NCBI GenBank assembly: GCA_963833985.1
Contig: CAWIAD010000001.1
Coordinates: forward strand, 640,001 to 704,000
Direction: 5' to 3'
DNA length: 64,000 nucleotides
DNA from: an uncultured Planctomycetaceae bacterium
Lineage (GTDB): Bacteria; Planctomycetota; Planctomycetia; Isosphaerales; Isosphaeraceae
Shown: in pieces, positions 1 through 64,000 of the stretch
Layout: every line of letters starts with the position of its first letter
Numbering within the stretch: position 1 is the stretch's first letter
Notes under the pieces: model-generated
What the model was told of the DNA's origin: nothing
The model's database searches: none
The model's input: the letters and a program-made list of their open reading frames with translations, nothing else
Program-made: the position numbers and the translations under genes

Positions 1-473
1 CCGACGTTGCCGCAGATGTACGGCTCACAGCCGAGTTGCTCGCAGAGATCGAAGAATTCGTGAGTTCCGAAGTGGTTGCTCTCGGTGACACCGCCCCAGT
101 GGGTATTGATCATGCTGGGCCGCTTTTCCTTCGGGCCAATTCCGTCCATCCAGTGGTATTCGTCGGCGAAGCAGCCGCCCGGCCAGCGCAGCACGGGGAT
201 CTTGGTTTTCTTGAGCGCCGCGACGACGTCGTTGCGAATGCCCCGAGAATTCGGGATGCTGCTGCTCTCGCCCACCCAGATGCCGCCGTAGATGCAATGA
301 CCGAGATGCTCGGAGAAGTGGCCGTAGATATTGCGGTTGATCGTGTGCTGACCCTGGTCGGTATGGATCACCAGGCGGTTCTTCGGCTCGGAGGCGCCTC
401 CGGACCGGACCGTGCCGACCAGCAGCAATAATGCCGAGAGGACGAACAGCCTTCGCCTGGAACTCTGGATCAT
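1..473 (-). CDS. abfA: Alpha-L-arabinofuranosidase, GH51 (N-terminal part; runs off window edge)
   Basis: Manual translation from ATG at 473 (not in the ORF track): signal peptide then [25 protein letters not shown]...[23 protein letters not shown]...[18 protein letters not shown], the GH51 N-terminal signature. Confidence 0.9.
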
Positions 474-547
474 CGTGCGTCTCCCAGCTTCGCGGTCCAC
501 TTTCAGGGCACCAGGTGCGACACCGTTGCGGTTTGCCGAACGGAACT

Positions 548-1477
548 TCAAGAGCTCACGGGCCAGTGTAGCCAGCCCCTTCCCGGCGCCGGCGCCAGGT
601 CGGTGCAGCTTTCCGGGTTCATGGCGGCAGCGGCGACGCGGAGGCTGGTCTCGAGCCGCGGGCCGGGCCTCGAGAACAGGGCCGAGCCGTCGGCGATGAA
701 CACGGCGCCGTTGCGCACCGCGGGCAGATCGCGCCACTCGGGGCGATCCTCGACGGCCCTCAGCTCCAGTTCCGTCCGCTCCAGGTTGAAGCCGCAGGGA
801 GCCACGATCACCACTTCGGGACGGCTTGCGGCCACCTGCTTCCAGGTGAGCCGGCGCGAGGGGATGCCGGTCTGACCAAGGACCTCCAGGCCCCCCGCGC
901 GTTCGACGATCTCCGGGTTCCAGTGGCCGCAGGTGAAGGGAGGATCGAGCCACTCGAGCAGCAGCACGCGCCTCGGCGGCATGTCCCGCTCGCCAGAAGC
1001 CTTGCGGCGACGGGCGATCTCGCCCACGGTAAGCTTGAACCCGGCGATGATCGACCCGGCTTCCGAACGGCAGTCCAGCAGCTCGCCGACGCGGCGGAAC
1101 ATGGCGAAGACATCTTCGAGGTTCTGCGGATTGAAGCTGGCCACGCCGGGCGCGCAGGGCAGCCTGGTCGCGGCCTCACGCACGGTCTCCTCGTTGACCG
1201 CACAGACGTCGCACTGCTCCTGGGTGAGGATCAGGTCCGGAGCAAGACCCGCCAGGATCTCCTCGTCAAGGTCGTAGAGCCCGTCCTGCTGGCTGGAGAC
1301 CAGGGCGTCAATCTCGCTGCTCGGGACGTCGCTGGCGATCCGGCTGGTGGTCAGGAACGGCAGCGACTGCACTGCGGGCGGGTAATCGCACTCGTGGGTG
1401 ACGCCCACCAGCTCATGCTCGTGCCCGAGGGCGCAGACCAGCTCGGTGAGCGCGGGCAGCAGACTGACGATTCGCAC
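548..1477 (-). CDS. BtuF-like cobalamin/Fe-siderophore periplasmic-binding-fold protein
   Basis: [65 protein letters not shown] start at 1477 chosen. Confidence 0.85.
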
Positions 1478-1514
1478 CTGAGGCTCCTCAGTTTTCCGCC
1501 TGTATCGAATGCCT

Positions 1515-2753
1515 TCACCGGGGCGGTTCAATCTCGGTCGTCGGCCCCACCGAAACGATGGTCATGGGCCAGAGCGGCCAGTCCGTCAGCAGCTTCCGGA
1601 GGTGGTTCAAGGTCACGCGGGAGAAGGCCTCGAGCTCGTCCTCGACCGTCAGGTAAGTGCGCCTGTACATCCACTGGAAACCGAGGGAGCCCAGCCGTCC
1701 CATGGGGCGCTCGCTCCGGAGCACGGAGCGGGCAAGCACCTTGTTCTTCGCCTGGTTCAGCTCCTCCTCGGTGACGCCCTCGGACATCACGCTGCGATAG
1801 GTCTCGGCGATGCGGCCGAGGTTGGCCTGGGCCTCGCCGGGTTCGCAGCTCAGGAAGGTAAAGAAAGTGCCGGCCTGGTTGTAATCCTGATACGAAAGCT
1901 CGGCGCCGTCGGCGAGCCCCGGGTCGATCAGTGCCCAGTAGAGCCGCGAGCCGGTATGGTCGCCAAGGATCGTCGCCAGCAGGTGCGCGGCATAGCGATC
2001 TTCGGTCTCCAGGGGGGGCGCGTCGCAGACTCCGACGACCGTTTGCTGCAAATCCTCGTCCCGGCGCAGCGCTCGAAACGCGTGCGTGCCTCGGACCTGC
2101 TGGGCCACGCGCGTGGCGGGACCGCCCTGCCAGGAGCCACAATGCCGCCCGCCGAGATCGAGCAGTTGCTCCCAGTGACCGTTGCCCGCGAACGCCAGCA
2201 CGATGTTGGCGGGGCTGTAACGGCCGGCAAAGTATTCGCGCATCCGACCGACCTGCATCGCGCCGATCGAATCGACTGTTCCCAGGATGCTGTTTCCGAG
2301 CGGATGAGCGCCGAAATGCGCGGTCTTGGCCGCCTCGTAAGCGACCGACATCGGGTTATCCAGGTACATCCGGATTTCCTCGATGATCACCTGCTTCTCG
2401 GTCTCGAAGTCCTCCTGGCGGAGGGTCGGCCGGAGGATATCCGCCAGCACGTCGAAGGAGGGCTCAAGGTATTCCGGCAGGCAGGTGACGTGGTAAAACG
2501 TGTCTTCCTCGGAAGTCTGGGCGTTGTGCTTGGCGCCCACCCGGTCGAAGTCGCGATTGACGGCCAGGGCGTCCCTCCGGCTGGTTCCCTTGAAGGTCAT
2601 GTGCTCCAGGAAGTGCGAGACTCCAGCCAGGTCGGCCGTCTCGTCGCGGCTGCCCGTCTTGACGAAAAAACCGGCGGCCACCGAGTGCGCCTGGTCATTC
2701 AGCTCGGCGATCACCTCGAGGCCATTCGACAGCGTTGCATGGTGAAAGGTCAT
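1515..2753 (-). CDS. M16 family zinc protease (pitrilysin/MPP-like), catalytic subunit
   Basis: GSRDE, inverted zinc motif HFLEH, NAQTS..T, SRLY. Confidence 0.92.
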   Translation of the reverse strand: MTFHHATLSNGLEVIAELNDQAHSVAAGFFVKTGSRDETADLAGVSHFLEHMTFKGTSRRDALAVNRDFDRVGAKHNAQTSEEDTFYHVTCLPEYLEPSFDVLADILRPTLRQEDFETEKQVIIEEIRMYLDNPMSVAYEAAKTAHFGAHPLGNSILGTVDSIGAMQVGRMREYFAGRYSPANIVLAFAGNGHWEQLLDLGGRHCGSWQGGPATRVAQQVRGTHAFRALRRDEDLQQTVVGVCDAPPLETEDRYAAHLLATILGDHTGSRLYWALIDPGLADGAELSYQDYNQAGTFFTFLSCEPGEAQANLGRIAETYRSVMSEGVTEEELNQAKNKVLARSVLRSERPMGRLGSLGFQWMYRRTYLTVEDELEAFSRVTLNHLRKLLTDWPLWPMTIVSVGPTTEIEPPR

Positions 2754-2881
2754 CGATCTCGACCCGCCACAGAGAAGAGAGGCGTTCCTGCGACTCCCGC
2801 CCAGCGTAGCCGGTAACGCCTCGTTTCGCCAGCATCTTGTGGGCAGGAACCTGACCGGGCCGCGGGCCTGCGGGCAGCGTA

Positions 2882-4229
2882 CTAAGCCGTGGCTTCCGCG
2901 GGCACGCGGAGGGCCGCCGGACCGAGAGTCAGGATGGTCAGATTCCGGACATCAAGGGCGTTCGCCGCGTACTCGGAGACCGAACCGGGCGTGAGGGCAT
3001 CAAGCCTGGCCGAGATCTCCTGGAGGGGGCGGACACGGCCCAGGAAGTACCAGTCCGACGCCAGCGCGCTGGAGCGGCTCATGCTCGATTCCTGGGCCAT
3101 GATCAGCGAGCTCTTCGAGACCCGCACGCATGGTTTCCAGCTCCTCGGGCTCGATTCCCTCGCGCGTCAGGCGCTGCATCTCGGCAACCACCACGTCCAG
3201 GGTCTGCTGCGCCCGATCGGTCGACGTCCCCGCGTAGCAGAGCATGGCGGCCCGGGCGCGCTGGCTCTCATAAGACGCATAGACCGAATAGCAGAGCCCG
3301 CGCTTCTCGCGGACCTCCGTGAACAGGCGGGCCGAGGAATAGCCCCCCAGGATCGCCACCGCGGCACGCGCTCGATAGTAGTCGGGGCTGTCCACAGTCG
3401 CCGCGGGGTGAGCCAGGGCAATCTGGATTTGCTGGGTCTCGCGCACGATGTGGTCGCGGCCTGGTCCCGCCGGCTTCTCGACCAGTTCCGGCTCGGGTCT
3501 GGGTTCCCACTGGCCGAAGAGCCGGCCCACCGCGTCCCGGACGCGCGGCCAGTCGATGGCTCCCGCCACGCCGAGGATCGTGCCGTTGGGACGGTAAACC
3601 GAGCCCAGGAACCGTCGTAGCGACTCGCCCGTGGCGCCGGTGATCCCCTCCAGCGACCCGGGCGAGGGCCGGCCCCAGGGCTCGGGAAAGTGCCGGCGGC
3701 GCAGCTCGTAGATCACCTTGCTGCCAGGGTCATCCTCCAGGCTGCGGAGGTTTTGCAGACAGAGCGCCCGGATCGGCTCGATCTGCTGCTCGTCGCAGTG
3801 CGGCCTGAGCACCATGTCGGCGAAGATCTCCAGCGCCGGGACCAGGTTGCGGCCCAGTGTCGCGGCCGAAAGACTGGTGTGCAGGGTCTGCGCACTTTCG
3901 GAGTGCATGATGCCCAGATTGTCCAGCGCGGTGAGCAACTGACGGCTGTCGCGCGCACCGGCCCCACGCGTGATCCACTCGGCGACCATCGTGGCCGCGC
4001 CCGCCCCGGCCGCGACGCCCGCGGCCTCCTCGTACGCCGCCCCGGCCGGCACCAGCAAGGTGAACGCCGCCGACTGAACGCCCGGCATGACTTCACCGAC
4101 GAGCACCAGCCCATTGGAATACGTATGTTGTTCGATCGTGGCGGGCGTAATCTCTGGCACGGCGTTCCCCGTCGCGGCGTGTGACTCGAAACAGGGGGCA
4201 AGCGGCAACTCAGGAGGGGCCGGATGCAA
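2882..4229 (-). CDS. M16 family protease, non-catalytic partner subunit (frameshift near 3120)
   Basis: M16 fold motifs (YSNGLVLV, LFTEVREKRGLCYSV) without HxxEH; C-terminus continues in ORF 2882-3127; adjacent to the catalytic paralog. Confidence 0.8.
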
Positions 4230-4477
4230 GGGCTGCCGTCACCCGGGCAGCGCCCCTTGCCAGTGTCGCCCTCCCGTGGCGAGGTCTCCGCTCATGCAGT
4301 ACGAGTCTATTCTTAAATCGAATCAGGTTAACAAACAAGGCCGTTCGCAACCACTGACCCTGGGGAACCAGTGCAGGGCAGACCATTATTACTCCGCGAC
4401 CGGCACCCGAATGCGGCGTGCCGGTGCCTTGCCAGGCTGGCTGCTTGGTTCGCAGGCGGTCGGCCGCCTCTTCGGCT

Positions 4478-5014
4478 TCATCCATCCACTGCCTTGTACA
4501 GGGTTCGGGAACGCTGAAAGCCGAGCGTGCGGTAAAGCTGGACGGCCGCGCTATTTTCCGCGGTGACTTCAAGGTAAGCACGGTGCAGGCCGGCTTGGCG
4601 GAATCCGGCGAGGGCGCGGTGGACGAGGGCGCGGCCCAGTCCGATACCCCGGTAGGACGGAAGCACGCCGAGATTCTGGATCGCGCCGATCGGACCGTGA
4701 TCCATCACCCCCTGAACCGTGGCGACGTACCCCTCGGAGCAGGCAATCAGCCACGTGGCGTCGGGCAGAAACCCCGGCTTGCGGCGGATCTCGCGCATCA
4801 GACGCTGGCAGCCATAACGGTCGCCCAGGCAAGGAAAGACGAAGGCGTCGATCTCGGAGCGGAAGCTCTGGTATTTCACCTCGGCATGGTCGGCCAGCAG
4901 ACCTTCCTCCCAGGGCACCCAGAAGAATCCTCCGGGAAGTGCTGCCGGCAGGCGGCACGCGAAGGAATCCAGCTCAATTTCCATCCGCAAGCGCTTGTAG
5001 TAGGTGATCGCCAT
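4478..5014 (-). CDS. GNAT family N-acetyltransferase
   Basis: NLGVLPSYRGIGLGRALV acetyl-CoA motif; LEVTAENSAAVQLYRTLGF. Confidence 0.9.
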   Translation of the reverse strand: MAITYYKRLRMEIELDSFACRLPAALPGGFFWVPWEEGLLADHAEVKYQSFRSEIDAFVFPCLGDRYGCQRLMREIRRKPGFLPDATWLIACSEGYVATVQGVMDHGPIGAIQNLGVLPSYRGIGLGRALVHRALAGFRQAGLHRAYLEVTAENSAAVQLYRTLGFQRSRTLYKAVDG

Positions 5015-5187
5015 GGGAGATCGGGATGCGGTTGCCGGTCCGGCCAGGAAAGGAGAGCTTTCACCTGGAACTGGCTGCATTCTAAGTCGGCTTTCGTGGC
5101 AAGGTCAATCGCCTGCACGGACCATCCATCGCCGGCCGCATGCGCTGTCCGGACCACTCTACCATTCGGCGTTCGCGCGGGCGGAAT

Positions 5188-7241
5188 TCAGTCTCCGGAA
5201 GCCGAGTCGCGGCCGCCGTCGGTCCAGGACCACTGGCTGCCGCTCAGCTCCGGGGCGGCGGGTGCCGGGGGCGGGGCGGCGTGAGGCAGCGTTCCCGTCG
5301 AGCGTCCGGGACGGGCAATCAGCATCGGCACGCTCAGCTGGTGACGCACCCGGTCGACGGTCTGTCCGAACAGCAGGTCGCGCACCAGGCCGTGCCCGTG
5401 GGAACCGACCACCAGCAGGTCGACGGGATCTTTCCGCAGGTGGCTGACAAGCTGGCCGGCAGGATCGGGACCATACAGAAGCACCGAGCGCGCCGGGTAA
5501 CCGCGGTCGCGGAGCGCCTGAACCAGCTCGTCGAGATAACGCGCGTCGGCTCCCGTCTCCCGATCGGCGGTTTCCGGTCCATGAACCGCGGTCAAGGGCG
5601 TATCCACGACGTGCAGGAGCAGGAGGTCGGAAAGCTGGCGATCCCCCTGCGCGAGGCTCAGGGCGCGATTGAGGATCTCGGCGTCCGCCGGTCCGTGCTC
5701 GAGTGCCACGCCAATCCTCCCGAGGGTCAGCGGTCGTAGAGCCTGCACCCAGTCCACTTCCACGCTCGCCCCCGACGACCAGGCCGGAGAGGGCTGGATG
5801 ATCGGCTTCAGTGTGATCCACAGGAGCAGGCTTGCCATGCCGGCGGCAAGTGCCGCCAGGGCAATACCCACCAGCCACTCCAGCGGCACCGGCCCGACGC
5901 GCAGGCCCGACCCCTGCGCCATCTCGATCCACGTCCAGATCTGGTCGAAAACGAGCTTGGCGTTGAGACCAACGATGACCGCGGCAACCGCCCACGCCAG
6001 GATCTGTCCCCACCACGGGTTCGCCAGGCTGCCCATGTTGCGGCGGTTGGACGTGAAGTGGATCAGCGGAATGACAGCGAAGGAGAGCTGGAGGCTGAGG
6101 ATGACCTGGCTCAGCACCAGAAGCTGCTGAGTCGATTGTTCGCCCGCGAGGCCGATGACGATCACCGCGGGGACAAGCGCGATGAGCCGGGTGATCAAGC
6201 GCCGCAGCCAGGGTGCGATCTTGAGGTTCAGGAAGCCTTCCATGACGATCTGGCCGGCCAAGGTGCCGGTCAGCGTGGAGCTCTGGCCGGCGCACAAGAC
6301 GCGCAATGCCAAAGAGGATCGGCGCCTTGCCCCAGGAACGACGGCAAGAGTTCGTGCGCGCGCTCGATCGTGCCCACCTCGATTCCATGGCGATGGAAGA
6401 CCGCGGCGCTCAGTACCAGGATGGCCGCATTGACGAAGAAGGCGGCGTTCAGCGCGATCGTCGAGTCGAGCAGGAAATATCGGCAGGCCGACGCCCGGCT
6501 GCTCGTGTCGTCGCCGATTCGCCGCGTCTGCACCAGCGCAGAATGCAGGTAAAGGTTGTGCGGCATCACCGTCGCTCCGAGGATGCCGATGGCCACGAAC
6601 AGCGCACCGGGCGGCAGTTTCGGCCGCAAACCCGAGACGACGCCCAGAAGATCGGGCTGGGCCTGGAAGATCTGCACCAGGAAGCAGCCGCCGATGGTGG
6701 CGACCAGGACCAGGATCACGGCCTCCATCTGCCGCATACCCCAGCGCTGGAGGTAGAGCAGCAGGAAGGTGTCGAAGGCCGTGATGGCGCAGCCGGTGAG
6801 GAGGTTCAATCCGAAAAGGAGCTTCAGGGCGATGATCGTTCCCAGGACCTCCGCCAGGTCCGTGGCGGCGATGGCGATCTCGGTCAGCAGCCAGAGGATG
6901 AAGCTGAGCCGTGGCGAGTACTCCGCACGGCAGGCTTGCGCCAGATCATGCTTGGTGACAACCCCCAGACGGGCCGCCAGCGTCTGGAGCAGGATGGCCA
7001 TCAGGTTGGACATGAGCAGCACCCAGATCAGCGTGTAGCCGAACCGTGCACCACCCTCGAGGTCCGTCGCCCAGTTTCCGGGGTCCATGTAGCCCACGCT
7101 CACCAGGTAGGCGGGCCCCAGAAAACTGAAAAGCTTGCGCAGTTTTTGCCGGCCCCCCTGGGAGCCAGGTGGAACATGAACCGTGCCATGGACTTCTTCC
7201 AGGGACCTCCGTTCCGGCTTCATCTCCCCGGCCACCGCCAT
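5188..7241 (-). CDS. mntH: Nramp family Mn2+/Fe2+ transporter with C-terminal universal stress protein domain (frameshift near 6310)
   Basis: YMDPGNWATD, GATVMPHNLYLHS, GQSSTLTGTLAGQIVMEGF; USP motif DLLVVGSHGHG...LLFGQT; split across ORFs 6270-7301 and 5188-6312. Confidence 0.88.
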
Positions 7242-7374
7242 GCCCGCCCCTTCAAACGAGATCCCGGCCAGCCCGAAACGCGGTCCAATGAGAATCCGCA
7301 CGCGCAGGCAGTCTCATGTGTACCTGATTTTTCGAGCAGTGGCAAGTCGTTTACCAAAACGCTCAAAATTGATT

Positions 7375-7390
7375 TTTCGGTTGTCCGAAA
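7375..7390. promoter_or_regulatory. Putative MntR/DtxR-family operator upstream of mntH
   Basis: Perfect palindrome TTTCGG-TTGT-CCGAAA in an AT-rich stretch about 135 bp upstream of mntH. Confidence 0.5.
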
Positions 7391-7529
7391 TCGGCGAAAA
7401 TGAGGGTGGCACGCGGTTTTCAAGCGATGCTCCGACGGCGGCTTGCTAGAATTACGACAAGGTCTGGGGTCTCGCGGTTCGCGCGGCGCCCCGAGCGGGA
7501 AGTCGAATTCGATATCGGGAGGCATGGTC

Positions 7530-8029
7530 ATGGGTCGCTGCCTGGGGGTCTTGGTGGGAGGCTGGCTGCTCTTGGGGCACCAGGTCGTGGCGAGCGCCAG
7601 GTGGCGCCCGGGTATCCGCCGGCTTCCGGGCACATGGGATTCGTTCCGCCCACGGCCGTGAATCCGGCGGCAGTCGGCAGCCCGTACATGGAGACGTTTC
7701 CTTCCTTTGCCGGAACTTATGGCTTCCCCCTGGGCTTGACGGTGCGGCCGGTCACGCCATTCACCACAACCACACGCCCCGCCGCCGTGGCCAGGGGACG
7801 CGTCCGCCGCCCGCGTGCCGCGCGGGCCGGGAACGGCGTTGTCAACGCCACGCCTCCGCCATACGCCACGCAACTGCCGACCGGGCAACTGTACTGGCCG
7901 GGCTCCGGCGTCAGCCCCAACTACAGCCCCTATAGCCGCTATCAGAGTTACGGCTCTGGGTACTCCCGGGGACCCTACGGCTCGAACTTCTACGGTGGTC
8001 TGTGGAAGGGGTTCTGGCTCGGTGACTGA
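7530..8029 (+). CDS. Small secreted Gly/Tyr/Pro-rich hypothetical protein (frameshift near 7597)
   Basis: GGGAGG SD, signal peptide MGRCLGVLVGGWLLLGHQVVASA; one extra C would join it to QVAPGYPP...YGGLWKGFWLGD. Confidence 0.6.
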
Positions 8030-8203
8030 GGTGCGATCCCGAGCCGGGGCGAGGCCGGTGGTGAAGGTCTTCTCGCCCATCGGCCCACGCGGTCCAGCGG
8101 CTCCGAACCGGCGTGCGCCGCGTGGGAGGATCAGAGGCCTGATCGCTACTCATTTTGTGGGCGAACGATCCGGTGGCGGATGGTTGCCCGCCGAGGAGCC
8201 ACG

Positions 8204-9697
8204 ATGGCACGGCTTCAAACTCGACGTGGCGCGAACCGGAGCATGTCTGTACTGCTCTGCGGGTTTGCGTTTCTGGGAGCAGCCCTGGAGCGAGTCTCTG
8301 CCGCCGAGGTAGACGCCGGAGCCGCTCGCGTACTGCTCGTCTCTGGACCGGGCGCTGACGACTGGCAAGCCAGAGCGTCGGAACTGCGGCAAATTCTGAC
8401 CGCGACCGGCCGGTTCGACGTACGCCTGTGCGAGACGTTCGCCGGCCAGGCCGCAAGCTTGATCCGGGACTTCGACCTCGTTGTCGATGCCTCGGGCATC
8501 TCGGCTCAGGGGGCGGAGGGCGAAGCGGCCATTGCCCGGTTCGTCGAATCCGGAAAGGGGCTGGTCCTGACGCGCGCAGCTTTGCTTGCCAGCCGCGCTG
8601 GAAGCGGGGGACGCGGACCGGGGAAGCAGGCATCCCGCTCTGTTCCGGGAGATTCCGCGGCCTGGTGGCCGGCGAGCCTGGCGGATGGTCCCGCCGGGCC
8701 GGTCCAGTTCCTCGACCTCAGGATCAGCCGAGCGGATCATGTCATCACGCGGGGGATCCGAACCGAATACAGGATTGCCGACGCACTGCCCGGTCCAATG
8801 GTGATCCACCCCCAGGCGGAGACTCTCGCCCAGGCGCGGCCGACGGAGTCCCCCGACGGCAGCGATCGTGAGCAGCCGGTGCTGCTGGCGCTCAGGCATG
8901 GCAAGGGACGCGTTTTCGCCACGCTCATGGGCTCCAGTCTCGCTGCCATGCACGAGACGGCGTTCCAGGCGACGTTCGCCAGAGGGGCGGAATGGGCCGC
9001 GACCGGCAAGGTCACGCTGCCGCCGGAGCTGCCCAGATCCCGCGACGACGCGAAAGGAGTGAGGGGGCTGCTGATCACCGGCGGTCACGAACACGACACG
9101 TCGTTTTACTCGATGTTCCAGGGTAACGGGGCCCTGATGCGAATGCCCGTGAGCACGAGTGCCCTGGCATTCCAGGCCGACCTGCGGAGCAAGTACGATG
9201 TGATCGTCATGTACGACTTCACGCGGCACCTGGACGAGACGGGGAAAAAACATCTGCGTGAGTTCGTGGAGAGCGGCAAGGGCGTGGTCGTGCTGCATCA
9301 CGCGCTCCTGAACTATCAGGACTGGCCGTGGTGGTACCAGCAAGTGGTCGGGGGCAGCTACCGGCTACAGCGCGAGGGCGCGGTTCCGTCCTCGACGGTC
9401 AAGGACAGCCAGCTTTTTGAAGTGACGCCCCGACCCGGGCATCCGATCACGCTTGGGGTTGATCCGTTCTATCTCGTGGACGAGGCCTACCAGCGGATGT
9501 GGTTCTCCCCGTCGATCCGGCCACTGCTCGTGACGGACAACGCGTACAGCGACAGGGTCGTGGCCTGGGTCGGGCCGGACCCTCATTACAAGGTGGTGGC
9601 GGTGCAGCTTGGCCACGGCCCGTGGGCGTTCAGCCATCCGTCGTACCAGCGGCTGGTTTCCAATGCGATTCTCTGGGCGGCCGGGCGGCTGCATTGA
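8204..9697 (+). CDS. Secreted protein with two ThuA-like (class I glutamine amidotransferase fold) domains
   Basis: GAGGAG SD, signal peptide, two repeats of FVESGKG..., HPIT, GKGRVF/QLGH, AILWAAG. Confidence 0.82.
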   Translation: MARLQTRRGANRSMSVLLCGFAFLGAALERVSAAEVDAGAARVLLVSGPGADDWQARASELRQILTATGRFDVRLCETFAGQAASLIRDFDLVVDASGISAQGAEGEAAIARFVESGKGLVLTRAALLASRAGSGGRGPGKQASRSVPGDSAAWWPASLADGPAGPVQFLDLRISRADHVITRGIRTEYRIADALPGPMVIHPQAETLAQARPTESPDGSDREQPVLLALRHGKGRVFATLMGSSLAAMHETAFQATFARGAEWAATGKVTLPPELPRSRDDAKGVRGLLITGGHEHDTSFYSMFQGNGALMRMPVSTSALAFQADLRSKYDVIVMYDFTRHLDETGKKHLREFVESGKGVVVLHHALLNYQDWPWWYQQVVGGSYRLQREGAVPSSTVKDSQLFEVTPRPGHPITLGVDPFYLVDEAYQRMWFSPSIRPLLVTDNAYSDRVVAWVGPDPHYKVVAVQLGHGPWAFSHPSYQRLVSNAILWAAGRLH

Positions 9698-9737
9698 TGG
9701 GCGGGGATGACTTGCCAGGAAGTAAGGAGCCGGCGCA

Positions 9738-10679
9738 ATGAAAGTGGGACTCTACAGCATCACCTACCTGGGGCTCTGGTACCGGGGCGAGGCGCTTTCG
9801 CTGGAAGAGATGATTCGCAGGGCAAAGCAATTCGGCTATGACGGCATCGAGGTGGACGGGAAGCGCCCTCATGGCTGCCCGCTGGACTGGCCGAAACCGC
9901 GGTGCCGCGAGCTGCGTGCGCTGGCCGACGGCGAGGGGATCGAGATCTTCGCGGTGGCCGCCAACAACGACTTCAGCAGCCCGGTGCCCGAGGTTCGCGA
10001 GGCCCAGATCTGCTGCGTCCGCGACCTGATCCGGATGACGGCCGACCTGGGAGCATCCACACTCCGGGTGTTCCTGGCCTGGTGGGGCGTCACCCGGCAC
10101 CCGCGCCTGGCCACGTACCGGATCGCCAAGAAGCTCTGGCCGATCGTGCACGAGGAATTCAAGGACCAGGAGATCTGGGACTGGTGCCGCGATGCCCTGG
10201 CCGAGTGCGCGCGGTACGCCGGCGACGCGGGAGTCACTCTCGCGTTGCAGAACCACCGGCCAGTCATCAATGATCACCGCGACGTCCTGCGCATGGTTCG
10301 TGAGATCGGTTCCTCGCACCTGAAGGTCTGCCTGGACGCCCCGCTCATGCCCGACAAGAGCGCCGAGGCGATCGACAGCGCGGCGAAAGAGGTGGGCCCC
10401 CTCCAGGTGCTCTCGCACTTTGGCGGCGAATACGAGCGACAACCCGATGGCTCGATCCGCGGGTTCGATCGTTGGGACGGAGTGATCACGGGCGACACGA
10501 ACCAGTATTATTGCGACTTCGTTCGAGGCATGCGCACCGTCGGCTACAGCGGATACATCAGCTACGAGCTGTGCCACGACCTCCCTCAGATCAACGGTCA
10601 GACACCGGGCATCGACTTCGCCGATGAAAACGCTCGTCTGGCAGCCGAGTTCATGCGCGGGCTCATCGAGGCGAGATGA
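9738..10679 (+). CDS. Sugar phosphate isomerase/epimerase (AP endonuclease 2 TIM barrel)
   Basis: GYDGIE, LALQNH, LKVCLD, GYSGYISYE. Confidence 0.82.
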   Translation: MKVGLYSITYLGLWYRGEALSLEEMIRRAKQFGYDGIEVDGKRPHGCPLDWPKPRCRELRALADGEGIEIFAVAANNDFSSPVPEVREAQICCVRDLIRMTADLGASTLRVFLAWWGVTRHPRLATYRIAKKLWPIVHEEFKDQEIWDWCRDALAECARYAGDAGVTLALQNHRPVINDHRDVLRMVREIGSSHLKVCLDAPLMPDKSAEAIDSAAKEVGPLQVLSHFGGEYERQPDGSIRGFDRWDGVITGDTNQYYCDFVRGMRTVGYSGYISYELCHDLPQINGQTPGIDFADENARLAAEFMRGLIEAR

Positions 10680-10694
10680 TCGGGAGGCTCACAG

Positions 10695-11510
10695 ATGACC
10701 CGGTGGATCCGTAACCTCCAGGCGGCGGCCCTCATCCTGATCCTCGCCGCCCCCGCCGTGGCGCAGGAGCGGAAGCGCAACGTGCTGTTCATCGGCCAGA
10801 GCAAGGGCTACCAGCATGAGGCGATCTCAACCGCCATGGTCACCTTCTATAACCTCGGCCGAACCTCGGGGCGCTGGAATACCTACTTCCGTACCGACTG
10901 CGCGGCCGTCACGAAGAAGCCGCTCAAGTGGGGTGCCAAAAATCTGAACGCTTTCGACGCCCTCGTCTTCTTCACCGACGGCGACCTGGACATGGACGAG
11001 TCGCAGAAGGCTGACCTGCTTTCCTTCGTCCGCGATGACGGCAAGGGTTTCATCGGGATCCACAGCGCAAGCATCACGTTCGTCTCCTGGCCCGAGTACG
11101 GCACGATGCTCGGCGGGTATTACGACGGCCATCCCTGGGGCGAGTTCGCCGCGCCCCTGGTGGTGGAGGATCCCGGCTTCCCTGGGATGCAGCACCTTCC
11201 CGCCCGGTTCTCGCTGCATGACGAGATCTACCAGATCAGGAACTTCTCGCGCCGCGACGTGCACGTCCTCATGAGCCTGGATGCAAGCAAGCTTGACCTC
11301 ACACGCAAGGGCGTGCACCAGGAAGGCCGCGACTTCCCGGTCGTTTGGGCGCGGAACTATGGCAAAGGCCGTGTGCTTTATAACGGCCTGGGCCATCGCC
11401 TTGAGGTCTGGGAACGGCCCGAGATCCAGCGCATGTGGCAGGAGATGGTCGAGTGGTCGCTGGGCCTGGTTCCGGGCGACGCCACGCCCCGGCCCGCTGC
11501 CGCGAAATGA
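10695..11510 (+). CDS. Secreted ThuA domain protein
   Basis: Signal peptide; GYQHEAI, GKGFIGIHSA, HPW, DEIYQ, YGKGRVLYNGLGH. Confidence 0.85.
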   Translation: MTRWIRNLQAAALILILAAPAVAQERKRNVLFIGQSKGYQHEAISTAMVTFYNLGRTSGRWNTYFRTDCAAVTKKPLKWGAKNLNAFDALVFFTDGDLDMDESQKADLLSFVRDDGKGFIGIHSASITFVSWPEYGTMLGGYYDGHPWGEFAAPLVVEDPGFPGMQHLPARFSLHDEIYQIRNFSRRDVHVLMSLDASKLDLTRKGVHQEGRDFPVVWARNYGKGRVLYNGLGHRLEVWERPEIQRMWQEMVEWSLGLVPGDATPRPAAAK

Positions 11511-11731
11511 CCCGTGATTCGCGGTGGCGCGGCAGACCCGCGCCGGCTCTCTTGCCGGGCCGTGCGCGCACGGCGCAGGGCTCTGGCCCTGGCCCGGTAG
11601 GGCTCAGCCGGCCGGCACCTGCCGATGAACCCGGACGATCCGGCTTGCGTAACACCTGGAGAGTGGCTTTATCTATATCGACGGACGATCGAGTGAATCT
11701 GACACGCCATCGGGAGGCTTGTTCGTAGAAG

Positions 11732-12721
11732 ATGAGCGTCGATATCCAGAAGATCAAGGACCAGGTCCTCCAGTTCTCCGACCAGCTCGAGCGCGTCAAA
11801 ACAGAGGTCCGCAAGGTCCTGATCGGTCAGGACGTGATGCTGTCGCGGCTGCTCATTGCACTTTTGACGGGGGGCCACGTCCTACTCGAGGGGGTTCCCG
11901 GCCTGGCGAAGACCACGGCCATCAAGGCGCTTGCGGCCGCGATCCACTGCCGGTTCAACCGCATTCAGTTCACGCCCGACCTGCTGCCGGCCGACCTCAT
12001 TGGCACCCTTATCTACAACCCGCGCGAGGGCAATTTCAGCACGCGGAAAGGGCCGATCTTCGCCAACCTGATCCTCGCCGACGAGATCAACCGCGCGCCC
12101 TCCAAGGTCCAGTCAGCGCTCCTGGAAGCGATGCAGGAGCACCAGGTGACCATCGGCGACGAGTCGTACCGGCTCGATGAGCCATTCCTCGTCCTGGCGA
12201 CGCAGAACCCGATCGAGCAGGAGGGGACCTACCCGCTCCCCGAGGCGCAGGTGGACCGGTTCATGCTCAAGGTGGTGGTGGGCTATCCGACCCTGGCCGA
12301 GGAGCGCAAGGTGGTGGACGTGGCCCTTGACGGCCTCCGTCGTGAGGTTCAGCCGGTGCTCGACCCGGTTCAACTCGACCTCATGAAGCAGACGGCCAGC
12401 GCCATTTACCTTGACGACAAGGTGAAGGACTACGTGCTCGACCTGGTCTCGGCCACGCGTCATCCGGAGCAGTACAAGCTGGGCGACCTCAAGCCGCTGA
12501 TCGAGTACGGCGCATCGCCGCGCGCGTCGATCAGCCTTTGCCTGGCAGCCCGGGCGAACGCATTTCTGGTCGGCCGCGCGTACGTCACCCCGCAGGACGT
12601 CAAGGACGTGGCGAACGACGTGCTGCGGCACCGGGTCTTGCTCTCCTATGAGGCCGAGGCCGAGGAGACCACCTCCGACGACGTGATCCGCAAGGTGCTC
12701 GAGTCGGTCCCTGTCCCTTGA
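11732..12721 (+). CDS. moxR: MoxR family AAA+ ATPase
   Basis: HVLLEGVPGLAKT, RIQFTPDLLPAD, LADEINRA, ATQNPIEQEGTYPLPEAQVDRF, GASPRAS. Confidence 0.96.
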   Translation: MSVDIQKIKDQVLQFSDQLERVKTEVRKVLIGQDVMLSRLLIALLTGGHVLLEGVPGLAKTTAIKALAAAIHCRFNRIQFTPDLLPADLIGTLIYNPREGNFSTRKGPIFANLILADEINRAPSKVQSALLEAMQEHQVTIGDESYRLDEPFLVLATQNPIEQEGTYPLPEAQVDRFMLKVVVGYPTLAEERKVVDVALDGLRREVQPVLDPVQLDLMKQTASAIYLDDKVKDYVLDLVSATRHPEQYKLGDLKPLIEYGASPRASISLCLAARANAFLVGRAYVTPQDVKDVANDVLRHRVLLSYEAEAEETTSDDVIRKVLESVPVP

Positions 12722-12731
12722 GGCTCGTGTC

Positions 12732-13616
12732 ATGCCCGCTCGATCGCTCGAAGAGGTGCTCAAGGAAGTGCGGCGGATCCAGATCGTCGCCCGCCGGCAG
12801 GTGAACGACCTGCTGGCCGGAGAGTATCTCAGCGTCTTCAAGGGCCGGGGCATGGAGTTCGACGCCGTCCGCGAGTATGTCCCCGGCGACGAGATCCGCA
12901 CCATCGACTGGAACGTCACCGCACGCACCGGCGCACCGTTCGTGAAGACCTTCTGCGAGGAACGCGAGCTCACCGTCATCCTGGCCGTGGATATCTCGGC
13001 CTCTGGCTCCTTCGGCTCTTTCCGCCTGAGCAAGATGGACACGGCGGTGGAGGTTGCGGCGGTCCTCATGTTCACGGCGCTGCGGAACCACGACAAGGTA
13101 GGGTTGCTCTTCTTCACGGACGACGTGGTCAAGTACATCCCGCCACGCAAGGGGCGCGCCGGCGTGCTGCGGCTGATTCGCGAGCTGCTGGCCACCGAGC
13201 CGGTGAAGGCCCAGACCGATGTCTCGCGCGCGCTCGAGTTCCTGGGGCGCGTGCAGCGCAGGCGCTGCGTGGTGTTCCTGATGAGCGATTTCCTCGGCCC
13301 CGATTGCTCGCGAGCACTGGCGGTCGCCAGCCAGCGCCATGATTGCGTGGCCGTGACCATGGCCGACCCGCGTGAGCTGAGCGTTCCAGATGTGGGCTTC
13401 CTGACGCTGCGGGACGCCGAGACCGACGAGCTGCTGGAACTGGACACACGCCATCCGCGCGTGCGGGCGCTGTTCGAGCAGACGGCCCGGCAGCGCGAGG
13501 AGCGGCTGGCCGGATGGCTGCGCCGGGCGAACGTAGATCGCCTCGACATCCGCACCGACCAGCCCTACGCGCAGAGCCTGCAAAAGTTCTTTCGCATGCG
13601 GGAGCGGCAACGATGA
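12732..13616 (+). CDS. DUF58 domain protein
   Basis: GRGMEFDAVREYVPGDEIRTIDWNVTAR, EERE; follows moxR. Confidence 0.93.
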   Translation: MPARSLEEVLKEVRRIQIVARRQVNDLLAGEYLSVFKGRGMEFDAVREYVPGDEIRTIDWNVTARTGAPFVKTFCEERELTVILAVDISASGSFGSFRLSKMDTAVEVAAVLMFTALRNHDKVGLLFFTDDVVKYIPPRKGRAGVLRLIRELLATEPVKAQTDVSRALEFLGRVQRRRCVVFLMSDFLGPDCSRALAVASQRHDCVAVTMADPRELSVPDVGFLTLRDAETDELLELDTRHPRVRALFEQTARQREERLAGWLRRANVDRLDIRTDQPYAQSLQKFFRMRERQR

Positions 13617-14683
13617 TCGGCCGTCGCCTGAACCGCTCTGCGCCGCGTGAAAGCCTGCTCACGCCACGCTGGCAATACCACGTTCTGATCGTCGTGGGGA
13701 TGGCCTTCCTGTCCGGCTGCGGCAGGCCGCAAGGCAACCCGGAGTCGGCCGGTGCGGCGTCCCCGGATGCCATCGAGCGTACGGCGGAGAAGGGGCCGGT
13801 GAAGCTGAGCGTGACCGTGCGGCCCCGCGAGCCGCGGCTCTCGGACCTGGTGGAGATGGATGTGCGGGTGGAATACCAGCCCGGCGTGGAGGTCAAGCCG
13901 CCGGCATTCGGGCAGGCCGTCGGGGACTTCCTGATCCGCGACTACACCGAGCGTCCGGCCGGCAAGGGCGCGGAGAACGTCCGCTGGTTCCATTACCAGC
14001 TCGAACCGGCGCACGCGGGCAAGCACCTGATCCATGCCGTGTCGATCGAGTTCCTGGACCGTCGCGCGGCATCGGGCAAACCGGATGAGCCAGTCCTTGT
14101 CGAGACCGACCCGCTGGAAGTGAACGTGCACTCCGAGCTCGGAGGCCAGACACCGAGCCTGGCAAGGCTCGCGCCGATGGCGCCACCCGAGCCGGTGCGC
14201 CAGGGCTGGTCGACTGGCTGGCTTGCGGCGCTGGGACTGACGGTTGTCCTGGCGACGTGCGCGATCATCCTGCTACGCCGGCGAAGCCGGAAGATGATTG
14301 CGCCGTACCGTCCCAGTCCGGAAGAGATCGCCGGCGCCGCGCTCGCACAACTGCTGGCCGAGGATCTGCCCGGGCAAGGACTGATCAAGGAATTCTACCT
14401 CCGGCTCACCGGCATCGTCCGGCAGTATGTGGAAGACACGACCGGGATCCGGGCGCCCGAGCAGACGACCGAGGAATTCCTCCGGGACATGCGGCAGCGT
14501 GCCGTCTTTCCCGCCGATCGTTCGGAAAGGCTCGCGGAGTTCCTGGAGGCCGCGGACCTGGTCAAGTACGCAGGGCAGCAGCCGGGGGCGGACCAGATCG
14601 ATCAATCGATTGCCCGAGCGCGAGAATTCGTATCCATGAAGCCGGCGCAGCAGGCCGCCATGGCAGGTACCGCAGCGACTTGA
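13613..14683 (+). CDS. Bat-operon membrane/lipoprotein (hypothetical)
   Basis: ATGA overlap with DUF58 gene; lipobox-like FLSGC; one TM segment; APEQTTEEFL and ADLVKYA motifs typical of the gene between DUF58 and batA. Confidence 0.75.
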   Translation: MIGRRLNRSAPRESLLTPRWQYHVLIVVGMAFLSGCGRPQGNPESAGAASPDAIERTAEKGPVKLSVTVRPREPRLSDLVEMDVRVEYQPGVEVKPPAFGQAVGDFLIRDYTERPAGKGAENVRWFHYQLEPAHAGKHLIHAVSIEFLDRRAASGKPDEPVLVETDPLEVNVHSELGGQTPSLARLAPMAPPEPVRQGWSTGWLAALGLTVVLATCAIILLRRRSRKMIAPYRPSPEEIAGAALAQLLAEDLPGQGLIKEFYLRLTGIVRQYVEDTTGIRAPEQTTEEFLRDMRQRAVFPADRSERLAEFLEAADLVKYAGQQPGADQIDQSIARAREFVSMKPAQQAAMAGTAAT

Positions 14684-14702
14684 AACGGGCTGAGCTGTCA
14701 CC

Positions 14703-15779
14703 ATGGGCGTCTTTCGATTTCATTCTCCATTGTGGCTGACCCTGGTGCCTTTGCTGGCGGTCGCGCTCTATGTGGGGCTTCGGCTGCGCTCACGCCCGGC
14801 CGCCGTCTTCTCGAGCGTGGCCGACCTGAGAGGCCTTCCCGTCACGCTGGCGCAACGGCTGCGGCGGATCTTGCCGGTCCTCTTCGGACTCGGGCTCTGC
14901 CTGGTGGTCGCGGGCCTGGCGCGTCCGCAGGCGGGAAAAGCCGAATCCCGGATCAGCGGGCAAGGGATCGCCATCGAGATGGTGCTGGATATCTCAGGGT
15001 CCATGGAGGCGCTCGACTTTCAGCTTGGCGGACACGACGTGAGCCGGCTCGCGGCGGTCAAGCACGTGCTCAAGGAGTTCGTGCTCGGTTCCCGCGCCAG
15101 CGGCCTGTCGGGCCGGCCCGACGACCTCATCGGGCTTGTGGCCTTCGGGGGATTCGCCGACAGCAAGTGCCCGCTGACGCTCGACCATGGCGCCCTTGTC
15201 GACATCGTGCAGGGCCTGGAAATCCCCCGGCCCATCCGCGACAGCCGCGGCCAGGTGATCAATGCCAAAACCTTGCAGGAGGAGCTGGCAACTGCGATTG
15301 GCGACGGCGTGGCGGCGGGAATCGACCGCCTCCGCGGCGCCAGGGCGAAGAGCAAGGTGCTCATTCTGCTGACCGACGGTGATAGCAACGCCGGAGTGGT
15401 CGATCCCCGCGAGGCCGCGAAGATTGCCGCCGAGCTGGGCATCAAGCTCTACACGATCGGCATCGGCCATAACGGGACGGTCCCGTTCCCCCAGGAAGAC
15501 GAGTTCGGCAATCGCGTGCTCGTGCCGGCCCAGTTCCGGGTGGATGAAGACCTGCTCCGTGAGCTGGCCCAGACCGGCGGCGGGCGCTACTTTCATGCGT
15601 CGGGTTCCGAAGCCCTGGCCCAGGTTTACGCCGAGATCGACGGCCTGGAAAAATCGCAGCTCGAGGAGACCAGGTACGCGGAGTACAGCGAGCTGTTCCG
15701 CTGGTTCGCCGCACCCGGTCTGGCCCTCGTCCTGCTGGTGGGTATCCTGATGGAAACGCGGTTTCGCAGCCTGCCGTGA
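14703..15779 (+). CDS. batA: BatA-like von Willebrand factor A protein
   Basis: LARPQ, MIDAS DISGS, PLTLDH, TAIGDG, LLTDG, TGGRYF. Confidence 0.88.
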   Translation: MGVFRFHSPLWLTLVPLLAVALYVGLRLRSRPAAVFSSVADLRGLPVTLAQRLRRILPVLFGLGLCLVVAGLARPQAGKAESRISGQGIAIEMVLDISGSMEALDFQLGGHDVSRLAAVKHVLKEFVLGSRASGLSGRPDDLIGLVAFGGFADSKCPLTLDHGALVDIVQGLEIPRPIRDSRGQVINAKTLQEELATAIGDGVAAGIDRLRGARAKSKVLILLTDGDSNAGVVDPREAAKIAAELGIKLYTIGIGHNGTVPFPQEDEFGNRVLVPAQFRVDEDLLRELAQTGGGRYFHASGSEALAQVYAEIDGLEKSQLEETRYAEYSELFRWFAAPGLALVLLVGILMETRFRSLP

Positions 15780-15851
15780 GCGGATTCTCAGGGAACGCGG
15801 TGCGGGCTCCGTCCTACTTTTGCAAGCTTGCTTCAAGGAGATTGCCGGGAG

Positions 15852-18802
15852 ATGCAGTGGGAATATCCCGGATGGCTCTACCTGATCTTGCCGCTGGCCG
15901 CGGGCTGGCTGCCGCTCGCGCTCGACTCGCGAAGCAAGCGGCGCAGGGCGGCGGAAGCGTTCGTGGCCCGGGCGATGTGGCCGACCATCTTGCCGCGGGA
16001 GTCGCCGGGCCGATTCTGGGCGAAGCTGCTGCTGCGCGAAGCGGCCCTGGTGTGCGGCCTGATCGCGCTCGCCGGGCCGCGGTTCGGCACCCAGTACGAG
16101 GAAGTTGTCCCCAGGGGAAGCGACCTGTACGTGCTCATCGACGTCTCGCGCTCGATGCTCGCCGAGGATGTCCCGCCCAGCCGGCTGGCTCGTGCCAGGG
16201 CCGACGTCGCGGCACTCGTGAATCGGCTCGACGGCGAGCGCGTCGGTCTGATCGCGTTCGCCGGCCAGGCGGTGGTGAAATGCCCCCTCACCGTCGACTA
16301 CGACGCATTTCGCCGGGCGCTTGACGAGCTTGACCCCCACAGCGCCCGCGCGGGGGCACGGCCATCGGCGACGCCATCCGCAAGGCGCTCGAGGTCTTCC
16401 AGCCCGGAGCCGGACGCGACCAGGCGATCTTGCTGATCACCGACGGCGACGATCAGCAATCCTACCCGTTCGAGGCCGCGGCGGTTGCCGCCGAGCGGCA
16501 TGTCACCGTCTTCACGGTCGGCCTGGGCGACGCCGACCACGGCGCGCGGGTTCCGACCGAGGCGGAGTCGAAGTCCTACATCGAGTACAAGGGACAGCAG
16601 GTCTGGAGCAAGCTCGATCACTCGCTTCTCAAGGAGATCGCGCTGCGGACCTCCGGCGTCTATGTTCCGGTCGGCACCCGCGCTTATGACCTGGGCGAGC
16701 TCTATGCCAGCTACCTTCAGAACCGGCGGGGCAGCGGGGACCAGGGCCAGAAGCGCATCCGCCGCGCCGAGCAGTTCCAGGTCTTCCTGGCACTGGCGCT
16801 GCTGGTGCTGCTGGCCGATGCCGTGGTACGCCGCCACCCGCCGGCGCCCCGGCAGGCGGTCCAGGACTCCCGGACGGGTCACGGAAGCCGCACAGGCCGT
16901 AACGTTGCGCCTCGCCCTTCCGTTCCTTCGACCACGGTCGCCGGGCTGCTGTTCGTGGCAATGGCGGGCGCGGTGACCGCCCGGGCCGACAATCCCGCTG
17001 ACGCCGTTCGCGCCGGCATGCGGAGCTACGAGTCGGGTGAATTCGACAAGGCCAGGGAGAAATTCGCGGCTGCCGCCGAGCAGTACGGGACAGAAGACGC
17101 CGTCAGAGGGGCCATCGCGGTCTTCGATGAGGCCTGCGCGGCGCATCGGAAAGGCGACTCCGCCGGAGCGCGGGAGCTTTATCTCAAGGCGGGCCTGGCC
17201 CACGATCCGCGCCTCGCCGCATCAGCTCATTTCAATCTCGGCACGCTGGCGGCCGGGGAGGCGAACCAGCTTGCCGGGGAACATCCCGAGCAAGCCGCGC
17301 CGGAAAAGCGTCCCGAGATCCTTGGCAAGCTCAGGTCCGCGGTTGCCTCCTTCCGCCACTGTCTGGAGCTTGAGCCGGATCATGAACAGGCGCGGCGCGA
17401 CATCGAGCTGGTGCGGCAATGGATCAAGTACTACTCCGACCAGTGGCAGGCCCGCGATCGTCAGCAGCGCAGGCAGGAAACGAACCTTGTGGCCTTCCTG
17501 GAGTACCTGGTCAAGACGCAGACGTCGCTCAGGGACACGGTGCAGGCCCAGCCGGCAACCGCCTCGTCGAACGTCTTTGCCGAGCTGAAATCCCTCCAGG
17601 AGGATCTCGAGCAGGAGATTCCCCCATTGCGTGAGAAGATCAGGTCCGAACTCGCGCCGCCGCAGACGCCCGGAGCAGGGTCTCCCCAGCCGGTGCAGGC
17701 GGATCTCGAGCAGGGCATCGCACTCTTGCAAGGCTGGGCCGGCACGGCCGGTGAGAAGATGGCGTCGGCCGCACGCCGGCTCGAGCGGCGCGAAGCGGCT
17801 CCGGCGGCTGCCGAGCAGCAAGCCGCTATTGATGAGCTGCAAAAGATCTGGGAGGCCGTGATCCCGTTCCAGGCCCTGCTCGCGCGCGACCTCGCGGACC
17901 AGACGTCCGTCGTCCGGTCGCTTGCACCCGCACCGGCGGCCGATTCCGGCTCGGCAGCCGGCAAGGACTCCGGGAAGAGCGATGCCGCGCAGCAGAAGAC
18001 CGTACCCGCTCCAGGCCGCGGCGCCGCATCGCTTGGTTCCGAGGCGGAAGACCTGGCGCCGATCCTCACCCTCCAGGAGCAGACCCTGCGGCGCACCAGG
18101 CTGCTGGGGCTGAAGGCCGAGGGCGAACTGGCACGGCTGGAGCAGGCAAAGCCGGGCGCGACCCGGCCGGCTCAGCCCCAGCAGGGTGGCCCCGCAGTCA
18201 CGAAGAAGCCGGGAGATCCCGACGGCGGCAAGCCCCCAACCGTGGATCCCGAGGCGTTGAAGAAAGGCCTCCGGAAGGCTGTCGAGCTGGCGCCTCGGGC
18301 CGCGGGCAAGATGCTGGAAGCCGCCGGTGCGCTCAAGCAGAAGGCGGCACAGGCCGCCTACCCTCCGTCCGAGGAAGCCCGTAAGATTCTGGAGGAAATC
18401 CAGCGGGCCCAGCCCCAGCAAAAGCAGCCGCCGGAACAGCCCAAGCAGAACGACGACCAGAAGAAGCAGGAAGAGAAAGAGAAAGACCGGTCACAGGACA
18501 GGAAGAGCGAACAAGACCAGCAAAAGCAGGATCAGCAAAAAGAGCAGCCCGGGCCGGATCAAAAAAAGCAGGAGCAAGACCAGGGCAAGGGGAAGAAGCA
18601 GGATCAGGGCCAGGAGAAAGATCCGCAGAAGAGCCAGTCGAAGGATGCGGAGCAGAAACAGCAGGCTCCGCAAGGCATCGCGCGGGATCAGATCGAGCAG
18701 GCCCTGCGCAAGGTCCGTGAACGTCAGCAAGAGAAGCGCGAGCGCGATCGGCAGATGAGGGCCCGCGTCTTCGGCGAAGTTCCGGTGGAGAAAGACTGGT
18801 GA
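15852..18802 (+). CDS. batB: BatB/BatC-like VWA plus TPR fusion with Q/K-rich tail (frameshift near 16350)
   Basis: LAGPRFG, DVSRSM, PLTVDY, then LITDG, TPR-like AHFNLG, Q/K-rich tail ending VEKDW. Confidence 0.78.
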
Positions 18803-20730
18803 TGCGACGTCCGTCTTCCGCGTTCAGATGGCTCTGCGGCCTGGCACTCCTGCTTGGGCCTGCGGGGCCAGCGAGCGCCGATGATGAGCCGGAAATCGTG
18901 GCCGAGGCCGGCTCGAGCGAGGTCTATAGCGGCGAGAACATCGACTACGCCGTCGAGATTCGCAATGTGCAGGATCCCTCCCCGCCCGATCTCTCTGCGC
19001 TGCGGCAGGACTTCGATGTCGCGGCCGCGGGGGACGAGTCGCGCAATCAATCGTCCACGTTCATCATCAATGGTCGGGTGAGCCAGCAGAGCACGTTCGG
19101 TCATGTCTACCATTACCGATTGACGCCCAGGCGCAGTGGCAAGCTGACGATTCCGGCCCCGCGTGCCACGGTCGACGGCAAGACGGTCACCGGGAACGCC
19201 CTGGAGTTGAACGTGGTGGCTCCCGAACCGCAAGACCTGGTCGTCCCCGAGATCCGGCTTGATCGGCAGCGGCTCTACCCAACGCAGCCGCTGGAGGTGA
19301 CGCTCCGCGTGCTGGTCCGGCCGCTGCCGGACGAACCCGAGCGCGACCCGGTGCTCCCCCTCCGCAGGCGTCCTCCTCATCTGGAAGTCAACTGGGTCGA
19401 CCTGCCTCCGGGCCTCTCCGGAGTCGAAAAAACAAGCTGGTTGCGGCCACTGCTCTCGGACGACGGCGGCGGATTCACCCTCAACGACATCACGGCCCGC
19501 GGCTCCGCCTTCTCGTTCTTCGAAGGGCCAAAGCTGGCGGTCTTCAACCTGGCCCGAGGGCGCGAGCAAAGAAAAGGATTGGATGGGCAGTCGGTCAACT
19601 ACTTCGTCTACGAGCTGAAGCGAACCGTCACTGCCCGGAAGCCTGGAACCTATCGGTTTGGACCGGCCGTCGTCAAAGGCTCGTTCGTCCAGGGCCTGGA
19701 CGGGGGCAGCTACACAGGCCGGCGGCTGGTCGCGGTCGCCCCCGCAGCCGCGCTCGAGGTTCGCGACGTCCCGGAGCCCCGGCCGGCCACCTTTTGCGGA
19801 GGGATCGGCGACTACCGCGTCAGGGCCTCCGCCAGCCCCACCAGCCTGCGCGTGGGCGACCCGCTGACGCTCACCCTCATGATCGAGCGCAGGCCGGGGA
19901 GCGGCTCGGTTGATCTGATCTCGGCCCCGCAGCTCCAGGCCAACCCGCGGATCGCGGCCGATTTCGAGATCCTCGACCGGAACCCGACCGGCCACACGCA
20001 AGGTGATACCAAGCAGTTCGCTTACGCATTGCGGCCCCGGCGGCCCGGAGCGAGCGTCCCCGCCGTCTCCGTGACCGTGTTCGATCCGGACAAGGAAGTG
20101 TTCCGCGAGCTGGCCAGCGAACCGATCGAGCTGTCAGTGGAGGCAGCCAGCCCGCTCGGCGCCGGAGATCTCGTCGGCGCGCTTGGCGGATCGGGCTCCC
20201 CGGAAATCAAGTCGCGCGCGCAGGGCATCTTCCAGAACGTGACCGATCCCGCGGAGCTGGGGGACCAGCGCGTCAATCTACCGGCACTGGCCGCACTGAG
20301 CGTGCTCTGCTGGTGTGGCGCGGGCTGCCTGATCTTCCTGGTATCGACCCATCGCCGCAACTCGGCGGACGTCGCCTGGCAGCGCAAGCGGCAGGCGCGG
20401 GCCAGCGCGCTGAAGCGTCTGAACGAGGCACGCCGGGAACTGGCCGCGGGCCAGCCCACGTCCGCGCTGCGGTTGGTCCGATCGGCGCTCGCGGGGCTCG
20501 TGGCCGATCTGCGGAACCTGGTCGCCGAGGGACTGACGGCCTCGGAGATCGAGGCCATCCTGACGGCAAGCGAGGTGTCGCCGGACGAGCGGGCGGAGGT
20601 GGCGCGGCTGCTTGAATCGATCGAGTCGGCCGCGTACGGGCCGGGAATCGCCCTGGATGCAACAGCGATGGTAGCCCGGGCCGAGCGGCTCATCCCGAGC
20701 CTGGCCCGGCGCCTGGAACGAGGGTCGTGA
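18802..20730 (+). CDS. batD: BatD family protein
   Basis: Signal peptide, DFDV...SSTFIING, GKLTIP, FCGGIG, C-terminal TM; operon position. Confidence 0.82.
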   Translation: MRRPSSAFRWLCGLALLLGPAGPASADDEPEIVAEAGSSEVYSGENIDYAVEIRNVQDPSPPDLSALRQDFDVAAAGDESRNQSSTFIINGRVSQQSTFGHVYHYRLTPRRSGKLTIPAPRATVDGKTVTGNALELNVVAPEPQDLVVPEIRLDRQRLYPTQPLEVTLRVLVRPLPDEPERDPVLPLRRRPPHLEVNWVDLPPGLSGVEKTSWLRPLLSDDGGGFTLNDITARGSAFSFFEGPKLAVFNLARGREQRKGLDGQSVNYFVYELKRTVTARKPGTYRFGPAVVKGSFVQGLDGGSYTGRRLVAVAPAAALEVRDVPEPRPATFCGGIGDYRVRASASPTSLRVGDPLTLTLMIERRPGSGSVDLISAPQLQANPRIAADFEILDRNPTGHTQGDTKQFAYALRPRRPGASVPAVSVTVFDPDKEVFRELASEPIELSVEAASPLGAGDLVGALGGSGSPEIKSRAQGIFQNVTDPAELGDQRVNLPALAALSVLCWCGAGCLIFLVSTHRRNSADVAWQRKRQARASALKRLNEARRELAAGQPTSALRLVRSALAGLVADLRNLVAEGLTASEIEAILTASEVSPDERAEVARLLESIESAAYGPGIALDATAMVARAERLIPSLARRLERGS

Positions 20731-20733
20731 GCC

Positions 20734-21501
20734 ATGCGCAGAACGATGGGGGTCCTGCTGGCATGGCTTGCCCTCGTGCCCGGGCAGTCTGGCGCAGCCG
20801 AAGCGGCGGAGCGGCAGCGGACATTCATCCGCGCGCTGGAAGTCTTCGACGCGGCGAAAGGACCCGACGATTACAGGCAGGCTGCGGCATTGCTGGAAAG
20901 CTTGCTGGCGGACGGGTACCAGAATGGTGCCGTGTATTACAACCTGGGCAACGCCTATTTTCGGGCGGGAGATTTCGGCCAGGCGATTGCGGCGTACCGC
21001 AAGGCCAGGCCGCTTCGCCCGCGCGATCCGTATCTGGAAGCGAACCTGCGCCAGGCCCTGGCGTCGGCCCCCGGCCGCCTGCCCGAGCCGCCTGCTCCCT
21101 GGTGGCGTCACGTCTTCTTCTGGAGCGACTGGCTGTCGTTCCCCGAGAAGGCTTACGGAGCCTTCGCCGGTCTGCTGCTGGCCGCACTGGCGGCGTGCAC
21201 ATCGGTCCTCATGCGCCGGCCGCGGCTTTACGCGGTGGGCGCGGGGCTGCTTGTGCTGGCGATCGGCCTGGGACTGGATACGGGCCTCAGCTACAGCGCG
21301 ATCGCCGGGGCACGGCACGGCGTGGTGACGCGCGAGACGATCGCCCGCAAGGGAATTGGCAAGGATTACGAACCAGCCTTCGACCAGCCGCTCAAGCCGG
21401 GTGCCGAGTTCAGCATCCTGGCGCAGAACGGAGACTGGATCTTCGCCCACCTGGAGGGGGTCGGCGACGGCTGGCTACGGCGCGAGGACACCGTGCAATA
21501 A
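20734..21501 (+). CDS. batE: BatE-like TPR plus SH3 protein
   Basis: YYNLGNAYFRAGDFGQAIAAY TPR, two TM segments, C-terminal SH3-like GDW...GWL. Confidence 0.8.
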   Translation: MRRTMGVLLAWLALVPGQSGAAEAAERQRTFIRALEVFDAAKGPDDYRQAAALLESLLADGYQNGAVYYNLGNAYFRAGDFGQAIAAYRKARPLRPRDPYLEANLRQALASAPGRLPEPPAPWWRHVFFWSDWLSFPEKAYGAFAGLLLAALAACTSVLMRRPRLYAVGAGLLVLAIGLGLDTGLSYSAIAGARHGVVTRETIARKGIGKDYEPAFDQPLKPGAEFSILAQNGDWIFAHLEGVGDGWLRREDTVQ

Positions 21502-21543
21502 TCGCCCAGCAACGCAGGTGCAGACTCACTCGCAGGTGCCGGC

Positions 21544-22606
21544 TCACGGTGCAATGGTGAGTGGCAGCTCGGCCGATGCTGAATGGCCCGCAACCAGGTC
21601 GGTCACGATGAGCCGGAGGCGGTAATCACCCGGAGGGACGGAAGTGGGCAGGACGACCCGGTCATTGACGTAATTATCGCGGCGCCTGCTGAGGCAATCG
21701 TCTTCGGCCTCGCCCAGCGACTGCTCCCAGGCCCTGGCCCCGCCCTTTGCGGGGAGCAGTTCGATGCGCGATGACAGCCGCGACACGTAGCTGGCCTGCT
21801 TCGGCTGGAAGCGCAACCCGGACAGCTCACAGTAGACGAGGAAAGGCTGTCCCGCGCAGGACCGTTGACGGGAGCGGCTCGAAGGACCCGAATCCGGTGA
21901 CCTTGCCGCAGAGCCGGGGCTGTCCCAGAGCCAGGGGTGCCCGGTCGTCCGTGGCGAGCGGCCTGGAGGCAACCTCAGCAGGCCGCGTGGAGTCGCCCCT
22001 GGACTGCCGGATCGCGTCGGCCAGCCGGTCCACGGAACGCTCGAAGAGGGCGCGGTTCGCCGGCTTCGCTGCCTCGCTGGCGAGCCACTCCACCACCTGG
22101 GGACGAACCTGGAGCTGGATCGCTGGGGCTGGCGGAGCCGCGGCAGCACTCGCTACCGGGGCCGGCTTCGGCTGCCTGTCCTCCGCGTGGACTGCTTCCC
22201 GCGGAGGGGCTGCCGGGTTCGGCACAACGGGCCGGACGGCTGCCGCCCCGGACCGTGCGGCAAGGGAAATCCGGTCCTTTTCCTCCCCCCCTTGTGTCCT
22301 CTCGACGGCCTCCGCCCGCTTGAGCGCGGCGTCCAGCAAAGGAATGGGCGTCGCCGCCGGCCGCGTCTCCCCGGCCGCAGGCGCTACGGCCTCCTCTGCG
22401 AGTGCCCTGGAAGAGCTGGTCACGAGCGGCTTCTCAGGGACGGGGAGCAACTGGGGAATCTCGGTCCGGGCGACGGACGAGGACGGTTCGGCGGCGAGCC
22501 GCTCAGACTGCCCGACAAAAGGCGAGCGGCAGCCGGCGATCCCGACAATTACAGTGGCGCCGGCCAGCACCAGGACGGTGTGCCGCGGCTCGCGACCACA
22601 CGACAT
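21544..22606 (-). CDS. Hypothetical lipoprotein (frameshift near 21855)
   Basis: Lipobox IAGC; C-terminal beta domain (GQPFLVYCEL...RRRDNY...PGDYRLRLIVTD) in a second frame. Confidence 0.6.
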
Positions 22607-22811
22607 CGAGTAACCCTCGGAACCAGAGACCCAGGCTTTGCCACCTCGTGCCCCGGATCACACCGGAGCCTGACCGAAGACGGGAGTGATGTGCAGCATT
22701 TGTGTACTGCAACCCGGCGAATCCGGCAAGGTCAAACGGCCGATGGCTATGGCTTCCCGGCACCCGCGGGGCGGTTTCAATCATGACGCACCGGCTTTGC
22801 TCGCCATGGCG

Positions 22812-23741
22812 TCAGTCCTGGACATCGCGGGCGAGTGCGGCGATCCGGGCCAGCAGCGCTCGCTGCCACTGTCGCGCCTGGGCGTCGAGCCTCCTGGCCT
22901 GGTCAAGGTCCACAAGGGCGAACTCGATGGAGTCGCCGGGTCGAAGCTGGCCAAGGCGGTCGAGATCTGCCGAGATCAGGTGTGCCACGTGGGGGTATCC
23001 TCCCATGGTGCCGCATGCCACGCCGAGGATGATGATCTGCCCGCCGGCAACCTGGATAGCGCCCGGGGCCACGGGAGCCGACAGCCGATCCGGATGACCG
23101 GCAAGATCCAGCGGCGGCCCTTCCAGGCGCAGGCCCATGCGGTTACTGCGGGACCCGACGCGAAACCGACCACGGGACCAGGCGTCCTCTCTCTTCATGG
23201 CGGTGTGCTCCGGCCCGGCAATGACGCGCAACGGAAAGCGGGCTGGCTGCCTCCATGCGACCTCACCGGGGTGTCGGGTGGCCAGGGTCGATGCCGGGGC
23301 AGGGAGGAAATCGCCGCGATTGATCGGCTGCTCGCTCGATCGGCTGCCCATTTTCAAGGGGGTCCGGAAACCTCCGTGGACTGCCAGATAGGTTCGCGCG
23401 CCGTCGATCGCCTGGCCCAGCACCAGGCGGTCGCCTGGCTGGAGCGTGGTGCTCGAGGGCACCCGCAGTCGCCGCAGGCTGCCCGAGACTGCGCACACGG
23501 ACGATTCCATGGGGGCTCCGGCGAGTGCCACCCCCACGCTCCCGAGAGCCTCGTAGACCCCGCCCCGCAGGCTCATCTCCAGCACGGCGCAGTCCAGTGG
23601 GTTGCCAGCCAGGGCGTTCCCCAAATCGGCCGCGCCGTGGTCGAATGCGCCGCCGGTCGGTACTCCCCATTCGCGAAAGCCGGTCCTCCCGCTGTCCTGC
23701 ACGGTGGTCCAGAATCCCGAGTCGATCACCATCAGTCCCAT
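22812..23741 (-). CDS. pxpC: 5-oxoprolinase subunit C (KipA/AHS2 family)
   Basis: TTVQDSGRTG, GVPTGGAFD, GARTYLAVHGG, SNRMGLRL, GAIQV, TMGGYP. Confidence 0.9.
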   Translation of the reverse strand: MGLMVIDSGFWTTVQDSGRTGFREWGVPTGGAFDHGAADLGNALAGNPLDCAVLEMSLRGGVYEALGSVGVALAGAPMESSVCAVSGSLRRLRVPSSTTLQPGDRLVLGQAIDGARTYLAVHGGFRTPLKMGSRSSEQPINRGDFLPAPASTLATRHPGEVAWRQPARFPLRVIAGPEHTAMKREDAWSRGRFRVGSRSNRMGLRLEGPPLDLAGHPDRLSAPVAPGAIQVAGGQIIILGVACGTMGGYPHVAHLISADLDRLGQLRPGDSIEFALVDLDQARRLDAQARQWQRALLARIAALARDVQD

Positions 23742-23753
23742 GTGCGTTTGCCG

Positions 23754-24494
23754 TCAATCCAGGAACGTGCGGATGGCGATTCCCGCGCGATCGAGCGCCT
23801 GGCGGATTCGATCCGCATTCGCCACCGCCGCCGGCTCATCGCCATGAATGCAGAGAGTGGCGACGCGCTTATCGGCCACCAGGCGGACGACCTGTTGCTC
23901 GATCTCGGCCGGATCGTGCAGCACGGCCCCCGGCTCGGTGCGCGGAACCAGGGCGCCGCGGGCATCATAGCGGCGGTCGGGAAATCCTTCAGCCACAAAA
24001 CGGAGGCGATCAGCCCTGGCCAGCCCCTCCAGCAGCGTGTCCGGCTGACCAAGGAGCGGCAGGTGAAGCTGCCGCGCGGCCGCGATCACGCCCCTGGCCA
24101 CCGGCTCCTCGTGCTGTGCCTGGTTGTAAAGCGCGCCGTGGGGCTTGAGGAAACGGACCGAGAGGCCCGCCGCGCGCGCGAGTGTTTGAAGCGCCCCGAC
24201 CTGCTCCAGGATCAGTCGCGTCACTTCGGCCGCACCGATCCGCTGCGCACGGCGACCGAAGTTCGGCCGGTCGGCATAGCCGGGATGTGCGCCGACGGCC
24301 ACGCCGAGTTCCAGCGCCCAGAGCAGAGTCTGGCGAATGCTTGCAGGGTCGCCGGCATGGGCGCCGCAGCCGATGCTGGCCGAGGAAACGCGTTCCAGCA
24401 GCGGTCGGTCGTTGCCGCAGCCCTCGCCCAGATCGGCGTTCAGGTCGATGGTCCCGGTGGAGTGTTCAGCCTGAGGGTTGCAGCGATTCGTCAC
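23754..24494 (-). CDS. pxpA: 5-oxoprolinase subunit A (LamB/YcsF)
   Basis: IDLNADLGEG, CGAHAGD, GAHPGY, KPHGALYN, TLCIHGD; start approximate. Confidence 0.92.
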   Translation of the reverse strand: MTNRCNPQAEHSTGTIDLNADLGEGCGNDRPLLERVSSASIGCGAHAGDPASIRQTLLWALELGVAVGAHPGYADRPNFGRRAQRIGAAEVTRLILEQVGALQTLARAAGLSVRFLKPHGALYNQAQHEEPVARGVIAAARQLHLPLLGQPDTLLEGLARADRLRFVAEGFPDRRYDARGALVPRTEPGAVLHDPAEIEQQVVRLVADKRVATLCIHGDEPAAVANADRIRQALDRAGIAIRTFLD

Positions 24495-25128
24495 GCCGGG
24501 CCTCGAATTCCTTGTGGTCGATGGGATGGAACCGGATGCGATCCCCGGCCCGGATCGGAAAGACTCCGCGCTCCTGATCGGCAATCCTCACCGGCGTACG
24601 GCCCAGCAGATGCCAGCCTCCCGGCGACTCGCGGGGATAGACGCCGGTCTGGCGTCCAGCAATGGCCACCGCGCCGGCGGGTACCCGCAGCCTGGGCTCG
24701 TCGCGCCTGGGAAGTCCGCACAGCTCCCTGGGCAGGTAGCCGGCGTACGGAAAGCCCTGGACAAAGCCAATGGCAAACACATCATAGACGGCGTCCGCAT
24801 GCCTGGCGATCACCGCCTTCGGTTCCAGACATAACTTTGCCGCCACCAGCTCCAGGTCGGGGCCGTCGTACAGCACGGGAATGTCGATGAGCCGGCCCGG
24901 CGGAAGCGCTTCCGCTCCCGGCTCCAGTCGACCCAGCCGCGCTTCGAGAGCCTCCAGGTCTACCAGGTCTGGATCGGCGAAGACCGCGGCCGACCGATAC
25001 GCTAGCACCACATCGGTCACCCCTGCGAGCATCACGGCGCGAACGGCCGCGGCCCAGCGGGCAGCCTCGCGCTCACTGGCGAACTGTGCCAGGAACGCCC
25101 GATCACCCAACGGCTTCAGATCTGCCAT
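24466..25128 (-). CDS. pxpB: 5-oxoprolinase subunit B (KipI/AHS1 family)
   Basis: PLGDRA, IPVLYDGPDL, GFVQGFPY, GVYPRESPGGWHLLGRT. Confidence 0.9.
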   Translation of the reverse strand: MADLKPLGDRAFLAQFASEREAARWAAAVRAVMLAGVTDVVLAYRSAAVFADPDLVDLEALEARLGRLEPGAEALPPGRLIDIPVLYDGPDLELVAAKLCLEPKAVIARHADAVYDVFAIGFVQGFPYAGYLPRELCGLPRRDEPRLRVPAGAVAIAGRQTGVYPRESPGGWHLLGRTPVRIADQERGVFPIRAGDRIRFHPIDHKEFEARRDESLQPSG

Positions 25129-25242
25129 GACACCTCAGCCCTTGCAACCGGAATCTGGCGGGGTTCCCTCCCGCCTCGCGACCGCTAGAATCACCTGGGA
25201 CCTGTACTCTGAGTCTATCGCGTAGGGATCACGGGGGTCATC

Positions 25243-26690
25243 ATGATCCTGGGCACTGTGCTTCTCGCCGGCTCGCTGCTGGCCCTCCAGCCCCCCTCGC
25301 ACATGAGCAAGCCTGGTTCCCGGGCCGAGCGCAAGTCGGCCCCGGCCAAGCTCGAGCGCAAGCCGGCCCCGGAAGCCTGCGAACGCGTCACGCTACGCGA
25401 TGGCTCGGTGGTGCTGGGACTGGTCACCGGCGTCAGCACCGGCCCGCGCGGGGCTGTCGAACTGGTGGTGCGGAGAGATTGGGCGGAAAGTCACCTGAAG
25501 CGCTGGGCCGGCAAGTGGGACGTTTCCATCGAACCTGGCGAACGACTGGCCAGACGGCAGCGACGCGAGCGGCTGGCCGCCTGGAGAGCCGAGCGCGCCG
25601 CCAGTGCTCCCAACGGCGACCGCATCGTCGTCTGGATCGATCAGGAGCTGAAGCGTCTCGAGCAGCCTGCCGCGGGCACGCGCTCGTTCCTTTTACCGGC
25701 GCGTCTGGCCCGAACGGACGTTCGCAGCATCGTCCGCCAGCCGGCGGCGAATACCCGGCTGCTCCAGCTTGGCTGGCTCTGCGGGCTGCCCGACGCTGAG
25801 TCCATGCCACTGGAGGATCTCAAGGACGCACTCGAAAACCGCGGCTTCGTGACCAGCGGCGGCCAGACGCCCTCGCTGGCCGGACTCTTGCCAGCGCTTC
25901 CCGAGCCGGAGCTCGCCTGGCTGGCCCGGGCGCCGCGACCGAGCTGGCCGTCGATCCGGACCTCCGGTTCATCCGCTTCCAGGATATGGTCCTGCCCGAT
26001 GTCAAACCGGGACAGGGCCCGGCCAGCGTGGACCTCTCATCGGCGATCGCCCAGATAACCAGCCTGCTGGATCCTGAGCAGAAGCGGAACGATCCGCTCG
26101 CCGGAGAACTCAAGAAGATTGCCAGTCGAAGCCGGGTTGGAGCCGCCGTGACCCGCCTGGAACTGGCCCCCGATATGAGCCAGGTGAGCGTCGAGGCCAC
26201 CTTCTGGGTCCGCGCCGGGGCCGATCGCTGGGTGCCCTTCAGCACGCGCACCGCGACAGTACGTCCCGATGATGTCCCCGCGAATGCCGGCGCGAACATC
26301 GCGGCCGATCCCCAGGTGCAATCCGCCTTCTCGCTTGTGCAGGCGCTCGGGCTCGGACACCTCGCGCCCGAGCTCAAGGAGCGGAGCCTGAAGATGGGTG
26401 CGGCGACACAGCAAGCTCTGGGCACGGCGCGAGGCGCGCTCAGCCAGGACCTGAACCTGCTGATGCTGCCTGTTTTCGATGCAGCGACGGACGCTCCTGC
26501 GCCGGGCAGCACCCTGGAAGACCTTGAACGGTCAATAGGTCGTAAGGGACCAGCGAGCAGAAGGGCCGGGACGCCGCGTCACGGTCAAGCGTCCACGGCT
26601 TGTGACGGCCACGTAGAGATCGACACCACGCGGTGCTTCTCTACCGCTCAACTCGCTCGTCAGTCGCTCGATCGTGCAAGGGTGAGGTAA
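25243..26690 (+). CDS. Hypothetical exported protein (frameshift near 25930; 3' end uncertain)
   Basis: Signal-peptide-like start MILGTVLLAGSLLA; coding-like sequence continues in ORF 25986-26690. Confidence 0.5.
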
Positions 26691-27930
26691 GAACTGTAAA
26701 TAATAACGAGCCACAATGATTTCTAGATTCACATTGCTGTCCAGCGAGGCGACGAGAACCTGGAACTGCTCTCCGTGGGACACGGCCATGCGTGCCGGCA
26801 GAGAGCTTGAGAAGCCTTTCCAGTTGGCTCTTGGCCGCGGAATGAGAACCGTGTTGCGGAACTCCAGGCCGATCAGCATCGCCAGCGCAATGACCGCAGC
26901 CGACCGCGTGAAAATGGGCAGCTTTGCCAGCCCCTGCGCAACCAGAATCAAGTAAGCCGGCGCGACGAAAAGCGTGTACCGGGACGGCCCAAAAACCGGT
27001 ACGCCGCAGCAGGAGTATGCGTAGAGCAAGACCGGAGGAACAACCAGCCAGAGGATCAGGCAGGTCGGTCCCGACCAGTCGAAGTCTGACGGTTGCTCGC
27101 GCTGACGACGCGCCAGGCCAAATCCAATCAGCGCAAGGAGCAGGAACAGAGCAGCAAAGTTACCGCCCACGAAGCCGATCGGCGTCCCGAGCAGAAACTT
27201 GATGGGAAGCTGGCCCGAGAGGAATTCGGGATCATGATCCAGATAGTGCCGCATCCAGGGCGTGATCAGCAAACCAGCCGCCCAGTGAACTGCCAGCCAG
27301 ACCCGGAGTCGGCCGAAAAACCTGATGGCGAAAAGCAACGAGCCGAGCGCCAGCGTGCCGGCCATGAGCAGCCCAAGTGGATGGCAGTAGCAGAGTGCGG
27401 CCAGGCCCGCGGCATACACAACAAGCCGGGTACGCGAGCGCCGTTCGCGGAGCGAGAAGAGCCATCCCCAGCAGAAACAGGTAAGCATCGTCAGGAGCGC
27501 ATACATCCTCGCCTCGCGCGAGTAGTAAACCAGCGGCGCGGACACTGCCGCCAGCAGGGCCGACCAGAGACCGGTCGACGCGTCGAAAACCAGCCGGCCG
27601 ATCCAGTAGACCAGTCCCACCGTCAACAGGCCGCAGATCACGCTGAATGACCGCGCCGCGACTTCGGAATGGCCCAGCAGCCTTATCCAGGGCATCAGCA
27701 GCAAGGGATGCAGCGGCGCCCGCGTGGCGTCGGTCTGGAAGAGGCGCTTCGAGAAGGGCCGCGGGCGATGCGGCCCGGGCCAGGTTCATGGTGACGACCT
27801 CGTCATACCAGAAGCAGAGCTCCCCGAGCTTCCAGCAGCGCAATCCCGCGGCCAGGCTCAGAACGAGTGCCAGGACAATCGCCGTGAATCGTCTGCCTTG
27901 CAGGCCAATCATGCCCTGCTTATACAGCAT
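26532..27930 (-). CDS. GT-C (GT39/PMT-like) membrane glycosyltransferase (frameshift near 27745)
   Basis: LR...FWYDE, LHPLLL, EVAARSFS, YYSREARMYALL, many TM helices. Confidence 0.8.
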
Positions 27931-28286
27931 CACGAGCCGTCTCGTCGACGGTTGCCAGCACCAGCAACCCGGCGCCAGAGGGCTGCTTCGCCCTGGCTGG
28001 CACTCGAGCAAAACCCCATCGGCTCAGCGGTGAGCCGGTTGCCGATGGGGACGGGGCATCCTGCATCCCTGTCGGATGCCCCTCTTTTCCCTTCAGTCCC
28101 CATGGACCTGGCCGGGGATCGAGCACGACCCCTTCCGTCCCCGTAAGTCCGAAGCCTATAGTACACATCGGCGAGGCGCGGGAACGTGAATGGCAGTCAC
28201 TTTCCAGACGGCAAGCCCGCGTATTGTGGCTACATCAAGATTCAAGGCGGCGCTTTGCCCGGCACCAGGTCGGAGGGGAGCCGGCG

Positions 28287-29001
28287 ATGGGGTCGTTTGG
28301 CGAGAACAACGGATTTGGGATCGCGAAATCCATGGCGGGTCAGCCGGGTCGCGACGAGGCCTTCGAGCGAGTCGCAAGAGAGTTTCTAAAGAAGTTCGGG
28401 CTCGATCACGATGACGAATTCGCCACCGTGATCGCCCGCCGCTTCAAGGAAGCCCCCGCGAAGGTCTGCTGCAAGGCGATCGGCAAGTGGATCGACAAGA
28501 AGCTCGTGCACGCGGACTGGACCCAGAACGACCTGGCCGACCGCATTGGAGTGGACCGCTCCAGCGTGGCCAAGTGGACCGCCGGGGGTGCCATCTCGCT
28601 GGCCCACCTGGTGCTGGTTCTACTGGAGTTCCAGAGTGATTTCGTTGACCTCCCGCTGCCGGCGCGGCAAGAGCTGGCGCTGGAGGGCTACCTTGCGGCA
28701 CTCACCCAGGTACGGGCCAGGATCGAGCCCGCGGCGCGTTACGAGCCCATGGACCGCGAACGCTTCTGGTGCCTCTTCCACCTGTTCTCCGAGCCCTTCT
28801 GGGAACAGGCAATCCGCCGAAAGGACTGCGCAGTTGCTGCGGGCCGAGATGGATCGCATCCTTCGCCGCACCGGTGAATCACTCGGCTTTCCGCCCCGCC
28901 GGGTCGTCCAGATCCAGGACCTGACGCGCCTGGTCCAGGAATGGGCGGCCCCGTGGGTCATCTGCCTGGAGCTCCTTCCCGGAGGCTGGTCGATCCGATG
29001 A
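28287..29001 (+). CDS. XRE-family HTH protein (frameshift near 28830)
   Basis: WTQNDLADRIGVDRSSVAKW HTH; C-terminus in ORF 28546-29001. Confidence 0.7.
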
Positions 29002-30110
29002 CGACAAAACTGGATCTCCTGGTGGGATATCTCTCCGGCCGGCAAGGAAAAGCGATCGAGTCGATCCGCCGGGAGCTCGACGACCCTTCCAGCGAGTCGA
29101 GCCGCTGGCTCCTTGCCATGGGGAGACGTTCACGCGAGATCGTGCCCTCGGCCGCGCACGCGGTCGACCCGCCAGTCGCTCCGGCCACGACCACCGCCGC
29201 CATCAGCAAGCCGCGGGCCTGGAAGCGGCTGCTCCTGATCGCCTCCGGTGTGGCCGCCAGCGCGCTGCTCGTGCTGGCTGCCGGGCTGGCCTGGTCCGAA
29301 CACCACGCGCGGTTGCACCGCCTGGAATCGTTGCTCGCCAGCCGCGAGGTGCGCTGGGCCAGGCGATTCGACCGCCTGGACGAGGTCCTCTCCCATCGGC
29401 CGGAAGCCCCGCCGGCAGCGGCGCCCGCCAAGGCGGCCAGGAACGCCGCCCCGCCAGCGCCGGCGACACCGGCGCGGCCGCAGGCCAGGCCCCAGTCCAC
29501 GTTCGATTCCCCCACCATCCTGGCGCTGGCGGCCATCGAGACAAAACTCGGGGAGCTTCAGGAGCGCCTCGGCCAGGCGCCGGTGAGCCCGCAACAGAGC
29601 GATCCGGCCATGGACGATCTGCGCAGGGACGTCGCGCAGCTCCGAAGGGAACTGGAGAGCAGCTTGCAGGTCAGCCGGCAGGAGAACCGCCAGCTTGGCA
29701 TGGCCATCCAGGAGATGGGTCAGTTCCTGAGAGGACTGGCGATGCGCCTCTGGGGGCAAGGGCAGGGGCAGGGGCAGGGGCAGGTGCCGGTGCCGGTTCC
29801 CATGCCTCAGGTCTTTCCCCAGCACCACCGGCCCGGCGGTCAAGCAGGGGCCGCGCTGGTGCCCGGATTGCAGTTTCCGAACCAGCTTCCCGTGCCCGAG
29901 CAAAACGTCCCGAGAGCCGATGCCGGCCAGTTCGGCCAGCAACCCGTCACCCCGGGAACAGGCGGACCCGGTTTCAGCCCCCGGATGCTCAGGCCCGTGC
30001 TCCGGGCTGACCGTGGGCGAAGTTCGGCCAGGGCGCTCAGGGCGCTCGTTCACCACTGTCCGCGTCGTGCGCCTGGCGTTTCCGCAGTCCCGGGTTTGGC
30101 GTCTGCCTGA
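28998..30110 (+). CDS. Single-TM coiled-coil hypothetical protein
   Basis: ATGA-coupled to the XRE gene; TM LLLIASGVAASALLVLAAGLAW; coiled coil and Gln/Pro-rich tail; 3' end uncertain. Confidence 0.6.
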   Translation: MTTKLDLLVGYLSGRQGKAIESIRRELDDPSSESSRWLLAMGRRSREIVPSAAHAVDPPVAPATTTAAISKPRAWKRLLLIASGVAASALLVLAAGLAWSEHHARLHRLESLLASREVRWARRFDRLDEVLSHRPEAPPAAAPAKAARNAAPPAPATPARPQARPQSTFDSPTILALAAIETKLGELQERLGQAPVSPQQSDPAMDDLRRDVAQLRRELESSLQVSRQENRQLGMAIQEMGQFLRGLAMRLWGQGQGQGQGQVPVPVPMPQVFPQHHRPGGQAGAALVPGLQFPNQLPVPEQNVPRADAGQFGQQPVTPGTGGPGFSPRMLRPVLRADRGRSSARALRALVHHCPRRAPGVSAVPGLASA

Positions 30111-31404
30111 GCTCGAGATAATCGAGCAGGTCGTTCTTGAGGTCTCCGTGCGAATCGAAAGCCCGGATCCTGGGCTGAATGGCCCGGTGCCAGAGCACCT
30201 CGGCGCCCTCGCCGTACAGGAAGCAGCCGCCCAGAATCAGGGGGACCAGCCAGCCAGTCCGCCGGCCGGCGGCGGCTATGCCCTCGGCCAGCAACATCAG
30301 GTACGCCGGCACCAGAACCATGAGCAGACGTCCGTGGAACGGGTAGAGATGCAGTCCGGAAGCCGCCAGGGCGATGACCAGCGGCGCGATCAGCAGCCAG
30401 AGGCCGCCCGGCCAGCGTCTGCCCAGCGACACACAGCCGATCAGGGCCAGCAGCGACGCCAGAAGCGCCGTGTAGGGCAGTGCCAGCGGCGCGAGGATGC
30501 TCGCGGGGTTGATGAAGACATTGGCGATCGATTCCGCCACCAGCGACAGCTCCGCGTAGGAACGGGGAGGTAACGGCAGAAATGCGAAGTTCCACCAGAC
30601 CCAGAGAAAGTTGCGCCGGCTCATGATGGAGCGCGACAGCAAGAAGCAGCCCATGAAACTGATCAGCCACGCCAGGCTCATCCCGGCGGCCAGCGCGGCC
30701 GGGCGCCACTGCCTTTCCCTGGCTGCGGTGACGATGCGCAGCAGGCCCACCCCGGCCAGGACATACGCCACCGTGAACGAGAACCAGGGAGCCGCCAGGC
30801 CGAAGCCCGCCAGCAGCGCATCGTGCCCGCGCCCTGGCTTCCCGGCGGGCCGGGTTGCGGCCAGCACCAGCGCGGCGATGGCCAGCACCAGGTCGCAGGA
30901 ATACTGCTTGATCTCGGCGGAGTAGTAGAGCAGGTGATCACCAAGCGCGAACAGGGCCACGGCCCAGGGCACGGCGCGGCGGTCGAGGTAGCGCCAGGCC
31001 GCGGTGCGCATCAGGAAGACCGAGGCCACGCCGCAGACCAGGGGAAAGAACCGGGCTGTCAGCTTGACGTCCAGCGGAACGCACACGAGCAGGCGCTCGA
31101 TGGCCAGAAAACCCGGCGGAGCCATCTGGTCGCCCTGGAGAATCTCGTGAAAATCGAGGACCCCCAGGCCGACGATGTTGTTCAGCAGCGCGGTCTCATC
31201 GATGTAGAGCGGGCGCCGATCCAGATACTCCCAGACTCGCAGGACCACTCCGAGTCCCACCGCCAGCCACGCGAGGTTTTCACAGGTCAGCCTCAGCCGG
31301 AAAGGTGTGGCCAGCCATCCCTGCCATCCCCGGGCGGCGGCTTCAGTCCCGCGATTGAGGGCAGAACCGCTGTCTTCCAATGCTGTGTCTCCGTGGCCTT
31401 CCAA
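30037..31404 (-). CDS. GT-C (GT39-like) membrane glycosyltransferase
   Basis: LR...LYIDE, QMAPPGFL, YYSAEIKQYSCD, YPFHGRL, multiple TM helices. Confidence 0.78.
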   Translation of the reverse strand: MEGHGDTALEDSGSALNRGTEAAARGWQGWLATPFRLRLTCENLAWLAVGLGVVLRVWEYLDRRPLYIDETALLNNIVGLGVLDFHEILQGDQMAPPGFLAIERLLVCVPLDVKLTARFFPLVCGVASVFLMRTAAWRYLDRRAVPWAVALFALGDHLLYYSAEIKQYSCDLVLAIAALVLAATRPAGKPGRGHDALLAGFGLAAPWFSFTVAYVLAGVGLLRIVTAARERQWRPAALAAGMSLAWLISFMGCFLLSRSIMSRRNFLWVWWNFAFLPLPPRSYAELSLVAESIANVFINPASILAPLALPYTALLASLLALIGCVSLGRRWPGGLWLLIAPLVIALAASGLHLYPFHGRLLMVLVPAYLMLLAEGIAAAGRRTGWLVPLILGGCFLYGEGAEVLWHRAIQPRIRAFDSHGDLKNDLLDYLELRQTPNPGLRKRQAHDADSGERAP

Positions 31405-31564
31405 CCGGGGGGCAGATCGGTACGGGCCTGCCCCGCGGCGCCGGCGCGGGCAAAGTCGAGGTTGAGCGGGCCTGCTGGTCCGGTTATTTTACAGCATGGA
31501 AGACCCAGGTTGACGAGCCTGCACTGATCGAACCGACGAGCCGACGAGCCGAAAGGGGCCGCTG

Positions 31565-32374
31565 ATGGGCATTTTCTCGGGGAAGAAGGGGATCATCCTG
31601 GGTGTCGCGAACGACTATAGCATTGCCTGGGCCATCACACGCAAGCTCCTGGACGAGGGAGCCGAGCTGGGCTTCACGCACCTGCCCGGCGAGAAGATGG
31701 AGCGACGGGTCCGCAGGCTCGTCGAGCCCATTGGGGCGAAGATGCTGGTCCCTTGCGATGTGCAGAAGGACGAGGACATCATCCGCACGTTCGATACGGC
31801 CGCGGAAACGTTCGGGACGATCGACTTCGTGCTGCACTCGATCGCGTACGCCCCGATCGACGATATCAAGTGCAACTACGTGGATAGCAGCCGCGAGGGT
31901 TTCCGGACGGCCATGGACGTGAGCGTTTACTCGCTGGTGGCCGTGGCCCGGCAGGCCGCCAGGGTCATGACCGAGGGCGGAGCGGTGCTCACGCTCACGT
32001 ACCTGGGCGGCGAGCGCGTGGTGCAGGGCTATAACCTGATGGGCGTGGCCAAGGCTGCGCTTGACGCCTCGGTGAAGTATCTGGCCTACGACCTGGGCCC
32101 GCGCAAGATCCGCGTCAACGCGGTGTCCGCCGGCCCGGTGAAGACGCTCGCGGCCTCCGCCGTGGGCGACCACGACAACCTCGCCGGTCTCTACGTGGCC
32201 GTCTCCCCCCTGGGCCGCAACATCACCCGCGAGGAAGTGGGTGCGTCGGGAATGTTCCTCCTGTCCGACCTGGCCAGCGGCATCACCGGCGAAATCCTTC
32301 ACGTGGATTGCGGCTACAACGTGATGGGCTCTCCGGGCCGGGCCATCGAGGCCCTGAAGGCAGGTACCATCTGA
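31565..32374 (+). CDS. fabI: Enoyl-ACP reductase (NADH)
   Basis: GVANDYSIAWAI, HSIAYAP, YNLMGVAKAAL, RVNAVSAGPVKTLAA. Confidence 0.96.
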   Translation: MGIFSGKKGIILGVANDYSIAWAITRKLLDEGAELGFTHLPGEKMERRVRRLVEPIGAKMLVPCDVQKDEDIIRTFDTAAETFGTIDFVLHSIAYAPIDDIKCNYVDSSREGFRTAMDVSVYSLVAVARQAARVMTEGGAVLTLTYLGGERVVQGYNLMGVAKAALDASVKYLAYDLGPRKIRVNAVSAGPVKTLAASAVGDHDNLAGLYVAVSPLGRNITREEVGASGMFLLSDLASGITGEILHVDCGYNVMGSPGRAIEALKAGTI

Positions 32375-32778
32375 GCGCCGCGGACCGTCAGCCCGAGATC
32401 ATCGACGTGGGGATCGGCCTGATCCGCCGGGGCGACCGGTTTCTGATCCGCCGGCGTCCGGAAGGGACCGTCTACGCCGGCTACTGGGAGTTTCCCGGCG
32501 GCAAGTGTGAGCCCGGCGAGACCCCGGCACTGGCGACGGCGCGCGAGTGCCTCGAAGAGACCGGGCTGGAAGTCCTTGTCGGCAGCCTGCGGCGCGTGGT
32601 GGAACACTCGTATCCCCACGGCCGCGTGCGTCTTTTCTGCTTCGACTGTGTTCCGCGTGACCCGGCCGCCGAGCCTGCCGGGGATGCACCCCTGCGCTGG
32701 GCCCTGGCCAGCGAGCTGCGCGGCCTGAGGTTTCCTGAGGCCAACGAGGTACTGCTGGAAGAGCTGAGCCGATCCTGA
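32371..32778 (+). CDS. mutT: MutT-like Nudix pyrophosphohydrolase
   Basis: Nudix box WEFPGGKCEPGETPALATARECLEETGL; FPEAN; start approximate. Confidence 0.85.
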   Translation: MSAADRQPEIIDVGIGLIRRGDRFLIRRRPEGTVYAGYWEFPGGKCEPGETPALATARECLEETGLEVLVGSLRRVVEHSYPHGRVRLFCFDCVPRDPAAEPAGDAPLRWALASELRGLRFPEANEVLLEELSRS

Positions 32779-32833
32779 GGCGCAATCCTCGGTGCGCGTG
32801 CGCGAGCTTGCCGGTCGCGCACGGCCGCCCTGC

Positions 32834-33445
32834 TCAGACTCGCTCGGGATTGGCCGGGAACTCCGGTGCGCGGTCCACCACGTTGTCGATCAACCCGTAG
32901 TCACGGGCTTCCTCGGGACCCATGAACCGGTCCCGGTCCGTGTCTTCTTGAAGCCGCTCGAGTGTCTGTCCGGTGTGCCGCCGGTAGATCTCGTTGAGCT
33001 GGCGCTTCATCCGGATGAACTCCTCGGCGTGGATGAGGATCTCCGTGGCCGTTCCTTCCATGCCGGCGAGCGGCTGGTGGATCATGATCCGGCTGTGCGG
33101 CAGGGCATTGCGCTTGCCCTTGGCTCCGGCGGCGAGCAGCAGCGAGCCCATGCTGGCGCACTGGCCAATGCAATACGTGGCCACGTCGCAAGGCACCCAT
33201 TGCATCGTGTCGTAGATGGCCATGCCCGCGGTGACGCTGCCGCCGGGGCTGTTCACATACAGGTGAATGTCGGCCTTGGCGTCCTGGTGTGCCAGAACGA
33301 GCATCTGGGCCACGATCAGGTTGGCGACGGTATCGTCGATCGCCGTCCCCAGAATAATGATGCGGTCCTGAAGCAGGCGGGAGTAGATGTCCATCGCCCG
33401 CTCTTCACGGCCGCTCCGCTCAATGACGATCGGAACCAGTGGCAT
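32834..33445 (-). CDS. clpP: ATP-dependent Clp protease proteolytic subunit
   Basis: [30 protein letters not shown]. Confidence 0.96.
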
Positions 33446-33598
33446 GAGTGAATAGCCCTTGAATAAAAGCCGGCTGCCCGAGATGTCCCAGAAATGTTTC
33501 GCGAGATGCCGTCCGGCCCCTCCGTGCCAGGCCGCAGTCAGGCCCTTCTGAGGCTTCTGCGCTGGGGGGTCGGGGAATGCGGACGGCGGTCGGCAAGA

Positions 33599-34270
33599 TC
33601 ACTTGACCTCGGTACCGGGTGGCGAGGGCGAGGTGGATACCACGGTGGATCCAGGTCCCTTCTCTCCCGAGGCGATGCGGCCCACAACCTCGTCGACCAG
33701 CCCGTACTCCTTCGCCTGCATGGCCGTCAGATAACGGTCGCGCTCGGTGTCCCTGGCGATCCGCTCGATCGGCTGACTGGTGTGCCGCGCCAGGATCTCG
33801 TTGATGACCAGCCGGCTCTTGACGATCTCTTCCGCCTGGATCTCGATGTCGGAAACCTGTCCGCCCACCTGGCCGTAAGGCTGATGGATCATGATCTTGG
33901 AGTGAGGCAGGGAGAAACGGCGGCCCTTTGAGCCCCCCGCCAGCAGGACCGCCGCGCCGGACGCTGCCAGTCCGATGCAGTAGGTGGCCACGGGACACTC
34001 GATAAACTGCATGGTATCATAGATCGCCAGCGTGCTGCTCACGCTGCCGCCAGGGCTGTTGATGTAAAAGCTGATACCCTGTGTCCGATTCTCATATTGC
34101 AGGTACAAGAACTTCATCACCGCCAGGTTGGCTGCGGCGTCATTGATCACGCCCTCGAGAAAGATGATCCGGTTCTCCAGCAGGAGATCGCCCAGAGTCA
34201 TCTGCCGTTGCCGGGCATAGTCGCGGTAGCGCTGCAAGAACGGGTCCGCGAGAGGGAAGTCAGGAGGCAT
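33599..34270 (-). CDS. clpP: ATP-dependent Clp protease proteolytic subunit (second paralog)
   Basis: LLENRIIFL, YINSPGG, AASG, MIHQP, TERD. Confidence 0.93.
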   Translation of the reverse strand: MPPDFPLADPFLQRYRDYARQRQMTLGDLLLENRIIFLEGVINDAAANLAVMKFLYLQYENRTQGISFYINSPGGSVSSTLAIYDTMQFIECPVATYCIGLAASGAAVLLAGGSKGRRFSLPHSKIMIHQPYGQVGGQVSDIEIQAEEIVKSRLVINEILARHTSQPIERIARDTERDRYLTAMQAKEYGLVDEVVGRIASGEKGPGSTVVSTSPSPPGTEVK

Positions 34271-34486
34271 GGATCAGTCCTGCTAGGATCAGTGTCGCCG
34301 GCTCGAAACGCGATCAGGGGGCCGATCGCTCGCTCGCGGCCAGCGCGGAAGAAGAAAGCCCGCCACAAAAGGACTCGTGCCATAGCATTGCGACGGCGCC
34401 CTGGCGCCGTCCAGGGCGGCAACCGCTCCGGCGGCCAGGGGCTCGTCCGGAGCGTGTCGCACGGTAAGTGTCAGCACCGCAGCGCG

Positions 34487-36001
34487 TCACGACCCGGACG
34501 GATCTGATTCCACGGAGACAGGCTCCGCCGCCGGCGCGGCGGTCTGGTCCACGGTCTCCACCGCCGTCTCGACCTCGTCGAGATGGACATCCTCGATCTC
34601 GACGAACCGGAGAATGCAGTCCAGCGCCTTGCGCTCGAGGATTTGCGTGGCCAGGGCGTCTCCCAGCCCTTCCTTCTCGACCCGGGCTCGAACCCGGCGG
34701 ACGCTCTCGCCGTTCCGAGCGGCCATCGCCTCGAGCTCCAGCTCGAGATCCTCCTGTTCCAGCTTGATCCCTTCCGCCTCGGCGATCCGCGCCAGCAGGA
34801 AAAACTCCTTGAGCGAGCGGCGCGTGGTCTCGTGGGCGTTGGCGCGTATCTCGGCTTCGCGAGCGCGAATGTCCGCGTCGGTGAAGCCCTGTTCGCGCAA
34901 CTCCATCGCCAGGCGGTTGGTGGTGCTCTTCTCCTGTCGTGAGACGAGATCGGCGGGCAGATCGAAGGGGGTCGCACCGATCAGCGTGTCCAGGATCTGG
35001 CGGCGCATCGCCTGGCGTTGCTGCGACTCGTTCTGCCGCTTGAGCGCATCGTGAATCGCTTCGCGCAGTTCCGCCTCGTCCGAGAAGCCGAGCGAATCCA
35101 GGAACTCGGCGTTCACCTCGGGCATTCGCATCTGCTTCAGGTCATGCACGGCGACCGTGGCGCGCACGGTGGCTCCGCGCAGTTCCTCCTCGGCCACGGC
35201 CGTGCCCAGCTTCGCCTGGATCTCCCGGGTTTCTTCCGGCCGCACACCTTGCAGCGCCGCGCCCATGGCAGGAATGTGGCCGTCCTGGAAGCGGAGCTCC
35301 GGCTGCAAACGGAACTGGATCTCCTTGATCTGGTTGAGCTCCGTGCCGTTCGGCCGGTAGAACGTCAAATCGGCCGTGATGTAGTCGCCAATCTCGGCCG
35401 CGCCTTCCAGTTTCGGAACGATCTGGGCGTACCGTTCCAGGAATCGTCCCAGGCGGGCCTCCACATCCTGCTCTCGAATCGTCTTGACCGGTCGCTTGAC
35501 CTTCAGCCCCTTGTAGTCGGGGAGCGTGAAATCCGGTTTGACCTCGACCTCCATCTCGAAGACCATCGGGCCGTCTTCGGGAAGCACGATCGCCTCGACG
35601 TCCAGCTTCGGCTGGGTGATCGGGTCAAGCTTGTAGTCCTCATCGATCTGTTCCAGCGCAGTCATCAGCAGCGTCGACTTGACCTGCTCGCCCACCTGCT
35701 TGCGGAACCGTTTGACGACAAGCTGCCGCGGAGCCCGACCTGACCGGAAACCGGGAACTTGTGCGTCGCGCTGGAAGTTGCCCAGCGATTCCTCGAATTG
35801 CCGTTCAATCTCGCTCCGGGGCACCGTGACCTTGAGGTGCTTCTTGCACGGCCCCACGTTGTCAATCTGAACGTCAAGCTCGAGCTTGCGCTTCGCCTCG
35901 ACGCCGCTCCCGTCTTCCTGGGAAGGCGAGTCGTCGGCAAGCTGATCGGTTGCCGCGGCTGACGTATCGTGCTGATCCTCACCGGTGCTCATCTGAGGCA
36001 T
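34487..36001 (-). CDS. tig: Trigger factor
   Basis: Ribosome-binding motif VPGFRSGRAP; EVKPDF; upstream of the clpP pair. Confidence 0.92.
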   Translation of the reverse strand: MPQMSTGEDQHDTSAAATDQLADDSPSQEDGSGVEAKRKLELDVQIDNVGPCKKHLKVTVPRSEIERQFEESLGNFQRDAQVPGFRSGRAPRQLVVKRFRKQVGEQVKSTLLMTALEQIDEDYKLDPITQPKLDVEAIVLPEDGPMVFEMEVEVKPDFTLPDYKGLKVKRPVKTIREQDVEARLGRFLERYAQIVPKLEGAAEIGDYITADLTFYRPNGTELNQIKEIQFRLQPELRFQDGHIPAMGAALQGVRPEETREIQAKLGTAVAEEELRGATVRATVAVHDLKQMRMPEVNAEFLDSLGFSDEAELREAIHDALKRQNESQQRQAMRRQILDTLIGATPFDLPADLVSRQEKSTTNRLAMELREQGFTDADIRAREAEIRANAHETTRRSLKEFFLLARIAEAEGIKLEQEDLELELEAMAARNGESVRRVRARVEKEGLGDALATQILERKALDCILRFVEIEDVHLDEVETAVETVDQTAAPAAEPVSVESDPSGS

Positions 36002-36098
36002 TCCCACGGATCACTACTGGCTGGGACGGCTTGATCCGCCATCACGCAACCAACGCGCTCGTGCGAAAACGGCCAGCCCCAGAGGCAAAAGAAACCAG

Positions 36099-36170
36099 AG
36101 CGGGAGATGGGATTTGAACCCACGACAACCACGTTGGCAACGTGGTGCTCTACCCCTGAGCTACTCCCGC
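36099..36170 (-). tRNA. tRNA-Gly(GCC)
   Basis: GCGGGAGTAGCTCAGGGGTAGAGCACCACGTTGCCAACGTGGTTGTCGTGGGTTCAAATCCCATCTCCCGCT folds as a cloverleaf; anticodon GCC; CCA not encoded. Confidence 0.96.
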
Positions 36171-36453
36171 GAATCTCGATGCGAACTGACGCAGGGGAGC
36201 CTTCGCACCCATGCCGCGCACGCAACGACGTCGTTCATCAGTATAGCGCGAAGCCCCTCGATTGCAAGAGTTTTGCGTGGAATGCCGCAGCGCGACCGCC
36301 ACGTCTGCACACGATGGCGGCAAGGCAGGGCTTTCCATTTGCGTGACGGCTGCCGAGAAGGTAGGCTGAACGAGCGTAGATTCCAGTGATACCTGCGCCA
36401 GACATGATCTTCCCCATATCAAGTTCCGCCAGCCAGTCGGGATCGCTTCGATC

Positions 36454-37125
36454 ATGAATTACGCCCTCCATGTTGTGCGCGGCCGCAGCGGAGCCAACAC
36501 ACTTCGGCTGATGGATGGAGTGAATAGTGTCGGACGCCATGATGATTGCCAGATCCGCATCCGCTCTTCCCAGGTCAGCCGTCGCCACTGCGAGCTGATC
36601 GAGGAGGGCGAAAAGCTCATTGTCCGGGACCTCGGAAGCTCGAATGGTACCTACGTCAATGGCAAGCGCGTGCTCGGTCAGCAAACGCTCAAGCCCGGCG
36701 ACGTCCTGACCATCGGCGGAGTCACCCTACGCGTCGATCTGCTGCGCTCGACCAGCCCCCCGGTCGCTGCACCGGCGGGTGCCGGACCCGTGACCAACGA
36801 TACGGCCGAGGTCGAAGCCCTGCCCGCCGATGAAGATGACTTTCAGATGGAGTTGCCTGAGGACGAAGACGAATTCGAGGTCCCTATCGAAAGTGAGGCG
36901 GACCACTTCGATATCATCCCACTGGATGACGAACCCGCGCCGCAAACCGCGAAGTCCTCCAGGAGCCCCGGTCCGACCGGCGCGGTACAGGAACAGCAAG
37001 TGCCCTCCGATCCCGCTGACGAAACCGCGGATGCCGCCACTCCCGGCGCGAAGCCGAAGACCGCGGAGGATGAGGAAGCGGTTGCCCAGTTCTTGCTGGA
37101 CTTGAAGCTTGACGAGGACGATTGA
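36454..37125 (+). CDS. FHA domain protein with acidic tail
   Basis: VGR..DC.IRI.S..VSRRHC, DLGSSNGTYVNG. Confidence 0.9.
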   Translation: MNYALHVVRGRSGANTLRLMDGVNSVGRHDDCQIRIRSSQVSRRHCELIEEGEKLIVRDLGSSNGTYVNGKRVLGQQTLKPGDVLTIGGVTLRVDLLRSTSPPVAAPAGAGPVTNDTAEVEALPADEDDFQMELPEDEDEFEVPIESEADHFDIIPLDDEPAPQTAKSSRSPGPTGAVQEQQVPSDPADETADAATPGAKPKTAEDEEAVAQFLLDLKLDEDD

Positions 37126-37434
37126 ACGACACACTCACCACCGTCGGATGGGTCCCCGTGCAGGGCTTCACAAGCGCTCGTTCGTGCGCGTCGGCGCTCC
37201 GCGTTCGAGCCGAATATCCTGAGCTCACGAAGACGGGGCCGGTGGTGTCGGAGGCATTCCCCAATCACTGATGATTCCATCCGTCATTGATGAACTTTCG
37301 CGACTTCCTCCGACTACGCATTGATTTCCGCGGCGAATCGCTTTAAATAGCTCTTAAGGAAGAATTCGTTCGGCACTGGGTCCATCATCTCAGCGTTCGT
37401 TTGACCGGTCGTGGTCATCGATAGGATTTGTCCC

Positions 37435-38178
37435 ATGGCTCGTCGCAAAACGTTACCCGAGTCGTTACGTGCCAAGCTTGCCCTGGCGGAACGGCTGTCA
37501 AATCTGCGCCTGGAGCTTTTCGGTGAGCGAGGCGGTCCGGAGATGGCTCGCCGGCTGCAAATCCCTGTTCGTACCTGGTACAACTACGAGGGGGGAGTGA
37601 CCGTTCCAGCCGAGGTGGTTCTCAAGATCATCGAGCTCACCTCGGTCGAGCCTGTCTGGCTGCTTCATGGCAAGGGTCCGAAATTCCGCCAGCAGTCCGA
37701 CGCCAACGTGCTGGATACCGCCGCGCGTCCCAACATGACCGTCGGCGCACTGCTGCGGACTGCGCTTCAGTTACTGGAAAGCGACCATGCGAGCCGTGAC
37801 GGTGGCATCGAGTCGGGCAACCAGCCACAACTCTTCGAGCCACCCCACGAGAATCCCGCCCGGAAAGAGTGGATCGAAGCCCAGCAAGAGAACCGTTGCA
37901 TCGTGGTCCAGGGCAACGCGATGGCGCCCATGGTTGCCGAAGGCGCCTGCGTCGCGTATTCCAAGCACGACGAGGATCCGCGTCAACTGGACGGCAAGAT
38001 GGTCGTCGTCTGGCTCGGCGACACGCCGACGGTTCGCTGGTTCAGCCACTGCGGCCGCTACGCCCTCTTACGGGCCGAGAATGCTCAAACCGTGCCCCAG
38101 CAGCAACTCGTGGACTTCGACGCCGACACCCAACGTGTCCGCATGCGGCGGGTCCTCTGGATCGACACGCCGCATTGA
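37435..38178 (+). CDS. CI/XRE-like repressor with S24-like C-terminal domain
   Basis: HTH EMARRLQIPVRTWYNYEGG, WLLHGKG linker, S24-like VQGNAMAP...LRAEN. Confidence 0.72.
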   Translation: MARRKTLPESLRAKLALAERLSNLRLELFGERGGPEMARRLQIPVRTWYNYEGGVTVPAEVVLKIIELTSVEPVWLLHGKGPKFRQQSDANVLDTAARPNMTVGALLRTALQLLESDHASRDGGIESGNQPQLFEPPHENPARKEWIEAQQENRCIVVQGNAMAPMVAEGACVAYSKHDEDPRQLDGKMVVVWLGDTPTVRWFSHCGRYALLRAENAQTVPQQQLVDFDADTQRVRMRRVLWIDTPH

Positions 38179-38235
38179 ATCGCCCTCGTCCGGAGCTAGC
38201 GATCCGGAGCTTCGCACCTGGAGCTTGCAATCCGA

Positions 38236-38590
38236 TCACCAGACCAGGCATTCGCAGGCACAGCGCACAACGAGAATCTTGCCGTCGCCAATCCGCCCTG
38301 TCCGCGCCTCCACGGTGATCGCCCGGATGACCGCCTGGGCCTGCTCTTCGGCTACGAAGACCGTCACCTGGACCTTGGGCAGAAACGAGGCGCTGTACTC
38401 ACTTCCCAGGTACTGGCTGAGCCGGTTCTTCTGCCGGCCGTAGCCCATCGCCTCGCAAACCGTCGCTCCCAGAATGTCCAGCCCATGCAGAGCCGAGAGG
38501 ACCGCCTGCGCGAAAGGGCTTGACCAGGGCCATGATCTTCACAGGACAGGCTTGCCGTTCCGCAGCAGCCGCCAGCTCCGGGGAGTTCAT
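38236..38590 (-). CDS. P-II family signal transduction protein (frameshift near 38505)
   Basis: KIMALVKPF, GYGRQK, YLGSEY...FLPKV, ARTGRIGDGKI. Confidence 0.85.
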
Positions 38591-38835
38591 CGCAGCACCT
38601 CGATCGCGCTCCTGCATCGCCTGTTTCCCACGCTTTCCGGCTGGCATCGCTGGCGGCCCGCGACTTTTGAGATTAAGCTAAAAACACTTCGCTGTGAACT
38701 GTCAGACCGATCCGGTTCGACGCCGGTCTGCCCGCAAGGCGCGATCGCCGCAAGGCACTCGCGGGCGGAATCTGCACGATCTCTCGAGACTTCACGGCCA
38801 GAGAGCCGTCCGTCTCCTCGCTTCAGGATGCATCC

Positions 38836-39552
38836 ATGAAAAGGTTGGCGGCCGTTCTTCTGAGCCTGAGCCTCGTGCTCACGATCGGATGTGGAACCCA
38901 GAGTTACGAGACCCGGCTCGACAAGACCCTGGAAAACATGGCCTATCAGAAACGGCTCGACGATAATCTCGAGGAAGCGCCGACCAAGGGCAAGCTGAAG
39001 GAAGAGCTGCTGATCTATGTCCGGCCCCCCAAGAGCATGACGGGGCCGACGGAGACCTTCCAGCTCGCGGTGGTGGAGCCCGGCAAGTACGACACGGAGT
39101 CCAGCTTCATCGAGCCGGAGAAGCAGAGCCTGCACATCTTGGCACGCGTCAAGCGCCCCAAGAATCCGGCCAAGAAGGCGCCCAGCCAGGCCGAAACGCC
39201 TCGCGGCGACTTCAACGCCGACGTGGTCGAACTGCTCAAGAACGTCTACGGGGTGGAACTGGCCGTCGGCGAGTTCAAAGCCGACACGAAACGCACCAAC
39301 GCGTTCAAGTACAAGATGCTGGATTTGAATGCGAAAAACGTGCAGATTTATCTTTACGGGGATAAGAACAACCCTTACGAGGTCGCGCTCATCTTCGAGT
39401 ACCCCAAGGCCGAGCACAACGCGGTCAATCCCAAGATCGGGCTCTGCCTGGAATCGTTCGCGGTGGGCGAGAAGGCCAGGCGAGCCTACGCCGGTAGCGA
39501 AACGGAAGAGTTCGAGGGCGAGGAAGCACCTGCTGCGCCGGTCGCCTTCTAG
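38836..39552 (+). CDS. Hypothetical lipoprotein
   Basis: Lipoprotein signal MKRLAAVLLSLSLVLTIGC; strong codon bias. Confidence 0.75.
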   Translation: MKRLAAVLLSLSLVLTIGCGTQSYETRLDKTLENMAYQKRLDDNLEEAPTKGKLKEELLIYVRPPKSMTGPTETFQLAVVEPGKYDTESSFIEPEKQSLHILARVKRPKNPAKKAPSQAETPRGDFNADVVELLKNVYGVELAVGEFKADTKRTNAFKYKMLDLNAKNVQIYLYGDKNNPYEVALIFEYPKAEHNAVNPKIGLCLESFAVGEKARRAYAGSETEEFEGEEAPAAPVAF

Positions 39553-39622
39553 CAAGCCGGCCCTTCCGGGCCCCGCCCACTGCGGGCGGGACTCGTTCTC
39601 ATCGCGGCCACGTGGTCCGGGT

Positions 39623-39832
39623 TCAGGAGCTCAGAGCGTGAGCCTCCGTGATCACCCGGCCTGTGCCGGCCTCGACTTCTGCACTCTCCAGAAGCTCGTC
39701 CCGCAAGATTGTGACATCGCGGGGAGCCTCGATGCCGATGCGTACCTGGTTCCGCTCCACCTTCACGATCGTGATTCGGATGTCCGGCCCGATCATGATG
39801 GACTGCAAAGGCTTGCGACTGAGAACGAGCAT
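39623..39832 (-). CDS. csrA: Carbon storage regulator CsrA
   Basis: MLVLSRK...I.IG.DIRITIV...QVRIGIEAPRDV.ILRDEL; GGAGG SD. Confidence 0.93.
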   Translation of the reverse strand: MLVLSRKPLQSIMIGPDIRITIVKVERNQVRIGIEAPRDVTILRDELLESAEVEAGTGRVITEAHALSS

Positions 39833-39975
39833 CCTCACCTCCCTGGCATCCCGGTGTCGGCACGGAAGGACGGTTGACACTTGCAAATTCGTCCTACTGC
39901 TATGCTCTCGAATTCTGGTAGGCTCACGCGACAGGGAGCCAGGGACCATCAGAACCCAGGAGCGAAGCACAGGAC

Positions 39976-41547
39976 ATGGACGCAGCGCGATACCGGCCCG
40001 GGCGGTTCTTGCACCCCGTTCGATTCGCGGGACTGGCGTGCCTTGTACTCCTCTGCGAAGTCCTGTCGCCCGCGGGACGGGCGGAACTGCTCTACTTCAA
40101 GAATGGCGGGGCGGTGCAGACCCCGGTCACGATCGATGGTGACCACATCGTCATTGACCTTGCCGGCAACCACTATGACTTCCTGCGGGAGGATTTCCGC
40201 AAGGTTGTGATCGGGTTCATTCCCGAGCACGACTGGGACACCCGGCGGCTGCAAGTGCAAAGCCTGGCATTTCCCGCTCGCTACCAGTCGGCCTGGTGGG
40301 CCATCACCAATGGCCTTGGCCCGGAAGCTGCCGCCGAAATTCGTGCCCTCCATGCGCTCCAGCCTGGCCACGGCCCGACCGCGCGGATGGCTTCGGCCCT
40401 CAATGCGCTCCAGCAGCCTGCCGCTGATCCGGATCTGGACCCGTTTCGCCGGACTCTGGGAGTGTCGACCACCCTCGCACGCGGGCCTCATGTGATTTTG
40501 CTGCATCAACTGTCCGAGCCCGAGGCGCAGCAGCGACTGGCGCTGCTGGAGCGCGTCTTCGCCAGCTACTTCTTGACCTTCGCGGCCGAGGGGGTCAGCC
40601 TCCGAATCCCCCAGAAGCGCCTGGTCTTTGCCTGGTTCAACGAACAGCAGGACTACCTGGCATTCCTGCACGCTCAGGGAGCTGACGCGTTTGCCAGCAC
40701 GCGCGGTTATTACCACCCCACGTGGAATGCGGTCCTGGCCTATGACGCGATCTCCTCGGAGGAGCAGTTGCACGGCAAGGAATCTGTGCGGGCTCGCCGC
40801 GAGGAACTGGCCGAGTTTCGAGCGACCGTCGACCGGATCCCGCCCCGGGCCCGGCTCCGCGTCACGCTCACCGGCCAGTCGCCGCGCACGCTCAGCCGGT
40901 CCGACGCTCTGGCTCTGGCTGGCCGGCTGGAACGCGAGCTGCGCCGCGAAGAGCTGTTGCTGGACCTGGAATGCCGGATGATCAACGACGGGACCGCCGC
41001 CCACGAATTGATCCATCTCCTGGCGGCCGCGAGCGGCCTCCTTCCCCGCCCTGGTGCGTTCCCCGTCTGGCTTCAGGAGGGCCTGGCAATGCAGTTCGAG
41101 GTGATCCGAGGAGGGCGCTGGGCGGGAGTTGGCCGGGCCAGCGACCCGCGTTTGCCCGACTGGCGGCGGATCACTCCGGTTCCGAAGCTGGAGCCGATGG
41201 TGCGCGACACGGGCTACGGCCGCGGCTACCGCCGCGACCTCTACGCCCAGGCCTGGTCCCTGGTCTACTACCTCCGCGATCAGCACCCCGCGCAATTCCT
41301 GACTTACCTGGACCTGCTGCGCAGCCCCGACGCCGCCCTGGAAGATATGACCTCAGGCGAGCGCTCAATGGCCGCATTCCGGCGTGCCTTCGGCCCCGAC
41401 CTGGAAACCCTGGAGCGCTCCTGGCACGAGCACATGGCCGCGGTACAGACCCCTCTCGAAAAAAATGCACCCGCGGCAGCCCCCCCGTCGCTGCCATCGC
41501 CGAATGCCCCGGCCAGCGTGCAATCCGCGGCGCGCCGGAAGCAGTGA
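39976..41547 (+). CDS. DUF1570-type zincin-like exported protein
   Basis: GYYHP, AHELIH, PVWLQEGLAMQFE, YAQAWSLVYYL. Confidence 0.8.
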   Translation: MDAARYRPGRFLHPVRFAGLACLVLLCEVLSPAGRAELLYFKNGGAVQTPVTIDGDHIVIDLAGNHYDFLREDFRKVVIGFIPEHDWDTRRLQVQSLAFPARYQSAWWAITNGLGPEAAAEIRALHALQPGHGPTARMASALNALQQPAADPDLDPFRRTLGVSTTLARGPHVILLHQLSEPEAQQRLALLERVFASYFLTFAAEGVSLRIPQKRLVFAWFNEQQDYLAFLHAQGADAFASTRGYYHPTWNAVLAYDAISSEEQLHGKESVRARREELAEFRATVDRIPPRARLRVTLTGQSPRTLSRSDALALAGRLERELRREELLLDLECRMINDGTAAHELIHLLAAASGLLPRPGAFPVWLQEGLAMQFEVIRGGRWAGVGRASDPRLPDWRRITPVPKLEPMVRDTGYGRGYRRDLYAQAWSLVYYLRDQHPAQFLTYLDLLRSPDAALEDMTSGERSMAAFRRAFGPDLETLERSWHEHMAAVQTPLEKNAPAAAPPSLPSPNAPASVQSAARRKQ

Positions 41548-41594
41548 TGCAATTGACAGAGCTTTCGCGATCGTCCATACTGATTGGACGCTAT

Positions 41595-41669
<75 letters not shown>

Positions 41670-42047
41670 TTGACATCTCCTGACGACTGCCCTTCCCGAT
41701 CGGAAACGGATGAGGTTGAAGAATGGGAAGGCAGCTCAGCCTATGGCGGGGCCGCGTGGCTTGCGGAGATAGTTGGCGGCGTGCAGGCGGCCACCGCATG
41801 GACATGCTTGCTTGCGGGTTTGCTCTGCGAGATCCTGGTCGGCAGCCCAAAGGAACGACCAGAACCTGGCGGTCAGGGGTAAATCATGATACATGGTCGA
41901 GTACTCCGCTGTTGTGGTAAACCACGGAGTTCACCCCTCGGGAAGCTTGATCAAGTGACCAGGCTCTTCGAGGGGATTTTTGTTGGTACCCTCAGCGATG
42001 TTGCTCAGGAATCGCTGATTTCGCGTCGCTTAGCCTGCTCACGCACA

Positions 42048-45000
42048 CGGTGAGGCCGCGGAAAGTGATTCCATCGCCGATTCGCTCTCGATGTACGAGT
42101 AGCTTCAATGGGGCCGCGGCGGTGAGGCCGCGGAAAGCGATACACCGAGCCCCAGAGGGTGATTCTCCAGTGGAGCTTCAATGGGGCCGCGGCGGTGAGG
42201 CCGCGGAAAGCGCCGACAAGCAGCCGGTTCGACAGCGACGTCTACGGCTTCAATGGGGCCGCGGCGGTGAGGCCGCGGAAAGATTCTTGGCCCATCCTGA
42301 GCTGGTCAGCACGGTCGGCTTCAATGGGGCCGCGGCGGTGAGGCCGCGGAAAGATTCTTGGCCCATCCTGAGCTGGTCAGCACGGTCGGCTTCAATGGGG
42401 CCGCGGCGGTGAGGCCGCGGAAAGCAGGTGCCCTGGGCAACGCTCTGCACGAGCACGTTGTAGCTTCAATGGGGCCGCGGCGGTGAGGCCGCGGAAAGAC
42501 ATCCTCGGCCACGCGCTGAAGATCCTGATCAGCAGGCTTCAATGGGGCCGCGGCGGTGAGGCCGCGGAAAGTGAGCCGTGACGACGTGGTTGCCGACCTG
42601 GTCCGCACGGCTTCAATGGGGCCGCGGCGGTGAGGCCGCGGAAAGAGCGGTCATGATCCGGCTCGGCTACGACGACACAGCGCTTCAATGGGGCCGCGGC
42701 GGTGAGGCCGCGGAAAGTCCTGCGCGACCTGGCGGCCATCACGCACGGCACGCCGCTTCAATGGGGCCGCGGCGGTGAGGCCGCGGAAAGAGTCGGGTGT
42801 GGGCCGCTTCTTCAAGCGAGACCACGCGCTTCAATGGGGCCGCGGCGGTGAGGCCGCGGAAAGTATGTTGCCGTCAAAGCCCTACCTCCTTCCGCTTCAC
42901 GCTTCAATGGGGCCGCGGCGGTGAGGCCGCGGAAAGCCGTGCTGGATCGCCGTGGCGATCGCCTCCATTCCCTGCTTCAATGGGGCCGCGGCGGTGAGGC
43001 CGCGGAAAGCCGGGTATACCGCCGGCGGCAACACGCTCACGCTCGCCGCTTCAATGGGGCCGCGGCGGTGAGGCCGCGGAAAGCAGGGTGAAGCAGATCG
43101 GCGGTCCGGACGCTCCCTCGCTTCAATGGGGCCGCGGCGGTGAGGCCGCGGAAAGGGCATCAGAAAATCTCCTTCGCGTGCATACGTCGATTGCTTCAAT
43201 GGGGCCGCGGCGGTGAGGCCGCGGAAAGCGATGACCTTGGCGACGTCATCCCGGCAGTAGCCCGGCTTCAATGGGGCCGCGGCGGTGAGGCCGCGGAAAG
43301 ACGACCGGCGCGGAGCACTCGGGGCAGGGAGTGAAAGCTTCAATGGGGCCGCGGCGGTGAGGCCGCGGAAAGGGCATCTTGCGCATATCCACGTCCCGGC
43401 ATCAGTGATGCTTCAATGGGGCCGCGGCGGTGAGGCCGCGGAAAGCCAGCTTACGCCGGCGTAACAGGGGCCGGCCGCGACGCTTCAATGGGGCCGCGGC
43501 GGTGAGGCCGCGGAAAGCGGATTGGCCCACGTGGCACCAATGCACTCGTAAGAGCTTCAATGGGGCCGCGGCGGTGAGGCCGCGGAAAGCTGACCCCTTC
43601 GCCGCGCCATACCCGGGCGGACCTGGCTTCAATGGGGCCGCGGCGGTGAGGCCGCGGAAAGCCGGCTTGTCGCCTGTGCCGTAGTTCATCTCGATCCGCT
43701 TCAATGGGGCCGCGGCGGTGAGGCCGCGGAAAGAGTGGCCTGCACCGAACGCTGCCCGAGCACAGGCTGCTTCAATGGGGCCGCGGCGGTGAGGCCGCGG
43801 AAAGGGGCGGATGGCTGCGAAACCAGCGGCGGAGGAAATCGCTTCAATGGGGCCGCGGCGGTGAGGCCGCGGAAAGACGCTGTCACGAGACATGCGTGGC
43901 TCCGCGTGACTGGCTTCAATGGGGCCGCGGCGGTGAGGCCGCGGAAAGCTCTTGCTGTACGGTGGAATCAACGGGCTCCCTTAAAGGCTTCAATGGGGCC
44001 GCGGCGGTGAGGCCGCGGAAAGACAGCAAGGCCGCCCTGCGCGATCTACTGGGATTAGCTTCAATGGGGCCGCGGCGGTGAGGCCGCGGAAAGTTCAGAA
44101 CAAGGAGCGGACGGGGGAAACCAACCACAGAGCTTCAATGGGGCCGCGGCGGTGAGGCCGCGGAAAGAAGGGTTGCAGGGCAGCTCGGATCAGAACACCA
44201 CGGCTTCAATGGGGCCGCGGCGGTGAGGCCGCGGAAAGAACCAGGCCAAGGTGATGGCACGCGCGAGCCTGATCACGCTTCAATGGGGCCGCGGCGGTGA
44301 GGCCGCGGAAAGCCAGGGCGGTCGCGGCCTGTTCGGTCGCTGTCAGTAGCTTCAATGGGGCCGCGGCGGTGAGGCCGCGGAAAGGGGCCCCGACGAACAG
44401 GCCGAACAACGAGGCAGGGAGCTTCAATGGGGCCGCGGCGGTGAGGCCGCGGAAAGCCGCGGATCTGGTACTGCGTGTAGCCCGTGTTGTTGCTTCAATG
44501 GGGCCGCGGCGGTGAGGCCGCGGAAAGCCGCGTCGGGCCGGAAACCCAGTATTTCCCCAGTGAGCTTCAATGGGGCCGCGGCGGTGAGGCCGCGGAAAGA
44601 CACCCGGCGCATGTGCCCCCCGGCCCACTACTGGCCGGGCTTCAATGGGGCCGCGGCGGTGAGGCCGCGGAAAGAAAAACTGGTTGACCTGGCCCGCGCC
44701 GCTGCCGTTGGCGCTTCAATGGGGCCGCGGCGGTGAGGCCGCGGAAAGAAAAACTGGTTGACCTGGCCCGCGCCGCTGCCGTTGGCGCTTCAATGGGGCC
44801 GCGGCGGTGAGGCCGCGGAAAGCATGAATGCGGGATTGAAGGATGTGCCGATGGCCAAGGCTTCAATGGGGCCGCGGCGGTGAGGCCGCGGAAAGTTGGA
44901 CGGCAGGCCACGCAATTCGTGAGGCTGGTCAGGATGCTTCAATGGGGCCGCGGCGGTGAGGCCGCGGAAAGACATCGTCCTGGACTGGATGTTTCCCGGA

Positions 45001-48000
45001 TCCGCAAAGCTTCAATGGGGCCGCGGCGGTGAGGCCGCGGAAAGAGATGCCGTCCATCGAGAGTGATCAGGCGGCGTGGGCTTCAATGGGGCCGCGGCGG
45101 TGAGGCCGCGGAAAGTTGACGCCCGGCGCTCCTCGCATGGCGCGCCACAGTGCTTCAATGGGGCCGCGGCGGTGAGGCCGCGGAAAGTCGAAGATGTCCT
45201 CCACCTCGCCCGTCCAGGACAAAGCTTCAATGGGGCCGCGGCGGTGAGGCCGCGGAAAGTCGTCTCGCCGGCGACGGCCGCGGCCGGATGCGCTTGCTTC
45301 AATGGGGCCGCGGCGGTGAGGCCGCGGAAAGTACTCAACTCACGTTGTCGCCGCAGATGCGGGCAAAGCTTCAATGGGGCCGCGGCGGTGAGGCCGCGGA
45401 AAGTGAGGCGGTTCTCGAACGCGGCCCGATGGTCGATAGGCTTCAATGAGGCCGCGGCGGTGAGGCCGCGGAAAGTCTCCATCAGGTTCACGGCCGTCGC
45501 CATGGTGTTGGCTTCAATGGGGCCGCGGCGGTGAGGCCGCGGAAAGTACGCGACCAAGGCTGAGGCCGAGGCGAAGGCCAACGCTTCAATGGGGCCGCGG
45601 CGGTGAGGCCGCGGAAAGCATGGCATGTGCGATCATGGCGACGGGCGGCGAGGCGCTTCAATGGGGCCGCGGCGGTGAGGCCGCGGAAAGAAGAGGTCGG
45701 GGGTCAATCTGGGCTCGTGTCCTGTGGCTTCAATGGGGCCGCGGCGGTGAGGCCGCGGAAAGTGAGTTACCCCGCCCATGCAAGTACCGTGTGGCCGCGC
45801 TTCAATGGGGCCGCGGCGGTGAGGCCGCGGAAAGGCCTTGTGCCTGGCACGAGTTTCCCGTTTTGGGTTGGCTTCAATGGGGCCGCGGCGGTGAGGCCGC
45901 GGAAAGCGAGCGTGTCAGCACAAGCACGGCGATTCCTTTCGGGGCTTCAATGGGGCCGCGGCGGTGAGGCCGCGGAAAGAGCGCGTCTATCTCGGGAACC
46001 CACTCAAAGCGGAAGGGCTTCAATGGGGCCGCGGCGGTGAGGCCGCGGAAAGCCGCCCCGGGTCGACTTGCCCTTGCGCGCACGCTCGCTTCAATGGGGC
46101 CGCGGCGGTGAGGCCGCGGAAAGTCGAGCATGGCCACATACTCATCGGAGAAGCACTTGGCTTCAATGGGGCCGCGGCGGTGAGGCCGCGGAAAGGACCA
46201 CCAGCACCCAGGCTCTGAGCAAGGGCCTGAAGCTTCAATGGGGCCGCGGCGGTGAGGCCGCGGAAAGGGAGTGGCTCAAGGAAGACGAGGTAGCGAGGCT
46301 GTGGCTTCAATGGGGCCGCGGCGGTGAGGCCGCGGAAAGGTTTGCCCACATCGTGGCCGAGGCCGGGGTCGCGGCGCTTCAATGGGGCCGCGGCGGTGAG
46401 GCCGCGGAAAGCCGCGGCGTCCTGCTCGGCGACCGCGTTGGACGCGGCTTCAATGGGGCCGCGGCGGTGAGGCCGCGGAAAGGATCTCTTCTCCCCTGCC
46501 GATGAGGGATTGCCCCCATCTGCTTCAATGGGGCCGCGGCGGTGAGGCCGCGGAAAGCTGAGCCTTGCTCAGAACTCGTCGCTCTACAAGATCGTGCTTC
46601 AATGGGGCCGCGGCGGTGAGGCCGCGGAAAGCCCGGTGTCCTCGCTGTATTCGTCGGTCGACAGCGTGCTTCAATGGGGCCGCGGCGGTGAGGCCGCGGA
46701 AAGACATCTCTTGCGCCATGCGCATGCGCCGGACCAGCCCGACGCTTCAATGGGGCCGCGGCGGTGAGGCCGCGGAAAGTCACTTCGCGCCGCCTTTCCG
46801 CTTGCTCAACTCATGCTTCAATGGGGCCGCGGCGGTGAGGCCGCGGAAAGGACCAGGTGCTGGCTCACGTAGGTGGGGATGATCCAGCTTCAATGGGGCC
46901 GCGGCGGTGAGGCCGCGGAAAGGCGACAACCCCTGGAGAGATGACCATGCCCGCCAAGCTTCAATGGGGCCGCGGCGGTGAGGCCGCGGAAAGACACGGA
47001 CCCTTGCGAGCCGAGCGGCGAGTGCGACGCTTCAATGGGGCCGCGGCGGTGAGGCCGCGGAAAGAAAAGCATCTGCCGCCCGGCGCCGGACCGCCAGGCA
47101 GCTTCAATGGGGCCGCGGCGGTGAGGCCGCGGAAAGTGCGCACCGCTCGATCATGCCAGAGTCCACTGGCTGCTTCAATGGGGCCGCGGCGGTGAGGCCG
47201 CGGAAAGACGCTGTGGCCCGCGGCGGCGCGCCATGACCGATCAGCTTCAATGGGGCCGCGGCGGTGAGGCCGCGGAAAGATGGGGGCTGCCGATCCACTG
47301 GCGGTCGGCGACCTGGTGCTTCAATGGGGCCGCGGCGGTGAGGCCGCGGAAAGTCACGCGGTCGATGACGCGGATGCGCAGGGGCAACCGAGCTTCAATG
47401 GGGCCGCGGCGGTGAGGCCGCGGAAAGCCGGCAGATCCAAGCTCAGGCTCTCGCCAAGCTACGGGGCTTCAATGGGGCCGCGGCGGTGAGGCCGCGGAAA
47501 GAAAGAGCGACGCGCCCGACTACGGCATCAGCCAGGTGGCTTCAATGGGGCCGCGGCGGTGAGGCCGCGGAAAGGCGCTGCTCCAGCCCCTGGTCGTCGC
47601 CGCCGCCGAGGTGCTTCAATGGGGCCGCGGCGGTGAGGCCGCGGAAAGGCAGAGTGGTCCATCGGCATGGTGGCCGAGGCGGTGCTTCAATGGGGCCGCG
47701 GCGGTGAGGCCGCGGAAAGCGCCGCTCATGCTCGTCGAGTGACTGCGATGTTGATTGCTTCAATGGGGCCGCGGCGGTGAGGCCGCGGAAAGATGCCCGA
47801 CGGTTTCCCACTGGCGTGGCTCAAGCCAGCTTCAATGGGGCCGCGGCGGTGAGGCCGCGGAAAGCGCAAGACCGACCGCATCAAGGCCGAGGGCCTGGTA
47901 GCTTCAATGGGGCCGCGGCGGTGAGGCCGCGGAAAGTGGTTCAAGTTTCGCGGCCAGGTCGACCTGACCGAAGCGCTTCAATGGGGCCGCGGCGGTGAGG

Positions 48001-49391
48001 CCGCGGAAAGCTCGCGCGCGTCTACCTCGTCGGCAAGTGAAGCATGGCTTCAATGGGGCCGCGGCGGTGAGGCCGCGGAAAGGACCGCGCGGCCGCCGAG
48101 AACCGCGATGTTTCGGACGTGCTTCAATGGGGCCGCGGCGGTGAGGCCGCGGAAAGACACGCGATCCATCGCCAGGTAATCATCGAGAAGCAGCTTCAAT
48201 GGGGCCGCGGCGGTGAGGCCGCGGAAAGCGGCGGCACAATCGCGACCCGCGCGGCGACGATTGCGCTTCAATGGGGCCGCGGCGGTGAGGCCGCGGAAAG
48301 AGCACCCGAATCAGAGATGATGCGCCAACACTCTTTGCTTCAATGGGGCCGCGGCGGTGAGGCCGCGGAAAGCCCCGCGACGGACCTGCTGCCCGACGTG
48401 CAGGGCCTCTGGCTTCAATGGGGCCGCGGCGGTGAGGCCGCGGAAAGTCATATCGCGCGATCGAGAGTCGGTTCCACGAAAAACGCTTCAATGGGGCCGC
48501 GGCGGTGAGGCCGCGGAAAGCCCCTGGCGCGACCCGGAGGCGTTCCGGGAGCGCCAGGCTTCAATGGGGCCGCGGCGGTGAGGCCGCGGAAAGTCCCCTC
48601 GAAGCAGCGCAGCTTCAGCCGCGTGCCAGCCGGCTTCAATGGGGCCGCGGCGGTGAGGCCGCGGAAAGACATCGCGTCCAGGACGCTCCAGATCCGGGAG
48701 CAACGCGCTTCAATGGGGCCGCGGCGGTGAGGCCGCGGAAAGGGGCCGGAGCAGTGCGTGTTGCCGCCGGGCCTGTAGCTTCAATGGGGCCGCGGCGGTG
48801 AGGCCGCGGAAAGCAACTTCCTGAGCGAGCTCAACGGGACGATCGATGTTGGCTTCAATGGGGCCGCGGCGGTGAGGCCGCGGAAAGTCATTCATCTCGG
48901 CGGATTAATTCCGCCCTCGTCTGCTTCAATGGGGCCGCGGCGGTGAGGCCGCGGAAAGCAAACGGTACGGCCAGCCGGCGGAAGGCGCCGCGCAGCTTCA
49001 ATGGGGCCGCGGCGGTGAGGCCGCGGAAAGCCGCCGTGTTCCTCGACCCGCCCTACGCCGATACGGCGCTTCAATGGGGCCGCGGCGGTGAGGCCGCGGA
49101 AAGGCTTTTGCTCTCGCGAAACGCGCTCATCAACGGCGTGCTTCAATGGGGCCGCGGCGGTGAGGCCGCGGAAAGCGCGCCGCGGATCGTGATCACCTCA
49201 TCCCAGTAGCCGCTTCAATGGGGCCGCGGCGGTGAGGCCGCGGAAAGAATAGGTTCCCCCTGAGCCGTCGCAGGCGATCGACTCGCTTCAATGGGGCCGC
49301 GGCGGTGAGGCCGCGGAAAGCGGCCGGCACCCTCGCCGAGCTGGTGGAAGAGGCGGCTTCAATGGGGCCGCGGCGGTGAGGCCGCGGAAAG
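42048..49391 (-). CRISPR. Type I-G CRISPR array, about 101 full repeats plus a terminal half repeat
   Basis: 36-nt repeat CTTTCCGCGGCCTCACCGCCGCGGCCCCATTGAAGC (minus strand) with hairpin CCGCGGC/GCCGCGG and ATTGAAGC 3' handle; hand count 101 copies from 42102 to 49391; spacers about 35-40 nt; degenerate trailer repeat at 42048-42065. Confidence 0.99.
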
Positions 49392-49635
49392 AGCGGTCGC
49401 GTAAGTGCCGAATTGCCAAAGAGCTGCGAGCGGGTTTGCGAGCGGTGCCGGGTTTTCACGCCGCAAAAGTCGCCCAGGTCCACAAGCCGTCTCCCAAGTC
49501 ATGGTCAGGTAGCCACTTGCGTCTTGCGAGCGGTCCCCGGGGTTTTTCGCGCACCGCGCCGCTCGCGAACCGGGGCACGAAAAAGAAAAAGAGTCACCAG
49601 GTTCCCTGGCCATGGCGATCGCTGCCCCAACGGTC
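49392..49635 (-). promoter_or_regulatory. CRISPR leader
   Basis: Non-coding gap between the cas1 stop and the first repeat; repeated TGCGAGCGG motifs; A-tract at about 49580-49590. Confidence 0.8.
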
Positions 49636-51456
49636 CTAGCGCGTCACGAACACCGGGTACGAGGCGATCTCGCCGGTGAACAGCCGGGCCAGCAGCCGCG
49701 TCTGGATCTCCAGCATTCGCCGGTAATTGAGACGATAGCCGAACAGCGGGTGCGTCACAAGTGTGTCCATCCGCTGCTCGTACGCGCGGAAGAAGGCCTT
49801 CCTGCCGTCGGGCCGCAGCGCAACGGATTCCCCCGGCGCAGGAAGTCTCGCGGCGTGACCATCCGGGTATTGATCGCCGAGAGCACGGCCGAGTCCGCGA
49901 TCAGCGGCCGGAACGGCTCCATCAAGTCCAGCGCCAGGGCGCACGCCCGAACCGCGGCTGGTGATACACGCCCAGGAAGGGGTCGAACCCGACCGCGTGA
50001 CAGACGATGGTCAGGTCCTTGGCCAGCACGCTGTAGGCCAGCGACAGCATGGCGTTGACCGGGTCTTTCGGCGGCCGCCGGTTGCGATGGGTGAAGTCGA
50101 ACGAGAAGCCCCCGCCCGCTGCCGCGCCGGCACCGGCGCCCGCCCCGGCACCGGCGTTACTGCTGGCGTTCTCCGGTTCGTCGCCGGGCTCGCCGGTCTT
50201 GATCATGCCGGGGAAGAGCTCGAAGTAGATCCGCGCGGCGTTGCCTTCCAGGCCCAGGAGCTGCTGCGTCGACGCCGCGTTCTCGGCGTCATCGCACAGG
50301 GTCTTGAGCTGGGCGATCTTGCCGGCCGGGGGCTCGACGTGGTTGCGCTGGAGCATGGTCCGCTGGTTGCGGATCTTGCCGGCCACCAGCGTGCGCGAGA
50401 GCCGGAGCCGGAACTCGGGGTCTTCCGCCAGGCGGAACTGCTCGCGCCGCAGCGCGATGTTGCGCACGCCCAGCCCGTGTGTGGTCCCGTAGAACCAGCC
50501 GCCCTGGGAAAAGTAGCAGACGGGGACCTCGTTTTCACACAACGCCTGGAGCGCCTGGGTGGTGAGCTGGATGTTGCCGAACAGGCTCACCTGGCAGGTC
50601 TCACCGATGCGCACCTCCTGCACGACGGTGTCTTTTTCTTTCACCTTCAGCACGTTGCCCGACTTGCCGACGTGCAGACCCTGTGTGTTCAGATACAGCG
50701 GCCGCAGGTCGTCCCGCGCGGCGACCATCCGGCGCGGCTCAGCATCAACATCGCCGGCGGCAGCGGGGGCAGGACCATCGCCGGTTGCCGGCGGTGCGTT
50801 CGGCTCCCCGGCGGAGGCGGCCTCCTGGAGATAAAGCGTCTCGTCGGGCAGGCAGATGCCGACGAGCGAGCAGCGCGGGCACTTGGGGCTATCGGCCAGC
50901 GGCGCGGGGATGCGGCCGGCCACGGCCGCGGCGCGGGCCTGGGCAAGCGCCTGGAGCGTTTGCTCGACGAGGTTCTCGTCGATCGGCACGCGGACCCTTT
51001 GCCTGGTCTTGACGTAATAGACGACGCCCTCCTCGCAGGCATAACCGTTGTCCCTGAGCACCAGGGCTTGAACGGCGATCTGAACGCGGTCAGGGTCCCA
51101 GGCGCGGAGCTCGCCGGTCTCACCGTCCTTGAACGGCGCCCGCGCTTGTAATCGACGGGGGTGGCCGTGGCGCCTTCGGCCTCGACGACGTCGATGGTGG
51201 CGATGAGCCGGTGGGTCTCGCTGGAGAGCGTGACCGAGCGGGAGTGGACGCGCTGGTCTTCCGGCAACTCCTCGGCGGGCGCCAGCTCGTCGGAGCGGGC
51301 ATCGAGTTTGGCGTGCCTCAGCGCGCCCTCGACGGTTTCTTGATTGTGGGCGAAGACGCTTTCGACCCATTCATAGTAGAAGAGGCGTGGGCAGTAGACA
51401 TATTCGTTGAGCATGCGCGCGGGGAGGTAGTCGGGGAGTTCTTCAAGGAGCGGCAT
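49636..51456 (-). CDS. cas4/cas1: Cas4/Cas1 fusion (frameshifts near 51140, 49945 and 49840)
   Basis: Cas4: [34 protein letters not shown]. Cas1: [47 protein letters not shown]. Confidence 0.93.
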
Positions 51457-51488
51457 GAGGGTCTCCAATGGGAGAAGCTGTTCCGGCG

Positions 51489-51779
51489 TCAGACAACGAC
51501 GCAGGGCGCGTTGATGGGCGAATAGGGCTGGCCGAGCGCGGTGATCACGCGTTCGCCGCGGCCCTCGGTTGGCCCGAGGTCGACGAAGAGGACCTGGTCC
51601 TGCTCGTGGTGGATGATCTCGCTGAGGACGAACCGGCAGGTGGCCAGGTCGATGGGCGTGAACTGGCACTCGAAGATCGAGTACTGCAAGTGGTCGCCGA
51701 AATCGCGCATGGCCTTGAAGACCTTGCGCAGCCGCTTGTCATCGCGGATGTCATAGCAGACGAGGAAGGTGTTGCGCAT
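51489..51779 (-). CDS. cas2: CRISPR-associated endonuclease Cas2
   Basis: MRNTFLVCYDIRDDKRLRKVFK...FGDHLQYSIFEC...DQVLFVDLG. Confidence 0.95.
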   Translation of the reverse strand: MRNTFLVCYDIRDDKRLRKVFKAMRDFGDHLQYSIFECQFTPIDLATCRFVLSEIIHHEQDQVLFVDLGPTEGRGERVITALGQPYSPINAPCVVV

Positions 51780-51811
51780 TGCAGATACGCTCCATCCAGA
51801 GGCGCTTCCGG

Positions 51812-53374
51812 TTAGCCGTGATTGCTTGGGGTGAAGAGGCCCAGGCCGAAGTGGCACGAATGACCCAAGGCGATCGGCCCAGAAACCGGGGCTGGGAACC
51901 GGATGCGGAACACGCCGCGTTGGCGCTGGTTTCCGTCATCCCCGCGCTTACGCCGTGTAAGCTGGAACTCGATCGCACGCAGCCTAGAGTTGCTGACGTA
52001 TTCAAGGGGATCGATCTCCGCTGCGCCGAGTCCACGCCGGTCGAGTTCCTCAAGCAGAACCTGGGCGACAAACGCGCGCCGGCCTTCCGGGCCCTGAAAG
52101 AACTCCTTCGGGTCGCGCTTCCGCCCCCGGCGCTTGGGATGGCGCGTCACGACGAACGGAGTGGCGGATTCCCAGAGACTCGACTTCTCCAGTAGCGCCG
52201 CCCGAAAATCCTCGTGGACGCCGAGGCCAACGAGTTGCACTCGCAGCTTGAGCGACTCGTCAACGAGCCTGAGCGTGCGAAGAGAATTCAGAGCGGCTAC
52301 CTCATCAGTTCCGAAGCCGTCAGCGGCTGCGGCAGTGACGTGCGTGATTCGTCGCGGATCGACGCCCTCGGCAGTAGGCAGGTAGAACGCATGTCGATGG
52401 CCCTGGAGGAATTGCCCTTCCGCATCTTTCCCTGAGAGTACTTCGGATCGGAACAACTCTCGGTCTGGCTCATGCACGGGGCCGTAGCGCTGAAGATGTC
52501 GGTGTCGTTGATACCGGCTCATCAGACCGCACCGGAAGGCCTCGGCCACGCGGATCGAGTTGGTAACGAGCGGCAGGACGGGCCCGTCAAGCAGGAAACG
52601 AGCGAGCGTTGGCGTTTGCTGGTTGCGCGAGCGAGGTTTCGCCGCGACGGGTCCGGCTTCCACCGGCCGGCTGTAGTTCACCCATCGCGCACCGGGAACG
52701 CTGGACCACCTCTCTTCGTGGATCGTTTCGGTGTCCAGGCAGAGGTGCCAGCGAGGGCAGTCGAATAGATAGTGGGAAGGGCTAATCTTTCCCCTGGCCA
52801 GTTTCGTGCGGTCGAGCACCGGGTAGTGTTGGTCGTTGAACGCAGCCGCTGGATCAGGACACAACACGGGGACGGGACTCGGGTCAGACACCTCAGCGGG
52901 CCCAAGGTTCAATTCGACCGTGGCGTCGGTCAGTTCGGCGTGAGCCCAGCCCTCCGCTCGGCCCAAGTAGGAGAGGTTAGCGAGAAGTTTTGAGAGGACC
53001 TCGCGGTCGCCGTCACACAGTTCGGCATTTGGCCATCCCACGAACAGCGGTTCGCGGCGATCGACGGTGACGAACGTGTCGAACACAAGGGTTCGGTCGG
53101 CCGGTCCCTTTTTCTCCCATGGCATGTAGTGTCGGGTGTGAGCGACGCGGAATGGCGGCAGACGGAACAGCGGTGGGTGCGCCAGAGGTTCGAGAATTCG
53201 GCGGACCTGGGATTCGGAGTAGTCCGGACAGGTCCTTCTCCACACGGCGATCAGCGCCCGCAGCAGCCGCCAAGGGGACGGCGGCCACTCGGGCACGCCC
53301 TCGTTCACGTGCCGGCCCCACGGTGTCGCGTGATATCGGCCACTCGGAAATGCGAGCTTGATAATCACAGGCAT
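51812..53374 (-). CDS. csb2: Type I-G Cas5/Cas6 fusion RAMP Csb2
   Basis: GRYHATPWGRHVNEG.PEWPPSPWRLLRAL, YLGRAEGW, C-terminal Gly loop GPIALGHSCHFGLGLF. Confidence 0.93.
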   Translation of the reverse strand: MPVIIKLAFPSGRYHATPWGRHVNEGVPEWPPSPWRLLRALIAVWRRTCPDYSESQVRRILEPLAHPPLFRLPPFRVAHTRHYMPWEKKGPADRTLVFDTFVTVDRREPLFVGWPNAELCDGDREVLSKLLANLSYLGRAEGWAHAELTDATVELNLGPAEVSDPSPVPVLCPDPAAAFNDQHYPVLDRTKLARGKISPSHYLFDCPRWHLCLDTETIHEERWSSVPGARWVNYSRPVEAGPVAAKPRSRNQQTPTLARFLLDGPVLPLVTNSIRVAEAFRCGLMSRYQRHRHLQRYGPVHEPDRELFRSEVLSGKDAEGQFLQGHRHAFYLPTAEGVDPRRITHVTAAAADGFGTDEVAALNSLRTLRLVDESLKLRVQLVGLGVHEDFRAALLEKSSLWESATPFVVTRHPKRRGRKRDPKEFFQGPEGRRAFVAQVLLEELDRRGLGAAEIDPLEYVSNSRLRAIEFQLTRRKRGDDGNQRQRGVFRIRFPAPVSGPIALGHSCHFGLGLFTPSNHG

Positions 53375-53389
53375 GGGTTAATCCTCGCC

Positions 53390-54583
53390 CTATGGCTTGT
53401 TCCACGTCAGTTGCGTCACTCTCGGCTCAGCAAATTGAGGGCTGCATTTCTTCATCAGGTCGCCGAGGTCACTCGTCAGCTCCGTGGTTGAAGGCAGTAA
53501 GAATCCCTCCGGTCGCGTGATGCGAATGGATTTGTCGTCCTTCAGCTCCAGCTCACAGGCCGTCCTCAACCGCATGTTCGAGTCGAGGAAACGCCGGACC
53601 TTCCAGAGCGATAGCACGATCAGTAGATTCACAGCGTTCTCGCCCAAGCCGTATCCGCGAATCTGTGCGAGGTCGAGACTGAAAAACGCGGTGATGGACT
53701 TGGCGGTGAATTCCGTGCGGTGGAAAGGAACGTTACCGTAGCCGCTCTTGGCATCCACTCCGGCCACACTCGGTTTGGGCAGGGCACGGTCGAACTTGAC
53801 CCCACCGCTGTCTGCCCGACCGACGCCACTCGCCTCGATGAACGAGGAGAGAGCCCGTGGGTGCCTCAGCCGGCCCGCGATCTTTTCAAGAAACACTCCA
53901 TGAACCAGGGAGTTTGGGTCGTACTTGAAGCAAACCGCGGCAAGCCTACGGAGGTTGACCACGCCGGCCACGTCGTCGCGGTCTGTGTCACCTGTACCAG
54001 CAGCCTCTTCCGTTGCGGGCTGGGTTGTCGCGCCCCGGCGACCTTGCGAGCGGCGAGCGGGCGCCGCTACCACGGCCATGCCCAGTTCCGGCTTGAGAAC
54101 GTCCGAGAAACTGGTTCCAGTTGGGATCTCCACCTCCTCGTCATCCCCGGACCCTGACCTACTGAGTTTAACGGTGACCTTTCGCTCGGTCGCTCCGTTC
54201 ATGATGTAAGGCGAATTGAGACGGTGGAACTCAAGTATGCTGCAAGTGGTGTCGGTACCGTTACCGAGACCGGCGAGATTCACCTTGACGTAAGGAATCC
54301 CCGGCGCCTTCGTCGCTGCCCTGCTCTCGGCGCCGTTGACTTCAACCATCAGGTCGGCGACAAGATTATCGTTTGCTTCATCCCAGCACACGGATTCAAG
54401 TCGGTTGGCCATTGACTGGGCGGACTCGACCAACAGCATGGAGTTGCCGTCCGGCGCGTCGTACGTGGCCGGGCCAAGGTCCGGAAAGCCGGTTGGCTGG
54501 ATACGCGTGCCCGCCACGGGTTTAAGCGCGGCTTCGATCAGAATGCGTGGCTTGTCTTGAAGTCCCCTGAAGTCTGTGAACAT
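53390..54583 (-). CDS. csb1: Type I-G Cas7 backbone Csb1
   Basis: RIQPTGFPDLG, LLVESAQSMANRLE, HRLNSPY, DPNSLVHGVF, SGGVKFD, GNVPFHR. Confidence 0.92.
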   Translation of the reverse strand: MFTDFRGLQDKPRILIEAALKPVAGTRIQPTGFPDLGPATYDAPDGNSMLLVESAQSMANRLESVCWDEANDNLVADLMVEVNGAESRAATKAPGIPYVKVNLAGLGNGTDTTCSILEFHRLNSPYIMNGATERKVTVKLSRSGSGDDEEVEIPTGTSFSDVLKPELGMAVVAAPARRSQGRRGATTQPATEEAAGTGDTDRDDVAGVVNLRRLAAVCFKYDPNSLVHGVFLEKIAGRLRHPRALSSFIEASGVGRADSGGVKFDRALPKPSVAGVDAKSGYGNVPFHRTEFTAKSITAFFSLDLAQIRGYGLGENAVNLLIVLSLWKVRRFLDSNMRLRTACELELKDDKSIRITRPEGFLLPSTTELTSDLGDLMKKCSPQFAEPRVTQLTWNKP

Positions 54584-54585
54584 GG

Positions 54586-56800
54586 TTACTCCTCGATCTC
54601 GGGTGGATAGAGAACGGCGTTCGCAATTGTCTCGAGGTCACGGTAGGAGAGCGGAAACAGCATTGCCGCGAGTAGCCGCTCGGCCGGGATAGCGGACTCT
54701 ACGGCCAGCGACCGCCGAGCCATTTGGCGGTTCCGGAATCCATGCACGAGTCGGCCGCTGGATTTCAGCCGTCGGGCCGCACGATCGACGCACCTCCCGA
54801 CCGCATCGGGCTGACCTGTGGCGAGGATGTGAAATACACTGGGATCGGGCTTGGCCTCTGGATCTTCACCGACACAGATCTTCCAACCGTCGCTGGAGGC
54901 GTCGATTACCCGCGGTTCGACGAGCAGCCGGGGCACGCCAAACTCGAATGGCACCTCCCCGTCTCCGCTCGGCAATTCGAAGGCGACAGCGGACCAATCG
55001 ACAGCCGACAAGCCCCAGGTGAGGTCGTCCACTTTGGCGTCGTCGATTTCGTACCGAAGGAATGCGACAACATCTCCCAGCCTCGCTGGGCGGGGCGAGT
55101 AGAGTGGTACCCCTGCCCGCCCCCAGGTCTCGGGATCTCGGAACGCTTCCATCAATCGGCGGCGAAAGACGGCGCCAAGATTGGCATGAAGCGGTCGTTT
55201 CAGCCACACCGCAGACGTACTGCCCGGGGACCAGCTGACGGATTTGGTCGCCTCAACTTCTTCAAGGTAGGCGCGCAGTGGACCGACATGGCCGTGTGCC
55301 TGAATACCCGCGAGACTTGTTGCGAGTCGAAACTCCGGGCTGAGGTCGTTCGCCTGTGCAAGCCATCCGTTGTCCAACATCTGAAGCGGACGGAGATACT
55401 TGTCCTTGCAGAAGGCCAGCCCGTTCGCGAGTGTCCGCTCCGCGCTGACCGAGAGCACGCAGCACCTCAACCAGGAACTTCGCGTCGTCGCCCTTTTCGC
55501 TTCGACTTGCAAACCTGTAGATTGCTCCGTCGACCTGTCGCAGCGTAGTCTGGTAGCGGGCTGGGGTCCTATCCTTATCCCGGCAGGCGATGCGAAGACG
55601 GTCAAGCCACTCCCAAAGCCGAGGATCGTTGAGCAGCCGAGCGTGCGGACGGAGTGTCACTGCGACACGTCCGAGAGGCGCCGCCAGAAATGCCAGCCCA
55701 TTTCGCTTCAGGAACCCATAGCGCGCGAAGGAATCCAACCCGCTCCCAACCCCCAGCAGGTTGACGGCCAAGGCGAACTCGATCGCATTTTGAGCCTGTC
55801 GCCGTCCGAGCTGAGCGCGACCTTCTGCAAACAGGTGTTCGATCTCCCCGAACCCCGCCGGCTCACGCCACAACGGCAGCCACAACTCGGACCGCGAGGC
55901 GTCGGTGGTTTCTTCGGTAGCTGCCGCGGACCCATACCCGACCGCGACCGAAAGGACACTGAACGGGAACACGGCCCGTCCAGGACTGTTGGCCCCGAGC
56001 CTACCAGGACTGTTGGCCCCGAGCCTGCGGGCGACAGAGCCGGCGAATAGCAACGCCCCTTCAATCATCAGCACGAAGTCCCAGGGGTTCACTCGCGAGT
56101 CGGCTTCGAACTTCCCTTGAGTGCCGTTTGCTCCGCCGATTCCGCCTGGATTGAACTGACCAATCGATGTCCTTCCCAACTCGACCATGTTGTCCGCGAA
56201 CAACGCGGCAGCGAGGCTTTGTTGCGAGTCGGACGTGGGTTGTGTGCCTGTAGCAAACGGAATGACGTCAGCCAACCGCTGCATAAAGTTGTTGGTAAAG
56301 TCGAGCCGGCCGTCGTTACCGCCTGTGCCAAGGAGTGGGAAGAAGCTCGGACCATCCTCTCCCAGTACAAAGCAGACATCGAGCCAGGGAACGACCTCGT
56401 CGGCGAGCTCAGAGCGGCAGCGAACGAGGAGTGATTCCTTCGCTTCACCCTTGGGCTTGGTTTTTGGAGCAAACGCGCGGATACGGCCGATGGTCTCGCG
56501 ATACAAAGTGAGCCGTTCGGCCGTTGATTGAGCGATGGCGTCGAGCGGATCGGCTCCGCCTCCGTAGAACCCGCTCCCTCCGTTCCAGGGCGCAGTAATC
56601 GGGGTCGGGCGGTATTGCTCGAGGAAGAACTGCGTTAGCCCCTCGCGGCCAAGCTGACCGTGCAGGTGAGCAATCCCGCCTGACCAGGAAAGGCGTGCGT
56701 CCGGGTCGCCCTGCTCGGCAACCAATCGGAACACCCCGAGTGTCTTCAAGTAACCCATGAGAGGCTCTGGCGTGCAGCCCGTGAGTGCAACCTCAGCCAT
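54586..56800 (-). CDS. csx17: Type I-G large subunit Csx17 (Cas8u1) (frameshift near 55460)
   Basis: GCTPEPLMGYLKTLGVFRLVAEQ, PWNGGSGF, LLGTGGNDGRLDF, NPWDFVLMIEG, ELWLPLW, EFRLA. Confidence 0.9.
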
Positions 56801-59182
56801 TCCCGGCCTCCTTTCGGCTTGCCCGCGCATCGGCCGCGCGCAGGAGCGCTTCTAGGTACGCCAGCTTGAATGGTCCGAGATCCGCCAGGAGTTTCAGCGC
56901 CTGGGCAGTCCAACTGCCGTCTCCGCCCAATTGCATCGGCGACAGGTCCAGGACTGTGGCAGGACACATCTCCCCGCCACCGAGATCAACCTCGGGCATC
57001 TGATCGCCGTCGCGAACGCCAAGGGCGAAACGAATCACTGTGTCAGTCGGCGGTTCCTCGCCAGGAAGCGCCCGGATCACCAGTCGCACTCGGCCGTGGT
57101 GGGCGGCGATCAGGTAGGCTACGGCGAACGGCCAATCCTCAAGGTTTTGCAGTACGGCCAAGGCCGAGCCGAGTTCATGTCGGAATTGTTTCCGACCGTA
57201 ATTCCCGTAGTTCAGTCGACCTCTGCGACCGGATTTGGCAAGCAACCTGGATGGGTCAGGGTTCTCAGGTTCATACATTGCCTTCTGCGAAACCGGAAGC
57301 GCCTTTCCAACGTCGTGCCATTGAGCGGCTCTCACGAGTTGACTTTGCCATCCGTCAAGCCATTTGCCTAGTTGGTTGCATATTCCGGACATTTCATAGC
57401 AGACGTGCTGGGTGTGCTCTTCAATGGTCAGGGCAACCGGAATGGTCGATTTGGGATCAGAATTGACGGCTTCCTCGTTCACTTTTTCTTTCGGTGGTAG
57501 CGGCGTTACTGTCTCCTTGCTTTCTTCATCCCAACCTCTTCCGGTCGCCGACACAGTGTCCCAGTCATAGCCACCAGCCGTAACCGGCAACAGTATCGTC
57601 AGACCGGGCCGGATTTCATGTTTAGGGTCGCGCACTTGCCGCCACCGGTCATCGAGGTAGTCCCAGACGAAACCTTGGACCTTCTCCTTGTTCAGGAACG
57701 CCTTGATGCTTCCGACGGGCACGTTGCACAGTTCCCGTCGCACTGGCGACACCTCCCAACTTTCTGCCGTTATGTCTCGCCAGAAGACTTGGACGTCGCT
57801 GTCCGGGTCATCGCCACGGACGAACCTCTGGATGTCGATATCGTTTCCGGACAGATCTGGTGCTGTGTCAAACAGATCGAGCAGGTCCTTGCGGCGAAGG
57901 ACGTGAGTGTGCATGAAAGGTAGCGTGATGGATCGATCTCGTTTGAAGTCGTCGAGAGCCCTTGGAGACACATCACATCCACCGAGGGCAACCAACTGCT
58001 CGCGAGCGAACGCAAGGGCGACCGGCTCGTACGGGGCCGCTCGCTTCTCGGTGTCTAGGTCGATCCAGAAGACGCGTCCGGGTGCATCATCGCCCGTGCG
58101 GTTACATCGGCCGATGCGCTGCACGACGCTAGCCCAGGGAGCCAGTTCCGTAATCAACGTGCGGGCGGAGATGTCCACTCCAGCCTCGACGACCTGCGTG
58201 GCTACAATGATTCGGTCCGATTTCTCGTTCGTAAGCTTGTCGTTCAGGATTTGCCGCTCGGCAGGGCGAAATCGTGAGTGGATGAGCAAGACATCTTTTG
58301 GAGCAGCCATGTCTTTCTTGATGGCTGCGTACAAATCATTCGCTCTCGCAACTGTGTTCATCACAACGAGAGTCTGCGTACCGGCCACGTGGTGCCTTAC
58401 GACCTGGTGCGAAACTTCCTTCCCATCCGCGGTCGGGTTAACCATCAAGGGCTCGAGCTTTTTCTCCGCCGTCATCCGCTTGTAAAGGGATCTCTTCGGG
58501 TCGTAATCATCATCGGATAATTCCAGCGCCCCATGAGGAAACCGACCAGCAAAATCAATCGTATCGAGCCATTCCGGCTCCAGCGTGGCTGACATCCAGA
58601 CCGACGTGCAGGAGCCGGAGGTGCCCAGCGCGGCTCGTAACCCCGCCAATTGTGCGGATGTCGATACACCAGCGCCCATGAGCTGAGGTTCGTCAAAAAC
58701 CCATACGCAATCGTTGTTCAGCATGCCGAAGTCGATTGGCCAGTGGAACCGACTGGCGGAATACCCGCGATTGAGTGCACGGGACAACAGCATGTCCTGC
58801 GTGCCAATCAAGATCGCTGGTCTCTCTGGGTGCAAGTACCAGTCAGCCGTGTCCACGCCTCCCATCAACACGTGGACCTCTACCGCATCGACCTCTCGGC
58901 CCATATTACTGATCCAGCCGCGAGCCGCCCTTTCTGACTGCTCCACGAGGACTCGCATCGGTAAGCAGTAGACTAGCCGTCTCGGTGTCGGCTTGCCGCT
59001 GTGGAAAAATCGCCACAACCACCCGAGGACTGCCGTAGCAGTCTTCCCGGCTCCGGTGGCGCGCGAACGAGATGCGGGGTCGCATCCGCCTCAGCGAAAC
59101 GCTGCTGGTATGGGAAGGGCATCCGTCCATGTGGCTCGGAGTCGGATCGCGTCGCCTGTTTGAAAAAATCCAAGTAAGTCAT
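56793..59182 (-). CDS. cas3: Type I-G Cas3 helicase with C-terminal HD nuclease (frameshift near 59060)
   Basis: PFPYQ, split Walker A RAP-GAGKT, RRLVYCLPMR, DEPQ, SAT, ATQVVEAGVD, QRIGRCNR; HD motifs HDVGK, RHE and HHG at the C-terminus as in I-G. Confidence 0.95.
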
Positions 59183-59408
59183 GAGTCATCTCGCAAGGAT
59201 TCTACCAGGGCGTCGTAAGGCTAATCTTGTCGCTTCACGTGCGCGGTTCCACATGAAAGCATGTATGATGTAATTCTGTTACCCCGCAAGTTTTTGATGG
59301 ACGCAATGTACCGAGCGTGAGTGGCCCTGCCGTTCGCCTGAACTATGGTCTCGGACGCAAGGGCAGAGGCTCTGGGGCTGTGGTCGTCCGGGATCGAAGG
59401 GCGGTTCG

Positions 59409-59618
59409 TCAACGGCGAGGCAAACGTTGTCGCTTCCGAAGGTTTAGCAATCGCCGGAGTACCTGCTCCTCATCGGCCTCGACTCTCCGTTGGCGTAGCA
59501 TTTCTAGGAAGCGGTTACGTAGGGTAGGATTAACGAGAATCGTGTCCGCGGATGCGCCGGTTCCGTCCCGGAAGGAGGTGTAGGTCGAAACAAGCTGTTC
59601 ATCATCGAGTGGTTGCAT
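59409..59618 (-). CDS. 69-aa hypothetical protein upstream of cas3 (candidate CRISPR-repressed toxin or regulator)
   Basis: Strong GAGGAGG SD, ATG at 59618, own sigma70-like promoter; helical with basic tail LLNLRKRQRLPRR. Confidence 0.72.
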   Translation of the reverse strand: MQPLDDEQLVSTYTSFRDGTGASADTILVNPTLRNRFLEMLRQRRVEADEEQVLRRLLNLRKRQRLPRR

Positions 59619-59630
59619 GGCAAGCCTCCT

Positions 59631-59653
59631 CAATCACTTTTCCGTTCTAGTAA
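59631..59653 (-). promoter_or_regulatory. Partial protospacer with PAM targeted by the mini-array spacer
   Basis: TTA|CTAGAACGGAAAAGTGATTG versus spacer CTAGACCGGCAAAGTGACTG, 17/20 identical. Confidence 0.78.
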
Positions 59654-59664
59654 ACAACAACTAG

Positions 59665-59694
59665 AGTTTAGTCGCGCACCATTCGCAGCGTCAA
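59665..59694 (-). promoter_or_regulatory. Sigma70-like promoter for the small ORF (and possibly the cas operon)
   Basis: TTGACG (59694-59689), 18-nt gap, TAAACT (59670-59665). Confidence 0.62.
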
Positions 59695-59713
59695 CACCCC
59701 AAAATGTGAACGT

Positions 59714-59822
59714 CCACTTTTCGCCTCGGGTGCGTGGCCCCATTGAAGTCTAGACCGGCAAAGTGACTGTACCCGAGAGGGTCTACACCCCACGGCCCAA
59801 CTGGCCGTGGCCCCATTAGTGA
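59714..59822 (+). ncRNA. Mini-CRISPR / crRNA-like RNA (CreA/CreR-like): degenerate repeat, 36-nt spacer, degenerate repeat
   Basis: R1 59714-59749 ends GGCCCCATTGAAGT (21/36 identical to array repeat); spacer 59750-59785; R2 about 59786-59822 with hairpin CCACGGCC-CAACT-GGCCGTGG then CCCCATT. Confidence 0.8.
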
Positions 59823-59855
59823 ATAAGCCATGCCATGGACGCATAGTTCCTGGCA

Positions 59856-60863
59856 TCATGAGCCCGGAGTGCATGAAGAAACCTCGTTTCGGTAGTTCCC
59901 GGCCATGGCGCTCGCGTCGGCCTGGACCATCGCGGCGAGCTCTTCGGGTTCCAACACCTTGCAGTCGGGGCCCCAGTACATCACCCAGCGCTTCAGCTCG
60001 CGCAGGTCGTTGACCACGAGACGAAGGACCAAGGCGCCGTCGTCCTGCGGCTCGACGACCTGGCTGGAGTGCCATTGCTTCTCGCGGATCCGGCCGGCAT
60101 GGGCGGGCGTGAATCGAAGCGCGACCTGATACTGGCCGTCGCCCCGGATCGTGCCGAAGCTGGCCGCCATGTAGTCCCTGACCTGGAAGTCCGGCGGGCG
60201 GACGAACGAGGCTCCCGTCTCCTCGGCCGAGCGCAGCGCGCTGCACCTTGAAAAAACGGATCTCGCTGCGCAGGTGGCAAAAACCGATCAAACACCAGTC
60301 GTCGTCGGCCGCCAGGGCCAGGGCGTACGGGTCCACCTCCCTGCTCGCGACGGAGTTCCGGGCCGCCGTCCAGTAAACCATGCGCACCCGGCGTGACTGC
60401 TGGACGGCCGCGACCAGGATGCGAAAGACGCCGGGATCGTAGGACGTCTGAACCCGCGGCAGCACGTCGAGACAACCTGACAGGTCCTCCAGGGACACCT
60501 CGACCTGCTCGGGAAGGCTCCGGGCGATCTTCTTCAGCGCCTGCCTCAGGTCGTGCTCGAACGGCGTACCACGATACAGGTTCATCACCTGGGCCGAGAT
60601 CAACAGCGCCACCAGCTCGCCGCGCGTTGCCGCGAAGTACGAGAGTCTGTAGGACGAATCCGCGTAAAAATAGCCGTTCCGCGCCTATCAAATTCCAGAG
60701 GGGCGCGCAGGCGGTTGCGCATGAACTCGATGTCCCGCTGGACTGTCCGGGCCGAGACCTCCATCATCCGTCCCAGGGTCCGGGCGTTGGGATACTCGCG
60801 GCCCAGAACGGCCGAGTCGATCACCTGGACCCGTTCGATCGGGGGTCTCGTCGATCCGCGCAT
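59856..60863 (-). CDS. HTH-WYL-WCX transcriptional regulator (several frameshifts)
   Basis: HTH LGRMMEVSARTVQRDIEFMR, WYL REVDPYAL...WCLIGFCHLRSEIRFFK, WCX REKQWH...WVMYWGPDCKVLEPEEL spread across three or more frames. Confidence 0.88.
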
Positions 60864-61400
60864 TGTCGACGCTTCCTGTTCCAGCTTGCTCTGCCAGTTC
60901 GCGCTCGCCGCTCGCTGAACGGCCGTTGACGCAAGGCCCCGCGTCTGCCTTCATCGTAGCGGGGGGGGTGCGACAACGATGGTCGTGGCAAGAAAAAATC
61001 AAAGTAAGAATGTCCTGGTCTGCGTGTGCGTGCGGCGGGACGAGGCCGCACCCCCGCCGGCTCGAGCCGGTGCCTCTTCACTCGGATCAACGACGAACTG
61101 TACGCAAGACCAGATCGCACCGTATCACGCGCAGCGGTGAGTGTCAACAACCATGGAGCAAGGGCAACTGGCGGAGGCGGACGGCACGAGTTCAAGAAAA
61201 TGGGAGATTTTGGAAAAAAACCTCAAGGGAGGCAGATCGTTCGGTCGCGGGTAGCGGATGCTAGTAGATAGGGGGCATTCTCAGCGCGGGCAGGGCCGCG
61301 CGGCGTGAACCGCGGAAGATCGACGAGAATGCCCGCAGCTTGATCCGTGGTCAGAACGGGTGGCGGCATCCAGAGCTGCACGAAAAACACGGAGCGAAGC

Positions 61401-61488
61401 CAATTTTCATGATCTACATAACTCTTACGCCATAAGGACTTACGTCATGAAATTGGGTTCCGCGACGATCGGGAACGAACCCAATTTC
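61401..61488. repeat. Nested inverted repeats
   Basis: CCAATTTTCATGA...TCATGAAATTGG and GAAATTGGGTTC...GAACCCAATTTC share an arm. Confidence 0.55.
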
Positions 61489-61904
61489 GCGACGGGAAGT
61501 GCCGGGCTGGGCCGCCGCACGGTCCGCATGCGCTCGATGAGTATGCCGGCAGGACCGGCGGTCCCGAGGAGGCGGAACACGATCAAGTGGGCCTGGAAAG
61601 AAGAGATCAACCCAGACGCCGCCGGGCGCATGCAATCACGGTGCCGACCGCGACCGGGAAAGTAATCAAGGAGTACTACAAGGAACAGCCCACGGGACCG
61701 CACGCCGGTGATGTCTTGCAGCCGATTCGCCCGCTTCCACAAGGCCCCACCATCTCCACCGCCGGGGAAGGCTCGCAAACGGCGCCCCCGGTCCGCGCGG
61801 CCACGGCGCCCCTTGATATGTCAAAGGACGAGATATGTCAAAGGCCGAGCTGGAGCGCGCTTCGACAGCTCCGCCTGAGTTGATCATCCCGAAGGAGCCA
61901 TTGA

Positions 61905-62075
61905 ATGAGCAGCGCGGCCCTCACCTCGTCAGCGGTTCACCGGCCAGCGGTCAACCCCTGGCTCGTTGCCACAGCCGTGGTCGTGCCCACGTTCATGGAG
62001 TTCCTGGACATCACGGTCTACGTTACCTCCCTGCGGTACATCGCCGGCGGGCTGTCGGCTACGGAGGTCGATTGA
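61905..62075 (+). pseudogene. Truncated DHA2 (EmrB/QacA-like) MFS transporter N-terminus
   Basis: GAAGGAG SD then MSSAALTSSAVHRPAVNPWLVATAVVVPTFMEFLDITVYVTSLRYIAGGLSATEVD*, resembling TM1 of DHA2 exporters. Confidence 0.7.
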
Positions 62076-62077
62076 GC

Positions 62078-62190
62078 CTAAATAGCTCCCCGTAAGAGGG
62101 AAAGTGTGGAACGGCCGCCCTCGGCCGTCCTGAGCCAGCCGAGGGCGGCTGGCCCACATTCCACATTCCAAGAGGCGAGGATCTATTTAG
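62078..62190. mobile_element. Small MITE/REPIN-like element
   Basis: Terminal inverted repeats CTAAATAGCTCCCC / GAGGATCTATTTAG (12/14) enclosing the REP palindrome GCCGCCCTCGGC...GCCGAGGGCGGC. Confidence 0.55.
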
Positions 62191-62866
62191 CGCTTTCCGC
62201 GGACACGGTAGCGCACTGGACGCTGGTGTCCAGTTTACCAGGGCCGGTGCTCTCGACAAGCGTGACGTACGCGAACGCCGAATGAGCCGGCTGCGGGTGT
62301 CTCGTGGTCGTCGCTTGCGGAGTCGCGCGGCCCCGGTCCGGTGCTTGCAAACCTGTGTCTGCCGGGCGCGTCACCGGGAGTGCCAGGAATGAAGCGGCTC
62401 ATGTGATGGCCAACACAGCGGCAATATGAATTGAATTTCACGCAATACAGTGTCCATTGCCATTCACATCTTGCAGGATTCTTCATGAAGTCGCCTTGCG
62501 CTTTGCGGCTCTGCTCACGGCGGAAAGCTCGTTTTCAGCACTCTTCTCTGGCTGGAGGAGCGGTCGAAGCTCGAGCTTCGTTGAATTGGTACGGCGGTTG
62601 CTTGACCACGTGCTCGAACTGCCCGGACACCGCAGGTGGACGTTTTCCATCAGCGCCAGCCTGGGAAGCAAAGACTGCCCGCGTGGAACGACAGCCGGGT
62701 GTCGTATGCCAGTGCACACCGACAGGGGCCGTCTTTGAGTTGATCGTGCACCCAAGAACATGCAGCCCGCGACCTGGCACACGGAAATGCACAGGTCGAT
62801 CGTGCAGGAAAACGTGGCAGGTTTGCGCGACCGAAACATTGACGAATTCCAATGGAGCGAACACTC

Positions 62867-63379
62867 ATGAATCGCAACCGCAAGAGGCAGAATCGGTTTC
62901 CGGATTTCGAGGCGCTCGAAGGCCGCCTGGCTTTGAGCGCGGGCATGGGGCTGGGAGTGGCAGAGGGACTGGTGTCCCATCACTCCCATGCTCTGATCAC
63001 GACTCCCGTCGTGCACAGGGTGCCAGTCTCCTTCAGAGGGCACGTGTCAATCAGTGGGTCGACGGTCACGACAAGCCTGACGGGGACGATCGGCAGGGAC
63101 CACTTCACGGGCCACGGCAATGGAACGGCATCGGGAACGCTCTTCGAAGGCGGCGATGTCTACCTGAGCAACAGCAGGGGCAGTGTCACCTTGCAGCTCA
63201 GCCCCGTCTCCGTGACGCACTTCGGCAGGCGTACAAGGCAAACGGTCGCCGTCGTCGCCCTCGAGTCCACTGGTAAATATGCTGGCTACCAGGGAAGCAC
63301 CGGGACACTGACGAGCTGGAATATCCGTGCAACGCCCAGCGCGACGTCGACCTTCAGGGGTGTGTTCAACATCGCTTGA
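62867..63379 (+). CDS. Secreted protein with planctomycete LEPR/LEGR-type signal motif
   Basis: MNRNRKRQNRFPDFEALEGRLALS; Ser/Thr/Gly-rich beta domain. Confidence 0.75.
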   Translation: MNRNRKRQNRFPDFEALEGRLALSAGMGLGVAEGLVSHHSHALITTPVVHRVPVSFRGHVSISGSTVTTSLTGTIGRDHFTGHGNGTASGTLFEGGDVYLSNSRGSVTLQLSPVSVTHFGRRTRQTVAVVALESTGKYAGYQGSTGTLTSWNIRATPSATSTFRGVFNIA

Positions 63380-63535
63380 TCGCGCCGGGCCGCGGTGCGG
63401 ATGACGCCGCCGGAACTGCAAGAGCGTGTCACTTCCGGATGAGGTAGAGGCTGTCTCGGGTACGAACCCCCGCAACTCGGCCTCGAGCGGGAGCAGGCAC
63501 CTCGGGATCGCCATGCGCCTCGGAGGCTGAGCCGC

Positions 63536-64000
63536 TCACCGCATGATCCGGGGTTCGAGCCAGCGAGCCAGGTCATCGAAGACCTGCTGGCGGCCGAGCT
63601 CGTTGAACGGTTCATGGAGCATCCTGGGGTAGAGCAGGAACGTCTTGTCGTCTGATCCCAGCCGGTCAAAGAAATCCCGGTTGGACTGCGGGCTGACCAC
63701 AGGGTCCTGGCCGCCGATGAGCATGAGGATCGGCAACTTGATTTCGGCCGCCCGAGCCAGCAGCATCTCGCCTCCTTCCACCATCCCGAAGAAAAGCGGC
63801 GCGCTGATGCGGTTGTGCCGCAGGCCGTCGGACCGGTACATCTGCTGCATCACCGGGTCGCGGGTCATCCATGCACTGGGTGCATCGGCACGCAGGGTGA
63901 TCCAGGGTGCCAGAGAGAGCAGCACCTTGCCGAGTTTCAGCTTGGCGGGGGCCACAGGCATGGCGATCCGGATCGAGGGGTTGGAGGCGATCAGTCCCAC
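63536..64000 (-). CDS. Alpha/beta hydrolase, lysophospholipase/monoglyceride lipase-like (C-terminal part)
   Basis: LPILMLIGGQDPVV, YPRMLHEPFNE catalytic Asp/His region. Confidence 0.85.
   Translation of the reverse strand: MGLIASNPSIRIAMPVAPAKLKLGKVLLSLAPWITLRADAPSAWMTRDPVMQQMYRSDGLRHNRISAPLFFGMVEGGEMLLARAAEIKLPILMLIGGQDPVVSPQSNRDFFDRLGSDDKTFLLYPRMLHEPFNELGRQQVFDDLARWLEPRIMR

Follow-up and report, generated by a model that had tools for sequence, protein, structure and literature searches.

A planctomycete type I-G CRISPR-Cas system very probably silences its own promoter, shared with a small protein gene, through an extra guide

Described guide systems and the type I-G locus

Repression of a promoter by an extra, CRISPR-derived guide, the mechanism that we propose here, is already published for CreA/CreR, CrePA and CRISIS. 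CreR (Liu et al., 10.1101/2023.03.10.532045) is a degenerate mini-CRISPR whose two repeats, R1 and R2, carry the 5' and the 3' handle, respectively, and whose spacer partially matches a PAM-flanked site next to the promoter that drives the effector operon. The element described here shares these features, but the tests that the preprint describes were made in types I-B, I-E and V-A only, whereas the present locus is of type I-G. CreR is, moreover, defined there as lacking a coupled toxin gene, whereas here a conserved ORF lies between the target and cas3. The same preprint also predicts creA-like elements for types I-U and I-C (its Fig. S7). In CrePA (Shu et al., 10.1101/2024.01.05.574328), as here, a mini-array and a small gene sit in a cas locus and the guide matches the promoter region of the small gene. 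CreP, however, is a 103-aa KilAC-domain inhibitor of cell division in a type I-F system, and its guide targets a site upstream of the -35 element, whereas the protein here has 69 aa, no match in Pfam and hence no place as a KilAC-domain CreP homolog, and the target lies downstream of the -10 element.

CreTA (PMC9458426, PMC10120712) has the same guide architecture, with R1 more diverged than R2, but its CreT is an RNA toxin, whereas the gene here encodes a protein under selection (dN/dS 0.12 to its two nearest relatives). An RNA-toxin reading of the 69-aa ORF was rejected because of this selection at the protein level. CRISIS (Shu et al., 10.1101/2024.12.27.630466) resembles the present locus in having interchangeable cargo in a cas operon, repression by a crRNA-like RNA and mismatches at guide positions 6 and 12. 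It differs in being of type I-C, with single repeats behind the cargo, a TTC or TTA PAM, and cargo that is mostly larger and enzymatic or membrane-bound; we came across no 70-aa helical protein among the cargo described there, and the terms “I-G” and “I-U” are absent from its text. The mini-arrays surveyed by Shmakov et al. (PMC10120712) likewise lie opposite to cas3 and target cas or cargo promoters, but those of type I-G appear only in Table 1 of that paper (4% of 235 loci), whose available sections discuss no I-G targets or cargo. We found no account of planctomycete I-G mini-arrays or of the 69-aa family in the literature; one of the I-U elements already listed might be related to this locus. 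What seems new here is the cargo protein family; I-U elements had already been predicted.

The window, a stretch of 64,000 nucleotides from an uncultured planctomycete, carries a type I-G locus, with the signature genes of that subtype, on the minus strand. Its genes are cas3g (56793..59182, with one frame break near 59050), cas8g1/csx17 (54586..56830, one frame break near 55445), csb1/cas7g (53390..54583), csb2 (51812..53374), a Cas5-Cas6 fusion and the presumed processing enzyme, cas2 (51489..51779), and a cas4g/cas1g fusion (49639..51438) with several frame breaks. The NCBIfam profiles TIGR02621, TIGR04113, TIGR02570 and TIGR02165 scored above their cut-offs at this locus, and NF049935 was the best match on a broken frame, below cut-off. 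Both cas3g and cas8g1 are unbroken in a relative (L136), and we read the breaks in cas3, cas8g, cas4/1 and a nearby WYL gene as assembly indels; the single DNA sequencing run yielded one 151-nt contig here, spanning 59380-59530. The WYL gene, which encodes a WYL-WCX regulator and is in pieces (59856..60863, minus strand), ends 34 nt from R2. A search of the 10.2-Mb genome found one Csb1 locus and, judged by this gene content, the genome's sole type I-G Cascade is the complex encoded in the window.

The main CRISPR array (42102..49391, minus strand) consists of 100 identical 36-nt repeats which, read on the minus strand, end in the handle ATTGAAGC; the commonest spacer length is also 36 nt (40 of 99 spacers). 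These spacers gave no full-length protospacer match in their own genome, no match among phages, and short or repeat-like matches only among plasmids, so that the PAM could not be derived from the main array.

The mini-array, its target and the proposed mechanism

Two degenerate repeats outside the main array form a mini-array at 59714-59822, on the plus strand and thus opposite to the cas operon. R1 (59714..59749) retains its 3' half and the 8-nt handle at 59742-59749, while its hairpin is mostly gone (z +0.4 in the folding computation). The spacer, or guide, is 36 nt long (59750..59785). R2 (59786..59822) forms an 8-bp hairpin at 59790-59810 (-15.8 kcal/mol, z -3.3), behind which come 4 nt and what is left of a decayed handle. 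The locus thus has the R1 with 5' handle and the R2 with 3' hairpin that are characteristic of CreA and CreR. Across the loci compared, the R2 fold was more stable than that of R1 in 21 of the 23 scored, and 19 of 33 loci, against 5.4 expected, had an R1 stem ending 3-5 nt ahead of the handle although the sequences differ widely. This placement fits the reported rule for Csb2, which puts the cut 4 nt beyond the base of the hairpin and yields an 8-nt handle (PMC9638904), and by which a cut is predicted after 59814 on the plus strand; a different cut site and a dispensable stem are reported in another preprint (10.1101/2022.08.19.504415). The R1 of the window is not among the 19 loci with a positioned stem, which makes its 5' processing uncertain. 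Sigma-70 matches that might serve as the mini-array's own promoter were only weak and inconsistent.

The first 20 nt of the spacer match a site at 59631..59650 on the minus strand in 17 of 20 positions, with mismatches at 6, 10 and 18, whereas positions 21-36 match in 2 of 16. This partial, PAM-proximal match is preceded by TTA (59651..59653), in keeping with TTN, the reported type I-G PAM (PMC9638904). A predicted sigma-70-like promoter, TTGACG-18-TAAACT, lies at 59665..59694 on the same strand and is the sole promoter-like site in 59150-59900 (1 found, 0.3 expected). The target starts 14 nt past its -10 element and touches the Shine-Dalgarno sequence GAGGAGG (59625..59631) of the 69-aa ORF (59409..59618, minus strand). 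In divergent relatives, a similar predicted promoter is found 3-31 nt ahead of the target, so that the target adjoins a predicted promoter there as well. Antisense action on the mRNA was rejected, because the guide has the same sense as the mRNA.

An earlier note on this DNA had described these elements, and our reexamination reproduced its two degenerate repeats around a 36-nt spacer, with their coordinates, handle and R2 hairpin, as well as its 17/20 match, TTA, promoter, Shine-Dalgarno sequence and argument from the sense of the guide. It had also read an A-T pair in the R2 hairpin as a compensatory change. The hairpin and its A-T pair are present, but the compensatory origin is in doubt, because the same pair is the usual form in the mini-arrays of relatives and may have been inherited.

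The target is hard to obtain by chance. When the 565-nt region was searched with the 99 main-array spacers, not one came below 5 mismatches, and shuffled 20-mers reached 3 mismatches in 0 of 5000 trials and 4 mismatches in 1 of 5000. In the 10.2-Mb genome, no other TT-flanked site matches the first 17 nt of the guide with at most one mismatch when positions 6 and 12 are disregarded. These results bear on the possibility that the mini-array is what remains of an eroded array, its self-match being accidental or a relic of the past, with no function today. The lost R1 hairpin, a mismatch next to the seed in this copy (at position 10, which is mismatched in only 2 of 31 relatives' loci) and the frame breaks in several cas genes speak for a remnant. 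We nevertheless regard it as very improbable in view of the genome-wide uniqueness of the target, the null outcome of the chance tests, and the co-variation with six-base periodicity over 24 guide clusters described below.

We consider it highly likely that the mini-array is instead a regulatory guide of the CreA/CreR type. In the mechanism that we propose, the mini-array would give rise to a crRNA-like RNA, predicted to be 73 nt long (59742-59814) and to comprise the 8-nt handle, the 36-nt spacer and the R2 hairpin, which would load into the type I-G Cascade. The loaded Cascade would recognise TTA, pair with a stretch of some 17-20 nt immediately behind the promoter, and block RNA polymerase. 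The promoter concerned would drive the 69-aa gene and probably cas3-cas8g-csb1-csb2 as well, because no other promoter or terminator was evident in the 226 nt ahead of cas3; since the corresponding gap between the ORF and cas3 is also often less than 100 nt in relatives, the guide probably represses the ORF and the effector genes together. Such repression would amount to negative feedback: a shortage of Cascade, its saturation by other crRNAs, or an anti-CRISPR that blocks it would switch on the operon together with the small protein. On the evidence of the locus as a whole, the system thus very probably silences its own promoter, shared with the small protein gene, by an extra guide.

The geometry of the site is compatible with such a block. 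The PAM side of the bound complex would face the oncoming polymerase, and collision on the PAM side is reported to block RNA polymerase fully in the case of dCas9 and dCas12a (PMC9758054); we infer by analogy that the same holds for Cascade. The type I-G Cascade was reported to bind DNA stably in vitro only together with Cas3 and to nick near the centre of a full R-loop (PMC9638904). The repressing complex therefore probably contains the nuclease Cas3, and the idea, carried over in the earlier note from other type I systems, that Cascade binds without Cas3 may not transfer to type I-G. We assume that the self-target is protected from cleavage by its partial match, the short R-loop keeping Cas3 quiet and preventing cutting of the target.

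Co-variation of guide and target in homologous loci

If the guide has a regulatory function, guide and target should have changed together in related loci, a comparison that the earlier note had named as a way to refute its reading. The test set comprised 37 loci, each represented by the nearest repeat-flanked handle upstream of the ORF, which was chosen blind to targets; two of them (L102 and L122) were admitted beyond the 300-nt limit. Search windows were fixed after exploratory inspection of the loci, and a site was counted as cognate if, leaving positions 6 and 12 aside, it had at most 2 mismatches within 17 nt. Such a site was found in the guide's own locus in 31 of 37 cases and in none of 1320 swapped guide-locus pairs. 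The guides themselves are mostly unrelated, with a mean of 5.0 identical positions out of 17, and fall into 24 clusters. Four of the six misses show a TT-flanked partial or one-indel match, and the remaining two lack enough upstream sequence.

The mismatches in these 31 loci are not evenly distributed. Positions 6, 12 and 18 were mismatched in 23, 22 and 25 loci, respectively, and other positions up to 17 in 0-5 loci, compared with 15-26 loci for positions beyond 18. The mismatch rate at positions 6, 12 and 18 is thus about the random rate of the positions beyond 18. Pairing ended at 15-21 nt in 25 of the 31 loci. Of the 27 I-G cases, 26 had a PAM that began with TT, and all 4 I-C-type loci had GCC. 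The reading of the mini-array as a regulatory guide, which had been put forward before from the single locus, is borne out by this co-variation; the same data uphold two details of that proposal, namely that mismatches at positions 6 and 18 would cost nothing, as seen in the free drift at 6, 12 and 18, and that TTN serves as the PAM. These natural sequences indicate that the I-G Cascade ignores every sixth base, and that the cell tolerates about 17 nt of pairing with its own chromosome despite the presumed presence of Cas3 in the bound complex. Together, the length of about 17 nt and the tolerance at every sixth base would provide a design rule for gene silencing with type I-G systems.

A wider search added 7 loci, 5 of them with a sigma-factor-like gene preceding the ORF and 1 with the array downstream. 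In all, a guide-target pair was found at 42 of 80 ORF loci, and none was found at the other 38. The relationship persists in three layouts: the divergent one, a tandem one whose target lies some 600 nt upstream, and one in which the array is downstream. This comparative evidence from 42 loci would extend RNA-guided self-regulation of CRISPR-Cas to type I-G. The PAM-distal half of the spacer formed a hairpin at z<-1.5 in 12 of 37 guides, compared with 7 of 98 array spacers, and the overall test gave p=0.25; a hairpin there that limits the R-loop is a weak hint. For a conserved upstream motif of the loci of genus g49, a search with one pattern found a guide acting in trans in 0 of 5 genomes, and a strict pattern, whose spacing was too rigid, gave no match; for one genome (G029), the repeats considered were 100 of 203.

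In relatives that lack the module, cas2 often abuts cas3, and remnants of cas2 or csb1 follow the ORF in three loci (L031, L034 and L136). These arrangements suggest that the module is a mobile cassette, inserted at the head of the effector genes and bringing its own controlled promoter. Guides were found at 33 of 51 cas-linked ORF loci and at 7 of 40 I-G loci without the ORF, in searches that were not identical and among kin that are not independent.

The loci without the ORF bear on a reading in which the guide provides plain CreR autorepression of the cas operon, and the ORF, whose control would be incidental, accompanies CRISPR and defence operons of planctomycetes as a passenger or accessory gene. 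In seven such loci a guide does stand alone and has a TT-flanked target, in several cases just before cas genes, and the ORF usually lies tightly upstream of cas3, csb1, cas4/1 or cas5c (53 of 81 within 800 nt). We nevertheless think this reading quite improbable, because the ORF protein is conserved across I-G and I-C-type loci. In addition, one locus (L226) has a perfect guide-target match yet no cas match in the 9 kb examined, which suggests that the cargo itself is held down. Joint control of the small protein gene and the cas operon thus remains our preferred reading.

The 69-residue protein and its possible roles

The ORF had been called an orphan gene, a description that does not hold. 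The protein has 8 close homologs, and a profile finds 125 representatives, mostly of 60-100 aa. Matches to the family, fused forms included, occur in 44 of 401 genomes of the same class; among 401 genomes sampled evenly across the phylum, 4 had a match at a stricter cut-off. Placement of the family in Planctomycetota comes from the Atlas and from one named record. The 136 loci examined contained 121 domain matches, which were reduced to 81 standalone ORFs by dropping fused, multi-domain and fragmentary ones. A cas match lies within 1.5 kb of 57 of these 81, and the gene following the ORF is cas4/1 in 20, cas3 in 19, csb1 in 9 and an I-C cas5 in 5. In family f5, Csb1 is present in 40 of the 45 genomes with a strong standalone homolog versus 114 of 252 overall (a hand count). 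The dN/dS was 0.05-0.27 in 11 of the 13 family pairs with unsaturated dS, and by this measure the family is under purifying selection at the protein level.

The 69-aa protein is basic (pI 11.0), and its AlphaFold model consists of four helices (pLDDT 89.7). A homodimer is predicted with a score of 0.70 (best of 3 controls, 0.00), 100% run-to-run agreement of contacts and pLDDT of at least 88; for comparison, 20 of 30 solved pairs attained this mark, as did 1 of 23 single chains. The predicted dimer is symmetric and formed through the most conserved residues (25, 28-31, 50-51, 54-55 and 58), which leaves the basic LRK tail free. The best fold match in VIA-align had Z 6.2 (rmsd 2.6, 58 residues aligned), and numerous winged-helix and trihelix entries shared Z values of 5-6, which fall within what common helical arrangements give. 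The protein matched no family in Pfam or NCBIfam, no solved-structure sequence, and no named Atlas cluster, viral contig or plasmid; Foldseek gave no match at E<=0.001 in the PDB and viral libraries, and 0 of 97 family members matched in PADLOC. Elsewhere, repeated copies of the domain precede GIY-YIG nucleases, other copies follow TIR domains in fusion proteins, and genes of the family adjoin DndB, HerA and SbcC-like genes. Sigma-factor-like genes occur in the same guide-controlled slot in other loci, and the cargo slot also contains further uncharacterised genes. The unannotated family is a candidate for a CRISPR-repressed toxin, an immune effector or a regulator.

Taken as a whole, with the small protein included as a growth-slowing payload, the mechanism proposed above is likely to be the best explanation of the locus. 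For the payload itself, which would be a basic, dimeric and probably nucleic-acid-binding protein that slows or arrests growth in the manner of CreP or CRISIS cargo, our confidence within the remaining odds falls a little short of even. The CrePA-like layout, the mobility of the module and the higher frequency of guides at loci with the ORF are in its favour. Against it stand the 38 ORF loci at which no guide-target pair was found. In particular, 18 of the 22 rows of one well-supported clade have no such pair, yet their ORFs are intact and under purifying selection (dN/dS 0.11-0.25), and in a one-contig genome (G029) about 35 kb separate the ORF from the cas genes, and neither of the two 20-kb stretches around them yielded a guide. 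These intact homologs without a guide weigh against obligate toxicity, and they leave the “addiction module” of the earlier note unproven, although its regulatory guide stands. That the small protein is a passenger, or something else again, seems rather unlikely.

The same RNA-guided repression might also control a harmless DNA-binding regulator that relays low or blocked Cascade to other promoters, with the CRISPR leader, the adaptation genes and neighbouring defence genes as candidates. The helical fold, the predicted symmetric dimer with its free basic tail, the occurrence of the domain before GIY-YIG nucleases and in fusion with TIR domains, the sigma-factor-like genes in the same slot, and the intact copies without a guide are all consistent with such a regulator. 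On the other hand, inspection by eye found no family-wide operator-like motif upstream of the ORF, where the leader drifts freely with the guide, and guides are retained far more often with the ORF than without it. We consider a regulator of this kind somewhat unlikely. The fuller version, in which the protein, along with the sigma-factor-like genes of the slot in other loci, would turn the occupancy of one promoter by Cascade into a wider transcriptional response, that is, a CRISPR-sensed regulon, mobile among I-G and I-C-type loci and re-tuned in guide and PAM, seems to us fairly improbable; if true, it would define a new DNA-binding family in a subtype that has Cas3 in its DNA-bound complex.

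Returning to the growth-slowing payload that we tentatively favour, a lethal gene heading the cas operon would be switched on each time the supply of Cascade had to be renewed, which is itself a point against toxicity.

The window mini-array, its neighbour and a second repeat-derived unit

On the far side of the mini-array from the small ORF lies a WYL-WCX regulator gene, present in pieces (window 59856-60863, minus strand), which ends 34 nt from the second degenerate repeat, R2. Many related type I-G operons are likewise preceded by WYL or WCX genes. A transcript of the WYL-WCX gene could read antisense through the mini-array. In the predicted precursor of the guide RNA, the 5' part of the first repeat, R1, pairs with the PAM-distal part of the spacer (window 59722-59735 and 59767-59780), and the distal spacer is also able to fold into a 4-bp stem capped by a GNRA loop, as predicted for the single copy in the window.

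The same genome carries a second unit of this kind outside the window, near position 2303066 of G000:C2 (minus strand). It stands alone and consists of a half repeat, a 37-nt spacer and another half repeat, with a match to the repeat of the main array of the window. No target of the 37-nt spacer was found in the genome.

Short arrays and other genes in the guide-controlled slot

Divergent arrays of two to four repeats were observed upstream of the small ORF in L094 and L099 (L208, L209). The short array of L094 has duplicated spacers, and one short-array spacer of L099 matches a TTG-flanked site on the opposite strand, 144 nt before the small ORF.

Seven loci with the tandem layout (L011, L037, L075, L076, L089, L100 and L103) contain a conserved ORF of 52-63 aa with cysteine pairs, located between the target and the mini-array, about 200-470 nt upstream of the small ORF; the one representative checked had no Pfam match. 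Elsewhere the guide-controlled slot, ahead of the small ORF or of the cas genes, is filled by sigma-factor-like genes (L013, L020, L022, L027, L030; L167, L180). Only the genes of L027 and L030 had Pfam matches behind this assignment; that of L013 had none, and the others were assigned by eye. In the I-G loci L171 (11702-11989), L186 and L191, which lack the small ORF, a lone guide is directed against the leader of a different unknown gene encoding about 80-96 aa, for which the one representative checked gave neither Pfam nor NCBIfam hits.

I-C-type loci and other settings of the small-ORF family

Homologs of the small ORF also occur in the I-C-type loci L108, L112, L113 and L115 (also L213-L215), in the order cas3, ORF, cas5c. 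The usual I-C PAM is TTC. In these loci the guide is repeat-derived and every target is preceded by GCC instead, which is possibly a PAM variant. A report on type I-C CRISIS gives the PAM as TTC/TTA (bioRxiv 10.1101/2024.12.27.630466).

Three spaced GAAC words form a conserved motif 20-65 nt upstream of the small ORF in genus g49 and its kin (L008, L077, L085, L090-L094, L102, L114 and L122). These loci are mostly guide-less, and the motif could serve as an alternative promoter or operator.

The unnamed small-ORF domain also has other settings: it is repeated in tandem ahead of GIY-YIG nucleases, it follows TIR domains, and it makes up a small gene immediately 3' of DndB-family genes (family proteins P0013, P0093 and P0102; loci L041 and L063; loci L111 and L116-L118; for these contexts together).
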